A DNA stretch of 64,000 nucleotides, taken from contig JAANOX010000088.1 of assembly GCA_020184695.1 (NCBI GenBank), positions 1 through 64,000 of the forward strand. Reading direction: 5' to 3'. A model generated the notes under the pieces. That model did not search any database. It was not told the DNA's origin and worked only from the letters and a program-made list of their open reading frames with translations. Positions 1 to 64,000 of the stretch are shown here, one piece after another (positions within the stretch are counted from its first letter, which is position 1; every line of letters begins with the position of its first letter). Source of the stretch: Histomonas meleagridis 2922-C6/04-290x (taxonomy: Eukaryota > Protista > Parabasalia). The translations under genes were made by a program, and so were the position numbers.

Positions 1-120
1 AATGCCTCACACATTTTAAATATAAATGTCATCATGAATTTAAATATATTTTATTACTTTCAATCAAAACCAACCGATTTATGATAATTCAATCGATTTT
101 AGCCGTTCATCCTTTAGTTT

Positions 121-187
121 ATGTAGCGCGGCTTGAAGCGAGCGTATCACGCGAAGCTTCAATAGCGCTGTGTGTGTGTGTGTCTAG
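121..187. other. GC-rich stem-loop followed by a (TG)n microsatellite and CTAG
   Basis: AGCGC(125-129)/GCGCT(165-169), TTGAAGC(133-139)/GCTTCAA(156-162) and GCGT(142-145)/ACGC(149-152) are nested inverted repeats; (TG)7 runs at 169-182, followed by TCTAG. Confidence 0.6.
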
Positions 188-329
188 GCGCCTCTGAATC
201 ATAGATTGACTCATCTTAAACCCAGATTTCATGGAACAATTAATTATAAACGGTATCCATTCAATAAGGTGGGGTATCGTTTTTGATCAAGCTTTATTTA
301 ATTTCACTACTTGAATATAAATTGTTTCA

Positions 330-621
330 GTTATAAAAATCGAATGTGATAAAATAAAGGAATGAGTTAAATTGGGGAAATATGCTTTCGATGGAGAAAA
401 TGAATTAGAATTAGTGAATGCATTTGATTTTGTGAATTCATTTGATTTTGTGAATGTATTACTTTGTGTAAATGTATTTGATTTAGTGAATGTATTTTAG
501 CTACAATTACATAGCTACTTGACAAATCATTGGGATTCGAAATCGTGAGAGTTCCTGTGTTTGAATCATATGTTTCTGTTTTTAATTTTGCAAAAAATAA
601 TATGAATATTAATATTACCAT
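330..621 (-). pseudogene. Internally deleted BspA-like surface-protein remnant (signal peptide/N-terminus fused to the xTFTxS stalk)
   Basis: ATG at 621 gives MVILIFILFFAKLKTETYDSNTGTLTIS, similar to the N-terminus of the 14.1 kb gene (SYDEETKTLTIS). After ~499 an alternative frame reads NTFTKSNTFTQSNTFTKSNEFTKSNAFT, like the stalk at 15087-15200. No LRRs lie between them. Confidence 0.65.
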
Positions 622-1155
622 GCTGTTATTAAATTGGACTTGTGTGAAGCCCTTCAATTTGATAGTTTTTGATCATATTAAACATAAATAAGATTTTTTT
701 TCTGCTTTAAGTTTGATGTATATATACCATAATCTCATTCATTATTAATATCGCATTTTAGTGAACTTTGATTTATAAAAATTAAATTTAAATATTTTTA
801 CCTTGAATGAAAATATTTTTATTTTTTAGTTAAAAAATATCGCTTTGGAATTTTTCAATGAAATTCGGAACATCACATATCAAAAAGTATTTTTATCACA
901 GCTTTTCAACACTTTACTTTCAAAATTCAATAAATACGATAATAAAATGGGATAAAAACATGTTCCTTCCGTTTCGATACCATTAACATGATTTAAAAAG
1001 CAAAAATCACTTTGGTACATTCTAAATGTGGTTGATGGATTTGGAATTATTTTATATCATTTTTTAAGTAAAAATGTACAATTAAAATTGCATATCAAAA
1101 TAAAAGTTCATTAAAACAAAAGGATTTTGGATTATATCTCGAAATTAAAATTGAT

Positions 1156-1806
1156 TTAGTGCTTTAATCCCCTTTGTTCAAGTAATGCTTTGTATGCTTC
1201 AGCTTTCTTGACTGCTGCTTCTTTGCGTGCCTTCTTTTCCTTTAGGAACTTGGCCTTACGTGCAAGACGGCGTGGTGTGATCAAACGTTGGATCTTTGGT
1301 TGTGTGAATTTACCTGGTTTAACTTCGCGACGAAGGACGAGTTTGGTGACATCGGCCTTTTTGTCAGCGCCAAAGATTGCTCTGATTCTTGTGGCACGCT
1401 TTGGACCATAACGGCGTGGAACTACTTTATCAGTAAGTCCTTCGATTTCAGCATCACCTTTCTTGAGGACAATGAGATGAAGAGCTGAGATTTCAGATGA
1501 AATAACACATCCACGAACTGTCTTTCTCTTGCGTTCTCCATCTTTGCGTGGGCGATAACATGATGTACCAGCACGAAGAAGAAGACGGACACGGCGTGGT
1601 GTAAGAACACCCTGCTTCATTGGGAAGCCTTGTTTATCGAATCCACCACCAAGACGGAAAAGATATCCGGCAAATTGTTGACCGAGAATTGAACCATCGA
1701 TATCTTGTCCAAGGCGGTGATCATAAAGACTGTTAAGGGCAACTGGATCTTCGACATCAATGCAAATTTGTGTTCCGTGATCAGGATAAGCTAAAGTAAG
1801 CCTCAT
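1156..1806 (-). CDS. RPS6: 40S ribosomal protein S6 (eS6)
   Basis: Motifs GGFDKQGFPMKQGV, CYRPRKDGERKRKTVRGC and PRRYGPKRA, PKIQRLITP. The true start is probably the ATG at 1806 (MRLTLAYP), preceded by the M5 motif CCTTT; the ORF-track start at 1839 is a GTG extension. Confidence 0.97.
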   Translation of the reverse strand: MRLTLAYPDHGTQICIDVEDPVALNSLYDHRLGQDIDGSILGQQFAGYLFRLGGGFDKQGFPMKQGVLTPRRVRLLLRAGTSCYRPRKDGERKRKTVRGCVISSEISALHLIVLKKGDAEIEGLTDKVVPRRYGPKRATRIRAIFGADKKADVTKLVLRREVKPGKFTQPKIQRLITPRRLARKAKFLKEKKARKEAAVKKAEAYKALLEQRGLKH

Positions 1807-1861
1807 TAAAAGGCCAGACCAAAACCGATACAAATTCACTAACTTTGTTTTGATTATTTAC
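1807..1861. promoter_or_regulatory. 55-bp bidirectional promoter between RPS6 and TFB5
   Basis: CCTTT (M5-like) lies on the minus strand at 1809-1813 just before the RPS6 ATG; Inr TCACT lies at 1836-1840 on the plus strand before the TFB5 ATG at 1862. Confidence 0.7.
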
Positions 1862-2086
1862 ATGACAGCAATCCCTAAAAAAGGCGATCTGATAAAATGT
1901 TCAGATCCAGCAATCAGAGAGTACATATTATTTTTAAACGCCAACCAGCCAGACAACAAAAAATTTGTGATTAAAGATCTTCCACCACTACATTTGTTTA
2001 TACAAAGTGGAAAAACAGCTGAAATAAATGAAAAAATTAATGAACTCATTGATAAATACACATTTGACCCCGAAAATAGCACATAA
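1862..2086 (+). CDS. TFB5: TFIIH subunit p8/Tfb5 (GTF2H5 family)
   Basis: 74 aa MTAIPKKGDLIKCSDPAIREYILFLNA...KKFVIKDLPPLHLFIQ matches the Tfb5 pattern (KGxLIxCDPAxKQ...KFIIxDLDxxHLF). Confidence 0.85.
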   Translation: MTAIPKKGDLIKCSDPAIREYILFLNANQPDNKKFVIKDLPPLHLFIQSGKTAEINEKINELIDKYTFDPENST

Positions 2087-2403
2087 TTGAAAATTTGTAA
2101 TTATTTTTTAAAAAATATTTGTTTTTAAAAAACTATTTTTTATTTACCATCTTTTTCTTTAGCTTGCATATGATTTTCTTCTTACACCAATGCTCTTTTA
2201 AAATATATTACACCTTCTTGAAAATATCTTAAAATATAAATATTTATATTTACTATATATTTTGTTATGAATTTTTCTAAATTAATTATAACGTTACTTA
2301 GTTGTCAAGAGTGAAGCAAACATTCATGTTTCTTTGATTTTTTTTTTTTTTGTGATTTTATCCTTTGTTTTATATTGAGAAAGTCTGCTAGGTAAATCCT
2401 GGA

Positions 2404-3285
2404 ATGGATTATCATTTTTTATGCCCACACAAAGTATCAGAGGAAATTACAAATAACAGAAATGTAGCACAAATAAACTACAAAAATGACAGATTGTTTT
2501 TGACCTTACTTGCTCCTGGGTATAATCAAAAAACACCAATCGAAAATGCAATCTTTGGAATTACAGAGAAACAATTTGATCTCAAAATAATCAAATATGA
2601 AAATGATTTCAAGCTTAAACTTAAACCTAAACTTATTTCTTACCCAATTAATATCGCCATTTATCCTTTAAATAATTTCAATTTTAAAGCTAAATATACA
2701 AAATCTTTCTTACTACTCCAGACAGATAAAATTAAACTTAGTTCTAATAATCAATTATTATTTGATTCTAGAATAAAAGAAGGAGAAATTTATTCATATG
2801 TTCATATGCAAACACGCTGTATAAATTGCTCCTTTTCGGTAGCTGTTAAAAGGCGGTCTTTTAGAAGTAACCTAATTAAGTCATATTTTGTTATTGGTAA
2901 TCACATATTTAATGTAGGTTTTTCTTTTTTACCAAAAAAAATCATGAATAAAACAGCTTACACGTTTGCTGCGAATTTTTCACGGCCTCCATTTGAGTTA
3001 TCAACAAAATTAAAACATAATAATTTTAAAACATTTCTTAAATTCCAAAAAAGTCCATATTCATTAGACCTAGCTCTTGAAAGTAAGCAGGAAAAGTACG
3101 GATATGTTCAGCTTTCATATGCTAATTTTTCTAAATCAGTCAAATTGATCGTTGATTCAAACAAGAAGACAAAATTTCAAACAAGTTTGCCAATTGACTT
3201 AAAGACAAGTGTGGACTTTTGCGCTTCGATACCTTCATTTAAGGAGATTCCAATACTTTCTCTTTCCCTAAACTTTAATGAATAA
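2404..3285 (+). CDS. Hypothetical protein, beta-strand-rich (possible divergent outer-membrane beta-barrel)
   Basis: 293-aa ORF with ATG and TAAA stop; alternating hydrophobic/polar segments and C-terminal LSLSLNF. No motif recognised with confidence. Confidence 0.6.
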   Translation: MDYHFLCPHKVSEEITNNRNVAQINYKNDRLFLTLLAPGYNQKTPIENAIFGITEKQFDLKIIKYENDFKLKLKPKLISYPINIAIYPLNNFNFKAKYTKSFLLLQTDKIKLSSNNQLLFDSRIKEGEIYSYVHMQTRCINCSFSVAVKRRSFRSNLIKSYFVIGNHIFNVGFSFLPKKIMNKTAYTFAANFSRPPFELSTKLKHNNFKTFLKFQKSPYSLDLALESKQEKYGYVQLSYANFSKSVKLIVDSNKKTKFQTSLPIDLKTSVDFCASIPSFKEIPILSLSLNFNE

Positions 3286-3687
3286 AAATAAAACTATAAA
3301 TTTATGTTAAACAAAAACAGATTAAAATCTATGATTAAACAAGGCAAAAACATCTTGTTTGTTATTCAAGAAAGTGTTAAAAAAATAATAAAGGTTTTGG
3401 TACCAAAACGATATAAATTTCAGAACGACGATGGTTTCCTGAACATTTAATTTGTCTATCGTTCCAACTCACATTTTTAGGATTCTTTGAAGAAGGACAA
3501 CATGAAAAAGCTAAGTTAGAATAAACTTATTAAAAGTGTAACAATAAAATCAAATGCAAAACTTAAATTTTAAGCTGAAGAATAAATTTTATTTTCCATT
3601 TCGAACAAAAATAACATGTTATTTACTTTTTTATCTGTATTTTCCACAAACAAAATAAAAATATTTTTTGTGTCTTCATCTGAAACG

Positions 3688-6600
3688 TCATCCGAAATCA
3701 TTTATCACTGCAGAAGTAAGTAAAACGTGCTCATCGAGTTCAGCCATCAGTCTTTGATTCTTTCTGCTTTTCCAATACAACAACACAGACACCACAACGA
3801 TTAACACCAAAGCGATCACTCCAATTACTATAGCGATAATAACACTTATTCCAAGTGATTTTGGAACTGGTGTATCTTTTGTATACTTACATATATCGAA
3901 GTAATTTTCGGGTTCAGCAGCAAGAATTTGATTCCATTCAGCCGTATTATTGATATTATAATTATTATAATCTTTGAGATATGGCAAACATAACGTAATG
4001 TTATAAACGAAATGTTCGTTTTTAGAAATTTTATTTTGTTTTGTGTTTTCAAACACTTTGGAATTAAAGTTTGGTGGTTGATCAGGAAATGATAAAATTG
4101 ATAATGATGAACAATCTTCAAAAATATATGTTACATCCATTGTAACTGTATGAAGTAAAGGGATGTGAACAAGTACAAGTGATGTACATCCCTTAAAAAT
4201 ATAGTCTCCGTCTATCCTAATTAAGTTTTGGAAGATTACAGTTTTGAGTGATTTACAATTTTCAAATGAGCCGCTTTTGATCGTCTCGAGACTTTTCAAT
4301 TCGATTGTTTCGAGTGAAATACAATTGACGAATCCATAAGATTCGATTGTTTCGATAGTATCGAATGAAACATTTTTCAAGTTAGTACAATTAGAGAAAC
4401 AATTTGAACCAATTTCCTTAACATTAGATAAGTTAACAGAGAATAAATTATAACAACACTTAAATACAGAACTTTTTAGAGATAAAACAGAAGGAAATGT
4501 CACATTAACTAAAGAAGTACAACTCGTAAATGCTTTCTCATATATGTTAACAGCATTTGGAATATTAATAATTTGTAAATTTATACATTTCTCAAATGAT
4601 TGAAGACCAATAGCTTCAACAATAGGAAATGAAATATTAATTAATGAAACACAATTTCGAAATGACGCTTGGAAAATTGTATATAATTTTGGTATATTAA
4701 CATTTTGTAAACTTAAACATTGTTCAAATGCTGATGTTTTAACTATGTCAACAAGAGGAAATGAAATATTAACTAATGAGAAACAATTGATAAATGCTTT
4801 TTCAGTTATTGTAACTAATTTTGGTATATCAACATGTTGTAAATTTATACAATCTGAAAAAGATGAAGTATCAATTGTTGAAACATTCGAAAATGAAATA
4901 TTATCCAAAGAAGTACAATTATAAAATGCACATTTTCCAATAATTTGAAGTTTTGGAAATGTAACGTTTTGTAATTTAAGACAATCCTCAAAAGTATTTT
5001 GTCCTATTTCGATTAAATTTGAAGCTGAAATTGTTTCGAGATTTTTACATGATTTGAAAAGTTCCGAATTCATTTTTGTTATAATATCATTATTAAAGGA
5101 TTTAATTGATTGACAATATGCAAAACATTTTGATCCGATTTGATTTACCTTCGAAAAATTAATATTTTTAATAGAAGAACTCATGAAACATTCGTTTCCA
5201 AGTATTTGAACATTATTAATATTTATATCTTTTAAACTTTTTTGATTTTTAAAACATCCATCGCCAATTTCAATCAAATTTGGCGCATTAAATTTTCGTA
5301 ATTTTGTTCCTATAAAAACTTCTTTTCCAATATACATTAATTTTGGCGCATTAAAGTTCTCAATATTTAGACAATTTTGAAACGCATAATTACTACAATT
5401 TATTAACGAAGGGAAATCACATGAAATATAACTATTTGTAAATGAAAAACATCCAACAAATTCCAAATATGGAAAATCAATATCTTGTATAGTCGAATTA
5501 TAAAAACAATAATCCCCAATTTTGGTGATGTTAAATTTAATTTTAGAAGGTTGTAAAGCAGCAAAAAATGCATTTTTGAAACATGAATTTCCAAATTCTT
5601 TACAACTAGAAAGATAAATATTACTAATGTGTTGATACGAAAATAAATAATCAGGTGCAATTTCAAGACTTTCTAAGTCAAAAGTTTGTATACTATTTTG
5701 TCCTTGAAACAAATTGTTATTACATTTAGTTAATTTCGGTGCTTTAAACGTTGAAAGAGATTCACATAAAGAAAATACATATTCGCCGGCTTCAATAAGA
5801 TTAGGAACAGAAAGATTATGCAAATAAATACATTTTTCAAAAACTCGATTTCCGATTTTTCTAACATTTTCTAAACAAATCGAAGTTAATGCTAAACAAT
5901 TCGAAAATGCAAAATCATCAACAAAAACAACGTTTGGAATTTTCACTGTTTTTAAGTTAATACAAAACGAAAACGCAGAATTTAATACATTTTTAAGTCG
6001 CGGTAACTCAATATTTTCTAAATAAATACATTTAGTAAAACAATCGATTGAACAATTTTCTATTTTTGGTAAAAATACATTTTTTAGAATTTTACACCTT
6101 AAAAAACATCCAATTCCAATATGAGTTACGCCTGGACAAGAAATATTTTCCAAACTTATACAAGAATCAAATGTATTATCTCCAATTACTTTAACATTTT
6201 CATTAATAACAATTGTTTCTAAATAGTAACAATGTGTAAAAACATTGGAATCGAATGTTGTGACTGAATTTGGAATTATAATACTTTTTAATGATATACA
6301 ATATCCAAATACAGAATCACCAATTTTTTGTACATTTTCGCTGATAGTTATTGATTCTAAATTAGAACATGAATAAAACATTGAATGTTCAATCTCTGTA
6401 ATTAAGTTTGGCATTATGATACTCGTTAATGAACTACAGCCGAAAAAAACAGAATCTTCAATTGTGGTTAATGAATTAGGAAGTGTAAAATTCTTCAATG
6501 AGTAACAATAAAAAAATGAGCCAATTCCAATTGTTTCGATTTTGTCATTCATGATAATTGTTTCTAAATTATTACATTGAAAAAAAGAACGAGGTCCAAT

Positions 6601-7317
6601 CGAAAGAACAGAACTTGGAATTGTTATTGTTGTTATTGATTTACACTCAGCAAACAAACCAAGAGAAAGACTTGTAACCGAATTTGAAATGATAACATTA
6701 ATTAATGATGTACAACTTTCGAATGCAGAGTACCCTAATGATGTAACTGAATCTGGAATTATAATGGTTTCTAATGATGTACATTTTAGAAATGCACTAT
6801 TTCCGATGGAAGTAACTGAATTTGGTATTGTAACATTTTGCAAAGAAATGCATTTATGAAATAAAAAATTACTAAGAGCTGTAAGTGAATTTGAGAGTAC
6901 GACGCTTGTTAATGAATCACAGTATTGAAATGCTTCATATGAAATTGAAGTGACTGAGTTTGGAATTGTGATACTTTTCATGGATTTGCACAATCGAAAT
7001 GCATTCTCTTGAATTGTTGTCAAACTTTCCCCTAATGTAATTGTTTCGACGCATGAACACGTGGAAAATGCATTGTACTCAATTAATTTTACAGAATTCC
7101 CTATGTTAATTGAAATTAATTTATCCCATAAAACAAAACCATTTGAAGGAATTGTATCAATTTCACCATCAATGAAGAGATGTTTTGATATAGCCTTATA
7201 ATCATAAATTCCTATAAATTCCTCTTTTTTAGATATAAGTAATGTACAATTGCTTTCAATAAAAATTGGCTTTACGTTGGCTATTAGAATCGATATGAAA
7301 TAATTGAACCATAGCAT
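3688..7317 (-). CDS. BspA-like TpLRR (LRR_5) surface protein with C-terminal transmembrane helix and cytosolic tail
   Basis: Dozens of 22-23 aa repeats (LxSIxIPNSVTSIGxxAFxxC, later LxxVxFPxLxxIxxxAF); TM segment ISVIIAIVIGVIALVLIVVVSVLLYW. Likely ATG at 7317 (MLWFNYFISILIANV); the ORF-track start is TTG. Confidence 0.92.
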   Translation of the reverse strand: MLWFNYFISILIANVKPIFIESNCTLLISKKEEFIGIYDYKAISKHLFIDGEIDTIPSNGFVLWDKLISINIGNSVKLIEYNAFSTCSCVETITLGESLTTIQENAFRLCKSMKSITIPNSVTSISYEAFQYCDSLTSVVLSNSLTALSNFLFHKCISLQNVTIPNSVTSIGNSAFLKCTSLETIIIPDSVTSLGYSAFESCTSLINVIISNSVTSLSLGLFAECKSITTITIPSSVLSIGPRSFFQCNNLETIIMNDKIETIGIGSFFYCYSLKNFTLPNSLTTIEDSVFFGCSSLTSIIMPNLITEIEHSMFYSCSNLESITISENVQKIGDSVFGYCISLKSIIIPNSVTTFDSNVFTHCYYLETIVINENVKVIGDNTFDSCISLENISCPGVTHIGIGCFLRCKILKNVFLPKIENCSIDCFTKCIYLENIELPRLKNVLNSAFSFCINLKTVKIPNVVFVDDFAFSNCLALTSICLENVRKIGNRVFEKCIYLHNLSVPNLIEAGEYVFSLCESLSTFKAPKLTKCNNNLFQGQNSIQTFDLESLEIAPDYLFSYQHISNIYLSSCKEFGNSCFKNAFFAALQPSKIKFNITKIGDYCFYNSTIQDIDFPYLEFVGCFSFTNSYISCDFPSLINCSNYAFQNCLNIENFNAPKLMYIGKEVFIGTKLRKFNAPNLIEIGDGCFKNQKSLKDININNVQILGNECFMSSSIKNINFSKVNQIGSKCFAYCQSIKSFNNDIITKMNSELFKSCKNLETISASNLIEIGQNTFEDCLKLQNVTFPKLQIIGKCAFYNCTSLDNISFSNVSTIDTSSFSDCINLQHVDIPKLVTITEKAFINCFSLVNISFPLVDIVKTSAFEQCLSLQNVNIPKLYTIFQASFRNCVSLINISFPIVEAIGLQSFEKCINLQIINIPNAVNIYEKAFTSCTSLVNVTFPSVLSLKSSVFKCCYNLFSVNLSNVKEIGSNCFSNCTNLKNVSFDTIETIESYGFVNCISLETIELKSLETIKSGSFENCKSLKTVIFQNLIRIDGDYIFKGCTSLVLVHIPLLHTVTMDVTYIFEDCSSLSILSFPDQPPNFNSKVFENTKQNKISKNEHFVYNITLCLPYLKDYNNYNINNTAEWNQILAAEPENYFDICKYTKDTPVPKSLGISVIIAIVIGVIALVLIVVVSVLLYWKSRKNQRLMAELDEHVLLTSAVINDFG

Positions 7318-7841
7318 CAAATAACCAAAATCTTGTTCTGAGCCTAAAAAAAAAAAAACGTTTAAAAATATTGAGCCATTAACCGCTGTCAAATTTGATT
7401 TGTTTTCAAATTTTGATTAGAGAACGTTTGTTAATGAGCATTTGTTAATTTCGTTTAATTGTTCAGAAATATCGATTATTAACGACAGTTTCAGCACCTG
7501 GTTTGGTTGGGGATATTCCCAACTCAATTCGGAGGTTTTTTCTTCGGAAATTCATTTAAGTAAATTAGTGAATATTTGTGTTATGGGATATATCGATATA
7601 TCGCATCATTGAATTATATGTATCGTAGATTCGGGCAGGTAAATGTTTCACTTGTCATGGCAGAGCCCAAAGGAGACCAAGAATGGGACGATTTTGCAAT
7701 AGAAAAAATTTTTTTGCTGATACGAATTGATAAGAGTTTATCCAAAAAATTTCAATAGCATAAATTTTTATGGATTGCACTAATCACTGCAGTTTATGAA
7801 AGCAAAAAAGATAATTAATTAGTATTGAAGATTTATTGTCT

Positions 7842-9164
7842 TTACTTCTTCTTCTTATCTTCAACGACCTTCTTTTCGACAGCACGGATAACGCCAACAG
7901 CGACTGTTTGCTTCATATCACGAACAGCGAATCTTCCTAATGCAGCGTATTCCTTGAATGTTTCGACGACGAGTGGCTTTGATGGGACGACTACGACGAC
8001 GGCAGCATCATCCTTTTGGATCCATTCTGGGTTCTCTGTGACCTTCTTACCGTGACGGCGGTCGATACGTTGGACGAGCTTGTCGAACTTGCAAGCGATG
8101 TGAGCTGTGTGGCAGTCGAAAACTGGTTGGTAGCCAGCGTGGATCTTACCTGGGTGGTTGGAGATGATCATTTGTGCTGTGAAGTTGATGCATTGCATTG
8201 GTGGATCACGGTTAGCTTCACCGACGACGTAACCACGCTTGATGTCAGAGACGGCGACGTTCTTGACGTTGAAACCGATGTTATCTCCTGGGACGGCCTC
8301 TGGGAGTTGTGTGTGGTGCATTTCGATGGACTTAACTTCGGTGGTGACTGTTGATGGTGCGAAGACGACTGTCATGTTTGGCTTCATGATACCGGATTCA
8401 ACACGACCAACTGGAACTGTACCGATACCAGAGATCTTGTAGACATCTTGGACTGGAAGACGGAGTGGACGGTCGAATGGACGCTTTGGTGGTTGGAGTG
8501 TATCGAGTGTTTCAAGGAGTGTGCCGCCTGTGTACCATGGCATGTTTGGTGACTTTTCGGTCATGTTATCACCGACGAATCCAGAGATTGGGACGAACTT
8601 GTATTGTTCTGGCTTGAAACCAATGTTACCAAGGATGTGTGTCATTTCTTGGACGATTTCATCATAACGTTGCTTGGAGTAGTTGACTGTGTTGTCATCC
8701 ATCTTGTTAACACCAACAATAACTTGCTTGATACCAAGGGTGAAGGCAAGAAGAGCGTGTTCACGGGTTTGGCCTTGTTCGGCAATACCGGCTTCGAAAC
8801 CACCGCGTGTGGCATCAATAACAAGGACGGCAGCATCGGCTTGGGATGTACCTGTGATCATGTTCTTGATGAAGTCTCTGTGTCCTGGAGCATCAATGAT
8901 TGTGAACATGTATTTTGGTGATTCGAATTTCCAAAGGGAGATATCGATTGTGATACCACGTTCACGTTCGGCCTTGAGGTTATCCATAACGAAGGCATAT
9001 TTGAAGGAGCCCTTACCAAGTTGGACGGCTTCCTTTTCGATTTGGGCGAGCTTTCTCTTATCGATACCACCGCACTTGTAGATTAAGTGGCCTGTTGTTG
9101 TTGATTTACCAGCATCGACGTGTCCGATAACGACGAGATTGATATGTTCTTTCTCCTTACCCAT
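7842..9164 (-). CDS. EF1A: Translation elongation factor 1-alpha
   Basis: [46 protein letters not shown] and GRFAVRDM motifs; codon usage of a highly expressed gene. Confidence 0.99.
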
Positions 9165-9240
9165 TAGGCAATAAACAAAGTGAACTGAAACCTTGGCCTT
9201 GCAATAAACGATTCAAATTATTGACGACCACGACCCCAGT
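9165..9240 (-). promoter_or_regulatory. EF-1alpha core promoter
   Basis: Inr TCACT at 9179-9183 (minus strand), 14 nt before the ATG; tandem ACGACC ACGACC at 9224-9235. Confidence 0.6.
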
Positions 9241-11209
9241 TTTTGAGAATCTCATACAAATAATTGAATATAAACTATTTCACCTTGTAATTTGACCAAC
9301 TAACAAAAATTTTGCAAAATTTTGATTGAATTTCATTGAGTATATCTCTAATTAAAGTATTAATAATTATTTAGCAAGCTTACATAAAAGCTTCCTGTTT
9401 TAAAAAATATTCCAATAAAGTTAATCATTAAAATTAAACATTGATAAAATCAATTGATTATAAATTTATTTTTTTTAGCAACGACTAAGAGCATGAAAAA
9501 GATGAACCAAGTAATCTCAACTAAATAGCTAATACTTGATGATCATTAATGACAAAAATTTATATAAATAAACTTGATAATTGTATCTTTAAGACATTGT
9601 TCTAGCATCTACCAAAACTTCGGTCATGATATGGTGTTATGTCTGAAACATCATTCCATTTTTTATAAAAAGGCTATATGAAAAAAAGAACGGGTCCTAT
9701 TCTAATTTTCTTATGAATTTTAAATATTTTATTCATAATTAAATAACATATGATGTATTTTATTAAATATATCTTTTTTTGTTCCATAACCAATTTGAAA
9801 TAGAGGTATTTGTGTCAATGTTTTCATTTTTTTGATCCTAAATCAAATAAACTATTCAAAAAGGTGGTATTCAAAGCGATTGTGAATTCACAGGTTAACT
9901 GACAAATTGAATACTAGGTAAAGTTGAAGTGATCCTTTAACGTATAATTTCAGTGAAAAAGTCAACACTGTCTCAGAAATCATAAAAAATTTCCAGATTG
10001 GCTACAGGACTCATTTTTTCAGATATCGAATAAATAAACATATTTATAGAAATGCCATGAAAAAAACTAATTTCCTAGAAGACAGATTTTGATATATTAT
10101 ATCATTATCAAAAAAAAATTCACAATAATTTTCTGACTTATCAATTTTCACTAGAAAGTCAATAATTCTTTTATAAAAATTTGATTATTTTTAATATCAA
10201 AAATAATATATAATGGAATATATAAAACATTTAAAATCATATGCTTAAACCAATTTTATATGAAGATATATTTGTTTTATTTATAAATGTCAAATCTTTA
10301 AATAAGAGTTTTTGTCTTATATAGATATAAGAATATTATTTACTGTTATTATAAATCTTTACCATATATTTTTTAATGATTAAAATAATGAGAACAACGA
10401 GATAATTCTATTCTATCTGGTGTCAAACGACCGTTTAGAGAATAGCAACCTTTCTGCAATAGACCGTTAAATTTAAGCCAGAACAGGTTCATAGAAAACC
10501 ATTTTTCAACAGTCCAAACTATGTCGAAGATGATCCATCTGCAAATGGAAGAAGAAACATTTATTTTCTCATAAGTTTACAAACAACCAAAGTAGATATA
10601 TATTGGAAACGCATATACCAAATCGATGAAATATGATGTCCATTCTCGATTAATATTATCATTAATTCACATTGGCACTTTCATCCTCCTCATAAATTCC
10701 AACAAATATGTTTTTATTTCAAATATTATTTTTATCCTCTCACTGAAAATAAAACAATGAACAAGCATGTGTATAACAAAAGCATTCATTACATGCCATG
10801 TAACAAGAGAGAACACATAAAGAATAAAATATTTTTACAAAAAATTCAAACAGCAAACAACATAAATCATTTACTGTAGTGCGTTTCACTCAGCAATTCT
10901 CTAAATAACAATAGAATAGGTTTTAAGCATTTCGTTTCTTCAAATTTAATAATTTCGTATTTTTATTCCAAAATAACTGCAGTCTTTCATATCCTACATA
11001 ATATATATCATTTTAATGAAAGTTTTCAATGTAATTTATCAATGAATTGCAGCAATAATATTCTTAAAAATCTACCAAAGATATTTAATGCATTAATTAC
11101 TTCTATATATTCAAATATAACTTTGTTCGTAATTATATTTTTTGTTTTTACTTTCTTATCCAAAATTTATTTTAATCAGAGAAGCATTCATCAAAAAAAC
11201 GAAGTTATT

Positions 11210-11540
11210 CTGATTTTATTGATTATATTTTTTGGTAATACAAAGCAATCATATGACGAAGAGACAAAAACACTCACAATATCTGATTTCAATGATTATT
11301 CAAATGATTACAAGAATATTACTGAGCACGTTATAATTAATAATGTTGGAGAGATTGAAAGTGATACATTCAGAGAATGGCCTTTATTAACAGCAGTAAT
11401 AATTGGAGAAACAAACAACGAAAACAAAATCGTTGTCAAATGTAAATAATAATACGTCATCGAATACGGGAGGAAATCACGAAGAAGTGAACAATGAATT
11501 TAATAGTTTGATAAAGGAAGATGAGGACCAATGGATTTGA
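11210..11540 (+). pseudogene. Internally deleted BspA-like remnant (N-terminus fused out of frame to a cytosolic tail)
   Basis: 11211-11413 is about 90% identical by eye to 14156-14358. After ATTGGAGAAACA the sequence switches to a frame reading KQTTKTKSLSNVNNNTSSNTGGNHEEVNNEFNSLIKEDEDQWI*. Confidence 0.75.
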
Positions 11541-12449
11541 CAATGTGATAAATAATCGATATGTAATAAAATATTTTTATGTTTTTGTTAATCATTACTT
11601 ATTGTGAAAAGAAATTTGTTTTACATAAAAAGAATCAGAAGCAACGCTCATTAAACAACAATAACACTCAGTTTTATAATAATAAAATCTTATCACATGC
11701 ATAATTTATTCAATAAATTTTATATTAAATCAGTTTTAAAATTTGTAAACATAATTTTTATATGCAAAATATTTTTCTGAGAACAACTATGGTGATATAC
11801 ATTATAAGTTATTTCATATTAACTTAACAATTTTAACATGGAATTAAAATACATATTTTCAATGCAGAATGAGTTATTGTGCTACATCAAAATTTTTTAA
11901 ATTTATTGATAAATTTAAAATATTTCAATATATTTTAAATGGTAAAAGATATGGATATACTTTACTTCAAACAATCATACATATAAAAATTCGAAACTTA
12001 TGATAACTTTATTTATTATATATGTTAATAATATCAAAATAATACTAACATTCAGAAAATATATTTATGCCAAAAAAGCCAACTATTTCCATATATTAGG
12101 CCACAAAATTTAGTAAGTTGGAGAAAAGATATTTTTAATTATACCCTCAAAAAGGTGGACCTCTTCCCAAAAGAATTCAAGAAATGAATATGATTTTTTT
12201 TTTTTCTAAAAGAAAATGAATCATTTTATTCTTTGTTAATTTTACTTGTAAGTGAACATGAACACATAAATTTGTAATAAATTCGAAATCAAGCTTTCAA
12301 CTTGTTATTCTCAGAATGAATTTTTGTAAATTATTTTGAGTTACCAAAATATACTATATACTAATAGGTGAGTTTAAATTTTTTTGTGAAATTAACATAT
12401 TTTCTAAAATAAAAAGGAAAAATAAATTTTTACAAAACGACCGTTTATT

Positions 12450-12516
12450 ACCAGATGAACAACAATAAAATGCAGAATCTCCAATTGTTATTACATTTTC
12501 TCCAATGACTGCTGCT
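12450..12516 (-). pseudogene. Isolated single BspA LRR fragment
   Basis: The reverse strand reads AAVIGENVITIGDSAFYCCSSG, a typical TpLRR unit, with unrelated flanks. Confidence 0.55.
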
Positions 12517-14154
12517 TATAAATGGATCTAAATTTTGTTATTTTTCTTATATTAAATTTGTTTTCATATCTTTAAGCAATTAATTTTTTTAACATACTTT
12601 AATTCGACCTGAGTCATCGTATATCGCACCCCCGATGAATTTCCCCTCCTGATTAAGGTTTATGACCCCTTGTGTCAAATCACTTTCAACTTTATGAAAT
12701 TCTAAGATATTAAATTTATTTCAATGCCATTTTGTACCAAAACAATTTCTCTATTCAACTATTTGAAGACAGGCATTCAAATGCAACTTCTACAAAATGA
12801 TATTAAAATTTTAAAGTATTTGTTTTAAAAAAGGAAATTAATTGTTGTTGCCTTGTTTCTGTCGGTAGTGTAAAGGCATGAAACACTGATAAAACTTGGA
12901 TTAACCTTATTAAATACTTGGAATAGCTTAAGAATACCAAGGATGATAAGCGTTTGTTAAAATAATCAAATAGCTTATAAATCTAAATAAAAAAAATCAT
13001 TTTTTTTGTTGTTGTTCATTTATCGAGAAAATATATTTGTTTTTTCTTTTTGAATAAATCGATTTGTTTTGACATATAATTCGCTTCTAAGATACATCTG
13101 GATACAAGAAAGGAGCTGTCATCAAAAAACAACAAGAATTTTTTAAAAAAAAAATGTTCATTGTTTATGAAGATAATTTCTGTGAAAATATTTTTGAATG
13201 AATTAGATTTTAATTTGACTGTAAAAGGCAGCTAGATTTTGAAATAATTGAAATGACTATATAGAAAAGTTGAAAATTTTATTTGAAAGCTCGGTATTGA
13301 ATTATTGTCGTATTGAGTGATTTTGATCGTTTTGCGTGTAAAATTGATATGAAAACAATAATATTTTGTATCAAGTTAAAAGCAAAAATGAGAAGAGAAC
13401 ATTATCATCTCACTTATCATTGTTTATGACTCGTATCGATTAAATTTTTGATGACAATTTCAATTTCAGATGAAAAACAATAGGTTTCATACATTTTTGA
13501 TGAAAATTTGAAGGTTTTTTGTTTGAGTTAAAATCAAGAATATATCTTCCAATTCCAATCATCAAATTGATGAAAAAATATGAAATATATCTATTAATGA
13601 CTTACAGCATTCGTTGTTTTATTGATGTTATTTCCAACACATTTCATGATTAAAATATTTTTCATAAAAATATAAAATATATAAATTTCAAAAACAAAAA
13701 TGAAACAGCAAATCAACAGATCCATAACGAATATCCTCATTATCTGTTCAATAATAACAAAAATCATTCAAATAACAAAATTTTATTTTTCTCATATGAA
13801 AAGATTCATAAAATAAGTTATAAATATTATCATTTATTAAGTCACTTATTTACAAATTTATTTGCTATCTTTAAAAAATGTTTCGAATTAACTTCTTCTT
13901 CTTCTAAATTTAAAAATCACTTTATTTATTCTTTGAAGAAAATTCTATTTTATTTTGATATTCATATAATCAATAAAGTCAAAATATTTTATATTTTATT
14001 TAGTAATTTCTTTTGTATCATAAATAAATCAACAATTAACAATTTATATATTAATTCATTTGTAATTATATTTAATATTCTTTTTCAATTTATTAAATAT
14101 TTTTATAAAAGTTATTTAATTTATGATAAAAATAAACAAAATTTCAAAATATTT

Positions 14155-15676
14155 TTGATTTTATTGATTATATTTTTTGTTAATACAAAGCAATCATATG
14201 ACGAAGAGACAAAAACACTCACAATATCTGATTTCAATGATTATTCAAAAGATTATATGAATGTTACAGAACGTGTTATAATTATTAATGTTGGCGAGAT
14301 TGAAAGTAATGCATTCAGAGAATGGCCTTTATTAACAACAGTAATAATTGGAGAAACAGTTGGAAATATCGGTAGTAGAGCATTTGCATCATGTAAACAA
14401 TTAAAATATGTCCAATTTCCAGATAAATTAATGAGTGGAATTGGAGGTGGTGCATTTTATGGATGTATTTCATTAAATAACATTACAATTCGTTGTAATA
14501 GCATTGGTGATAATGCATTTTATAAATGTACAGGACTTGAAACGATAACTTTATATGAAGGCGTACGAAGTATTGGATCTGATGCATTCAGAGGATGTAC
14601 AAGCCTTATGAATATTTATATACCAAGTTCAGTTACTTCGATTGGAAATCCATTTTTAGAATGTACGAAACTTCAATTTATTAATGTTTCAGAAGAAAAT
14701 ATTGGATATTCGAATTATGAAAACGATGGTGTTTTATATAATAAAGAAATTACATATATTATTAGTTATCCTAATATGAAAAGTAAAACATTTACAATTC
14801 CTAATTCAGTCATTTCTATTATGAATTATTCTTTTGCTTATTGTAATAATTTAGAAACAATTTTTATTGGTGAAAATGTTCAATATATTAATTCATGCGC
14901 ATTTACTAATTGTACATCACTTCAATGTATTCATTTTCATGGAAATATTTCACCAGAAATACAAAATGATGCATTTGTTAATATAAATGCGACAAGAGTT
15001 ATGACAATAGAAACATATCAAAATGAAACATTTGGAAATATGGAAATTACTAAGGGAACAACACTTGACGAATGTATCCCGCCAACGCACACATTCACAT
15101 ACACACAAAGTGATACATTCACTAAGTCGAACACGTTCACTGCATCAATTGCTCATTCATCTGATTTAACTTTATCTTTAACACATTCGTTCACTTTAAC
15201 ACACTCATTATCTATTACACATTCGATTACATTTTATAGTAAATATATAAATACAATTTCATTGTTAACATTTGAATCCACTTATAGTTATATATCGACA
15301 AATGTCATTTATTACGATTACACTGTTATATATTATTCGTCTTATTATAGTTATTATTCTGACTTTTTACACATTAGTTGTCACTGATTATGATAATACA
15401 GCAAAAGATAATTCGATATCAAATGAATTGTTAATTGGTTTTATATGCGGCGCTATTGTGATAGTTTTGGTAATTGCCGGAATTGTAATATTTATGATTA
15501 AATATCAAAATAAGAAGCGAAAACAAAATGAAGAAGAAATGAATAATTCAGATGAAAACAATGATAAAATTAATGAAATCAATAATACATTTTCAGTTGG
15601 TATTAATAATTCAAATATTGAAGAAGATCCATTTGCAGACGATTTCAAAGAAGAAAAATTTATAAGTCAGATATAA
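14155..15676 (+). pseudogene. BspA-like surface protein gene with missing ATG and a +1 frameshift (pseudogene or sequencing error)
   Basis: TTG-start hydrophobic leader, ~9 LRRs and a Thr/Ser/Tyr stalk (ORF 13933-15387). The TM helix LLIGFICGAIVIVLVIAGIVIFMI and the tail EEDPFADDFKEE lie in another frame (15272-15676). Removing one T from the T5 run at 15364-15368 joins them. Confidence 0.8.
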
Positions 15677-15830
15677 ATAAACATAATTTATGAACAAAAT
15701 ATTTTTATTTGTTTATTAATTTAATAAATACAAACATTTTTGTTATTTGGCAAATTATGTTTCCTTCTATTATATTTGAGATGTTTAAAAAATAAACCAT
15801 TGAAGTTCCTCTGAAAGCACCTTGTGTAAA

Positions 15831-18800
15831 ATGACAAGAAGAATTTCAACATCACTTCTCACGAAACAAGAAGATGTAGCTTTAATTGAGATGTTAACGA
15901 AGTTTGTTGGAATTCATTTTCATCTGGAAGAAATTGACCCTAAATTTAAAATCTATATATCAAAATATCCCTCACTCGAAAGAAACCAAATTACCAATGT
16001 AATATCATCCCTTATTGATGGTGTACCATATGTGAAAGCACTCAAATCAATTTCAAGTTTATTTAAATTTGACCAATATTTTTTTTCTAATTTTGTTAAA
16101 AATTTTCAAAACGCCAAAACTCTTCCAAAAGAAGGTTTACTTTTTCTTTATTATGTTGTCATTTCATGGATTTCAACAGAAGATTTGACTGAGATAGTTC
16201 ATAACTTTCAATCAATAGTTGAAATGATTGATAATTTTTTTCACAGAGCAAATTCCACGCATTATATTTATAGTGTTAACTTTGTAATTTCACATTTTTT
16301 AGATTTTGGTCAATCAAAATTTCCATCAGATTTAATTTCTATTTTATTTGTAGATCAATTTGATGTTTTATTTTTTGACATAGTTTCTTCAGTTTTAAGT
16401 AATTTATTTATGTTTCAAGATATTAATTCTGCTAATTCATTAATCAAATTATTAAGTAAACGTATCCATCAAAATTCAGAACTTTATTCCAAAAATGACT
16501 TTCAATTTATTGCAAGTACAATTTTTCAACGATTATATGATTTTGATGTCATAGCATTTGATTTAATATCTGCATTAGCATCGACAAAAATAGATAAAAG
16601 TATCAAAGAAGTATTTTATGATTTACCCAAATTATATCAATCACGAATCGAACCAAATGTGATTACATCTAAAGGATATCCAAATATTGTTGAATCAAAA
16701 ATCTCTATTTTAGATACCTCCAAACTTGTTGGATTTTCAGTTCATAATGGTAATACTGCAACTGATAATCAAACAAATGATTTAGTAGCACCATCGATAT
16801 CAGAGTTTCAAACCAATTTAACTTTTGATGATTTAATTAGTGCGACACAAATTAAATATTTAAAACAAATCATTGATTTACTGAATAATGTTTCCAACGA
16901 ATATATTTCAATATTTTTAAATGGATTTAATGAAATTATACACAGTTCAATTGATTTATATGTTTCATATTTATATATATTATATTATATCAAAGAATTA
17001 AAAATGAACAATAATTTATTTAAAACAATTGTTACTAACGAAGTATTTAAACCTGGAATATCGATATTTAACAAATGTGAAAACTTCGATTTAATTGCAT
17101 TTTTACGAAATATCATTTTAGAAATATTAACAAATTCGAATCCGCCATTTGTTGGTAATTTATTACAAACTTTATCACGTTCTCCATTTTTATTTTCGGA
17201 AATTATTGGCCGAATATATTCCAAACTTTCTGATTATGATTTAATATCATTAACAGATGAACCGACACTTGATGCATTTGTACATACATTAAGTTTTTTA
17301 AGTAATTTATATATTAACGCTGATCAAGATGTCCTTCCAATAATTCATGAAGCAAGATCAACATTATTTGTATTTATATTTGCGATATTTGAAAATCGAT
17401 CAATAGCAATTCGATGTTTTTCATCATCTGTTTTTACGAATATATTTTTATCGAAAGTTTTAGATCCAACTTTAAACACAGTAATTGTTTCATTATTTCA
17501 ACAATTTTTAATCAGATTTAAAGGAGATGATTTAACGATATTAAAGCCTACAATAGAATTCGTTTCAACTTTAATAAATGTTTGTAATGGAATGAAACCA
17601 GAAGAAGATCCCGATTCAATAGCTTATGATTTATTAAAATGTATAAATGAATCAATGACTCATAATCAATATCTAACTATAATGTTTGAACAATTAGTAC
17701 CTTCTGTTATTAAATTTAATACAAAACATCCATCGAATTTAGTTATGGAACAAACACTTCAATTGTTTTCGAAGTTATTAATTTCATTGCCAAATTTTTC
17801 TATGGATAATATACAAATTGCAAAAATTAGTAAATCAATAAAATTAATTGATGGAAAAGTTCCATCTGAATCAACATTATCTGAATTAATAGCAATGTTA
17901 GCAAGAAGTCGATCTGTTAATGTTTCGACTTCTTTTTTAATTAATGTTCCGAATATTATTTTAATTTTATTTAGTATAATTCAAACTAAAGAATTATCAA
18001 ATCGATATTTAAAGATATTTTTATCATTATGTTCACTTTCAGCTTATAATTGTATTCAATGTAATAAAGGGGAATTAGATATAATATTAATTAAATATTT
18101 ACAAAACAATTCGAAACCTTTTATATTCAGGAAATGTGAATTTGTATTAAAAATCTCAAAAAAAGATATAAACGAATTATTATTTCCTATTTTATCATTA
18201 ATATTACGATTTAAATGTTCATCACAAATTACATCGAATTTAATATCATTATTAATACCAATTAATAAAACATTTAACAAATATTCATTTAATATATTAA
18301 ATATAATAAGTTCATTAACAAGTTGTATTTCTCATGACCCTAAAATATCGATACCTTTAGGTTATACTGATCAAATTATTACTGTTAATGGTATAACTAA
18401 TTTACATTTAATTGGTGGATTTACTTTCCAATGTTCATTATTATTAGATACAATTCATTCAATAATAAACCCAATGAAGTTATTAATATTACAAATATCT
18501 GATAATATAACAAAAATACAATTTTATGTACAAGGTAAATCTATAATTTGTAGAATTCTTACTTCTGATGGTTTATCATTTGCACCTTTAAATTCGAATT
18601 TCCCAAGTTGTCAATGGACTAATGTAACAATCATTATAACAAATTATGAAGAAGGCCATTCAACAGTATCATTTATACATGGAGAACAAAATCCAATTTC
18701 ATTAAATCTTAATTTACCTATGTTTAAAGAAGGGAATTTAAATATAACTATTGGAGGTTTAGCTGAAGATAATAATAATATTGATAATATACCAATATGT

Positions 18801-21800
18801 TATTTAGGTTCATTTCGATTTTTTAATCAAGCATTTAATATAAAGGAATTATCAGAAATGACAAATTTATTAGGAAGTCGATTAAGTGAATATGGAATGA
18901 CTTTACCATTATTTTGTTTTCCTTCTTTATTTTCACCTTTGACAAATAATATTATTTTGGAATTACCAAAACGAAGAATACATGTAAATGAAAATTTACT
19001 TGATATGTTTAGTAATTATTATATTATCAAGTTAATTATACCATTGTTTTTATATATAGATTATATGCCAAATCTTTTTCCTGAACTTTTAATTGAGTTT
19101 TTATTATGTGTTATTAATTCGACTTTAATAACTAAAGAAATTATTGAGTTATTTCCTATCATTGGTTATATGTTATATTTATGTCCTTCAAAGAAATTAA
19201 ATTATTCATTGTATATGAAACTTTTTGGTTTTTTAGAGATATTAGAAGAGCCGAATTTAATATCATCGATATTAATCAATATAATATTTAATTTCGAAAT
19301 TTGGATATCAATTGATTCATTAAGTTTATTACGAATTTTAAACCATTTTTCACAATATATATTTACTATTTGTCCAATTATATTTTCGAAATGTTTTCCT
19401 TTTTCGAAACAACTTTCATTAATTCGAATATATTTTTGGTATGAACCAATCGAAACAGAACTAATTAAAGGTGGACCTAACTCATTACGACCTCGAGCTA
19501 AAGATTTAGATATAGTTACATGTCGACAACATCTTGATAATATATTATTTAATACTATTAGTTTATCATTTACTGAGAAAGATGCATTAACATTAATGTC
19601 TCATTGTATATCATGTTCTGATTCACAACAAATTATTTCATTTTTATCATTTTTCATTAATATATTAAATGATATAACTTTTAATTTCCAAATTCCTTTA
19701 TATATAAATCAATTATTATATCATCAATTTAAGCCACAAAATGAACTTCGTTTTATAATATCATTAAAGTTATTATATAAATTATCGGGTAATTACTTTT
19801 ATCAACATTTATTTGTTGTTATGCAATCAATGAATGAATATTATTATACTGAAGAATTATTAAAACAAACTTTACATATATTAAATGAATATCCAAAGAT
19901 ATATCCAATTTGTTGTTTAATATCAAGTAATTTATCTAAAGATCGAATGAAAGAAGTATCAATTAAATTATCAAATTTAATTTTAGATGAGAATTTAATC
20001 GATGAAATTATTCATGATGAATTATGGCCAATATGGCCAATGGTATTAATTATTAATGATATAGAGAATTATAAATATATTTCGAAGTTTTTATTAAATA
20101 TTTGTGTATCAAAAAATAATTTTAATATAATCGATATAGTATTAAATTTATTTGATATGTTTTCAGCTGTTACTAATTGGGAATTCGAAGATTTATCAAT
20201 TGATTTCTTAGTTAATATTGGAAATTATTATTATAATAATGAAAAGTTAAAAGAAAATTTTGATTTTCAAATTGGTTTAATTTTACGTTTTATTAAGTCA
20301 TTATTCTTTTATGTTAATACTTATGAAGAAACAGCTTTTAATGTTTTATATAAAAAATCGATTTTTTATAATGAAAACATTCGAAATGATTTTATTGTGA
20401 AAAAATATCCAAAAATTAAATCAATTAATAATATCATTAAATTATTTGAAGAAAATCAAAAAGATTTTAAATTCGGATTTTTATTAAATTCACAAAGAGA
20501 ACCTTTAAAGTCACATTTGTTCTCATTAACATTACAATATATGAATAATCCTTTATTACCTACATCTTCAACAATTACATTTTGGAAGAATTATTTCACG
20601 AATTTATTAGATAGATCAAATAGTTCATATAAGAATTCATTAGAATTACAATTCGAATCTTCAAAATTTTATGAACATTTCTCTGATGTCAATTATAAAA
20701 GACAAAAAATGATAAAAGAATTAATTAAAAATCAAATCATTAAATCAAATGAATATTCATATAAATCGATGTTATTAATTAGTGAGAAATCAATTGCTAT
20801 TTCTACTGAAAACATTGATTCTTTATCAATTAATATCGAACATAATAAAATATATAATAAATATTCATTACATAAATTATTACAAAATGAATTTAATGAA
20901 TGTTCGCCATGGATTAATAATATTACAGAATTTAATAATTATATTTATGAAAAATCTTTTATATATTGTTCTGAACATACTCAACCAATCATTAAACGAA
21001 AATTCGTATTCGAAAATAATGAAAAATTTACAAATATCATCGAACAAAAGAATTCATTTTTTTGCGTTTTAATTAAAATCAAAAAAGAAGTTAATGTAAT
21101 TTGCGTTTTTAAAAAAAAGGGTTTTGATATTATCCAAAATAATAAATCAAATTATATCGAATTTAAAGAAATTAAAAGAATTTTATTAAGAGATCGATTT
21201 CATACGAAATCTTCAATCGAATTATTCTTAAAAAATGGAAAATCGATTTTATTGGATTTTCATCCAATGAAATCAAATCAAATTTTGCAGTATTTCGATA
21301 CGATAAATCTTGTACAAAACGTTCCTTCAAATCAATTCTTCCAACAATTAAATTATACTCAAAAATGGATAAATGGAAAAATGTCAAATTTCAAATATTT
21401 AATGTTATTAAACGAATTCAGTGGGAGATCGTTTAACGATATGACATCGTATCCAATTTTTCCATGGATTATTTCGGATTTTACAACAGAAAAATTCAAT
21501 GAAATCAAATTCAGAGATTTATCGTTTCCGTTGATTTCAATGAATAACTCGAAAAGTGTCAAGTTCATTAGATTTGTAGCTCCTTCAAATCCAACTTCTT
21601 TATCTTATTTACTTGGAAAATTAAAACCGTTTGATTCAATACCAAATGATACAAAAATCGAAAACTTAATACCAAAAACAGAATTTAATTCAATGCAAGA
21701 ATTATATGATTATATTATTGGTAAAGATTCTTCAAATTGTTGGGAGCTCACACCTGAATTTTACTTTTGCCCTGATATTTTTGATGATAACTTTCAATTA

Positions 21801-22970
21801 CCAAAATGGAGCAAAACAAAATTTGAATTTATTTATTTATGTAGAAAAGCACTTGAAAGCGATGAAATATCTCGTAACTTACATAAATGGATTGATTTAA
21901 TATTCGGTAATAAAACTAAAGGAAGAAAATCAATTGAACATTTTAATGTATTTAATCCAACATTATTTGAAAATTCCGAAGATAATGATAAAACAAGTTT
22001 ACGAAAAACAGGTCATATGCCAACAACTCTTTTTACACAATCACATCCACCAAAAAAAGTATTTTCATTTGTTCCATCATTCAAAACTCCAATTGTTGCC
22101 ACTACGGAATTGAAAGGAATTGTTTTTGCCAGTATTACTTCACATTCCGTCACCTCACTTCACTTTGTTACAATTTTATCTGATAATTCTGTTATAGTAT
22201 ATCGAAATGATTTTATTAACAAAGTAAATTCAAATCAACAAACAATTGGTACAATAACGATTTTAGAAACTACACATTTATGTAAAATCCAAAAAGGAAT
22301 TATTGGAATTAATGAAATTTCAGGATTTACTACAATAATTAAAGAAAAGAACATAACAAATATCGAATATACTTCGAATAATATAAAATATATTTCATCA
22401 CAAGATTCATATATAGTAATTTCAGGGTTAAATGGAGAAATCAAAGGATTTATCGATAATAATTTTAATGAATTACATATTTTCTGTAACAATTACATTG
22501 ATAATATTTCATGTTTAAGTATTAGTAAAAAGTTTAAAGTTATAATCTTCGGAACAATTGAAGAACAAATTATAATATATTCGATACCAAATCATCGCTA
22601 TCTAAAAACTATTTATGTAAGAGAAACACCGAAAAATATTTTAATTACAAAATCATTTGGAATTATTTTGATCGAAACAAATAATTTTTTGTATTTGTTC
22701 GATATAAATGGAAAAATATTAAATGAAATTAATGTTAAGAAATTAAATATAACGAAATGGATAACGTGGAAAGACTTAAAAGGTTTCGACTTCGTGGCAA
22801 TTGTACGAAATGGAAAATTGTTCATGTTCGAAGTAATGTTTCCGAATTTGGAAAAAATGTTTTATAACTGCGGATGCGAAGTATTGGAAATAGAATACTT
22901 GGAAAGTATGAACGCGGTGGCAATGATAACGAAAGACGGAAAGATTCACCTCGTGCCTTGTGTGTTATAA
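15831..22970 (+). CDS. BEACH-domain protein (Neurobeachin/LYST-like; ConA-like, PH, BEACH, WD40)
   Basis: QKWINGKMSNFKYLMLLNEFSGRSFNDMTSYPIFPW, FRDLSFP, WELTPEFYF and NLHKWIDLIFG motifs, then WD-like repeats; first ATG at 15831. Confidence 0.92.
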   Translation: MTRRISTSLLTKQEDVALIEMLTKFVGIHFHLEEIDPKFKIYISKYPSLERNQITNVISSLIDGVPYVKALKSISSLFKFDQYFFSNFVKNFQNAKTLPKEGLLFLYYVVISWISTEDLTEIVHNFQSIVEMIDNFFHRANSTHYIYSVNFVISHFLDFGQSKFPSDLISILFVDQFDVLFFDIVSSVLSNLFMFQDINSANSLIKLLSKRIHQNSELYSKNDFQFIASTIFQRLYDFDVIAFDLISALASTKIDKSIKEVFYDLPKLYQSRIEPNVITSKGYPNIVESKISILDTSKLVGFSVHNGNTATDNQTNDLVAPSISEFQTNLTFDDLISATQIKYLKQIIDLLNNVSNEYISIFLNGFNEIIHSSIDLYVSYLYILYYIKELKMNNNLFKTIVTNEVFKPGISIFNKCENFDLIAFLRNIILEILTNSNPPFVGNLLQTLSRSPFLFSEIIGRIYSKLSDYDLISLTDEPTLDAFVHTLSFLSNLYINADQDVLPIIHEARSTLFVFIFAIFENRSIAIRCFSSSVFTNIFLSKVLDPTLNTVIVSLFQQFLIRFKGDDLTILKPTIEFVSTLINVCNGMKPEEDPDSIAYDLLKCINESMTHNQYLTIMFEQLVPSVIKFNTKHPSNLVMEQTLQLFSKLLISLPNFSMDNIQIAKISKSIKLIDGKVPSESTLSELIAMLARSRSVNVSTSFLINVPNIILILFSIIQTKELSNRYLKIFLSLCSLSAYNCIQCNKGELDIILIKYLQNNSKPFIFRKCEFVLKISKKDINELLFPILSLILRFKCSSQITSNLISLLIPINKTFNKYSFNILNIISSLTSCISHDPKISIPLGYTDQIITVNGITNLHLIGGFTFQCSLLLDTIHSIINPMKLLILQISDNITKIQFYVQGKSIICRILTSDGLSFAPLNSNFPSCQWTNVTIIITNYEEGHSTVSFIHGEQNPISLNLNLPMFKEGNLNITIGGLAEDNNNIDNIPICYLGSFRFFNQAFNIKELSEMTNLLGSRLSEYGMTLPLFCFPSLFSPLTNNIILELPKRRIHVNENLLDMFSNYYIIKLIIPLFLYIDYMPNLFPELLIEFLLCVINSTLITKEIIELFPIIGYMLYLCPSKKLNYSLYMKLFGFLEILEEPNLISSILINIIFNFEIWISIDSLSLLRILNHFSQYIFTICPIIFSKCFPFSKQLSLIRIYFWYEPIETELIKGGPNSLRPRAKDLDIVTCRQHLDNILFNTISLSFTEKDALTLMSHCISCSDSQQIISFLSFFINILNDITFNFQIPLYINQLLYHQFKPQNELRFIISLKLLYKLSGNYFYQHLFVVMQSMNEYYYTEELLKQTLHILNEYPKIYPICCLISSNLSKDRMKEVSIKLSNLILDENLIDEIIHDELWPIWPMVLIINDIENYKYISKFLLNICVSKNNFNIIDIVLNLFDMFSAVTNWEFEDLSIDFLVNIGNYYYNNEKLKENFDFQIGLILRFIKSLFFYVNTYEETAFNVLYKKSIFYNENIRNDFIVKKYPKIKSINNIIKLFEENQKDFKFGFLLNSQREPLKSHLFSLTLQYMNNPLLPTSSTITFWKNYFTNLLDRSNSSYKNSLELQFESSKFYEHFSDVNYKRQKMIKELIKNQIIKSNEYSYKSMLLISEKSIAISTENIDSLSINIEHNKIYNKYSLHKLLQNEFNECSPWINNITEFNNYIYEKSFIYCSEHTQPIIKRKFVFENNEKFTNIIEQKNSFFCVLIKIKKEVNVICVFKKKGFDIIQNNKSNYIEFKEIKRILLRDRFHTKSSIELFLKNGKSILLDFHPMKSNQILQYFDTINLVQNVPSNQFFQQLNYTQKWINGKMSNFKYLMLLNEFSGRSFNDMTSYPIFPWIISDFTTEKFNEIKFRDLSFPLISMNNSKSVKFIRFVAPSNPTSLSYLLGKLKPFDSIPNDTKIENLIPKTEFNSMQELYDYIIGKDSSNCWELTPEFYFCPDIFDDNFQLPKWSKTKFEFIYLCRKALESDEISRNLHKWIDLIFGNKTKGRKSIEHFNVFNPTLFENSEDNDKTSLRKTGHMPTTLFTQSHPPKKVFSFVPSFKTPIVATTELKGIVFASITSHSVTSLHFVTILSDNSVIVYRNDFINKVNSNQQTIGTITILETTHLCKIQKGIIGINEISGFTTIIKEKNITNIEYTSNNIKYISSQDSYIVISGLNGEIKGFIDNNFNELHIFCNNYIDNISCLSISKKFKVIIFGTIEEQIIIYSIPNHRYLKTIYVRETPKNILITKSFGIILIETNNFLYLFDINGKILNEINVKKLNITKWITWKDLKGFDFVAIVRNGKLFMFEVMFPNLEKMFYNCGCEVLEIEYLESMNAVAMITKDGKIHLVPCVL

Positions 22971-23045
22971 TAAATAGAATTTTGGTTAAATTTTATGAAA
23001 AAGAAATTTAATGTGAAAATGAATTCTTGAAATTGTAATATTGAA

Positions 23046-23367
23046 TTATACAAATGGATGAAGAAGAATTCTTGTGATGGTAAAACATTTTGTAAATGAA
23101 GGAAAATTAATTATACATACGAATGGATAAAAAAGAGTTCTTGTGATGGTAAAACATTTTGTAAATGAAGGAAAATTAATTATACATACGAATGGGTGAA
23201 GAAGAATTCTTGTGATGGTAAAACATTTTGTAAATGAAGGAAAATTAATTATACATACGAATTGATGAAGAAGAATTCTTGTGATGGTAAAACATTTTGT
23301 AAATGAAGGAAAATTAATTATACATACGAATTGATGAAGAAGAATTCTTGTGATGGTAAAACATTTT
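23046..23367. repeat. 69-bp tandem minisatellite, ~4.6 copies
   Basis: TTCTTGTGATGG recurs at 23069, 23138, 23207, 23276 and 23345 (exact 69-bp period). Unit: ATGGATGAAGAAGAATTCTTGTGATGGTAAAACATTTTGTAAATGAAGGAAAATTAATTATACATACGA. Confidence 0.97.
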
Positions 23368-23741
23368 TATTGTAATGAAATTAATTTATGTAAATGATTG
23401 AAAAAGAATTCTTACATTGTTATGTGATTAACTATGCGAATGATAGCCCTACAGGAATAATGAGAACCGAAACCATTGGATTGTATTCGAATTTAATTCG
23501 AGATGATTGAAGAAGAATTTTTGTGAAATTTTCTAAAAACTTGACGATAAATTCAATCAATAATTAATATACAGAGAAAAAAAAATAATTTATTAAGCAT
23601 TCAGCTAGTAACTTAATAGGTATAATATAAATCAAACTAAATCATAACTTAACTTTGTAACGTACTTGACGGTTATGATCCGGTCAATTTTCAATGCGGT
23701 TATTCCCGGTCAATTTAATTTTAGGCATTTCCCAAGACTGC

Positions 23742-24104
23742 ATGGCACGGGAGTTTATAATGGAAAATGATGGTTATCTTGAGATATTGGGTTACGAGGA
23801 CGAAAACAGTTTTGAACCGAGTTTTAAATATGTTGCAGAAACTATAATATTTAAACATTATGATTTTATTCGTAAATTTAGAAACAAGCATTTTATTATA
23901 TATAATGAACATATGTTTCATGAACTGCAACTTTGCGGTGGTCCCACCTACGATACATATAGAAAAATTATGTCTCTTTCAGACGATTTATTTTCTGATT
24001 CAACTGATGAAGAAAAAAAATTATTTAATGATTATAATGCTGATATTCATTGTCTGGACGAGATATTATATAAGTTCAAATCTGAAATTTTAGCAAAGAT
24101 ATGA
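23742..24104 (+). CDS. Small acidic hypothetical protein (120 aa)
   Basis: ATG at 23742 (MAREFIMENDGYLEIL...) in an open frame with protein-like composition; no recognised domain. Confidence 0.55.
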   Translation: MAREFIMENDGYLEILGYEDENSFEPSFKYVAETIIFKHYDFIRKFRNKHFIIYNEHMFHELQLCGGPTYDTYRKIMSLSDDLFSDSTDEEKKLFNDYNADIHCLDEILYKFKSEILAKI

Positions 24105-24239
24105 TACGTATCCGACTGAGGATTTTCTTATCAAATCAAAAGGATTTAATGTGATATAGTAAATATTATTTAAATCCTAAATTTGCTTAAAAAATATGTT
24201 TTTAATTTTAGATGAAAAAAATCAAATAATTGTTATTTT

Positions 24240-24990
24240 ATTTATGGTTTGCATTCAAAGCAACACCACCAATTGATACACCAGCAATCATTTTTGTTTG
24301 ATCTGGTTTGATAATTCTCAGGTTCAATTGTAGAATATGATTCTTTTGTATGATTGACATCATAATTCTTGTAATTCTTAATATATTTCAAACATAAAGT
24401 AATATCATAAATAAAATGTACTTTTTTAAGATACATGGTTCAAATACATAATATTCATTTGATTTAAGATCTTCTCAACAATTAAAAAATGCACCATTAA
24501 AAATGACTTTAATTAAAGTGACTGAGTTTGGAATACGTTTTTTTTGAAAGACGAGTTGAAAATATTTTTTCTTCAATTATTTTATTTTCAATGATTATAA
24601 TATTTTCGAATTATTGCACATACAAAATGCAAATTTAGATATTAAAGTAACTGAATTTGGAATTGTGGTATTGTTTAATGAGGAACAATATGATAAAGAA
24701 TAACTCCCAATTGTTTTTATATTTTCATTAATGATAACTGTTTCTAAACTAGAACAACCATAAAATGAATCACAACCAATTGATTCTATTAAATCCGGAA
24801 TTATAATTTATGTAAATGAAATTAATATTTCACCTGCAGCATTATGCTTGATAGATATAAACTTTTCCTCAACAAAGCTCCTATACTTCTCCTGGTCTAT
24901 TTTTCCATATCCGTTGTATGTTATTATTATATTTGGATAACAATTTCTAATTTTTCTTTTTCAATCCCACCAAAAACCATTTACATTAAA
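24240..24990 (-). pseudogene. Fragmented BspA-like pseudogene
   Basis: The reverse strand gives KIIIPDLIESIGCDSFYGCSSLETVIINENIKTIGSYSLSYCSSLNNTTIPNSVTLISKFAF (~24600-24810), further IPNSVT fragments, and a truncated TM start MIAGVSIGGVAL (~24250-24290), with stops and frameshifts. Confidence 0.8.
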
Positions 24991-25239
24991 ATTTTTGCTT
25001 AACAAATAATTATTTAAGCAATCTTTTCAAGAAAAAAAACTTGTGCTTTTATCATATTTCTTTATGTAAACATATGTTTGATGACCAAGGAACAATTAAA
25101 ACCATAAAATATATAAATATTTCGATTTTTACTGGATTGTAAATGTTCGATTCTATTGATCCCTCTATACAAACATGGAAAATTCACTTTTGATGTGCAA
25201 ATAATCGTTTTATACTCAAAAAGTCGAAATCAAGTTAAG

Positions 25240-26193
25240 TTATTGCCCGCCAAAAATAAATTGGTTTCTATCATCTGCCTGTCTGTTCGCTCTAAAACCG
25301 TTATTACGGTTATTTGGGCTGCCCCTAACTCCGAAAAACCTGTTTGGAGGGGGAGGACGTGGTGCATTGTTCCACGGTTGATTTGCCATGTCACCGTGTG
25401 CATTCACTGTGTTTCCAAATGGATTTTCAGTTCCACCTCGAATCCGACCAAATGGACCATATTGGATCTGTAGGCCATTAGAGTTATTAACGCTATGTGT
25501 GCCATTATCTGTACTCCGACTTTGTTGTCGTAAAAAGGCATTTCTAATAAGGTCTTCTAATGTGATTTGATGCACATAATTATTTGGACCGGAAATTGTT
25601 GGATGAATGGGATGGCCATCACCTCCATCTGCACCATGTCGACTAAATAAATATGTTACGTCTGATGAATCCTCATCTTCATCTTCGTCTTCGAAATTTC
25701 TCTGTTGAAACATATCAAAGAACATTGGTTCAGTATTAACTTCGCGCATGAGTGTAATTTTTATGGTTTCACGAACTTGTGGTGGTGCATCTTTCGGTTT
25801 AAAAGGATCATGTATGAATGGAACATATTGTAAATCAATGTTAATAATACTTTTTGTGTTAATATCCTGTGTAAGGTTTAACATAAGACTTTTTTCAATT
25901 ACTTCATATAAATTTAAATTTTCAACATTTAACTCACAATCTCCAATATCCAAATCTTCGCCAAAAACATCATGGTTTCGAACTCGAAAACGCAGTGTTT
26001 TAACATTTTCATTCCTTTTAAGCGGTATTGTCAAAATTTGATTCCAGAAAGGATTAACATTATTATCAATAACTCTTGTTTGAATTACATTTAATTTAGA
26101 ATTTAAATCAACAACAACATATGGGTCAATTGTATCAAGTGGATTTTTTCGTGGAAGGTTAGAAGCTGATTTTATTCTTAAACAAAGCTTCAT
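25240..26193 (-). CDS. C2-domain protein with low-complexity Asn/Pro/Gly-rich C-terminus
   Basis: N-terminal C2 motifs IKSASNLP, IDPYVVV, TRVIDNNVNPFWNQ, LRFRVRNHDVFGEDLDIG. Confidence 0.88.
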   Translation of the reverse strand: MKLCLRIKSASNLPRKNPLDTIDPYVVVDLNSKLNVIQTRVIDNNVNPFWNQILTIPLKRNENVKTLRFRVRNHDVFGEDLDIGDCELNVENLNLYEVIEKSLMLNLTQDINTKSIINIDLQYVPFIHDPFKPKDAPPQVRETIKITLMREVNTEPMFFDMFQQRNFEDEDEDEDSSDVTYLFSRHGADGGDGHPIHPTISGPNNYVHQITLEDLIRNAFLRQQSRSTDNGTHSVNNSNGLQIQYGPFGRIRGGTENPFGNTVNAHGDMANQPWNNAPRPPPPNRFFGVRGSPNNRNNGFRANRQADDRNQFIFGGQ

Positions 26194-27605
26194 TTGATAT
26201 TAACGAACATAGTCAATTTATTGTGTAGTTTATAATGCCGATGGAATTCCATATTTTCGAAGATACTGGCTTCAACTGTGTATAGTGCATTTTATTTAAA
26301 TAAATCTTTGATAAATTTAACAACTCCAGTAGCTTCAATCAATCAACATTTTCTGTGTAACTGTTTAACTCGCATGTTAAAAAAATAAGAATTGGAAAAA
26401 TGTAAAATTGCTTGAAAATAGAACATTACATTGACATTTATGTATTTAGCTAAACTTAAATATTTAAGTAATTCTTCGACAATAATTTTCTTGCCTAAGA
26501 AAGTTTTTATGAAAATTATTCATTAATTAGAAATTTATAATCAGATTATTAAATCGTTATTCTGCAATCACAATAGGTTGGGTTTATTTTTTGTGAAGAT
26601 TTTGTATTTATGTAATCCAACAACAATATAAACACATTTTCATTTAAATGTTCAATGATTGATGCACCTTCTACAATGGTTGTGAAAGGATAAATTTTAA
26701 CAATTTTTCTATTACCAAAGAATCAACCAATCATTTTTTTAAACTTTGCTATTCATAATGAACCTCCGACTAAAATAAAAAACACTTGTATTAGTTTTAA
26801 CAGCATCCATCAAGTTTTCGATGGTATATAAAACTTAATAAAATAGATTATTAATAATTACTTATAAACAATTCCATTATAAAGCACGGAAAATAAATAT
26901 TTCCCGATCGGATGTTTGCTAACACAATTTTTGCTTTTTCACACTGATTTATCATGAAAATTTTTGACCTTTTTTTTCGCTATACATTTATATTCCTCTT
27001 CCAACAATGGGTGATGAATAAGATGTAGACCTAATATTTTATAAATATATTGGTTATCGAATTGTGAATTACTTACTGATTGAGCACACTTTGTTGTTAT
27101 CAAGTTACTTGAGAGCCAAAATCAATAACAAAATTGGTTTTTTTATTTGAATAAACAACAAATAATATGGAATCAATAAAGTGCTAATATTTAACACTGC
27201 TAATTCATATGCCTTAATGGTTGTTACACGTTGATACTATTGTAATAAATTAAACTTTGATAACAGCATTAATTTCTGTAGATATGAAAGGATATACATA
27301 AGTTAATGGATGTAGAATTACGTGTGTATAAACGTTAGTTTTAAACAAGAGGAAAATATCATTTCACAGATCCACCACCACCAAAAAACTCAGATGAAAT
27401 TATAAAATAATTATTAATGTATCAAATATTAAATTTCGAATAGCAACTAATTTTATTGAAAATATACTGACCCTTTTAGGAAAAAATTGCATAGTGACAA
27501 TTCAAGCCTTGAACACGACTGACAGATAGAATGCTCCAACATAAATTAGCGAATTTCCATTACACAAATTGAACACAAAAAAATATATTTAACATATTTA
27601 TCAAA

Positions 27606-28409
27606 TCAAACATATGAAATCGGACTCGGATTTGGTGCCAAATCTTCCATTTTATGATAGTCTTCATGAAGCTTATTTGTTACTGATATGAGTTGATTTA
27701 CATGTGCTCGATATGCTCTTTGAAACTTGTTTTGTTCACGTTCTAAGTTATTATGTGATGGATGCTTTGAAAACTTCTTTGGGGGTATAGGATTGTGAGG
27801 ATGCATTTTTGGAGATTCCATTGATTTGAACTCAGTTGCTGTAAATTCTGGAAAACTAGTTTCGGTGGGTGAGTCACGGAAGTTATGGGATTTGAGAGCG
27901 CGTTTTTGTTTACGTATTTGGCGATTAAGAATTGACTCAAGTTTTTGAACTTTTTGATTTAGCTCCTTTTGACATTCACTTAGTTTCATGTTTTGAAGGT
28001 TTGTTTTTTCATCAATTGGATTTGTTTTGGGCTTTTTTTGATTTATTATTGGACTTGGTAAATCTCGATTATCCTTATGTGGGTGTGTTTTTTGCTTGTC
28101 AGCTGATTTTTGTTTTTTGAGTGATTCACATAGTTCATTGACCAGGTCAACTAAAATTGTTCTTTTTTCATTTCCATTATTTGCACAAATTTTTTTAGTT
28201 GGTAAAACTTTGCTAATCATCGAAACAAGAAGCATCCAAGTAGTGTTCCATCGATCAATTTCATACTTGGGATTTTCATTTTGAATAGGCTGAACATCAG
28301 AGCTAAAATCTGAACCTATGATTTCGTCTTCTTCGCTACTTAGCTTGTCTATTAATTTTTTATATTTTCTTTTTAATGATTCGTATTCTGCTGATTGTTC
28401 TTCTTCCAT
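27606..28409 (-). CDS. Hypothetical coiled-coil protein
   Basis: 267-aa ATG ORF with heptad-like segments (ECQKELNQKVQKLESIL); no known domain recognised. Confidence 0.7.
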   Translation of the reverse strand: MEEEQSAEYESLKRKYKKLIDKLSSEEDEIIGSDFSSDVQPIQNENPKYEIDRWNTTWMLLVSMISKVLPTKKICANNGNEKRTILVDLVNELCESLKKQKSADKQKTHPHKDNRDLPSPIINQKKPKTNPIDEKTNLQNMKLSECQKELNQKVQKLESILNRQIRKQKRALKSHNFRDSPTETSFPEFTATEFKSMESPKMHPHNPIPPKKFSKHPSHNNLEREQNKFQRAYRAHVNQLISVTNKLHEDYHKMEDLAPNPSPISYV

Positions 28410-29110
28410 TTTATGTACGTTTAAAATAAATTTTCAAGATCAAACCAACTTTAAAGAACTTCAGACTCAGAACATAAGTATCATAAATTTCTTAAAATAT
28501 CAAATTAAATTTTGGTCAATTTTTTTACCATTTTTCTGAAATGTAATTTTTCAATAATTAAATTTGTTGTTTGTTTAATTTAAAAGTAGAGATATTAATA
28601 AATGCAAACTCTAAGGAAAATTTCAATAAAATCAAATTTACAATAAGTTGAACTCCTTTTAAGGAATAAGGATTTAAACCTTCGGCTACTCAGCAAGAAC
28701 TATAGTTTCACAAAAAAATCATTACGTATAAAGAAGGTATGTTCTCAATTAATAAGGTTTAAGTAAATGTACAAGCTGTACATAATACATCAGCTGATTT
28801 TATTGCATTGTAATTAAACCAAAAAATTTTACTTTTAATTTTTATAAAAATTAGAAGGGTTGATATGAAAATAATTAAGCATTTTGAAAAATCATATAAA
28901 TATTTATTACATTGAGATAAAATGTTCATTTTGATTTTAACCACCACTTCGGTTCACATTTATGAATTTTATTAATGGGAAACACTGAGAGTGATGAAAA
29001 TTCACACCCAAATAGCCAGAATACAATGTTTCAGCATAGAACGTAAATAAAAAGTGCTAAAATTTTAACGTACACCAAAAATTTAAACGTCCTTTTTATT
29101 TACATTTTCA

Positions 29111-31492
29111 ATGGACGAAGAACAGCAAAAGATCCTTTCAAGAATCAAAGAGATTGTTACCACACATAGTATAGACGTTGAAAAAGAACTCGGAAATTAT
29201 GATCGGAAACAAACAGGTGTCATTTCGTCAATTTCTTTGCATCGTTGGATTTCTTCTTTAGGTCTTTCTTTAGACAACCAACAAATACGCATGCTTGCTG
29301 ATTACTATTCTGCTGGTCCTGGCGTTGATATCCAAAGGTTTGTTCAAGATCTAAATCAAGCACTTCGACCTGTTGAAATTCGAAGCACAAAGCTTTCACC
29401 ATGTGTTAATGAACTTCGAGAACTAAACAGAATCCTTTCAGAAAGATATCAAACCATTCGAGAAGCTATGAAACCATACGATAAACTTAACGTAGGAAAA
29501 GTCACAATAGAAAACTTTTATAGAGCTGTTGGTGGAACCCCATCGAACAAGATGATTGTTCGGTATTATGCTGATACTATTACAGGTCTTGTTGATTATT
29601 TGAATATTCAAAATGATTTATTATTCTTAAATGAAAAATCCAAACCACAAAGCAAGGAAGAAGATCTCAACCTTCCACCATATTTTGAACAAATTGTACG
29701 ATATGTTCGTTCACATGGCATTGAAATCAGATCTTTATTTTCCAGATCAGATCCAGGAAACACTGGTTATGTCTCATCCAACATTTTCTTTTCTACCATT
29801 AGTTCCTTAGGCCGTAATCTTTCACCTGATCAAATCCAAGAAATTGTCAAATGTTTTTCCAAAGGGAATAATCGTTATTCTTACATGTTACTTCTTAAAG
29901 CCATAAGTAATTATGATCTTCCACCTCTTCAAACCACCACTGCATTTTGGGGAGTTGCTCCTGTACCAGAGAAACTTAATCCGCAAACGATCATCAAACG
30001 CATTCAAGAAACCGTTCAAAACCGCCACATTGACATTGCGTATTATTTCGAACCACTTCGACAAGAAAACCCAACGAGTACCACCAAATCCAAATTCCAT
30101 CGCGTGATATCCAATTTAGGCTTAGGGTTAACAGGTGATGACATTGATTTATTATGTACAATGTTTCCAAGTCCATATAACAGTGTCAATTATCAGTCAT
30201 TTATTGACACAGTATCAACGAAAATCCCAACCAAAGAGTATACAACTGAAGATATCATCACACGCCTTAAGAAATATTTATTAGAAACGAAACAACAATT
30301 ATCGAATGTGATACAACGATTTGATCGAGAAAACAGTGGCGAAATAACATTATCACAGTTAACATCTGCTTTTAACTTTGTTCGATTTGAGATATTACCA
30401 CAAGAACTTAATGTAATTTATGAAACATTTCCAGGTAAAACAAATGGAACAATTTCATGGCAACGATTATGCAAAGTTTGTGATCCGAAACATTCGGAAT
30501 TACCACCGAATGAATTAGAATTACGGACAATGCAACTTATTAATACTGAATCAATACCAACGAATAATTTACCACCGAAACAAATATTAGAAATATTAAT
30601 TCGTATTAATAAATGTTTAGAAGAAAATGGAATTGATCTTAATGGGAAATTCCATCAAATCGATCGCCGTAAAATTGGAAATATTTCACAAGAAGATTAT
30701 GTACAAGTTATAACTAATTTACCAATACAAATTACACCGATTAACATCAGAGTATTAATTGGTTATTATCGAATAATGGGAACAAATAAAATCGATTATG
30801 TTAAAATGAGTTGCGACTTATTACGAGTTCTAAATTATATTAAAGAAGAAGATGCAAAACCAAAACCTGAATTAGATTCACCCAAGAAAATACTTCCGAA
30901 GATAACCAACAAAAATATACACATTTTGTTACAAAGATATAAAAAGTTTTGTTTAAATAAAGATATTGATCCATTATATACATTTAAGTCAATCGATTTA
31001 AATGAAATCGGATTAATTCAATCTTATAAAGTTTTGGACTGCTTTAGAAATATTAAATTTAATATTCATCGTGAAGAAGTCGAAGAATTAATTAATATAT
31101 TTAAAGATGATAAGAAAAGTTATATGTTTAACTACGAATTATTCGGTGACGTAATTAATGATGAAATTATTACCGTAAATTCGCCTTCATTAAAGGCATC
31201 TCAACCTTTGACAGCGGAAATTAATAGAGAAGTTATGAACATATGTTCAATGATAAAAGAAAAATTAAGTGAAAGAAATCGATCGATCTTCATGTTGTTT
31301 AGAAACGTAAACGTCGATTTTATGGACGAAAACGAGTTTAAAGATAAATTGTTGAGTTTGAATATAGTGATAACTATGAATCAAATTAATGCTATAATTA
31401 GAAAATACGAAAACGAAAAATTGGGTAAAATCGATTGGAAAAAGTTTTGCGATGATGTCGAGGCTTCGAAAACTGTCGGTGTGTTCTATTAA
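29111..31492 (+). CDS. Multi-EF-hand protein
   Basis: Repeated EF-hand-like loops DRKQTGVIS, DKLNVGKVT, DPGNTGYVS, DRENSGEIT, DRRKIGNIS and DLNEIGLIQ, ending in KIDWKKFC. Confidence 0.85.
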   Translation: MDEEQQKILSRIKEIVTTHSIDVEKELGNYDRKQTGVISSISLHRWISSLGLSLDNQQIRMLADYYSAGPGVDIQRFVQDLNQALRPVEIRSTKLSPCVNELRELNRILSERYQTIREAMKPYDKLNVGKVTIENFYRAVGGTPSNKMIVRYYADTITGLVDYLNIQNDLLFLNEKSKPQSKEEDLNLPPYFEQIVRYVRSHGIEIRSLFSRSDPGNTGYVSSNIFFSTISSLGRNLSPDQIQEIVKCFSKGNNRYSYMLLLKAISNYDLPPLQTTTAFWGVAPVPEKLNPQTIIKRIQETVQNRHIDIAYYFEPLRQENPTSTTKSKFHRVISNLGLGLTGDDIDLLCTMFPSPYNSVNYQSFIDTVSTKIPTKEYTTEDIITRLKKYLLETKQQLSNVIQRFDRENSGEITLSQLTSAFNFVRFEILPQELNVIYETFPGKTNGTISWQRLCKVCDPKHSELPPNELELRTMQLINTESIPTNNLPPKQILEILIRINKCLEENGIDLNGKFHQIDRRKIGNISQEDYVQVITNLPIQITPINIRVLIGYYRIMGTNKIDYVKMSCDLLRVLNYIKEEDAKPKPELDSPKKILPKITNKNIHILLQRYKKFCLNKDIDPLYTFKSIDLNEIGLIQSYKVLDCFRNIKFNIHREEVEELINIFKDDKKSYMFNYELFGDVINDEIITVNSPSLKASQPLTAEINREVMNICSMIKEKLSERNRSIFMLFRNVNVDFMDENEFKDKLLSLNIVITMNQINAIIRKYENEKLGKIDWKKFCDDVEASKTVGVFY

Positions 31493-31559
31493 TATAACAG
31501 AAATTTTATAGTGTCTGATGAACCAATTTAAATAAACAAATGATTAAAAATTTTTTTAA

Positions 31560-32880
31560 ATTATATAATTTATTAGAGTATGTATTCCATCATATTAGAA
31601 AATTGAAAAATGCAAAGAGGACTTTGTATTATTGTTTAGATAAGAATTTGAAGATTCGGATATCATCGAACAGTATCAATTCTCTCGAAAAGTGGATACT
31701 AAAAAGTGCTTTCTATCGGTATTCTACTTTTTGTTTGATTAATCGACAAATTTGGAGAATTGAACCGATTTTGATTAGCTGTTTTTGTCATAACCACTTT
31801 TTTGGCATAAATAGAATGGATGCATTACTTCTTGAACAAAAGAATATTAATGTAAATGAAAAAACAATTTAATTCCTTTATTTGGAGTTTATTTTATTTG
31901 ATTATTGGTACATTTTAATTCGATTTGGGATTTATTAATATTATTTAAGTCACTATTTATGGATGCATGTAAAAACGGATGCACAGAAATTGCGAAAATC
32001 TTTCTTGAACAAAAAAAAATTGATATTAATGAACGAGATTTTTATAAATTTTATTTAATATTTTCTTTAATAATTTAATATTATAAAATAATATTTGAAA
32101 ATTGTTTAAATTATTTAATACAGCGCTTCTTTATGCATGCGTATATGGTCAAATTGAAATTGTTAAATTACTTTTTGAACAAGAAGGAATTGAAGTAAAT
32201 GTTAAAAATGTTAATTTTATTTTATTAAAATTTGTCTTAATTTTTCGAAATTTTAAAATAAAATTTGGAAATTAATTAGTTCATATAAAACACCAATTAT
32301 AAATGCTCATAGAGAATTTAATACTGAAATAGTTAAATTACTTCTTGAAAAAAAGAATATTGATGTGAATGGAAAGAATGTTAATTTGTTTTATTTGAAG
32401 ATAATTTTAATGATTTTGGGTTTTAAAATAATACTTGGAAATTCCTAAAATTATGTGATTCAGCGCTGATTTATGCAGCTACAAATAATCATATAGAAAT
32501 AGTTAAATCACTGTCTAAACATTAAGAAATTGATATTAATGCTAAAAATATAATTTGTTTTAATAATTTAATATTTCAAAATAATATTTGGAAATTGTTT
32601 AAATTATTTGAAACAGCACTTATATATGCATCTGAATATGGTTATACAGAAATAGTTAAATTACTTCTTGAGCAAGAAGGAATTGATATTAATGCTAAAG
32701 ATATTTATTTGTTTTATTTAAAGTTTATTATAATAGCTTTGGATTTCAAAACATTATTTGGAAATTGTTTGAACTATTTAAAACAGCACTTATGCTTGCA
32801 ACAAAAAATGGCCACACAGAAATAGTTAAAATATTGAATGAAAAATTGCAAAATACTTCGAAGTAAAACTAACAAAAAAA
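31560..32880 (+). pseudogene. Ankyrin-repeat (DUF3447-type) gene or pseudogene with repeats interrupted by ~80-nt intervening segments
   Basis: Ankyrin blocks (TALIYASEYGYTEIVKLLLEQEGIDINAKD etc.; 90 nt for complete units) separated by inserts at 31867-31949, 32040-32119, 32210-32289, 32380-32459, 32550-32612 and 32703-32782; one in-exon TAA (~32523). Confidence 0.8.
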
Positions 32881-33136
32881 TTATTTTCTGATTTTTTTTT
32901 AATGAAAATATTGTAATGCACGAAAATACCGGAAAATAACCACGAAAAAACCTGATAAAATTTAATAACTTTACATTTTTCAAATTAAAATTTTGAGTGA
33001 AGCTCAACTTAGAACAGTAACCGTCTGACTTGGATAGCTATTTGAATCGGTTGTACTCAATTATCCATTCAAATAACAAACTCATTCAAATATGACTTTT
33101 TGAAAGAATGCTTGGCAGAGGAAATTTATTTTTTTA

Positions 33137-33793
33137 ATGTATCCACAAGGTGCGTACCCACAGGCAGGTTATCAACAACCAGTCCCAGGACAACCAGCCT
33201 ATCCTCAACCAGTCCCAGGACAACCACAAATGCCAGGCCAACTACTCCCAGGTCAACCTTATCCTCAAGCACAAGGATATGGAAACGTACCACCACCAGT
33301 CCAAACATTAAGGATTTCTGGTGCAAAGATCGAAGTTAAACTTAGAACTACTGACACAGATAACGATGATAACGCTTACGTTGAAAACCTTATTGGTGAC
33401 ATAGAGTTTGACGAGACAACAAAAACATTTGTAATTAGAAATATGAGAGGTGTTGCATACGTCGATGGACTTAAGGCTGATCTTGTATTTAATCCAATTA
33501 ATGGTACTTTCAACCCAATGCGCTCTCCATCAGAACAGTATATAACTGCTTATAACAACTTCCGTAAGAACAATGGACCAATACGTCCTAATCCACCAAA
33601 GAGACCAAACCATCCAAATCAACATCCTCCAGGTCAACCAATGACACCACCAGCTTCACCTTATCCACAACAATATCCTGGTCAACCAATGCAACAATAT
33701 CCAGGACAACCTATGCAACAATATCCTGGTCAACCAATGCAACAATACCCAGGACAACCTATGCCTCCTTATGGCTCAGGTGGATACCAGTAA
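33137..33793 (+). CDS. Pro/Gln/Tyr-rich low-complexity protein with central globular segment
   Basis: 218-aa ATG ORF with YPQ/PGQP repeats at both ends, biased codon usage and a TAAA stop. Confidence 0.8.
   Translation: MYPQGAYPQAGYQQPVPGQPAYPQPVPGQPQMPGQLLPGQPYPQAQGYGNVPPPVQTLRISGAKIEVKLRTTDTDNDDNAYVENLIGDIEFDETTKTFVIRNMRGVAYVDGLKADLVFNPINGTFNPMRSPSEQYITAYNNFRKNNGPIRPNPPKRPNHPNQHPPGQPMTPPASPYPQQYPGQPMQQYPGQPMQQYPGQPMQQYPGQPMPPYGSGGYQ
33668..33763 (+). repeat. Coding 24-bp tandem repeat (QQYPGQPM x4) organised as a 48-bp dimer
   Basis: Units alternate CCTGGTCAACCA and CCAGGACAACCT, indicating duplication of a two-unit block. Confidence 0.9.
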
Positions 33794-34457
33794 AAACCAA
33801 ACTTAAATTTTTTTTATAAATACATTTGTTTCACAATCAATCAAAATTATTCGAGTTCACATCAATTAATTTATCCATTCATATCATTTTATTTCCATTG
33901 TATTGGTCAAATATTTAATTTGAATCAAGAATTTATAGAGTCATTAAATGGATGTGTATTGATAATTAAATATTTGATTTAACATTTTGATATACATTTA
34001 TCATTTATATTAATTTCTCCACAAACTAATCCATCCAATAAGATGGTTTTAATTCAAAAAAGAATTGATATCATTTTTTGATTTACAATTACTTTTGTAA
34101 AATACTATAAGAGGCTGTATAATTTTTTTTAAATTATACAGAAAAAATTTAAATTTAATAAGAAGAAATTAATGAATACAATTCATGAAGAACTCCACCA
34201 AAAAATTGATTTGGTAAAATAGATATTTTTATGATTATAAAAAATAATGAACTAAAAAAGCATAAACATTTTTAAAAAACTTAATCTTTCACTTATCAGA
34301 AATCCTTCTTATAATAAACCGGTGCTTCATTTGCAATTACTGGATTTGTTACAGTTTTTCCGTTGAACTTTGCATTCAATTGAATAAACCACAGAAACAA
34401 ACACAATTTTTTCGATGTAATACGATCGTTTTCTCAAAACATTAATTTGTAATTTTT

Positions 34458-35642
34458 ATGGAACCAGAAGTGCAAAAACTCTTCGAAACAACAACTAAAG
34501 TATATCAAGAAACCCTCAATTCAATGAAGTCAATTGATAATTGTTTAAATTCTTTTTCATATTCAATTCAAGAATATCAAACGAATGAAGATTTTTCTCC
34601 TCCAGGATTTCCAGGAACTTTGTCTGATTCATTAGCAAAGCTTAATCAGGCTATGTTTTCATTCCAAGAAATTTTTCATGGATTTTCACGAATATTTCAA
34701 AATCAAGATATCACTTCGTTTGGTGAAATTTGCGAAAGCAGAGAATACCAAAAATCTGTTCTTGATAATACATTAAATCAGCACCTCGAAAAGAGACATG
34801 AATTAATTAACTCAGTAACAAAAGCCAAAAAAGAGTTGAATGACGCCAAAAAATCAATAATAGCATTATCTAAGAAAAGCAAACATGAAAATGAAAATTT
34901 ATGTCAACAATGGAACAATTTTAGACTTAAATCTTATCAATACATATCAGAACGCGAAAAACTCATTTTTCATAACAATTCACTAAACGAAATTCTCAGC
35001 ACATATCCTGGTATTGTTTCAATACTGGAAAAGAACACAGAATCGCAATTTTTACAAAAATTTCTTCCAAAAATTCCATCACATCTCGAACTTCTTGCGC
35101 AAAACATTGAGCAAGCTCGGAATGAGCTGAATGCTTCTAGCTCTGCGCTTAATTTCCCGTCCGACTTTCTTTCTTTTGTTGAAAAAAATGATTTTAAATT
35201 TGTTGACATCCCACCACCACCGTTTGAAAGATATAAGTTTTCATCACGATTCTCTGCTCCAGAGAAAGAAGTTATTCCAAGGTTTATTCTTTCGTTTTAT
35301 CCATTGTTTATTGGAAAAATTCTTCATAATTTTGAATCAACATGCCCTGACGAGCTAAATGTCAGTAAAGATCAAAGAGTTTATGTCCTTGAGAACTCAC
35401 ACGGCGGATGGGTTCTTGTAATGCAGATGAGTTATGCAATTCCTGGGTACGTTCCATCTGATTTTGTTGAAACGGTTGGTATCGGCGTGGCGGTTCTTCA
35501 GAAAGATGTTCCTTCACAAAATTTCTACGGTTGCTCAGGAACTATCGTATCGGTTATATCTATCGGCGAAAATTCTGTCGAATGCGAAGATATCGATGGG
35601 AACAGAACAAACATAGAAAAATGTGATTTAATTTTGTTGTGA
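34458..35642 (+). CDS. SH3-domain protein with helical (BAR-like) N-terminus
   Basis: C-terminal ILHNFESTCPDELNVSKDQRVYVLENSHGGWVLV...GYVPSDFV is an SH3 signature; the N-terminus is long and helical/coiled-coil. Confidence 0.8.
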   Translation: MEPEVQKLFETTTKVYQETLNSMKSIDNCLNSFSYSIQEYQTNEDFSPPGFPGTLSDSLAKLNQAMFSFQEIFHGFSRIFQNQDITSFGEICESREYQKSVLDNTLNQHLEKRHELINSVTKAKKELNDAKKSIIALSKKSKHENENLCQQWNNFRLKSYQYISEREKLIFHNNSLNEILSTYPGIVSILEKNTESQFLQKFLPKIPSHLELLAQNIEQARNELNASSSALNFPSDFLSFVEKNDFKFVDIPPPPFERYKFSSRFSAPEKEVIPRFILSFYPLFIGKILHNFESTCPDELNVSKDQRVYVLENSHGGWVLVMQMSYAIPGYVPSDFVETVGIGVAVLQKDVPSQNFYGCSGTIVSVISIGENSVECEDIDGNRTNIEKCDLILL

Positions 35643-35697
35643 TAATAAAAAATAATCGGCTGTTTAATTATATATTAAATCGTGAAGTATTTCGAGA

Positions 35698-36573
35698 TTA
35701 TTTTCTTTGAAGAGGAATTGCACCAACTGAAGTTAACGCGGCTTCTTCAATCAACGTCCGCATTTCTTCGTAGTTTACATTTGGATTAAATTGCATTGTG
35801 ATTCCAACATATAAATTTTTGCACCATTTTTGCCACTTTTCGGTTTGTGCAGAATGTTTAACGGTCGTTTCTGTAGTGTTTTTTGAGGTGTGTTTACATT
35901 CTTTAAAATTAGAAGTAGCAAACCTCCTAAGGATAGAGCTAATTGTGATTTCTTGTAAAACCATTGTCTTTAATTCATCATAATTAAGATGATCATTGTT
36001 AAGTAAATCAGATATTTTCTGGTTTCTGTTGTTAATGTCTTTCTTTAGATCAAGGATATCATTGATACTTATAGAATTGTTGATGTTAATTTTCTTTAGT
36101 TGTTTATTCGAGATTTCTTTGATGAATTGGGAAGTACGTAAAGCTTGTTCTAACAAAAGCCTTCGCGAGGTTTCTTGAAGAAAGACTTCGCCAGATTTAT
36201 TTGATATGAGAAACATTGATTGTAATGTTGGTGATGAAGCAAGTCGAGTTAAAAAATCTACGTGACCTTTTAGCTGTGAGCACAAGCGTGAAATAATGAT
36301 TTCTTTCTCTTTTGTCATATAATCAAATAAATTATTAATTGATGTACTTAAATCAGGTTCGAAAGATATATTTTCAAGTGAGCTCATGTTGTTTTCATCA
36401 TTAAAATATTCATTTTCATTCAAGTTCTGAATTATTGTATCTATTGTATCTTTTGCTTCTTTTTGTTGTTGTAATAACTTTTTATTTTGAGCCTCGAGGT
36501 GACGTATATATTTGTCCTTTTCTACAATTTGAGTTTTGAGTTTTCTAATTTCTTTAATTGTTTTTTCTTCCAT
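35698..36573 (-). CDS. Hypothetical coiled-coil protein
   Basis: 291-aa ATG ORF with an N-terminal coiled coil (IRKLKTQIVEKDKYIRHLEAQNKKL). Confidence 0.72.
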   Translation of the reverse strand: MEEKTIKEIRKLKTQIVEKDKYIRHLEAQNKKLLQQQKEAKDTIDTIIQNLNENEYFNDENNMSSLENISFEPDLSTSINNLFDYMTKEKEIIISRLCSQLKGHVDFLTRLASSPTLQSMFLISNKSGEVFLQETSRRLLLEQALRTSQFIKEISNKQLKKININNSISINDILDLKKDINNRNQKISDLLNNDHLNYDELKTMVLQEITISSILRRFATSNFKECKHTSKNTTETTVKHSAQTEKWQKWCKNLYVGITMQFNPNVNYEEMRTLIEEAALTSVGAIPLQRK

Positions 36574-36670
36574 TTTGGAATAAATATAAACGGAAATAAA
36601 TGGAGCACCCTAACTCAAAAGTACGTTTATTTAAATTTACAGAATATTCGCAAACATCCATTTTTATACT

Positions 36671-37708
36671 TTAAGTACACGTCCAGTACCCTGACAAAAG
36701 AGACTTTAACTCGGGTTTCTTTTCTAGTGAGAATGTAATGAACACAAAATACCAAATAACTGTTACAACTATATACAGTTTCTTTGGCAGTATGAGCCAG
36801 CCTATGAAAAACGTCGAAGAAATTCCTAAAATACTAATAGTTTTTCTCGGCGATCTCCATTGTAACCAATCAGATACAAACCTTTGAGTTTTGACAAACC
36901 CTTCAGTTGATTTTGGTATTTCAGTATCTACCTGTTTCTTTAGTTTCTTTCTATTCATTAGTCTCCAAGCATTAGATAATATGAAAAGTGCTGTACACAT
37001 TGACAGAAAAGGAATAAAAGGAATGTATTGGAGACAGAAAGAAACAAGAGATAGAACAAAAAGAAAAGAAAGTTTTGTATGAATGTTAAATTTCAAAGAT
37101 ATAACATATTCAAAAAATTGTTTCATGGGCGCTAAAACATTAACAATGGGATTCTCTTCTTCTTTTGATTCAGGTGCAGCATGAGGTGCTTCTTCAGAAT
37201 GCTTTACTTCCTCAAGTTCAATATCAAGAGATGAAAATGGTGTTTCATCAAATGTTTTTTTTGAAAGAAGTTCTCCTATAACAGACTTTAGTTTGCTTTC
37301 ATCCATTCTTACCGCTTCTGCTAATTGTCTCAGTAATTTAAAACATTGAAATAATGTTTGTTGTGTTGGAAACTGAAAGTTTGCACTTGCACCATTGCCA
37401 TCAATAACTGAAATTGTAGATGTTGACCTAACACCACTAAGACCTCGAAGAGCCTCATATGAACATTGAACAATTTGAGGATGAGGAATTGTATTTTTTG
37501 GAAGATAAACAAACCTGTTTGTAGTCAAATAAAAAACGCCTTTTGTTGTTGTTCCTGTTTCTGATTCACGAATCAAAAGTTGAACTTCTGGGAATGAAGC
37601 AATAGCCGCTTCTGTTGATAGGTCGCCACCAAAAACCAGCGTTGCAATGCGCAAAGGTTCAAATTCTGGATGATTCCATCTTTCGTCAATTCTGTTACGC
37701 TGGTTCAT
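36671..37708 (-). CDS. GRAM-domain protein with C-terminal membrane hairpins
   Basis: GVFYLTTNRFVYLP is a GRAM/PH-like strand motif; two hydrophobic blocks and a WLQWRSP segment follow. Likely start MNQRN at 37708; the upstream ORF extension overlaps the antisense gene. Confidence 0.65.
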   Translation of the reverse strand: MNQRNRIDERWNHPEFEPLRIATLVFGGDLSTEAAIASFPEVQLLIRESETGTTTKGVFYLTTNRFVYLPKNTIPHPQIVQCSYEALRGLSGVRSTSTISVIDGNGASANFQFPTQQTLFQCFKLLRQLAEAVRMDESKLKSVIGELLSKKTFDETPFSSLDIELEEVKHSEEAPHAAPESKEEENPIVNVLAPMKQFFEYVISLKFNIHTKLSFLFVLSLVSFCLQYIPFIPFLSMCTALFILSNAWRLMNRKKLKKQVDTEIPKSTEGFVKTQRFVSDWLQWRSPRKTISILGISSTFFIGWLILPKKLYIVVTVIWYFVFITFSLEKKPELKSLLSGYWTCT

Positions 37709-37838
37709 ATTCTTACTTTTTGTAATGTACTCAAAAAGTTGTACAATAACGGACATCATTATCCTCTTATTCAAAATTGAAAGTTCATAGCGGTTTGGCG
37801 CTAAACGAACCAAAAATTTATTCCCAGATTTAGCTAAA

Positions 37839-39383
37839 ATGGAGCGAGAAATGCTAATGTGTACCGAAATCCGAGAAACTCTCCTACCACTGCAGGAATC
37901 ATTGATGAAGTTAGGAGAAGTAGATCCATCATTATCAGAAAATGTGAAAGAATTTTCATTAAAAACAATTGAACTCGTGGAAAAAAACATTTTACCATCA
38001 ATCACACTGCATATGAAATATGAAGCTATAAGAAATTTTATAACAGCTATTTCAAAAATAATTTATCAAATTAAAAAAAAGTATGAAAACGAGCTTGATT
38101 ATACAAAATATGATTTTCTGAAAAAGGAAGATGATGGAAGGTTTACCCTTGTTAAAAAACTTCGGAACTTACATAATGAATCTCTTAACAAAGAAAATGA
38201 TGATATCCTTAACAAAATCACAAAAGACCTATATAAACTTTCAGACAAGTCAGTTTCTTATGTTGGCCTTATTCTGAATTTACGAACGGATCTTCTTCAT
38301 TTATCAAATAATTTTATTGTTTCATATCCAGATGACACATCACTTGAAATTATTAAAGAGTATGAGAAATCTTTTCGGAAAGCCGATTTTATTATTTCAG
38401 CTAATGAGCTAGAAAAAATCGCCAAAAATTATGAAATTGAATTTGAAGGAATCACACTCCCAAAGGAAAAAGACACTCCTCGCTCACCACCTCCATCTCC
38501 AAAGCCATCACCAATAAGTGGCATTCCTCGAGGTATTCCACCAATGGCTCAATTTGGTGGTAACCCTTTATTTGGTGGTCCTAGAACGAGTAATCCTCTT
38601 TCAGCACCAATACAACCATTTAGTCTTCGTCCTACTAATGCAGCACCACAAACACATCAAACACGAGTCGAACCTCCAAAACCGTCGAACGACGATACGG
38701 AACTTAAGAAAATCAAAGAAGAGATGAAATCACAATTTGAACAATATGTGAAAGAAATTAAAAAGATGCAAAATGAAATAAATGAGTTAAAGCAAGAGAA
38801 AGCAAACACAAAAGCACTTTTTGATAGACTTGATCAACAATATCTCGATTTCCAAGTTCAACTTGAAGATCTAAAATTAGTACAACAAAACATTACATTT
38901 GAGCTTGAAGAATTCAGGCAGAACACTGAGGAAAAGATACAAGAAAACACAAACGCAAGTAAGAAAATATTACAACAAATCGAATCATTAAAAAATATTT
39001 CAAATCAAAACGAAGAAAACATTCGAAAAATTGAAAGTAAAGTAAATCAAACACAAAATAATGAAACAACAAATAGTTTAAAGGATAATTATGAAGAAAT
39101 CGAAGAACAAAGAAAAATAGTAAAAGAAAATCAACAAAAAATCGATGATTTGTTCCAAAAAATTAATGATTTGAAAAATGATGATTTCAAATTAAGTGAA
39201 GAACAAAATGAACAAATTATTGAACTTTCAAAAAGAGTAAATGAAATGGGACAACAGTGGTCTGATTTGGCAGGAAAAATAGATAAACAATTCGCAATGC
39301 TCTTTAAAAGAATGAACTCTAAGTTAAGAAAAAAATTTGATCCGACAAACCCAAAAAACTCACCAATATCATCACTTGATTAA
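37839..39383 (+). CDS. Hypothetical protein: helical domain, Pro-rich linker, long coiled coil
   Basis: 514-aa ORF; PRSPPPSPKPSP linker; Glu/Gln/Lys-rich heptads in the C-terminal half. Confidence 0.78.
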   Translation: MEREMLMCTEIRETLLPLQESLMKLGEVDPSLSENVKEFSLKTIELVEKNILPSITLHMKYEAIRNFITAISKIIYQIKKKYENELDYTKYDFLKKEDDGRFTLVKKLRNLHNESLNKENDDILNKITKDLYKLSDKSVSYVGLILNLRTDLLHLSNNFIVSYPDDTSLEIIKEYEKSFRKADFIISANELEKIAKNYEIEFEGITLPKEKDTPRSPPPSPKPSPISGIPRGIPPMAQFGGNPLFGGPRTSNPLSAPIQPFSLRPTNAAPQTHQTRVEPPKPSNDDTELKKIKEEMKSQFEQYVKEIKKMQNEINELKQEKANTKALFDRLDQQYLDFQVQLEDLKLVQQNITFELEEFRQNTEEKIQENTNASKKILQQIESLKNISNQNEENIRKIESKVNQTQNNETTNSLKDNYEEIEEQRKIVKENQQKIDDLFQKINDLKNDDFKLSEEQNEQIIELSKRVNEMGQQWSDLAGKIDKQFAMLFKRMNSKLRKKFDPTNPKNSPISSLD

Positions 39384-39524
39384 TAAATTTAAAATGTTTT
39401 AATTTTATTGTGACAACTAAAAAACATGAAAATATCGCAAAAAACGGTTTTTCAATTGCAATAAATTTTTAATTATTTGTTTTAATTAACTAATTTATAC
39501 ATATTAAAAGTTACGTAAATGTCC

Positions 39525-39597
39525 GCTTTGGTAGCTCAATCGGCAGAGCGCAGGTCTCATAATCCTGAGGTCGTGGGTTCGAGCCCCATCCAAAGCA
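39525..39597 (+). tRNA. trnM-CAT: tRNA-Met (CAT), elongator type
   Basis: 73 nt. Acceptor GCTTTGG/CCAAAGC plus discriminator A; D-arm TAGCTCAATCGGCAGAGC; anticodon arm CAGGT-CTCATAA-TCCTG; T-loop GGTTCGAGCC. The G1-C72 pair and absence of GGG/CCC in the anticodon stem argue against the initiator. Confidence 0.97.
39582..39597 (+). repeat. Target-site duplication, left copy (tRNA 3' end)
   Basis: AGCCCCATCCAAAGCA is identical to 44134-44149. Confidence 0.95.
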
Positions 39598-42500
39598 AAA
39601 TGGATCATTTTTTGTTTTTTTTTCCCTGAAAATGCAGCTACGTGCTCGCAGGACAGAAATAGAAGTCCTCAGCCAGGAGGGTTACGAATTTTAAATCCAC
39701 GAGATCGATTATAATCTGATGATTCAGAAGATCTTTTGACTTTACCTACCCCAGTCGACTCTACTCCTTCTCTCGCACATTCTACACCCTTAGGAGCTTC
39801 GATATCTCCAAAACCCAGCCCCGAAGCTTTGGAAGAAGATATCATCTACGCCGCTGATAAGACCGCTTTTGACCATCTCAAAAATTTTCCAAATGTGTAA
39901 CTATTCAAAGGACTTTTTCTTAGAAAACCGGAAATTCCTTACCCTGATCTTTTGAATTCTGAAGATTCCGATGATTCCTCTGAATTTTCTTTTGAGGAGA
40001 CGGATAGCAGCGAGATTCAGCCACAAAACGATCAACCTATAGAATTTACAGATAATTATCTTAGAAATCCAGAAGACGACGACGATGAAAACCCGATTCA
40101 ATTTAATGTTAACATTCAGACAATCGATGAAGTCAATGAACAAGAAGATATCACAAATAAAGTTATTAACAAGCTCATAACAATCACAGATATCAAAAAA
40201 CTTAGAGAATACATTGATACGCTCGACGAATCAGTTTTTGACAACTATTCAGATTTCGATATAAAGGAACATAATTTGATTCAGCTTATGATTCTGAGGT
40301 ACTGGTTTCCACAACCTTATATTTATTGTTGTAAATATCATAACTGCAATTATGGAACCAACCATCACCAACAAATTGATTCACATTTATTCAATACTCA
40401 TCATAAACAATATCAAAAACACAATTGTTTAACATCAGAAATCATTGGATATTTATTAGTAAAAGATACTGAGTAATACGAATATGATCATACAAATAAT
40501 ACTTATAACAAATTAGAACAAATAAAAATTTGTTTAATGAATAACTGTAATTATGTTACAACCAAAACAGGATCAGCATATGACCACTATAAAAAGCAGC
40601 ATAAAACCTACCTCTAATGGCGGAAAGATGCAGGCCCTTTTTGGGGTCTAATTATGAGTTATGTTGAAGAAAATATTACATTACCTACAATTTATGAGTT
40701 ATTATAACCTAGAGATTGTTGTAAATGTACAATGTGTGGAACAATAGTTAGTTCAGTTCAAGCTATGAGACTTCATAATTCCCAAACTCATATCAATTCA
40801 AAACAAACAGTTAGAGGTTCTAGACCAAATAATATTCAAGAAATTCAAATAATCAATGGTTCACTAAAAGAAATTGAAATCGCAAATAGCCAAAATTATA
40901 AAGATTCAGAAGATAGTTATATTGAAAAACAACAAAGTGAATCTTCATCAGATAATGAGCATATAATTATAAATCAGAAGGATACTAAAGACACAACAGA
41001 AACTAGTCAACAAGAATCAGAAACTCAAGAAGTCGAAGAATTGCATGCATTAAACATCGAAACTCAAAACAGGGAAGAATCTAATTCATCAGTAATTGAA
41101 GAAGAAAAACAACTAAATCATAATTCTAAAAACACAGTTAAAATGTTAAACAATAACCAATATCAATTCTATAATGACAAATGTAACAAATGGAGAAATA
41201 AATATCGAAATCAGAACGTTAGTTTCAAAAGATTAAACAAAGCACAACGAAAAACTATTCAGCCGAAAATCAATGAATTATTTAAAAATTTTATTATCGA
41301 AGAAGCTAAATTTTTATCAGACAAAGACAACATTACATGGAATATTATGGATGGATTTTTAATTAAAACAACACATAGAATTCAAAAGCTATTAACAAAT
41401 ACATTTCCCAATCTCAATCAAATAAATATTAAATTCGATGAGAAACAAATCATAAGAAAAGAAAAACTATACTTATATCAAAATAAAATTATTGAAATCG
41501 ACAAAATTATTGATTACATTAATAAAATTATAGATATTATTAATGCACATCAAGAAGATTTAAACAATAACCAAAACGCATTAAATGCTATTGCTAATAT
41601 TAAAGAAGGTTTAATCAAATCATTAAGTAAATTTAGTGAAGATGATTTAAAAAACATATTTAATATTCGATCAGTTGAAGATATAGACAATTTGATTAAT
41701 GAAGACGAAGAACATCGAGAAGAAAGATTTAAATGGATTAGAACAATACTTAGAAATTATATTGATAAATTAAACCCAAATGATATAAAAGGAAGTGAAA
41801 AACTACGTAAATTTTATGATGAAGACCCTAAAAGATGTATCCGATGGAAACTATTAGCCAATACAACACCTTAATGTAATATAACAATCGAACAACTTGA
41901 AAAACATTTTAATAATGAATGGGCTAATAAAAAACATATTATAGAAGATGATACATGGAATTTACCTAAACTTCTATCTAATGAAGACAACAAATTTATT
42001 ATTGATTATATTACAGATGAAAAGAATATCATTAATACAATTAAAATTAAAGACAATTTATCTGCATGTGGTCCAGATGGAATTCCTAATTCTGTTTGGA
42101 AAAGAAATTAAAAAAATACAGCAATTTTATTATCTCTAATTATTAAAAACATTATTAAATTTCAAAAAATACCAGAACAATGGAAACAATTCAAAACTAT
42201 TTTAATATTCAAAAAAGATGACCCATCAATACCAAAGAATTGGAGACCAATAAGTATTTCAGATACAATTTACAGAATATTTACTACATTATTAGCAGAT
42301 AGTATCCAAATAGTGAACAAATCAAAACATATTTTCTCACCACAACAAAAAGGATTCATTAAAGGTTGTAATGGTTGCACTGAACATACAGTCACAGCCA
42401 ATGAATTAATATCTGATGCTTATAGGAAAAATAGGAATATTATTATTACAACTCTAGACTTTGCTAATGCATTCGGTTCAATTCCACATAAATAAATCTT

Positions 42501-44133
42501 TAATAATATGAAACAATAAGGCTTTAACAATAATATAATCGAAATTATTCATTCTATGTATCAAAATATTTCCACAAACATTGTTATCAATGGAATCAAA
42601 TCAAATAATATTAGAATAAGAAGAGTTGTTAGACAAGGATGTCCTCTATCACCCCTTTTATTTAATCTTTGTCTCGAACCTTTAATTAGAAAGATCAATG
42701 AAGAACGAAAAGGAACAGATATTTATATTCAAGAATTAAATGATAATATTAATATGGGAATCCAAGTATATGATGTAATGTTAATTTCAGACGAACGAGA
42801 AAAAATGGAAGAATAGTACACCTAAACATTTCTTTTATTGTAATTGGAAAGATGGAGGACTTGGAATTCCTTCACTTAAAGAAAGATATCTTTATTTACA
42901 AATTAAAACTTATTTATCTTTATTTTACTCGAAAAATGAAACAGTTAAACACTTTATACAACAAATGGCAGGAGACGAAATTAATTTTAGAAGAATAATT
43001 ATCTCAGAAGTTCCTCAAAGATTTAACAATATCACTGAATATGAAAACCAAATAGCACAAGAATCAGAGAAGAAAACTAATAATTTATTTGTTCGAGAGA
43101 TTGATGCATCACGTAAATTAAATATAGGTCACAACTTCAATAATAACTCTCTTTCCATGAAGAATCTTGATAATGATGAAATTATTGAATGTAACTCGAT
43201 CAATAATTTTAATAGATCGTTAATTACGTTACTTCAAAAACGTCATCTTAATAAACTTCAAGAATTTAAACTTCATGGTCACTCTTTTTTTACTCTTGAA
43301 AACTCTAAATACTCTAACTCTTTTTTCGGTACCTATACAAGAAAAACTTCAGATAGTATTCAACGTTTTTGTATCAATGCAAGATGTAATAACTTACCTA
43401 CCAAGGAAATTTTAAGTAAAAAGAATCCAAATACGTCCAAAACTTGTCCATATTGTAGAAATCAAAAAGAGATTGAATCACTGAAACATATTCTAAATCA
43501 TTGTGTTCCTCAATACTCTAAATATACTCGAAGACACAATGATGTTGGTGAAATTATTATTAAATCTATCGAAAAATCAAATAAATCTAAATTTATTTTC
43601 CATAGATCACAAGAAGTTAAAATTAATGACTTTCATTTACCTGATAGATCTAAAAGACTTAAACCAGACATATGGTATTTGGATGACAAAAAAGGTAATC
43701 TTAATATAATCGAAATAACTATACCTTATGGTGAAATCTCGAACATTAACACATTACCAGACGAAGAGATTTCCAACTCATTAAATTATAGTCGTTACAT
43801 TAAAAATAAGAAATATGAAACTTTGATTCAAGATATTACTGACACATATCAAATTAAAGTTAAATACTATATCATTGTTATTTCATCTCTTGGAGCAATA
43901 CCATTCGAAAATTATTCGGATATCTTAAAATTATGAAATAATAATGAAATCATTACTTCAGAAACATGTAAAAGATGCAGTGAATGTACATTAATTCATT
44001 CTATGAAAATTTTCTGGAATGCTATCAACCCACATCCAAGGAATCGTAATGTGAATGACTCGTTCCTGCGGAAAGAAGAGTTGCTAACGAATAGAAGAAA
44101 ACACAGTAACCTCGAAGGATCATTTAAGTAAAA
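39598..44133 (+). mobile_element. Non-LTR retrotransposon with restriction-like endonuclease (RLE; R2/NeSL/R4 superclade), inactive copy, inserted in the tRNA-Met 3' end
   Basis: Frame 1: three C2H2-like fingers, then RT motifs SACGPDGIP, WKQFKTILIFKK, KNWRPISI, QKGF, LDFANAFGSIPH, RQGCPLSPLLFN and a degraded YADD. After an internal deletion (~42815), frame 2: GGLG, CCHC knuckle CPYC...HILNHC, RHN, KPDIW, IIEITIPY, KYETL, ISSLGAIP. Short 3' A-tract and flanking 15-16 bp TSD. Confidence 0.93.
39608..39623 (+). terminator. Pol III T-tract terminator (T6-G-T9) supplied by the element 5' end
   Basis: T runs begin 11 nt after the tRNA discriminator base, inside the TSD-bounded element. Confidence 0.75.
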
Positions 44134-44149
44134 AGCCCCATCCAAAGCA
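44134..44149 (+). repeat. Target-site duplication, right copy
   Basis: AGCCCCATCCAAAGCA is an exact copy of the tRNA-Met last 16 nt; the first A may belong to the element A-tail. Confidence 0.95.
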
Positions 44150-44159
44150 TTTTTTTTTT
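44150..44159 (+). terminator. Displaced original Pol III terminator (T10) of tRNA-Met
   Basis: T10 directly follows the duplicated tRNA 3' end, as expected for the pre-insertion allele. Confidence 0.8.
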
Positions 44160-44256
44160 CGGAATTTGGAGTTAAATTGAATATTTTTTGCCAAATTTTT
44201 TCATTCAAATCCACAAAAAAAGCCAAATTTATCAGGCGATTCAGAAGTTTCAAAAT

Positions 44257-45228
44257 ATGCCATTTCAAAACGAAATGGATCCTTTCGACGAACCAAATGA
44301 CCCCGCACAAAAAACTTATATTGACGAGTCTGACAATGTGAGAAAGTTATTTTTTTTTGCTAAGCTTGGTCAAACAGATCAATCAATTGTTTATTCTGCA
44401 CTTGATCAAGATGTTAATCCTAACAGAAAAGTAGCTATCAAAATAACTAAAAATACCGGAGGTATTTCTGGCGCTATGTTTGATAATGCATGTGCAGCAT
44501 TATCTTCGTGCGATAGCAAATACGTAGTAAAATTTTATGGTAAAATTTTTTCCAATGATAGAATGTTTGTGGGCATGGTAATGGAATACATGGAAAGCGA
44601 CCTTTATAAATTTATTGAAAACCCGCAAAATATTCTAAATGAAATACAACTTCGCCAAATAATGGGGCAAATTCTTTGTGGCCTCAAATATATTCATTCT
44701 ATTGGTATATTACATCCAGACCTTCACCCGTCAAACATTTTGATAACAATGGATCCACATGGATATCCGCATGTTCGTTTAACAGGCTTTTCTTATGCGG
44801 CCAAATTACCACCACAAGGCCTGATTCAAAGACAATTCGGGAATCCTATATTTTGGTCACCTGAAATTATTTTAAATCAGCCATTTTCTTTTTCTGCCAA
44901 CATTTGGTCTGCTGGACTTGTCATGTACTACATCATTAAAAGGCTCATACCATTTGATCCGTCGCGTACAGATTTAATGTTTACACAAATTCTGAATTTC
45001 AACCAAATGTCATTAGAGGGCATTGGCCTTTCACAGCTACAAAAAAGTTTGATACTAGGTATGATGCGTCGGGAACCATCTGAAAGGTTTACAGTGAATG
45101 ATTGTCTCAATCATGAATGGCTTGCAGGATTTCTCACCAAAGAAAATTCAAATTCACCATTGCTCATGAATACTCTTTATGTTGTATTGGATGGTTGTGA
45201 ATATGATCAAGATATCTGTCAATCTTGA
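44257..45228 (+). CDS. Protein kinase-fold protein (CAMK-like), probable pseudokinase
   Basis: VAIK retained; HRD loop reads HPDLHPSN; DFG replaced by TGF; WSPE, IWSAG and RFTVNDCLNHEW present. Likely ATG at 44257. Confidence 0.85.
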   Translation: MPFQNEMDPFDEPNDPAQKTYIDESDNVRKLFFFAKLGQTDQSIVYSALDQDVNPNRKVAIKITKNTGGISGAMFDNACAALSSCDSKYVVKFYGKIFSNDRMFVGMVMEYMESDLYKFIENPQNILNEIQLRQIMGQILCGLKYIHSIGILHPDLHPSNILITMDPHGYPHVRLTGFSYAAKLPPQGLIQRQFGNPIFWSPEIILNQPFSFSANIWSAGLVMYYIIKRLIPFDPSRTDLMFTQILNFNQMSLEGIGLSQLQKSLILGMMRREPSERFTVNDCLNHEWLAGFLTKENSNSPLLMNTLYVVLDGCEYDQDICQS

Positions 45229-45446
45229 AATACAATCAGGATGTAAATTCTTATGTATAAATTTTTTTTCGGGGTGTGTGTGTATTGAGGATCTAAATAG
45301 TGTTTAAATCGATAAAGTTCGTACAATTTACTAAAAAAGAAAAAATCAATTTTAAAATAGTAAACCTGCAACTATAAGAACGTTTAGTTTTTGTGCATTA
45401 ATTGAAAAGTTTATGTTTTACAATTCATCTTCATTAGGGAAAAAGA

Positions 45447-46724
45447 ATGATTGACTCAACAGAAGAAAATACACAAAATGAAGTTGAAGACATGTCAAGA
45501 CTTTCCACACAGGAAATTTTAAAACTTCAAGAAATAAAAACTATACCTGAATCATCATTTCAATTGATGATTCGTCCAGTACTAACTTCACCAGCAATCA
45601 AATCTCAAAATACACTGGGAATTGAAATTCGAGTTCAAAGATCTGAAAAGCAAGATTTCAATACAAAAATTCCTCCTTCGATTATTCTGAAAAATAAAAA
45701 TGATCCCTCATCTTGGTACCAGCTTCAAAATTATGAATACAATTCATTTTTGCTTAAAGTCAAGTTCAACATGATGGTTTGGGATCATACTGCATTTTTT
45801 TCAGCTCCAGCTCTTTTTCTTATTGAATGCAAAAACGTACTTGTTGTAGCTCTATCTGATGATACTATTCATTTTATTGACACTGAATTAGGTTGTTGTT
45901 GTTTTCCGCCAATTTTGATTGGGGAAAAAATCAAATACTTCAGCAGCTATAGTGAACTTATTACATGTATTACACATTCAAACAGGCTTTTTATTTGGCA
46001 AATAACTCCACCAAATAGAGTTGATGCTATTCTTATTGTACAATATTTTGGTGAGCTCCCCAACATTAAGAACGTCAGACTAACAAATGAAATTGTTGAT
46101 CAGTCAGTTTCTCCGATCATTGAAACAAATGAATTTTCCATTCGTTATTCTCAAACGAGATGTGGATGGGTATCGTACTCTCAAAAAGTTCCCGATATTT
46201 TTAACAAAAAGTTTGAAACCGAAACGATAGCTGATGTTGAAACTCAATTTTCGAATTCTCTTCTTCTGCATGAAGAAAAAACTTTTTATCAATCTTTTCA
46301 ACAACTTGTTCGATGTTACCTATACGAAGCCAACAAATCGCACGTCATTGTTCTTATTCATGAACTTATGAGTCATATGGCAAAAGGAGTTGAACAATAC
46401 TGTGGAATTAACGCGAGAGAACTTCTCGAATCCACACTCTCAATCATAAGTGAGACAGATCCAAACCTTACAGAGAAAATTAAAGCGGATGAATTGTATC
46501 AGATAGCAATAAATCCTCCTGTTAAAGAAAATCAAATTGGCATTAAAAACACTTCAAGTGTAATAAACTCAAGCACTCAACAGCCAATCACAAGTTCGAT
46601 GCAAAAGATTTATTTCCAACAAGCAAACACTTCACCGCAAACAGAAAACAATGAAATTGAACAAAATAAAAATGCGCACCAAAAACAGCCGACGCTCAAA
46701 GACTTCCTCAGCTACATGGAGTGA
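45447..46724 (+). CDS. HIRA C-terminal-domain-like protein lacking WD40 repeats
   Basis: VLVVALSDDTIHFIDTELGCCCFPPILIG...LITCITHSNRLFIWQI and ETIADVETQFSNSLLL resemble the Hira/TUP1-like domain pattern (LLPPLVL..., TLAHLENQL..AL). Confidence 0.55.
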   Translation: MIDSTEENTQNEVEDMSRLSTQEILKLQEIKTIPESSFQLMIRPVLTSPAIKSQNTLGIEIRVQRSEKQDFNTKIPPSIILKNKNDPSSWYQLQNYEYNSFLLKVKFNMMVWDHTAFFSAPALFLIECKNVLVVALSDDTIHFIDTELGCCCFPPILIGEKIKYFSSYSELITCITHSNRLFIWQITPPNRVDAILIVQYFGELPNIKNVRLTNEIVDQSVSPIIETNEFSIRYSQTRCGWVSYSQKVPDIFNKKFETETIADVETQFSNSLLLHEEKTFYQSFQQLVRCYLYEANKSHVIVLIHELMSHMAKGVEQYCGINARELLESTLSIISETDPNLTEKIKADELYQIAINPPVKENQIGIKNTSSVINSSTQQPITSSMQKIYFQQANTSPQTENNEIEQNKNAHQKQPTLKDFLSYME

Positions 46725-46801
46725 CAGTGTAATTATTGTAAAACAAATTTTGATAACTTTTTGAAATAATTATTTTGGAGTTATTTTACTTAAGTACGGA
46801 T

Positions 46802-49800
46802 TTACATTTCTCCAATCGGAGCTGTAAACTCACTAAATCCAGCCTTGGATGACCTCTTCTTACGAAGAACTACGATAACAACAACAACAACTATTACGAT
46901 GACTACAAGTGGAATACAAACTCCAAGAACAATTTTCATTGTAGTTGATAATCCGCTCTTTTTAGGTGCTGGACATGTTGTAGTAAGTCCAACAACTGCA
47001 TTCATTCCGCAGAATGTTGTGTAGTTATATATTGTATCGACATATGTTGTGTTTGTGGATATATTTACAAACGAAGAATTGCAGTATTGTGGCTGTTCTG
47101 AACCTGGGTAATAGATACATTCGAGTGATGAACATTCAAAGAATGCATATTCACCAATTTCACGAATACCATTGCCAAACATAACTGTGACTAAGGATAT
47201 ACAGTGATCAAATGCATGATAACCAATGACTTCGGTTGCATTTGGTAATTCGATTGATTTTAATAAATCACATGCTTCAAATGCATTTTGACCAATAGTT
47301 TTAAGTGCGCTACTAAATATGATACCTGTTAACTTATGGCACCCACTGAAGGTATGCATATGAATAGTTTCAATAGCTGAAAGAGAAAGATTTACGAATT
47401 CAACTTGTGAACCTGAGAAAGAATTAGCAGATATTGTTATAAGTGTTAATGGTGGAGTATATGTACCATTTTTATTAAGTGGATAGGCCTTTAATGTTAG
47501 ATGTTGCTTATCGTATAATACCCCATCGTTTTCATAATTTGCAAATTTATTGTTTTCTGGATCAACTTCAATTGCATTTAATTTATAGCAATTAGAAAAC
47601 GGATTCTCTCCAATAGATTCAACTGATTTTGAAATAGAAATCTTTGTAAGGTTTATACACTCAGAAAATACATAATTTCCAATTGTTGTTAAAGATTTTG
47701 GTACGTCAAATGTTACGAATGAAATACAACCACTAAATGCACCTTCTTCAAAAGATGTGACGGATGCAGGTATCTGAATACTTGCGATCTTTTCACATCG
47801 AGCAAATGCATAATTACCAATTGTTGTGATTTCACAGCCTTCTTTGAAAGTAACTGTTGACAAACTTCCATCATAATGAAAAGTATAAGAAGAAATAATT
47901 TGAACTTTTGCAGGAATTGTAATGGATGTTAATTTAGAGCAATGTTGAAATGCACCACTTCCAATTGATATTACATTGTCACCAAGTGTAATCGCTTCCA
48001 AGCTTGAGCAGTTAGAAAATGCATAATTACCAATTTGAGTAATTATTTGTGGAACATCCATTTTTGCAATAGCGGAACAGGCTTCAAATGCATATGATCC
48101 AATTGAAGTTACATTAACACCAAATGTTATTTGATTTAATGAAGTACATCTCGAAAATGCACCATTTGGAATTTCATTAATCATCTTACCAATTTTAGCA
48201 GTTGTCAAACTTGTGCAACCAGCATAGACATAAGAACCGAGTTGAGTTACAGTATCTGAAATTTCTACATTGGTAATTGAAGCACAGTTACTGAAGGCAT
48301 ATGCACCTATTGAATTTACTTTTTGAGGTATTGTAATCTTTGAAAGTACAGGGCAATCAGAGAAAGCACCATTAGAAATTGTAGTTACATCAGTTCCCAT
48401 TGAAACTTCAGCTAATTTTGCACATCCACCAAATGCATATGCTTCAATTATTGTTACAAGATTTGGAATTGCAATTTTTTCTAAGTTAGAACACATGTTG
48501 AATGCATAACTGCCAATTTCTTTGACTGTTTCAGCAATAGGAAATGTTGAAAATGAGCAATTGCAAAATGCATAAATACCAATTCTTACAAGCTTTCCTT
48601 CAGCAACAACTGTTTGAAGAGAATAGCAATTACGGAATGCAAAATCACTAATTGCGGTAATTGTATCTGGTAAAGTGCATTTGGTCATTTTTTCGCAATT
48701 TTCATAAATGTGCGTTCCAATTGTTGTAGTTCCCTTTGGAATTGAAGCCTCTGTTAAAGCAATGCAATAATAAAATGCATAATCAGAAATAGTTGTGATC
48801 TTTTCGCCATAAGTCAATGTTGTTAAGCTTTGGCAATATTCAAATGCATGACTTCCAACACTTGATACATCTTTTGGAACATCAACCTTTTGAATTGCTG
48901 AACAATTTGAAAATGCATATTGACCAATTGATTTGAGGTTAGTACCAAGGCTAGTATCTGTTAAACTTATGCACTTCGCAAATGCATAATCAGATATTGT
49001 TGTTAAACCAGTTCCAATTTTGACTGATTTAATAGAAGTGCAAGATTCAAATACATGAGATCCAATAGTAGATACTGAGTCAGGAAGTTCAACACTTGGG
49101 AGTTTAGAGCATTCAGCAAAACCATGCTCTCCAATGGTTTGAATTTTAGTTGGAAATACTAAAGTATCAATTTCTACAGCGCCGTGAAATGCATATTGAC
49201 CAATTCTAAGGAGTTCTTTACCGAAGTTAACTTTTTGCAAACCAGTATACTCGAAAGCATTTTCTTTAATATCGGTGATTGTATCAGTGAAATCGAAAGC
49301 TGTTAATGGCTTGCAATAACAAAATGCATGGCTTTCAATTGTTTTAACCTTAATTGCACCATTTGCTGTTTGCAAATAACTTTGATTATAAAATGAATAT
49401 TCTCCAATAGTAGTTATAGAGTCAATAATTTTGAATGTTGTTCTTGGGTTTGCCATTGGATAATACATAATGGTATCCAAAGTAGTTCCTGTCTTCTTAT
49501 AAAGAACACCATCATTTTCATTATTAGAATATACTGTGTTTTCTGCTTCTACTTTAACAACTTCAAGACTATAACACTTCCAAAATACATTGTATGATTC
49601 TATGCTAGTAACTGATTTTGGTATTGTTATGTTATTAATTGATGTACATTCTTCGAATGCATGTTGTTTGATTGTGGTAACTGTCTTACCAAGTAAAACA
49701 GTGAAAAGTCTGTAACAATTTGCAAATGCATATTGACCAATTGTTGTAACTTTATCTCCAAAGTAAGCAGATACAAGATTTACGCAATATTGAAATGCAT

Positions 49801-50782
49801 AATCTCCAATTGTTTCTACACTTTCTGCAAATGTAACAGAAGGTAATGTCCGACAATTATAAAATGCATTGTTGCCAATTTCCTTTACGTTCTTACCTAA
49901 GTTGATGGTTGTTAAATTTCTACAGTTCTCAAATGCATTACTAGAAATTGTTACTATGGAATCGGGCATTGAAATATTGGACATTGAGTAGCAATAGGAA
50001 AATGCAGAATCACCAATATTAGTCATTTTTGATGGAAGTTTAACATCCATTAAGCTAGAGCAAAATTTGAAAGTACTTGATTTGACTTCAGTAATTGACT
50101 CAGGAATTGTGATATGCTCAATTTTAGTGCATTCATAAAAAGCAGATTCACCAATTTCTGTTACAGAAGTTGGAATAGTTACATTTGATAAATTACGGCA
50201 TGAATAAAAGCAAGAAGCACCAATTTTTTCAACAGTTGTTGGAAAAGCAAATTCAGCCAATGAATGACAATTTGAAAGTGCATAGGCTCCAAACTCTTTT
50301 ATTTCGCCTTGATAAATAAGTTTTTGAAGATCATAACAACCGCTGAAAGCATGATCATCTATGACTGAAATATCTTTACCAAGTGTACACGTTACCAAAT
50401 TTGAACCTGCATAACCAGTAATAGTTTTGATAAGAGTTTTCTTTGTATATATTGTGAGATTTTTAATGTTGGTACTGCTAAAACAATAAGAATCAAGCGA
50501 TTCGACATTCTGGCCAATTATAACTGATGTTAAATTACGGCAATATTCAAATGATTGGTAACCAATTGAAGTTACTGTGTTACCAATATCCACTGATTCA
50601 AGTATATCCCAAGATCTAAAAGCATTTCTTTCAATTGTTTGAACAGGAGACTGAATGATTAAATGCTTAGTCGTTTCTTTGTAGTCATCATATTGACCTG
50701 CTTCTATAGAAGTACCACTGTTAATAACTAAGGTATCACCAGCGCATAGAGTAAACGCAAGCAATGATAAAAAAGCAAGCAT
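46802..50782 (-). CDS. Intact BspA-like TpLRR surface protein (signal peptide, ~45-50 LRRs, TM helix, short tail)
   Basis: MLAFLSLLAFTLCA leader; regular 23-aa ITIPxxVTxIGxYAFxxC repeats; TM IVLGVCIPLVVIVIVVVVVIVVL followed by RKKR. Confidence 0.95.
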   Translation of the reverse strand: MLAFLSLLAFTLCAGDTLVINSGTSIEAGQYDDYKETTKHLIIQSPVQTIERNAFRSWDILESVDIGNTVTSIGYQSFEYCRNLTSVIIGQNVESLDSYCFSSTNIKNLTIYTKKTLIKTITGYAGSNLVTCTLGKDISVIDDHAFSGCYDLQKLIYQGEIKEFGAYALSNCHSLAEFAFPTTVEKIGASCFYSCRNLSNVTIPTSVTEIGESAFYECTKIEHITIPESITEVKSSTFKFCSSLMDVKLPSKMTNIGDSAFSYCYSMSNISMPDSIVTISSNAFENCRNLTTINLGKNVKEIGNNAFYNCRTLPSVTFAESVETIGDYAFQYCVNLVSAYFGDKVTTIGQYAFANCYRLFTVLLGKTVTTIKQHAFEECTSINNITIPKSVTSIESYNVFWKCYSLEVVKVEAENTVYSNNENDGVLYKKTGTTLDTIMYYPMANPRTTFKIIDSITTIGEYSFYNQSYLQTANGAIKVKTIESHAFCYCKPLTAFDFTDTITDIKENAFEYTGLQKVNFGKELLRIGQYAFHGAVEIDTLVFPTKIQTIGEHGFAECSKLPSVELPDSVSTIGSHVFESCTSIKSVKIGTGLTTISDYAFAKCISLTDTSLGTNLKSIGQYAFSNCSAIQKVDVPKDVSSVGSHAFEYCQSLTTLTYGEKITTISDYAFYYCIALTEASIPKGTTTIGTHIYENCEKMTKCTLPDTITAISDFAFRNCYSLQTVVAEGKLVRIGIYAFCNCSFSTFPIAETVKEIGSYAFNMCSNLEKIAIPNLVTIIEAYAFGGCAKLAEVSMGTDVTTISNGAFSDCPVLSKITIPQKVNSIGAYAFSNCASITNVEISDTVTQLGSYVYAGCTSLTTAKIGKMINEIPNGAFSRCTSLNQITFGVNVTSIGSYAFEACSAIAKMDVPQIITQIGNYAFSNCSSLEAITLGDNVISIGSGAFQHCSKLTSITIPAKVQIISSYTFHYDGSLSTVTFKEGCEITTIGNYAFARCEKIASIQIPASVTSFEEGAFSGCISFVTFDVPKSLTTIGNYVFSECINLTKISISKSVESIGENPFSNCYKLNAIEVDPENNKFANYENDGVLYDKQHLTLKAYPLNKNGTYTPPLTLITISANSFSGSQVEFVNLSLSAIETIHMHTFSGCHKLTGIIFSSALKTIGQNAFEACDLLKSIELPNATEVIGYHAFDHCISLVTVMFGNGIREIGEYAFFECSSLECIYYPGSEQPQYCNSSFVNISTNTTYVDTIYNYTTFCGMNAVVGLTTTCPAPKKSGLSTTMKIVLGVCIPLVVIVIVVVVVIVVLRKKRSSKAGFSEFTAPIGEM

Positions 50783-52000
50783 TTAGCAATGTGGCCCAAA
50801 TTAATTGAGAGCGCACACAAATTTGTATTATTTTTTCCTGTGAATATTCACATCCTTTCAAAATTTGTTTTGCCATTGCTCTTGTGATTCACATGATCAT
50901 TCAAATCAAAATCTTTATAAAGATTGTAAAACTCAATTATTGATTTAATTAGATAAAATCGAGACATATATCAGACAAAAATATAATAGAGAAAAATGTA
51001 TGAATTAGAATTTAAGTTATGGTAGCAGATATCTTTTTTTCATTTGTCGATTTTGCTCCATGGAAATCCTATCGGAGATTATCTTACTGGCATTTTGTCA
51101 ATAAATACAATGGGAGTTGAAAAATTCTGAGAGGGGTTAAAATATAGTGTGAGGTGATTCAAAAAATAAGGCTATTGTGGTTTCGATCGGCGTAGCAAAC
51201 TATATTAACTTAATCTATTGAAACTGACTTTTTGAATAATATTATTCTTGCGAAAGTGTATCTTACACGTTTTTCACTCGATAAAATTGAGATAAACTAG
51301 AATTCACAAGCAATACAAAAATAATTATAAAAAATTCACTTGGTATTTGATTTTGTCGCGATATCATTTGTTAAATATCGTATTTTGGCAAATTGATGAT
51401 TTTCGAATATCTCAAAAATGTTACTATCACTTACTATTATATAACTCATTCTTATATTTAGGGTTTTTTTTGTGAGTATTGTTCACTCATATCATAACTC
51501 AATATTTTTAGCTTGATGAATTTGCTCTCAATTTATTTGTAAAGGATCAAAATTTGATAACCTAATTCATGAATCAATGAATTTAAAAAGTTGTTTTTTC
51601 TGTTTTGTTGTGTCTAATAATGAACAAATTGTTTCGGCTATTATTATAATTACATAATTTGTCAAATAAGAAATTTTTCAAAAACGAATTTCTGTATTTT
51701 TGCTTTGACCATTAGATATTGAAAATCGTGGATAATATAAAAATAGAAAAACTAAATTACAAAAATTGATATAAAAAAGTATTAAGTAACATGAGTTTCA
51801 TACATATATTGAATTTTAACTTCTATATTTAATTTTGAAGCAAAAAAGTATAATTGAAAAATTTTGATACATATCATAAAAAAGAAAGATAACATAATTT
51901 AATAATATTATTTTAATTAACTATGATATATAGGATAATTTAATTGAATCTCTTGAAATTTAATTCAGAGGAAAATGAAAAACATTAATTTTTTGATTCG

Positions 52001-52086
52001 AAACGACCGTTTATTTAACAACGCACTGACAAAAGTGCTTGTCGGTTATCGTTTCATGTAACGTTCGCTGCGGTTTTAAACCGTTT
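52001..52086 (+). promoter_or_regulatory. Cluster of Myb-recognition-like sites upstream of PP1
   Basis: AAACGACCGTTT, CGGTTATCGTT, GTAACGTT and CGGTTTTAAACCG all lie within 90 bp before the ATG, in otherwise CpG-poor DNA. Confidence 0.5.
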
Positions 52087-52091
52087 TCTGA

Positions 52092-53048
52092 ATGAAGAGA
52101 AACAAGCAATCAGTGGATGAAATAACTAAAAAGCTTACATCACTCAAAGAACGTGCTGCGGGAAAAGGATGTGATCTGAGCGATGATCAAATGACATTTC
52201 TTTGCCAAAATGTCAGATCAGTTTTTCTTCATCAGCCAATCCTTCTTGAACTATCTACACCCATAACTATCTGTGGTGACATTCATGGGCAGTTTTATGA
52301 TCTACTTAGGATTTTTGAAATTGCTCATTTTCCACCAACAACAAATTATCTTTTTTTAGGGGATTATGTTGATAGAGGTCCACATAACATCGAAACTATA
52401 TGTCTACTGTTTGCCTACAAGATTAAATATCCAAAGAACTTTTTTCTTTTAAGAGGGAATCATGAAAGTTCTTCAGTAAATCGTCTTTATGGTTTCTATG
52501 AAGAACTTAGCAAGCGTGGGAAAGGGTCTTTTTGGCGTATGTTCAATGATGTATTTAATTGCATGCCATTAGCAGCGATTATAGACGATAAAATTTTTTG
52601 TGTTCATGGAGGCCTTTCACCTGATTTGCGTTCTCTAGACAATATTAGGAGCATTCCACGACCAGTAGAAGTTGGTCAATCTGGACTCATCTGTGATTTG
52701 TTGTGGAGCGATCCAAACCCGAATCAAACAGCTGATTGGCAGCCAAATCAAAGGGGAACCTCATTCTCATTCAGTAGTAAACCGGTCGAAAAGTTCCTCA
52801 AAAAAAATGGGTTCGATTTAATTTGCAGAGCCCACGAAGCCATTTTGGATGGATATAATTTCCCATTCAAGAATAACACAGGAATTGTAACAATATTTTC
52901 AGCGCCACATTGTTGTCCAGAGTTTTATAATAGAGGCGCAATACTTCATGTGGATGAAAAGCTTCTATGTACTTTCGCTGTGATGGAGCCTGTCAAATGG
53001 AAAGAAAACAAGGAAAAAATGAAGGATATAGAATCAACAGATTTGTAA
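52092..53048 (+). CDS. Ser/Thr protein phosphatase, PP1-like catalytic subunit
   Basis: GDIHGQ, GDYVDRG, LRGNHE, HGGLSP, DLLWSDP and RAHE motifs. Confidence 0.95.
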   Translation: MKRNKQSVDEITKKLTSLKERAAGKGCDLSDDQMTFLCQNVRSVFLHQPILLELSTPITICGDIHGQFYDLLRIFEIAHFPPTTNYLFLGDYVDRGPHNIETICLLFAYKIKYPKNFFLLRGNHESSSVNRLYGFYEELSKRGKGSFWRMFNDVFNCMPLAAIIDDKIFCVHGGLSPDLRSLDNIRSIPRPVEVGQSGLICDLLWSDPNPNQTADWQPNQRGTSFSFSSKPVEKFLKKNGFDLICRAHEAILDGYNFPFKNNTGIVTIFSAPHCCPEFYNRGAILHVDEKLLCTFAVMEPVKWKENKEKMKDIESTDL

Positions 53049-53200
53049 ATAATATAAAAATATATTTGTGTTATTTATGTTTTTTTAAAGTTAAAAGTAT
53101 TTCTGATTTTTTAGTAATGTGTTTTTTTTATTGAAACATTTTTCTACTTTGTCTTCAGTGCCACTTTTTATATATAAATTGATCGGCAAATAAAGTTATC

Positions 53201-54304
53201 ATGGCTACCAAAAAGAAATTTTATTTATTTTTGGCAGCACTTATGATTAGGTTATGCGTATTAAAGGTAGGTGAAGTTTTGGATCGAACGCCAGGACTTC
53301 ATTATACTGATATAGATTATGGTGTTTTTTCAGATGGTGCTGACCTAATTGTAGCTGGAAAATCTCCATATGACCGTGCTACATATCGCTATTCTCCTTT
53401 ACTTTCACTGATGCTAACACCCAATTCTATGTTCGGAAAACAATTTGGAAAGTTACTTTTTATTTTATTTGATTCATTAACAGGTTTTTTGATTCACCAA
53501 ATGACTCCTGACATTTCCAAAGGTCAAATGATTCTCTCATATATATTATGGGATTTTAATCCTTTTGTAATCAACATCAGCACACGTGGTAATTCTGATT
53601 CTATTACATGTTTTCTTCTAGTTTTTACACTATTTCTTCTTCGTAACAATCATATTATTTTATGTGCAATCATCTATGGTATATCAGTTCACATGCGCTT
53701 ATTTCCCATATTTTTTGTCTTCACATTTTTTGTATTTCTAAAGAAAAAAGTTTTTGTTTTTGGAATTATCTCATTCGCCACTTTCATGGCACTTAATTTT
53801 ATTTTTTACTATCAATATGGCGATGAATTTCTTTCCGAAACTTTTCTTTATCACTTAAGCCGTACTGATTATAAGCATAATTTTGCTGCTCCATGGCTTT
53901 CTAATTATTTAGGCAAAGATCCTACGAAAACGTGGTCACTTTGTCGAATCATTTTAATCATTATAATTTCTCTTTCATTAGGAAACGAAATAGAAAAGTG
54001 TTGGACACTTATAATATTATGTTTCATAGGGTTTAACACTGTTTGTACTGTGCAATATTTCGATTGGAGTTTCGCATTGTTGGCATTGATACCTAACTAT
54101 GTGATGAACAAAAGATTTTTGTTTTCTGTGATCTTTTGGACTATTGCACATGTCGCTTGGCTCCTGACAGCATATTTACTTGAGTTTAGAGGTAAAAATG
54201 TGTTTGTGCCATTGTGGGTGCTGTCGATGATAGTGTTCGCAGGTAATAACTCATTGATATTGGCATTGCTGAAAAGCAAAAATGAAAAAGAAAAAGAAAA
54301 TTAA
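53201..54304 (+). CDS. PIGM: GPI mannosyltransferase 1 (PIG-M/Gpi14 family)
   Basis: YTDIDYGVFSDGA, SPYDRATYRYSPLL, NPFVINISTRGNSDS, YLYH-type FLYHLSRTDYKHNF and TVQYF motifs; multi-TM; C-terminal KxKxx ER signal. Confidence 0.9.
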   Translation: MATKKKFYLFLAALMIRLCVLKVGEVLDRTPGLHYTDIDYGVFSDGADLIVAGKSPYDRATYRYSPLLSLMLTPNSMFGKQFGKLLFILFDSLTGFLIHQMTPDISKGQMILSYILWDFNPFVINISTRGNSDSITCFLLVFTLFLLRNNHIILCAIIYGISVHMRLFPIFFVFTFFVFLKKKVFVFGIISFATFMALNFIFYYQYGDEFLSETFLYHLSRTDYKHNFAAPWLSNYLGKDPTKTWSLCRIILIIIISLSLGNEIEKCWTLIILCFIGFNTVCTVQYFDWSFALLALIPNYVMNKRFLFSVIFWTIAHVAWLLTAYLLEFRGKNVFVPLWVLSMIVFAGNNSLILALLKSKNEKEKEN

Positions 54305-54872
54305 AAATATCTTTGTTCGTATTACAATAAAACTTATTAATGTTTTCCACATTTTTTATATTTTTATATAATTTTTATATGTTTTATTTTGTGTTTAATT
54401 AACTGTAATCATATAACTTAAAAAATCATCTTTATCGATGTATTTGGTTATGAACAATAATTTGCTCAAAACATATGCATTTATGAAACAATGCATAATT
54501 TTTTCTCAATTCGCATTTAATTCAGTTTGAACATGTGATAAAAAATAGAAACATTATATCTTTTACAATATTAATAAACTATTTATAAATTCAAAAAACA
54601 AAATTTAAATAATGACTTCATATAATAACCTACCACACAAGATCCATCATGAAATAAATTGATAAACAAATGGTTAGTTTGAAATTAAAAAGTACTCAAT
54701 AAAATCTTTAGGATTTTTCATTAAGTACTTATTTGATATATCAACTTTAATATAATCATAAATGAATATATAAAAATATTTTAAATCCTGTATTTTTACT
54801 TGCATAATGTAACGGTTATAAAAATTAGTGAACGTTAAACCAATTTTTAATAGAACAGTTTGCTCACTTCAT

Positions 54873-55940
54873 ATGAGTTCTGCAAAAATAACTGTCAAAG
54901 TCATAGAAGCAACTAATCTAATTAAAATCGAAAAAGTAGGAGACCCTGATCCATTCGTGAAAGTGGGCCTTCGCTCGTCTGACAAAACAAAAAAAACTAA
55001 AGTTATATCAAACACAATTAACCCAATATGGAATGAATCTCTTTCGTTGAAAACTAAAAACACAGAAAATGATAGTTTGCTCGTCAACATAATCAACAAA
55101 AATGTTTTAGTTGATACCCCAATGTGTGATCAAATTGAAATCCCAATCAAAATACTCAACTTCAATGGCGAACCATTTGAATTCGATAGTGACATCACAT
55201 TTAAGAATGTATTTGCAGGTCATATCAAGATGGAAATATTTGCAAAACTAAAAGACAAAGATTGTAAATCAAGTTCTTCTTCTTCTTCTTCTTCATCCTC
55301 TGATTCACATTCAGAAAAGCCTACTAAAAGTACACCAAAAGAAACCCAAGAACTTATTTGTAATTTTTCATTTGGCAGTCTTAGCTCAAGTTATTCTACT
55401 GATTTCACAGGATATACTGAATATTCACATTCCCTTTCTCCAATTCACTCCGAAGAGGAGAAGTTCCACCATCATCATGATGAAATAACCATCAAGCAAA
55501 CCGAATTCAAACCAAAGCCAATCGAAGAAACCTTATTTGTTCAAGTTTGTAGATGCGTTGGTTTGGCTAAAACTGATGCAAATGGAACAGATTCATATGT
55601 TAAAGTATCACTTGTCGGAAAACGAAAGCCAAAGAATGACCAACCTTTGGTTACTGAAGTTGCAATGAATACTGAAGACCCGCAGTTTGACCAAGGAATT
55701 AATTTCCCTAAGGTCAAAAAAGGTGAATCTATTGTAATCGAAGTTTTCCAAAAATCAAAGGTGGCTGACTTCCAAATCGGGTACTTGAAGATTCCTGTCA
55801 AAGAAATTGAGGTTGGAAGCAAAGACGAAAAAGAATACTTATTACAAAAACCTATCAAAATTAGTGAGATCTTCGACAAAATAACTGATTTTGGTAAGAT
55901 CTACCTCATTCTTGATCACCAAAAGAAATTCAAGGAATAA
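54873..55940 (+). CDS. Tandem C2-domain protein with Ser-rich linker
   Basis: C2 #1 VIEATNL..PDPFVKV..TKVISNTINPIWNE; C2 #2 GTDSYVKV..TEVAMNTEDPQFDQ. Inr TCACT at 54864 precedes the ATG at 54873. Confidence 0.88.
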   Translation: MSSAKITVKVIEATNLIKIEKVGDPDPFVKVGLRSSDKTKKTKVISNTINPIWNESLSLKTKNTENDSLLVNIINKNVLVDTPMCDQIEIPIKILNFNGEPFEFDSDITFKNVFAGHIKMEIFAKLKDKDCKSSSSSSSSSSSDSHSEKPTKSTPKETQELICNFSFGSLSSSYSTDFTGYTEYSHSLSPIHSEEEKFHHHHDEITIKQTEFKPKPIEETLFVQVCRCVGLAKTDANGTDSYVKVSLVGKRKPKNDQPLVTEVAMNTEDPQFDQGINFPKVKKGESIVIEVFQKSKVADFQIGYLKIPVKEIEVGSKDEKEYLLQKPIKISEIFDKITDFGKIYLILDHQKKFKE

Positions 55941-56043
55941 ACCTTCAATGGAAAAATTTTGATTTTTTACCAAAAATATCTTGAAATTTATTGATATTAA
56001 AAAAGTATAAAATTTAAATCCTTGTGAAGTTTATCAACAGCTT

Positions 56044-56346
56044 TTAGTGTCTAGTCCTGTTTCTTATACCTTTTCTGGGACCTTTTTGGACAGGTGTGGA
56101 TTTGGCATCTTCAATATTTGCTTTCATAGCTTCTGAGTCATCTTTCCAGTTAGGTGGGTTTATGTTTAGCCATGGCCAATTTGGGCCGAAAAGTATCATA
56201 ACAAAAACTGTTACTCCAGCTTCAAAATATAATGCATATCGAAAATTATCTTGGTAAACTGCAAATATTATAGAAATTGGAATTGAGATTGCAAATATGA
56301 TGATAGAATAAACTAAAACTCTCTTTTGTCCCTGGAAATCCACCAT
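56044..56346 (-). CDS. SPCS1: Signal peptidase complex subunit SPC12/SPCS1
   Basis: MVDFQGQK, two TM helices and PNWPWLNINPPNW match the SPC12 pattern (DFxGQ...PxWP..N.P.W). Confidence 0.85.
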   Translation of the reverse strand: MVDFQGQKRVLVYSIIIFAISIPISIIFAVYQDNFRYALYFEAGVTVFVMILFGPNWPWLNINPPNWKDDSEAMKANIEDAKSTPVQKGPRKGIRNRTRH

Positions 56347-56696
56347 TTTTAATTTGACCAAATAGCAAACCGCTTTTAACGGTCATCGATCCACTAGCTT
56401 CAAGGCTGAAGCAACAAGTTTGAAGCTTATTATAAATATCTAAGGATTCCTTCCAAAATGGAAAAAGGAGGTGATGATTTTATGAACCAACAAATTTTAA
56501 AATTTTGAAATAAATCAATCTGCAAAAAATATCTTGATCAATCAATAATCTTTCCTGGCGGAAATATCTATCACAACAAATCAATATAAAATGATTTGTT
56601 TGTTTCTTATTGCTGTAACTTAAAGTTCCGATGAGAGAAAGGAAATAGGGGCACCCCTATTCACAAAAAATTTAATTCAAATATCTGTTTAAACAG

Positions 56697-59222
56697 ATGC
56701 CATTTTCTCCAAATATTTTTATTCACCCTGATGTGGAATATTCTTCAATCCTCATTTCCCAACTTGGAGAAACTGTACCAAAAGAAATCAGCATATCAAT
56801 TACCGAAAATTCACAATGCGAATTAATAAAATTTCAACCCAAAATCCAAAATCTCTCGGAAGGTGAAAAAGTACAGAAAGATTTAACCGAAATGCCATAC
56901 ATAATTTTATATATTTTTTCTTCTTCATCAAAAAATGAATTCAGAAATTTTGTTCGTCCTGCATACAAAAAACTATGTGAAATCCACTCAGATTCATGTT
57001 GTTGTATAATTCCAGTATTTGTTAATGATCCCAAAAAAATTAAAGGAAAAACATTTTTTTCTCAAACACCATTTATACAATATCTACAATCAGGGCTTGA
57101 AAACCTTCAAGTTATTAATTTAAAAATTACAGGAAAATTTCAAAGTTCACAAATTAAAAAAATTTGGCAAAATGCGATAATTCCATCAATCACTCAGAGC
57201 TTCCAACAAAAAGTTCAACAGTTTGAAGCATCTGAAGGGCCGTCTATAAAATCCATACAGAATCATTTTAAACTTTATCTGTTACTAGAAAGTAATTCAT
57301 TTTCAGATGAGAAAAAAAGAAAAATATTGGAAACTATCGAATGGCTTATCGAAGATAACCAACATCTTTTTGAAAAATACATTGAGAAAAACTCTCTTTT
57401 AGAATCGTTTGATTTTTATCGAGAATCAATAACACTTCAAAACAAAGTTTTAACAGACGAAAATCCAACAATGTATGACTTAAGGTTTATTGTTTTTAAG
57501 CAAAAAGTTCAAGGCTTTATGATTTCTAATGAAATGCATAATGCAATTGAGTGTGGCTTCAATTTTGTAAAAAACAGTTACTACAACTTAAAACGTGAAA
57601 AACAAATATCTGATACTGAACTTAAGGTTTGGCTTTGTCAATCATTGTATTATCTCATAACACAATGTAACAAAGAAAAAAAACTTGCAAAGAAGCTTGG
57701 ACTACAAACTCGATTTTCTATGATGGAGTGGTACCTTGAAGTTTTACCAGAGGTCTTTGCCCTTGAAGAAAAGCCAAAAGAATATTTGGATGACAGTTTT
57801 TTGGTTCAATTTTACACAAAAGTGGTCAATTCAAAGGAGAACTTCCTCGGTGAAATGAAAACCGTTTGCCTTGAACTGATTCAAGCTTATCTTGGGTCAG
57901 GTTATCAAAGGTGCGCTGCGGTAACAATTAAAAAATATTCTTACTTGTTGGAAAATGGACAAGAATATTTAGCAATATCACTTATCTCACTTATCAAATT
58001 GAATTTCCCGATAACTCAAGAGATCACAGAGGAAATGTTGACTAAAATTCCATTTGATGATCGAGTTAAAATTTGTTGTCAAATACTTTCATCGCCAAAT
58101 CTAAAAGTATCACATAAAAATGCGGCAAATCAGATTTCAAAAATATTTACAGACTCAAAATTTACTTCAAAACATGTTACATCACTACCTTGTATAGCAC
58201 ATAATGAAGATAACGCGCAAGGCTATGAAGTTAACAAAATTGTTAATATTAAATTAAAATTGAAATGTCTTTTCGATTCACAAATTGAAGTTCCTTATAT
58301 CGAAATCGGATTTATTCATATGGGCGATGCTAATGATATTGTTTTCTTCAACACAACCAATGTGAAAATATCGGATGGCTCATTACTATGCGTAAAAGGT
58401 TCGTTTCAAAAACAAGGACTATACTCTCCTTACTGTGCTAAGATTGGCACTGAAGCGTCTCATATTTATTACACTTTCCCAACATTAAACCCAACCATTA
58501 AAGTTAGAACAAAACCAAACGTTAATGCACTTCATTCTGCATTATACTGCCATCTAGTTCTCCCAAGTGTGCTTCTTCCAGCACAATGGCAAACGGCGTC
58601 GCTCAGCATTGGTGTTGTGAAGCATTTGAGTTCGCTTCAACTCTTCATTTCGGGTGTCACTTTTAAAACCGCTAAATTAGAAGACGTTAACGGAACCGTT
58701 TATTTGCCTGATGATGAATTTGTTTTTAGTGAATTAAAGCCAGGTACATATCTGATGGATCTTCCAATTATGGCATATGATTCAGGAACAATTGATGTAT
58801 CTCTTCAGTCTGGCAAAGATAATATAAAGTATACCAAAAGATATTATGTATCAGATTTCTTAAAAATGTCTGTCAAATACAGAAAGCGAACAAAAGTTGC
58901 AACACTTTCTGCTGTTGGTAATTCAAACTTAGATATTAACATTACGAATGTTATATTTTACAAAGGTGATGATCAAATTTCAGATTGTAACATTATTGGA
59001 ATTCCATGCAAAGTATCCCGGAACACAACGTCTGCAATCTTTGTACTTGGCAGTGAACCTGAGTATGCGCACGTATGGATTGAACAGGACAAATTAAAGC
59101 CATTTCTTGTGAAAGTAAATGTGGAATTAATGGAGAAAGAAGATCTGAAGAACAAAAATATGATTCCGCAAACGCCTTTTACAGTGGTTGTACCTGATGA
59201 TATTTCTAGCAGATTGTATTAA
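56697..59222 (+). CDS. TRAPP II subunit TRAPPC10/Trs130-like protein (tentative)
   Basis: 841-aa ORF; MPYIILYIF...EFRNFVRP and MYDLRFIVFKQ resemble TRAPPC10 N-terminal patterns; Ig-like beta-rich C-terminus. Confidence 0.45.
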   Translation: MPFSPNIFIHPDVEYSSILISQLGETVPKEISISITENSQCELIKFQPKIQNLSEGEKVQKDLTEMPYIILYIFSSSSKNEFRNFVRPAYKKLCEIHSDSCCCIIPVFVNDPKKIKGKTFFSQTPFIQYLQSGLENLQVINLKITGKFQSSQIKKIWQNAIIPSITQSFQQKVQQFEASEGPSIKSIQNHFKLYLLLESNSFSDEKKRKILETIEWLIEDNQHLFEKYIEKNSLLESFDFYRESITLQNKVLTDENPTMYDLRFIVFKQKVQGFMISNEMHNAIECGFNFVKNSYYNLKREKQISDTELKVWLCQSLYYLITQCNKEKKLAKKLGLQTRFSMMEWYLEVLPEVFALEEKPKEYLDDSFLVQFYTKVVNSKENFLGEMKTVCLELIQAYLGSGYQRCAAVTIKKYSYLLENGQEYLAISLISLIKLNFPITQEITEEMLTKIPFDDRVKICCQILSSPNLKVSHKNAANQISKIFTDSKFTSKHVTSLPCIAHNEDNAQGYEVNKIVNIKLKLKCLFDSQIEVPYIEIGFIHMGDANDIVFFNTTNVKISDGSLLCVKGSFQKQGLYSPYCAKIGTEASHIYYTFPTLNPTIKVRTKPNVNALHSALYCHLVLPSVLLPAQWQTASLSIGVVKHLSSLQLFISGVTFKTAKLEDVNGTVYLPDDEFVFSELKPGTYLMDLPIMAYDSGTIDVSLQSGKDNIKYTKRYYVSDFLKMSVKYRKRTKVATLSAVGNSNLDINITNVIFYKGDDQISDCNIIGIPCKVSRNTTSAIFVLGSEPEYAHVWIEQDKLKPFLVKVNVELMEKEDLKNKNMIPQTPFTVVVPDDISSRLY

Positions 59223-59360
59223 ATTGAATTTCGGAATTTATTTTTACTTTTAAATGAGTGTGAAACATCAAATCTTTAGCATGAATTTGTGTTAATATGC
59301 ATTAAAGTTTACATAAATTTAACATGTTATGTGAATATAAATGTTTTTTTTTAATTATAA

Positions 59361-59852
59361 ATGCAAAATTTCAGATATTACCAATTGGGAATAGTTGCAT
59401 TTGATAAGAATATTAATATTCATTTTTTAGAAAACACATGTAAATATGCAATTACAGGCGGAAATGAAGAAATCATTCATTTATGTGAACAAAATCACTC
59501 AACATTTAAAGATGCATATAAAACAGAAATTGAATTTCATCATAACAATATCTTTAAATATCTTTATGAAAATATCATTAAGTAATATTTGGAAATTATT
59601 TAAATTATTTTGAACAGCATTAATGTATGCATCTTCAAGTGGCCACAGCATAGAAATAGTTAAATTACTTTTTGAACATAAAAGAATTAACATAAATGAT
59701 AAAGACATTTAATCTTTTTTATATTATTTTTATTATGATAATTTTCAATTTCAAAATAATATTTGAAAATTATTCAAAAAGCACTTATGAAAGCATCTTC
59801 AAAAGGTTATACAAAAATAGTTGAATTACTAAATGAAAAAGGAGCTATTTAA
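59361..59852 (+). pseudogene. DUF3447/ankyrin pseudogene carrying the same intervening segments as the 32 kb locus
   Basis: CKYAITGGNEEIIHLCEQN...FHHNNIFKYL, then TALMYASSSGHSIEIVKLLFEHKRININDKD, an insert at 59707-59777, then KALMKASSKGYTKIVELLNEKGAI*. Confidence 0.8.
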
Positions 59853-60828
59853 AATTTTTAATATTAATTGGTTCCATGATTCTCCTCCTCCAATTTATAA
59901 TTTATTAGATCAAGGAATGAATTTATATCTCATTTTGTGCTTTTGATCCACTTTATTCTCAAAGGTTCATTTTTTTTTAGTAAACAATTCATTGTTTCTA
60001 AAACATGCTAATGTTTCAAAACGATTTGCTAGATGTAATTCTGATTCTTTAAATTTTGATTTTGTCTTTGCTGCTAGTTCCATACAATAAAATATATTTA
60101 CACATCTTGTTAACATTGCTTATGATTCTAATCTTCTTCTTGCTGGATATTTCTAGAAAGCGAAGCCCTTATCAGCTTTGGAAGAAGAACATATATATTT
60201 CAGAGATTCTTGTTCAACCAGTCGTTATACATTACAGATTTTGATTAATACCAAGAAGTATGTCGACTATTTCAGGAATGAAAATATATTACATTATTCT
60301 GATTTCTTATTAAATATTTTTTTTTTCATTTTTGAAGTAGTAACATTACGAAAATAAATTATTTCTCATACAAAACAATTAAAATAAATTATTTTGAGAA
60401 ATTATTAAATTTTTACCTAGAGGATAAACATCCAAAAAGTGGGAAACATATGTAAAAGATTTCCATTCTTTATACATTTCAAAAACACCTAAGGTCTAGA
60501 ACAACGTGCATTGAAAATATACTATCATTTACAAAACATTGGGTAAAATTGAAACAGTTTTTACATTGATTCCAAGAACTAACTCAAAGAATGAATGTTA
60601 TGTGACCATAATTAATAAATCCAAAGAAAATGAGGTTGGATCATTATCAACTAATTTGTGGTTTTGGCTTTTTGCTTATTATGTCATCTATATGTATAAG
60701 AAGGATGTTTCTGCAATGTAATGTTGAAAGGGCAACGGATATGATTCCATTATCCCCATTGGTATAATATAATAAATAATGGTAATATAAATGATGCGAA
60801 TTGAAAGTTCAGACATTTTTTGAAGTTC

Positions 60829-61002
60829 AACACAGCAGGAACATATGGCATAGCCAACGGCGCTTCTTCAATCAATTTCTGCTACAAATGTTCGCCAGGA
60901 ACTGTATCAGATAAACATTCAACAGTTTGCGTTAAGTGCGGCAGCGGATATCATCCAAAAGCAGACCAAACAGGTTGCGAAAAAGACTTGGGCTCTTACT
61001 AA
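60829..61002 (+). pseudogene. Cys-rich (TNFR/GCC2-like) surface-protein fragment
   Basis: AGTYGIANGASSINFCYKCSPGTVSDKHSTVCVKCGSGYHPKADQTGCEK shows C-x2-C-x-PG-x spacing; isolated, with no start or TM. Confidence 0.55.
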
Positions 61003-61909
61003 TTAACCTAAAGGGATTAATAAAAAGTGAAGAATTCGAAATGAAATGTTTTGAATGATTCCATATGTAAACAGATCCATTAAACCAAATTTGCAAACTT
61101 AGAAACAGCAGGAAGATGACGTATAGATTTATCTAACAATAAACAACATGAAATTTCGAAATAATTTTGCTAATCTTTCTTCTCGAAGGTAAATGATGAA
61201 ACGGTTTTGAGTTTTTGAATGTGAATCCGATGATTTTTCTTTGATTTGTTCCTATCGTTGGTAAAAATTTCACTTTCTTTAAAAAACATTTTGTATTGTC
61301 ACATGTTTTTAAATTAAAGATGAAACGAAAATGAAAATTTCTTTCAAACCTATAGGTTCAATGCATAGGTCAGAATTTTAATATCCTTTTCATAACTGAG
61401 AAATAACTTTCGTAAATAAATTGAAATTGTTCAAATAAGAAACTAAAAGAAATAGCAGAAGAATCAGAATTTCATATAGCAAATCGTTTTGAAATGAACA
61501 CTTCATTTAATAAGAATCATTTTATTAAATACTTATGATGAAAAATTCATTAAGTTCAAAAAAGATACTTAAATTTGACGGATATAAAAAGTTGTTAATA
61601 ATACAACAAAATGTCCTTTTCTTGTTTACATTGAAAATACTAATTTTATCATAAAATTTTAAAGTAGCTAATTATGATGTAAGTGAATTTAAAACTTCGC
61701 ATTTGATTATCCAATATTTTTTAGATGCCTTTCTTTAATCTATCGTTTTTATTATAAGGCACAAAACATGAAAATGTATTCCAAATTTTATTTTTACAAT
61801 GCTTATAGCCAAAGTTTTCGAGAAATGTACGCAAACAATCACTAAAAAACAGCCAAAAAAAAAAAAAAAACTTAAAATTCTAAATTTTGTAAATGAATTT
61901 AAGATTGTT

Positions 61910-63130
61910 TTACTCGAGCATTACTTCGATTGTTTCACCTGCACCAGTTAGTATTCCGAGTTGATCTCCGCGGTTTGCAGAGTCCGCTATTTTAACTTCT
62001 TTATCAGGTTTAATGAATCCATATATCATTTCCTTACCCCTAAGTATTGACATTACATCTTTGTTATATGTGCTCTTAATTCTCTCTATGAATCCACCGA
62101 TTGTTTCATCTTCAATAAATTTAATTCGATCGATACGACGTGAGCAAACGGGGCACCCCTTATCGCGGTTAGCTTTGAATGTGTTTTGGAAGACTTTTTC
62201 GTTTCCAGAAAATGTGATGTTGTTATCAAGAGGTGGTGCAGAGAGTGTAAGAATCTTAAGAACTTCGGTGGCACAGGTTGATGCAACAATCGCTTGTGTT
62301 GATGCAATAGCTGGAACAATGTTTTTAACAATGCCTTTGGCTATGCGGAAATCAAGAGGCCCTTGGACATTGAACTTCTTAGCATGCTCAATTGACTTTT
62401 CCAGAATCCATTGAACATGTTCATCATTATCACCATCAAGAACTTCGTCACCACGTTCAGCAGGCCATGCAATTTCCTTGGCCCATGCGACGCAATGATG
62501 CGGTTGACGTGGGTTAGAGGCAATTGTGCATGATTGAAATACTGTGGGTTTGATAAACATTGCCTCTTGACACTTGAGACAAGCACTTTCATTTGGAAAT
62601 ATAACTTTAACATGGCCTGACCATGCTTCAGATCCACCATCAACATATGGAATCACAAGTTCGTTGTTAGTATCACGGGCAATTTGAACAAGCTTTTCGT
62701 TCATCCACATACGAGCTTTTAATGAATCAAGGCCGCCAATAACAATATTAAATTTCTTATAGAAACTATCTGGGAATTTTTCGCTATCAGTAATATCACC
62801 AAAGTGACCAATGACGTTGGCACCAGGAATTCTCTTGTTAACAAATTCAGCAGCAACAATAGCTTTTGGCCTGCCAACATCTTTAGCACGGAAAAGAAAT
62901 TGACGATTAAGATTTGAAATATCGATTGTATCAATATCAATTACTTCAATATGCTTAAAACCATCTAATGCTAGTGATTTAAGTAATTCACATCCAAGAC
63001 CACCTGCACCAATAACAAGAATTTTGCAATTGTCAAAGTACTCTCTACCAGCTTCGCCAGGCTCAAAGTAGCTTTCACAGAATGGGCCTTGATCTTCCAC
63101 TAAAGTACGGATAATTTTAGGTGTCTCCAT
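61910..63130 (-). CDS. UBA3: NEDD8-activating enzyme E1 catalytic subunit
   Basis: VIGAGGLGCELLK, DTIDISNLNRQFLF, catalytic CTIASNPRQPHHC and IVPAIASTQA motifs. True start METPK at 63130; the ORF-track extension overlaps the RRM gene. Confidence 0.93.
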   Translation of the reverse strand: METPKIIRTLVEDQGPFCESYFEPGEAGREYFDNCKILVIGAGGLGCELLKSLALDGFKHIEVIDIDTIDISNLNRQFLFRAKDVGRPKAIVAAEFVNKRIPGANVIGHFGDITDSEKFPDSFYKKFNIVIGGLDSLKARMWMNEKLVQIARDTNNELVIPYVDGGSEAWSGHVKVIFPNESACLKCQEAMFIKPTVFQSCTIASNPRQPHHCVAWAKEIAWPAERGDEVLDGDNDEHVQWILEKSIEHAKKFNVQGPLDFRIAKGIVKNIVPAIASTQAIVASTCATEVLKILTLSAPPLDNNITFSGNEKVFQNTFKANRDKGCPVCSRRIDRIKFIEDETIGGFIERIKSTYNKDVMSILRGKEMIYGFIKPDKEVKIADSANRGDQLGILTGAGETIEVMLE

Positions 63131-63263
63131 CCAGTTGACACTTTTTTGGCAATTTTTTTTGAATGTGCCACTTTTTTGAGTGAAACAAATGAATGCCAAT
63201 TGGCAGAAATTAGAAAGAAGTACATTTGGTTTAAAAAACGAAATAAAAATTGTAAACAACTTT

Positions 63264-64000
63264 TTATCTATGTCCGAGAAAATCCAAGAACTTAAATTTA
63301 TCATCCATACTATTATTTGGTGGTGGTTGATTAATTGTTTGTTGCTGTGATGGTGGTGGGTACACCCCTTGGCCTTGCTGATTGGGCGCCCCATAAAACT
63401 GTTGAGGTGCCCCATAGGGGTTATTAGGGGCCATCCCATATTGCGGCGGTTGCTGTGGAATTGGATACTGCATTTGTTGCTGTGTGGGAGGAGGATACGG
63501 ATATGGATAATTTGGTGGAGGACGTTGTTGATATTGCTGTTGCAATGCAATAGCATCCATATCTTCATCATCTAACTTGAAAACAATGTTGACATTCTCA
63601 CCATTAAAGTTCATTAAATCTTTTCCATTCATAGCTTTTTGTGCATCTCTTATATCACAAAATTTAATGTAAAAGAGAGTAGGTTCAATAACATTTGTGG
63701 CATAAATTTCACCGAATTTGGACATTTCCATCTGTATCTTTTGAAGTGTGAGTTTACTACCAACAGCTGTTCGAACTAAAAGAGCAGAACATGTCTGTCT
63801 AGGGTTGCTTTTTGGATTTGATGATTTTTTACCAAAATTTGTTTTGACAGGTCGTCCCATAAGTAATTGATTATCAGCTTCTTCAACAGCTTTCTTTGCA
63901 CTTTTGATGTTATAATACGTAACAAAAGCAATACCTTTTTTATCAATGAGGGAATAAATATTTGCGATTTCACCATACTTTTGGGCAAATTCTTTAAATG
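63264..64000 (-). CDS. Tandem RRM protein (Mei2-like RRM1/2 pattern) with Pro/Gln/Tyr-rich tail; 5' end outside the window
   Basis: The frame stays open to the window end: FAQKYGEIANIYSLIDKKGIAFVTYYNIKSAKKA (RRM1), then KFGEIYATNVIEPTLFYIKFCDIRDAQKA (RRM2). The ORF track started at an internal Met (63860). Confidence 0.85.
   Translation of the reverse strand, partial: FKEFAQKYGEIANIYSLIDKKGIAFVTYYNIKSAKKAVEEADNQLLMGRPVKTNFGKKSSNPKSNPRQTCSALLVRTAVGSKLTLQKIQMEMSKFGEIYATNVIEPTLFYIKFCDIRDAQKAMNGKDLMNFNGENVNIVFKLDDEDMDAIALQQQYQQRPPPNYPYPYPPPTQQQMQYPIPQQPPQYGMAPNNPYGAPQQFYGAPNQQGQGVYPPPSQQQTINQPPPNNSMDDKFKFLDFLGHR

What the first reader, a model, noticed from the sequence alone, without database searches (positions are those of the whole stretch)
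39525..44159. Site-specific RLE retrotransposon integrated into the 3' end of tRNA-Met, regenerating an intact tRNA
Seen in the sequence: the last 16 nt of tRNA-Met (AGCCCCATCCAAAGCA, 39582-39597) reappear exactly at 44134-44149, followed by T10. Between the copies lies a ZF-RT-CCHC-RLE non-LTR element in the same orientation. Removing the element and one copy restores tRNA + TTTTTTTTTT, a normal Pol III gene. Inference from TPRT: the bottom-strand nick falls inside the T-loop/B-box (GGTTCGA^GCCCC) and the top-strand nick just after the discriminator base, so insertion leaves the tRNA intact, much like a prophage attB in a tRNA. RLE elements are known to target rDNA, SL RNA, U2 snRNA and microsatellites. 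I recall some RLE families reported at tRNA genes (including a trichomonad NeSL-like family) but cannot verify this, so a tRNA-Met target with this cut geometry may be undescribed. It could also be of interest as a safe-harbour insertion enzyme.
Basis: partly seen in the sequence, partly recalled or inferred. Interest (0 to 1): 0.92.

Follow-up and report, generated by a model that had tools for sequence, protein, structure and literature searches.

The report
Retrotransposon that targets tRNA-Met genes
This is a broken copy of a jumping gene that always lands at the very end of one transfer-RNA gene of the poultry parasite Histomonas meleagridis and leaves that gene whole. The kind is already known from a related parasite, but this family and its sister families on other tRNAs appear undescribed.

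Summary
The tRNA-Met(CAT) gene lies at 39525-39597. Its last 16 nt recur at 44134-44149, followed by T10. Between them lies a 4,536-bp ZF-RT-CCHC-RLE non-LTR element in the same orientation.

The genome is the attenuated Histomonas meleagridis assembly. It has seven identical elongator tRNA-Met genes: six carry this element directly after the discriminator base and one is empty. All four complete 3' ends carry a 16-17-bp target duplication, and the flanks are otherwise unrelated. Site-specific insertion that keeps the tRNA intact is therefore well supported.

The window copy is dead. It has nine in-frame TAA codons, one TGA, a lost YADD motif, and deletions of 425 bp and 221 bp. None of the six copies has an open frame.

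Sister families in the same genome occupy tRNA-Lys(TTT), tRNA-Ile(GAT) and tRNA-Cys(GCA) genes with the same geometry. Each starts with a T-run that could terminate Pol III. Relatives in Tritrichomonas foetus and in metagenome contigs end the same way.

The kind is known: Kojima and Jurka 2015 reported NeSL-1_TV of Trichomonas as tRNA-Pro-specific. This is a new member with a new target. Other first-stage notes of this scan flagged another Met copy and a tRNA-Arg family in this genome.

The parts
39525..39597 (+). Intact elongator tRNA-Met(CAT) gene; its last 16 nt (39582-39597) are the upstream copy of the target duplication
   Evidence: ARAGORN. It is 100% identical to six other tRNA-Met genes in the genome.
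39598..44133 (+). Defective 4,536-bp copy of an RLE-type non-LTR retrotransposon; fuller copies are 4.76-5.21 kb
   Evidence: It is 96% identical to the copies on contigs C87, C62 and C245.
39600..39602 (+). ATG at element nt 3-5. It is in frame with the long ORF in the C87, C62 and C245 copies. Here a 1-nt insertion in the T-run puts it out of frame.
   Evidence: Whether this is the true start codon is uncertain, because the first 300 nt show no codon-position bias.
39608..39623 (+). T6-G-T9 run just behind the tRNA: a candidate replacement Pol III terminator carried by the element
   Evidence: Read directly. It is conserved at the start of all six Met copies. Equivalent T-runs open the Lys, Ile and Cys families and the metagenome relatives.
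40327..40791 (+). Three C2H2-like zinc-finger motifs (40327-40404, 40531-40602, 40717-40791): the presumed DNA-recognition region
   Evidence: Regex on the translation. Pfam gives only weak C2H2 hits, and only in relatives. This is the most divergent region between families, at 22-29% identity.
42060..42814 (+). Reverse transcriptase domain, truncated. Motif A-like lies at 42454-42474 and motif B-like at 42631-42654. The YADD region is reduced to Y-D by a 6-bp deletion after 42769. A 425-bp deletion follows 42814.
   Evidence: Pfam RVT_1 scores 2.5e-28 on the C87 copy. The RT matches R2 structures at 3e-35. Deletions come from the copy alignment; motif coordinates.
42854..42865 (+). GGLG motif of the region between RT and nuclease; the reading frame is shifted by +1 after the deletion
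43445..43504 (+). CCHC zinc knuckle (C-x2-C-x12-H-x4-C)
   Evidence: It aligns to the CCHC of R2 proteins 9nl3 and 9dou. Pfam zf-RVT is weak, at 1.9e-4.
43532..43720 (+). Restriction-like endonuclease core: RHN at 43532-43540, KPD at 43661-43669, and E at 43712-14 (coordinate counted by hand from the sequence) within IIEIT
   Evidence: The alignment to the R2 nuclease domain scores E 1.6e-7, and the motifs lie in register.
43934..43936 (+). TGA nonsense codon where the C87 copy has Cys. In fuller copies the ORF runs on, and a 221-bp deletion after 44058 removes its end.
   Evidence: Comparison of the translations, plus the alignment.
44134..44149 (+). Downstream copy of the target duplication: the last 16 nt of tRNA-Met
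44150..44159 (+). T10: the original Pol III terminator of the target tRNA gene
   Evidence: The empty tRNA-Met gene on C83 and the other 3' flanks also carry T-runs within about 10 nt.

Best explanation
An R2/NeSL-type non-LTR retrotransposon encoding zinc fingers, a reverse transcriptase, a CCHC knuckle and a restriction-like endonuclease inserted by target-primed reverse transcription into an elongator tRNA-Met(CAT) gene of Histomonas meleagridis. Shown here: the element sits between a complete tRNA and a 16-17-nt copy of the tRNA's 3' end, and it does so at every copy in the genome. Inferred from that geometry: the enzyme nicks the bottom strand inside the T-loop (tRNA positions 56/57 or 57/58) to prime cDNA synthesis, and it nicks the top strand right after the discriminator base. 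The staggered cuts duplicate the 3' end, so the upstream tRNA stays whole. The element opens with a T-run that most likely ends Pol III transcription of the tRNA, because the original terminator has been displaced 4.5-5.2 kb downstream. Target choice is sequence-specific for one tRNA species and is probably read by the fast-evolving N-terminal fingers. The window copy is an old, dead copy.
For: There are seven identical tRNA-Met genes. Six are followed at +1 by the element and one is empty and followed by a T-run. All four complete 3' ends carry [G]AGCCCCATCCAAAGCA and then an unrelated flank; three of these flanks show a T-run within about 10 nt, and the fourth (C62) resembles the start of another element. 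Every hit of 90% identity or more to the element lies in these six loci. Upstream flanks are unrelated except for the C32/C47 pair, so there were at least five independent insertions. Copy identity ranges from 98.8% down to about 88%, and differences between lineages are enriched at third codon positions. Together these indicate repeated activity over time. RT and RLE are homologous to solved R2 proteins, with the catalytic motifs aligned, and Pfam finds RVT_1. Sister families show the same geometry: at tRNA-Lys(TTT) and tRNA-Ile(GAT) with 14-16-bp duplications, and at tRNA-Cys(GCA) with one of about 17 bp inferred from the extent of a tandem-junction hit. The same geometry appears in T. foetus and metagenome relatives. 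A published precedent exists for a tRNA-specific RLE element in a parabasalid (PMC4640811).
Against: No copy of the Met family has an open frame, so current activity is not shown. The nick positions are inferred from junctions and have not been measured. A-rich 3' ends blur the boundary by 1-2 nt. Terminator function of the T-run is inferred from position and conservation only. Public RNA data gave only tiny low-depth contigs from runs whose RNA nature is a guess. Some single-base frameshifts may be errors of the Nanopore-based assembly.
Confidence: 0.9

Rival explanations
1. The tRNA is part of the mobile unit. On this reading a tRNA-headed element, with the tRNA at its 5' end and a short tRNA-derived repeat at its 3' end, inserts at arbitrary sites.
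For: Homology between copies starts exactly at the tRNA and ends at the 16-mer. The tRNA is 100% identical in all copies.
Against: In three of the four complete Met copies the flank after the 3' repeat begins with a T-run within about 10 nt, as a native tRNA terminator would; the fourth (C62) flank resembles the start of another element. No flank-derived duplication surrounds the tRNA-plus-element unit. The tRNA shows no divergence while the elements differ by up to about 12%, which fits a selected host gene rather than cargo. An identical empty gene exists. Empty and filled copies coexist for the Lys, Ile and Cys tRNAs.
Confidence: 0.04
2. There was a single chance insertion next to a tRNA-Met gene, later spread by segmental duplication.
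For: The C32 and C47 loci share about 150 bp of upstream flank at 80% identity.
Against: The other upstream flanks and all downstream flanks are unrelated. Three further families show the same exact junction at three other tRNAs, and so do relatives in other organisms.
Confidence: 0.02
3. Targeting works mainly by tethering to the Pol III machinery (TFIIIC or TFIIIB on the B-box), as for Ty3 or the Dictyostelium TRE elements, rather than by reading DNA sequence.
For: All families cut at the same structural position, the T-loop/B-box and the discriminator, whatever the tRNA. All targets identified here are Pol III genes.
Against: Each family is confined to a single tRNA species: 6 of 6 Met copies, and all Lys, Ile and Cys 5' ends adjoin their own tRNA. 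That is not expected from tethering alone. RLE relatives such as R2 recognise DNA sequence directly, which is established knowledge. Tethering could still add to sequence reading.
Confidence: 0.08

Closest known systems
NeSL-1_TV of Trichomonas vaginalis (Repbase; Kojima and Jurka 2015, PMC4640811)
   Same: It is an RLE-encoding non-LTR retrotransposon of a parabasalid, reported as specific for a tRNA gene. It is the only retrotransposon class reported in trichomonads (PMC12289875).
   Different: Its target is tRNA-Pro, not tRNA-Met. Its insertion position within the tRNA was illegible in the held supplement. No named T. vaginalis protein appeared in the searches.
Planarian LIN15_SM (tRNA-Arg) and LIN25_SM (tRNA-Glu), R5/LIN lineage of the NeSL clade
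   Same: They are RLE elements with tRNA-gene specificity.
   Different: In the supplement the 3' flanks begin around the anticodon arm (LIN15_SM) or near the tRNA's 5' end (LIN25_SM), so the cut lies far upstream of the T-loop. They are animal elements, and the sequence relation was not tested.
R2 (28S rDNA-specific RLE element; structures 8gh6, 8ibw, 9dou, 9nl3)
   Same: The domain order is the same (N-terminal fingers, RT, CCHC, RLE), the catalytic motifs align, and it targets a multicopy RNA gene by TPRT.
   Different: The target is a tRNA, not 28S. Rfam finds no HDV-like or other ribozyme, and Pfam finds no Myb domain. Here a 14-17-bp duplication restores the target gene, whereas R2 interrupts its target.
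Dictyostelium TRE5/TRE3 and yeast Ty1/Ty3
   Same: They use tRNA genes as safe landing sites in a compact genome.
   Different: They use an APE endonuclease or an integrase. They insert at a distance upstream or downstream of any tRNA gene through Pol III factors, not at a fixed base of one tRNA species. This is established knowledge (see also PMC5391098 and PMC7459421, listed).
Prophages and integrative elements at tRNA 3' ends; Dada DNA transposons
   Same: The insertion keeps a functional tRNA by duplicating or replacing its 3' end, and Dada elements target tRNA and snRNA genes (PMC8869645).
   Different: They use a tyrosine recombinase or a DDE transposase, not reverse transcription primed at a nick.

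Membership tests
RLE-type (R2/NeSL group) non-LTR retrotransposon | Reverse transcriptase domain with non-LTR motifs, including YADD | tested here: met
   Pfam RVT_1 scores 2.5e-28 and R2 structures match at 3e-35 on the C87 copy, which reads YADD. The window copy has lost YADD through a 6-bp deletion.
RLE-type (R2/NeSL group) non-LTR retrotransposon | C-terminal CCHC motif followed by a PD-(D/E)xK restriction-like endonuclease, with no APE domain | tested here: met
   CCHC, RHN and KPD...E align with R2 proteins 9nl3 and 9dou at E 1.6e-7. No Exo_endo_phos hit appears in Pfam.
RLE-type (R2/NeSL group) non-LTR retrotransposon | N-terminal zinc-finger DNA-binding region | tested here: inconclusive
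   Pattern search finds three C2H2-like motifs. Pfam finds nothing in the Met family and only sub-threshold C2H2 hits in relatives.
RLE-type (R2/NeSL group) non-LTR retrotransposon | Site-specific insertion in a multicopy gene, in a fixed orientation, with no LTRs | tested here: met
   All six copies lie at the same base of tRNA-Met in the same orientation, and the ends are an A-rich tail plus a target duplication.
NeSL clade (including NeSL-1_TV) | RT phylogeny grouping with the Repbase NeSL, Utopia and R5 references | not testable with these tools
My tree shows only that the Histomonas, T. foetus and metagenome elements form one clade apart from insect relatives (80/92 support). Kojima and Jurka themselves found the position of NeSL-1_TV unresolved.
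NeSL clade (including NeSL-1_TV) | Ulp1-like protease domain (nematode NeSL only) | tested here: not met
   Pfam finds no protease hit. The domain is also absent from most Utopia elements, so it does not define the wider clade.
R2 | Insertion at the conserved 28S rDNA site | tested here: not met
   All copies lie in tRNA-Met genes.
R2 | 5' self-cleaving HDV-like ribozyme | tested here: not met
   An Rfam scan at E up to 1 of a 5.2-kb copy and of an intact relative finds only the tRNA.

The most novel reading that the evidence does not exclude
These elements may be one parabasalid-wide clade whose enzyme cuts tRNA genes at a fixed structural position: the bottom strand in the T-loop and the top strand after the discriminator. 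On this reading the clade has been retargeted many times to different tRNAs through its fast-evolving zinc fingers. It would keep the host gene working by bringing its own Pol III terminator. It might also use the upstream tRNA as a processing signal, with RNase Z releasing the element RNA from a tRNA-element co-transcript. That would be a tRNA counterpart of the way R2 uses rRNA co-transcription and a ribozyme.
Probability: 0.3. Interest if true: 0.75.

Novelty: new member of a known kind. Interest (0 to 1): 0.5.

Why it matters
The finding adds a clean, well-populated example of a retrotransposon that uses a tRNA gene as a harmless landing site. Six of seven tRNA-Met genes are filled, and roughly a third to two thirds of the Ile, Lys and Cys genes are filled by sister families.

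The genome paper counted only 23-32 retroelement fragments, 0.01% of the genome (PMC8529796). I found at least 35 RT-bearing loci.

Several families share one cut geometry but have different tRNA targets. That makes a natural series for asking how RLE enzymes are retargeted, a question of current interest for R2-based gene insertion.

The intact target gene plus a built-in terminator is a neat host-sparing design, if it is confirmed.

Tried and rejected
**Ciliate genetic code.** The window copy reads open only if TAA is a sense codon. The other copies have ordinary sense codons at those nine sites, and the genome is Histomonas with the standard code. The stops are therefore decay.

**Stops planted in the data or arising from assembly error.** I rejected this because DNA contigs from two public runs match the window across the TAA sites that the listed pieces cover, with no differences listed anywhere.

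**Ribozyme at the 5' end.** Rfam finds none.

**Fetching T. vaginalis NeSL-1_TV to compare junctions.** No named Trichomonas protein came up in three large searches. The relevant panel of the paper's supplement is illegible.

**T. foetus contig L047, the best RT hit.** It holds no tRNA and lacks the 3' end. A second T. foetus contig (L059) did give a tRNA-like 3' junction.

**A full survey of flanks for all RT loci.** I used tRNA-plus-element-start queries instead.

**Expression.** Only small, low-depth contigs were found, in runs whose RNA status is a guess. This gives no verdict.

**The two 514-aa ORFs, one beside this element and one beside a Lys element.** They are unrelated.

**The ATG at element nt 3 as the start codon.** It is in frame in three copies, but the first 300 nt show no codon-position bias. 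I left the question open.
Full report
**Observation.** ARAGORN finds a single tRNA in the window, tRNA-Met(CAT) at 39525-39597 on the + strand. The sequence shows its last 16 nt at 39582-39597 and again at 44134-44149, followed by ten T's. In the whole 43.1-Mb assembly this 16-mer occurs 11 times, and its reversed control occurs 0 times. Seven occurrences are tRNA-Met genes and four are 3' ends of copies of the element. The repeat is therefore not chance.

**Organism.** The assembly has 281 contigs, 43,133,364 bp, a largest contig of 1,157,039 bp and an N50 of 314,021 bp. These figures are exactly those of the attenuated Histomonas meleagridis strain of Palmieri et al. 2021 (PMC8529796). Earlier notes of this scan had suggested the species. 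The genetic code is standard.

**What the element is.**
- Read in frame, the interval 39598-44133 gives three C2H2-like fingers, RT motifs, a GGLG motif, a CCHC knuckle and RHN/KPD/E nuclease motifs.
- The RT of a fuller copy matches Pfam RVT_1 at 2.5e-28 and solved R2 proteins at 3e-35.
- The C-terminal ORF of the window aligns with the CCHC and nuclease core of R2 proteins at 1.6e-7, with the catalytic motifs in register.
- There is no APE domain, no Myb hit and no protease hit, and Rfam finds no ribozyme.
- It is therefore an RLE-type non-LTR retrotransposon.
- The fullest copy (contig C87) is 5,212 bp. It is almost all ORF, about 1,700 codons, counting from the ATG at nt 3 to a stop 83 nt before the 3' end. 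I derived this figure, ignoring frameshifts.

**State of the window copy.** It is dead. It has:
- nine in-frame TAA codons, at 39712, 39898, 40474, 40615, 40705, 41872, 42109, 42493 and 42517, where the other copies have sense codons;
- a TGA at 43934 where C87 has Cys;
- a 1-nt insertion in the 5' T-run;
- a 6-bp deletion after 42769 that turns YADD into Y-D;
- a 425-bp deletion after 42814;
- a 221-bp deletion after 44058.

DNA contigs of two public runs match the window at the TAA sites that the listed pieces cover, and no run listed a differing letter at any of them, so the stops are real. None of the six copies is open. Some of their single-base frameshifts may be errors of the Nanopore-based assembly.

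**Site specificity.**
- A DNA search of the genome finds the family on six contigs.
- In every case ARAGORN finds tRNA-Met immediately upstream in the same orientation, and the element starts at the base after the discriminator.
- The four copies that keep a 3' end all finish with an A-rich tail. This is (ATAA)n-AG in the three young copies and GTAAAA in the window.
- The tail is followed by [G]AGCCCCATCCAAAGCA, a 16-17-bp duplication.
- After the duplication comes an unrelated flank. Three of the four flanks show a T-run within about 10 nt, and the fourth (C62) looks like the start of another element.
- The seventh tRNA-Met gene, on contig C83, is empty and is followed by its own T-run.
- Upstream flanks are unrelated except for C32 and C47, which share about 150 bp. 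There were therefore at least five independent insertions.
- Copies range from 98.8% identical (C87, C62, C245) through 96% (the window) to about 88-92% (C32, C47).
- Differences between the window lineage and the young cluster are enriched at third codon positions, 56 against 36 and 32. The family was therefore active and under selection over a long period.
- The tRNA itself is 100% identical in all seven genes, as expected if the occupied genes remain in use.

**Mechanism.** The junction geometry is shown; the rest is inferred from the established TPRT model for RLE elements.
- The bottom strand is nicked in the T-loop, between tRNA positions 56/57 or 57/58. The 3' junction lies there.
- The top strand is nicked after position 73. 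The 5' junction lies there.
- Cuts staggered by 16-17 bp give the duplication and leave a complete tRNA upstream.
- The element begins with T6-G-T7-9 about 10 nt after the tRNA. I read this as a replacement Pol III terminator.
- The best support for that reading is that a T-run opens every related family, including relatives from GC-rich hosts.
- How the element RNA is made is unknown. The ORF reaches to within 2-50 nt of the 5' end and there is no ribozyme.
- A tRNA-element co-transcript cut by RNase Z is therefore an attractive idea, but it is untested. The public RNA evidence was inconclusive.

**Wider picture.**
- Protein searches of the genome find at least 35 RT loci and a similar number of RLE loci. 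Some sister families have open frames above 1,400 codons.
- Three sister families were resolved:

| Family | Element size | Duplication | Occupied genes | Empty genes |
|---|---|---|---|---|
| tRNA-Lys(TTT) | about 6.7 kb | 14-16 bp | 7 | about 6 |
| tRNA-Ile(GAT) | about 6.3 kb | 14 bp | at least 5 | about 8 |
| tRNA-Cys(GCA) | not resolved | about 17 bp (from a tandem-junction hit) | 5 | 3 |

- The occupied and empty counts come from queries made of each tRNA plus the element start.
- The Ile family also forms tandem arrays.
- No 5' end of any family adjoins a foreign tRNA.
- A further family ends on a 19-20-nt piece of an unidentified gene.
- A T. foetus relative ends with AATAATAAA, then a 15-nt tRNA-like 3' end, then a T-run.
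- A metagenome contig carries tRNA-Ile(GAT), then a T-run, then an intact 2,003-aa ORF, then the 14-nt duplication and a second element.
- Six more metagenome contigs end in the same way.
- In an RT tree the 13 Histomonas, T. foetus and metagenome elements form one clade (80/92 support) with a star-like interior. The Met family is a separate deep branch.
- Between families the finger region is 22-29% identical, against 41-45% for RT and 38-44% for RLE. This fits retargeting through the N-terminal domain, which is an inference.

**Comparison with what is known.**
- Kojima and Jurka 2015 state that NeSL-1_TV of Trichomonas vaginalis is tRNA-Pro gene-specific. They also state that planarian LIN15_SM and LIN25_SM target tRNA-Arg and tRNA-Glu (PMC4640811).
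- In their supplement the planarian flanks start far upstream of the T-loop: around the anticodon arm for LIN15_SM and near the tRNA's 5' end for LIN25_SM. The Trichomonas panel is illegible.
- A 2025 survey lists NeSL as the only retrotransposon class in seven trichomonads (PMC12289875).
- I found no paper that describes tRNA-targeting elements in Histomonas.
- The genome paper reports only 23-32 retroelement fragments.
- Repbase could not be consulted.

**Verdict.** The kind is known, so this is a new member: a new host, a new tRNA target and a well-documented geometry. It belongs to an apparently undescribed radiation of sister families on other tRNAs. Other first-stage notes of this scan flagged another Met copy and a tRNA-Arg(ACG) family with a 57-bp duplication in this genome. 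I did not test the latter.

Noticed in passing
L048 (C153), L049 (C29), L050 (C61); L052 (C191), L053 (C269), L051 (C45); L058 (C19): Sister RLE families sit directly after tRNA-Lys(TTT), tRNA-Ile(GAT) and tRNA-Cys(GCA) genes, with 14-17-bp tRNA-derived duplications. Each starts with a T-run and ends with AATAAACA. About a third to two thirds of the gene copies are occupied.
   Followed up: yes
L054:3014-3036 (C251) and L057:7966-7990 (C57); also L056 (C56): Another family ends with AATAAACA followed by a 19-20-nt piece (…CCAAATTCCAGCAGCGCGG) and a T-run. The target gene was not identified. It may be the tRNA-Arg family flagged by other first-stage notes.
   Followed up: partly
window 39898, 40404, 40705 and other sites listed: The window copy differs from its relatives by many adjacent two-base changes: 18 pairs among 156 differences. 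AG>TA occurs three times, and four of the 18 listed pairs (a fifth such double change at 42109 is not among them) create in-frame TAA codons. That is more than I would expect by chance, and I have no explanation.
   Followed up: partly
L032:6375-6420 (C62, just after the 3' duplication): The flank after the duplication resembles an element start (a T-run, then CTCCTG), but the next 1.4 kb match no other copy. It may be the remnant of an older element at the same tRNA.
   Followed up: partly
L035:2956-3532 (C47): A stretch 70-71% identical to positions 300-900 of the Met element follows the truncated copy. This suggests an older, diverged subfamily at the same tRNA-Met gene.
   Followed up: no
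L063/L064, L060-L062, L065-L069 (metagenome contigs): Dozens of uncultured relatives exist, some with intact ORFs of 1,200-2,600 aa and some in GC-rich hosts. They are often in tandem arrays separated only by a short tRNA-like piece.
   Followed up: partly
window 39518-39621 (run X5, record 24): In a run guessed to be RNA, a 698-nt contig runs from the upstream flank of the C62 locus through the tRNA and stops in the element's T-run. It could be a read-through transcript or DNA carry-over.
   Followed up: no
whole genome (against PMC8529796): The published annotation lists 23-32 retroelement fragments (0.01% of the genome). The genome actually holds at least 35 RT-bearing loci. The resolved families measure 5-7 kb.
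   Followed up: partly
window 44188-45228 (+) and 37839-39383 (+): The neighbours are ordinary genes. One is a protein kinase (Pfam Pkinase 4.8e-41). The other is a 514-aa coiled-coil-like ORF with no Pfam hit.
   Followed up: partly
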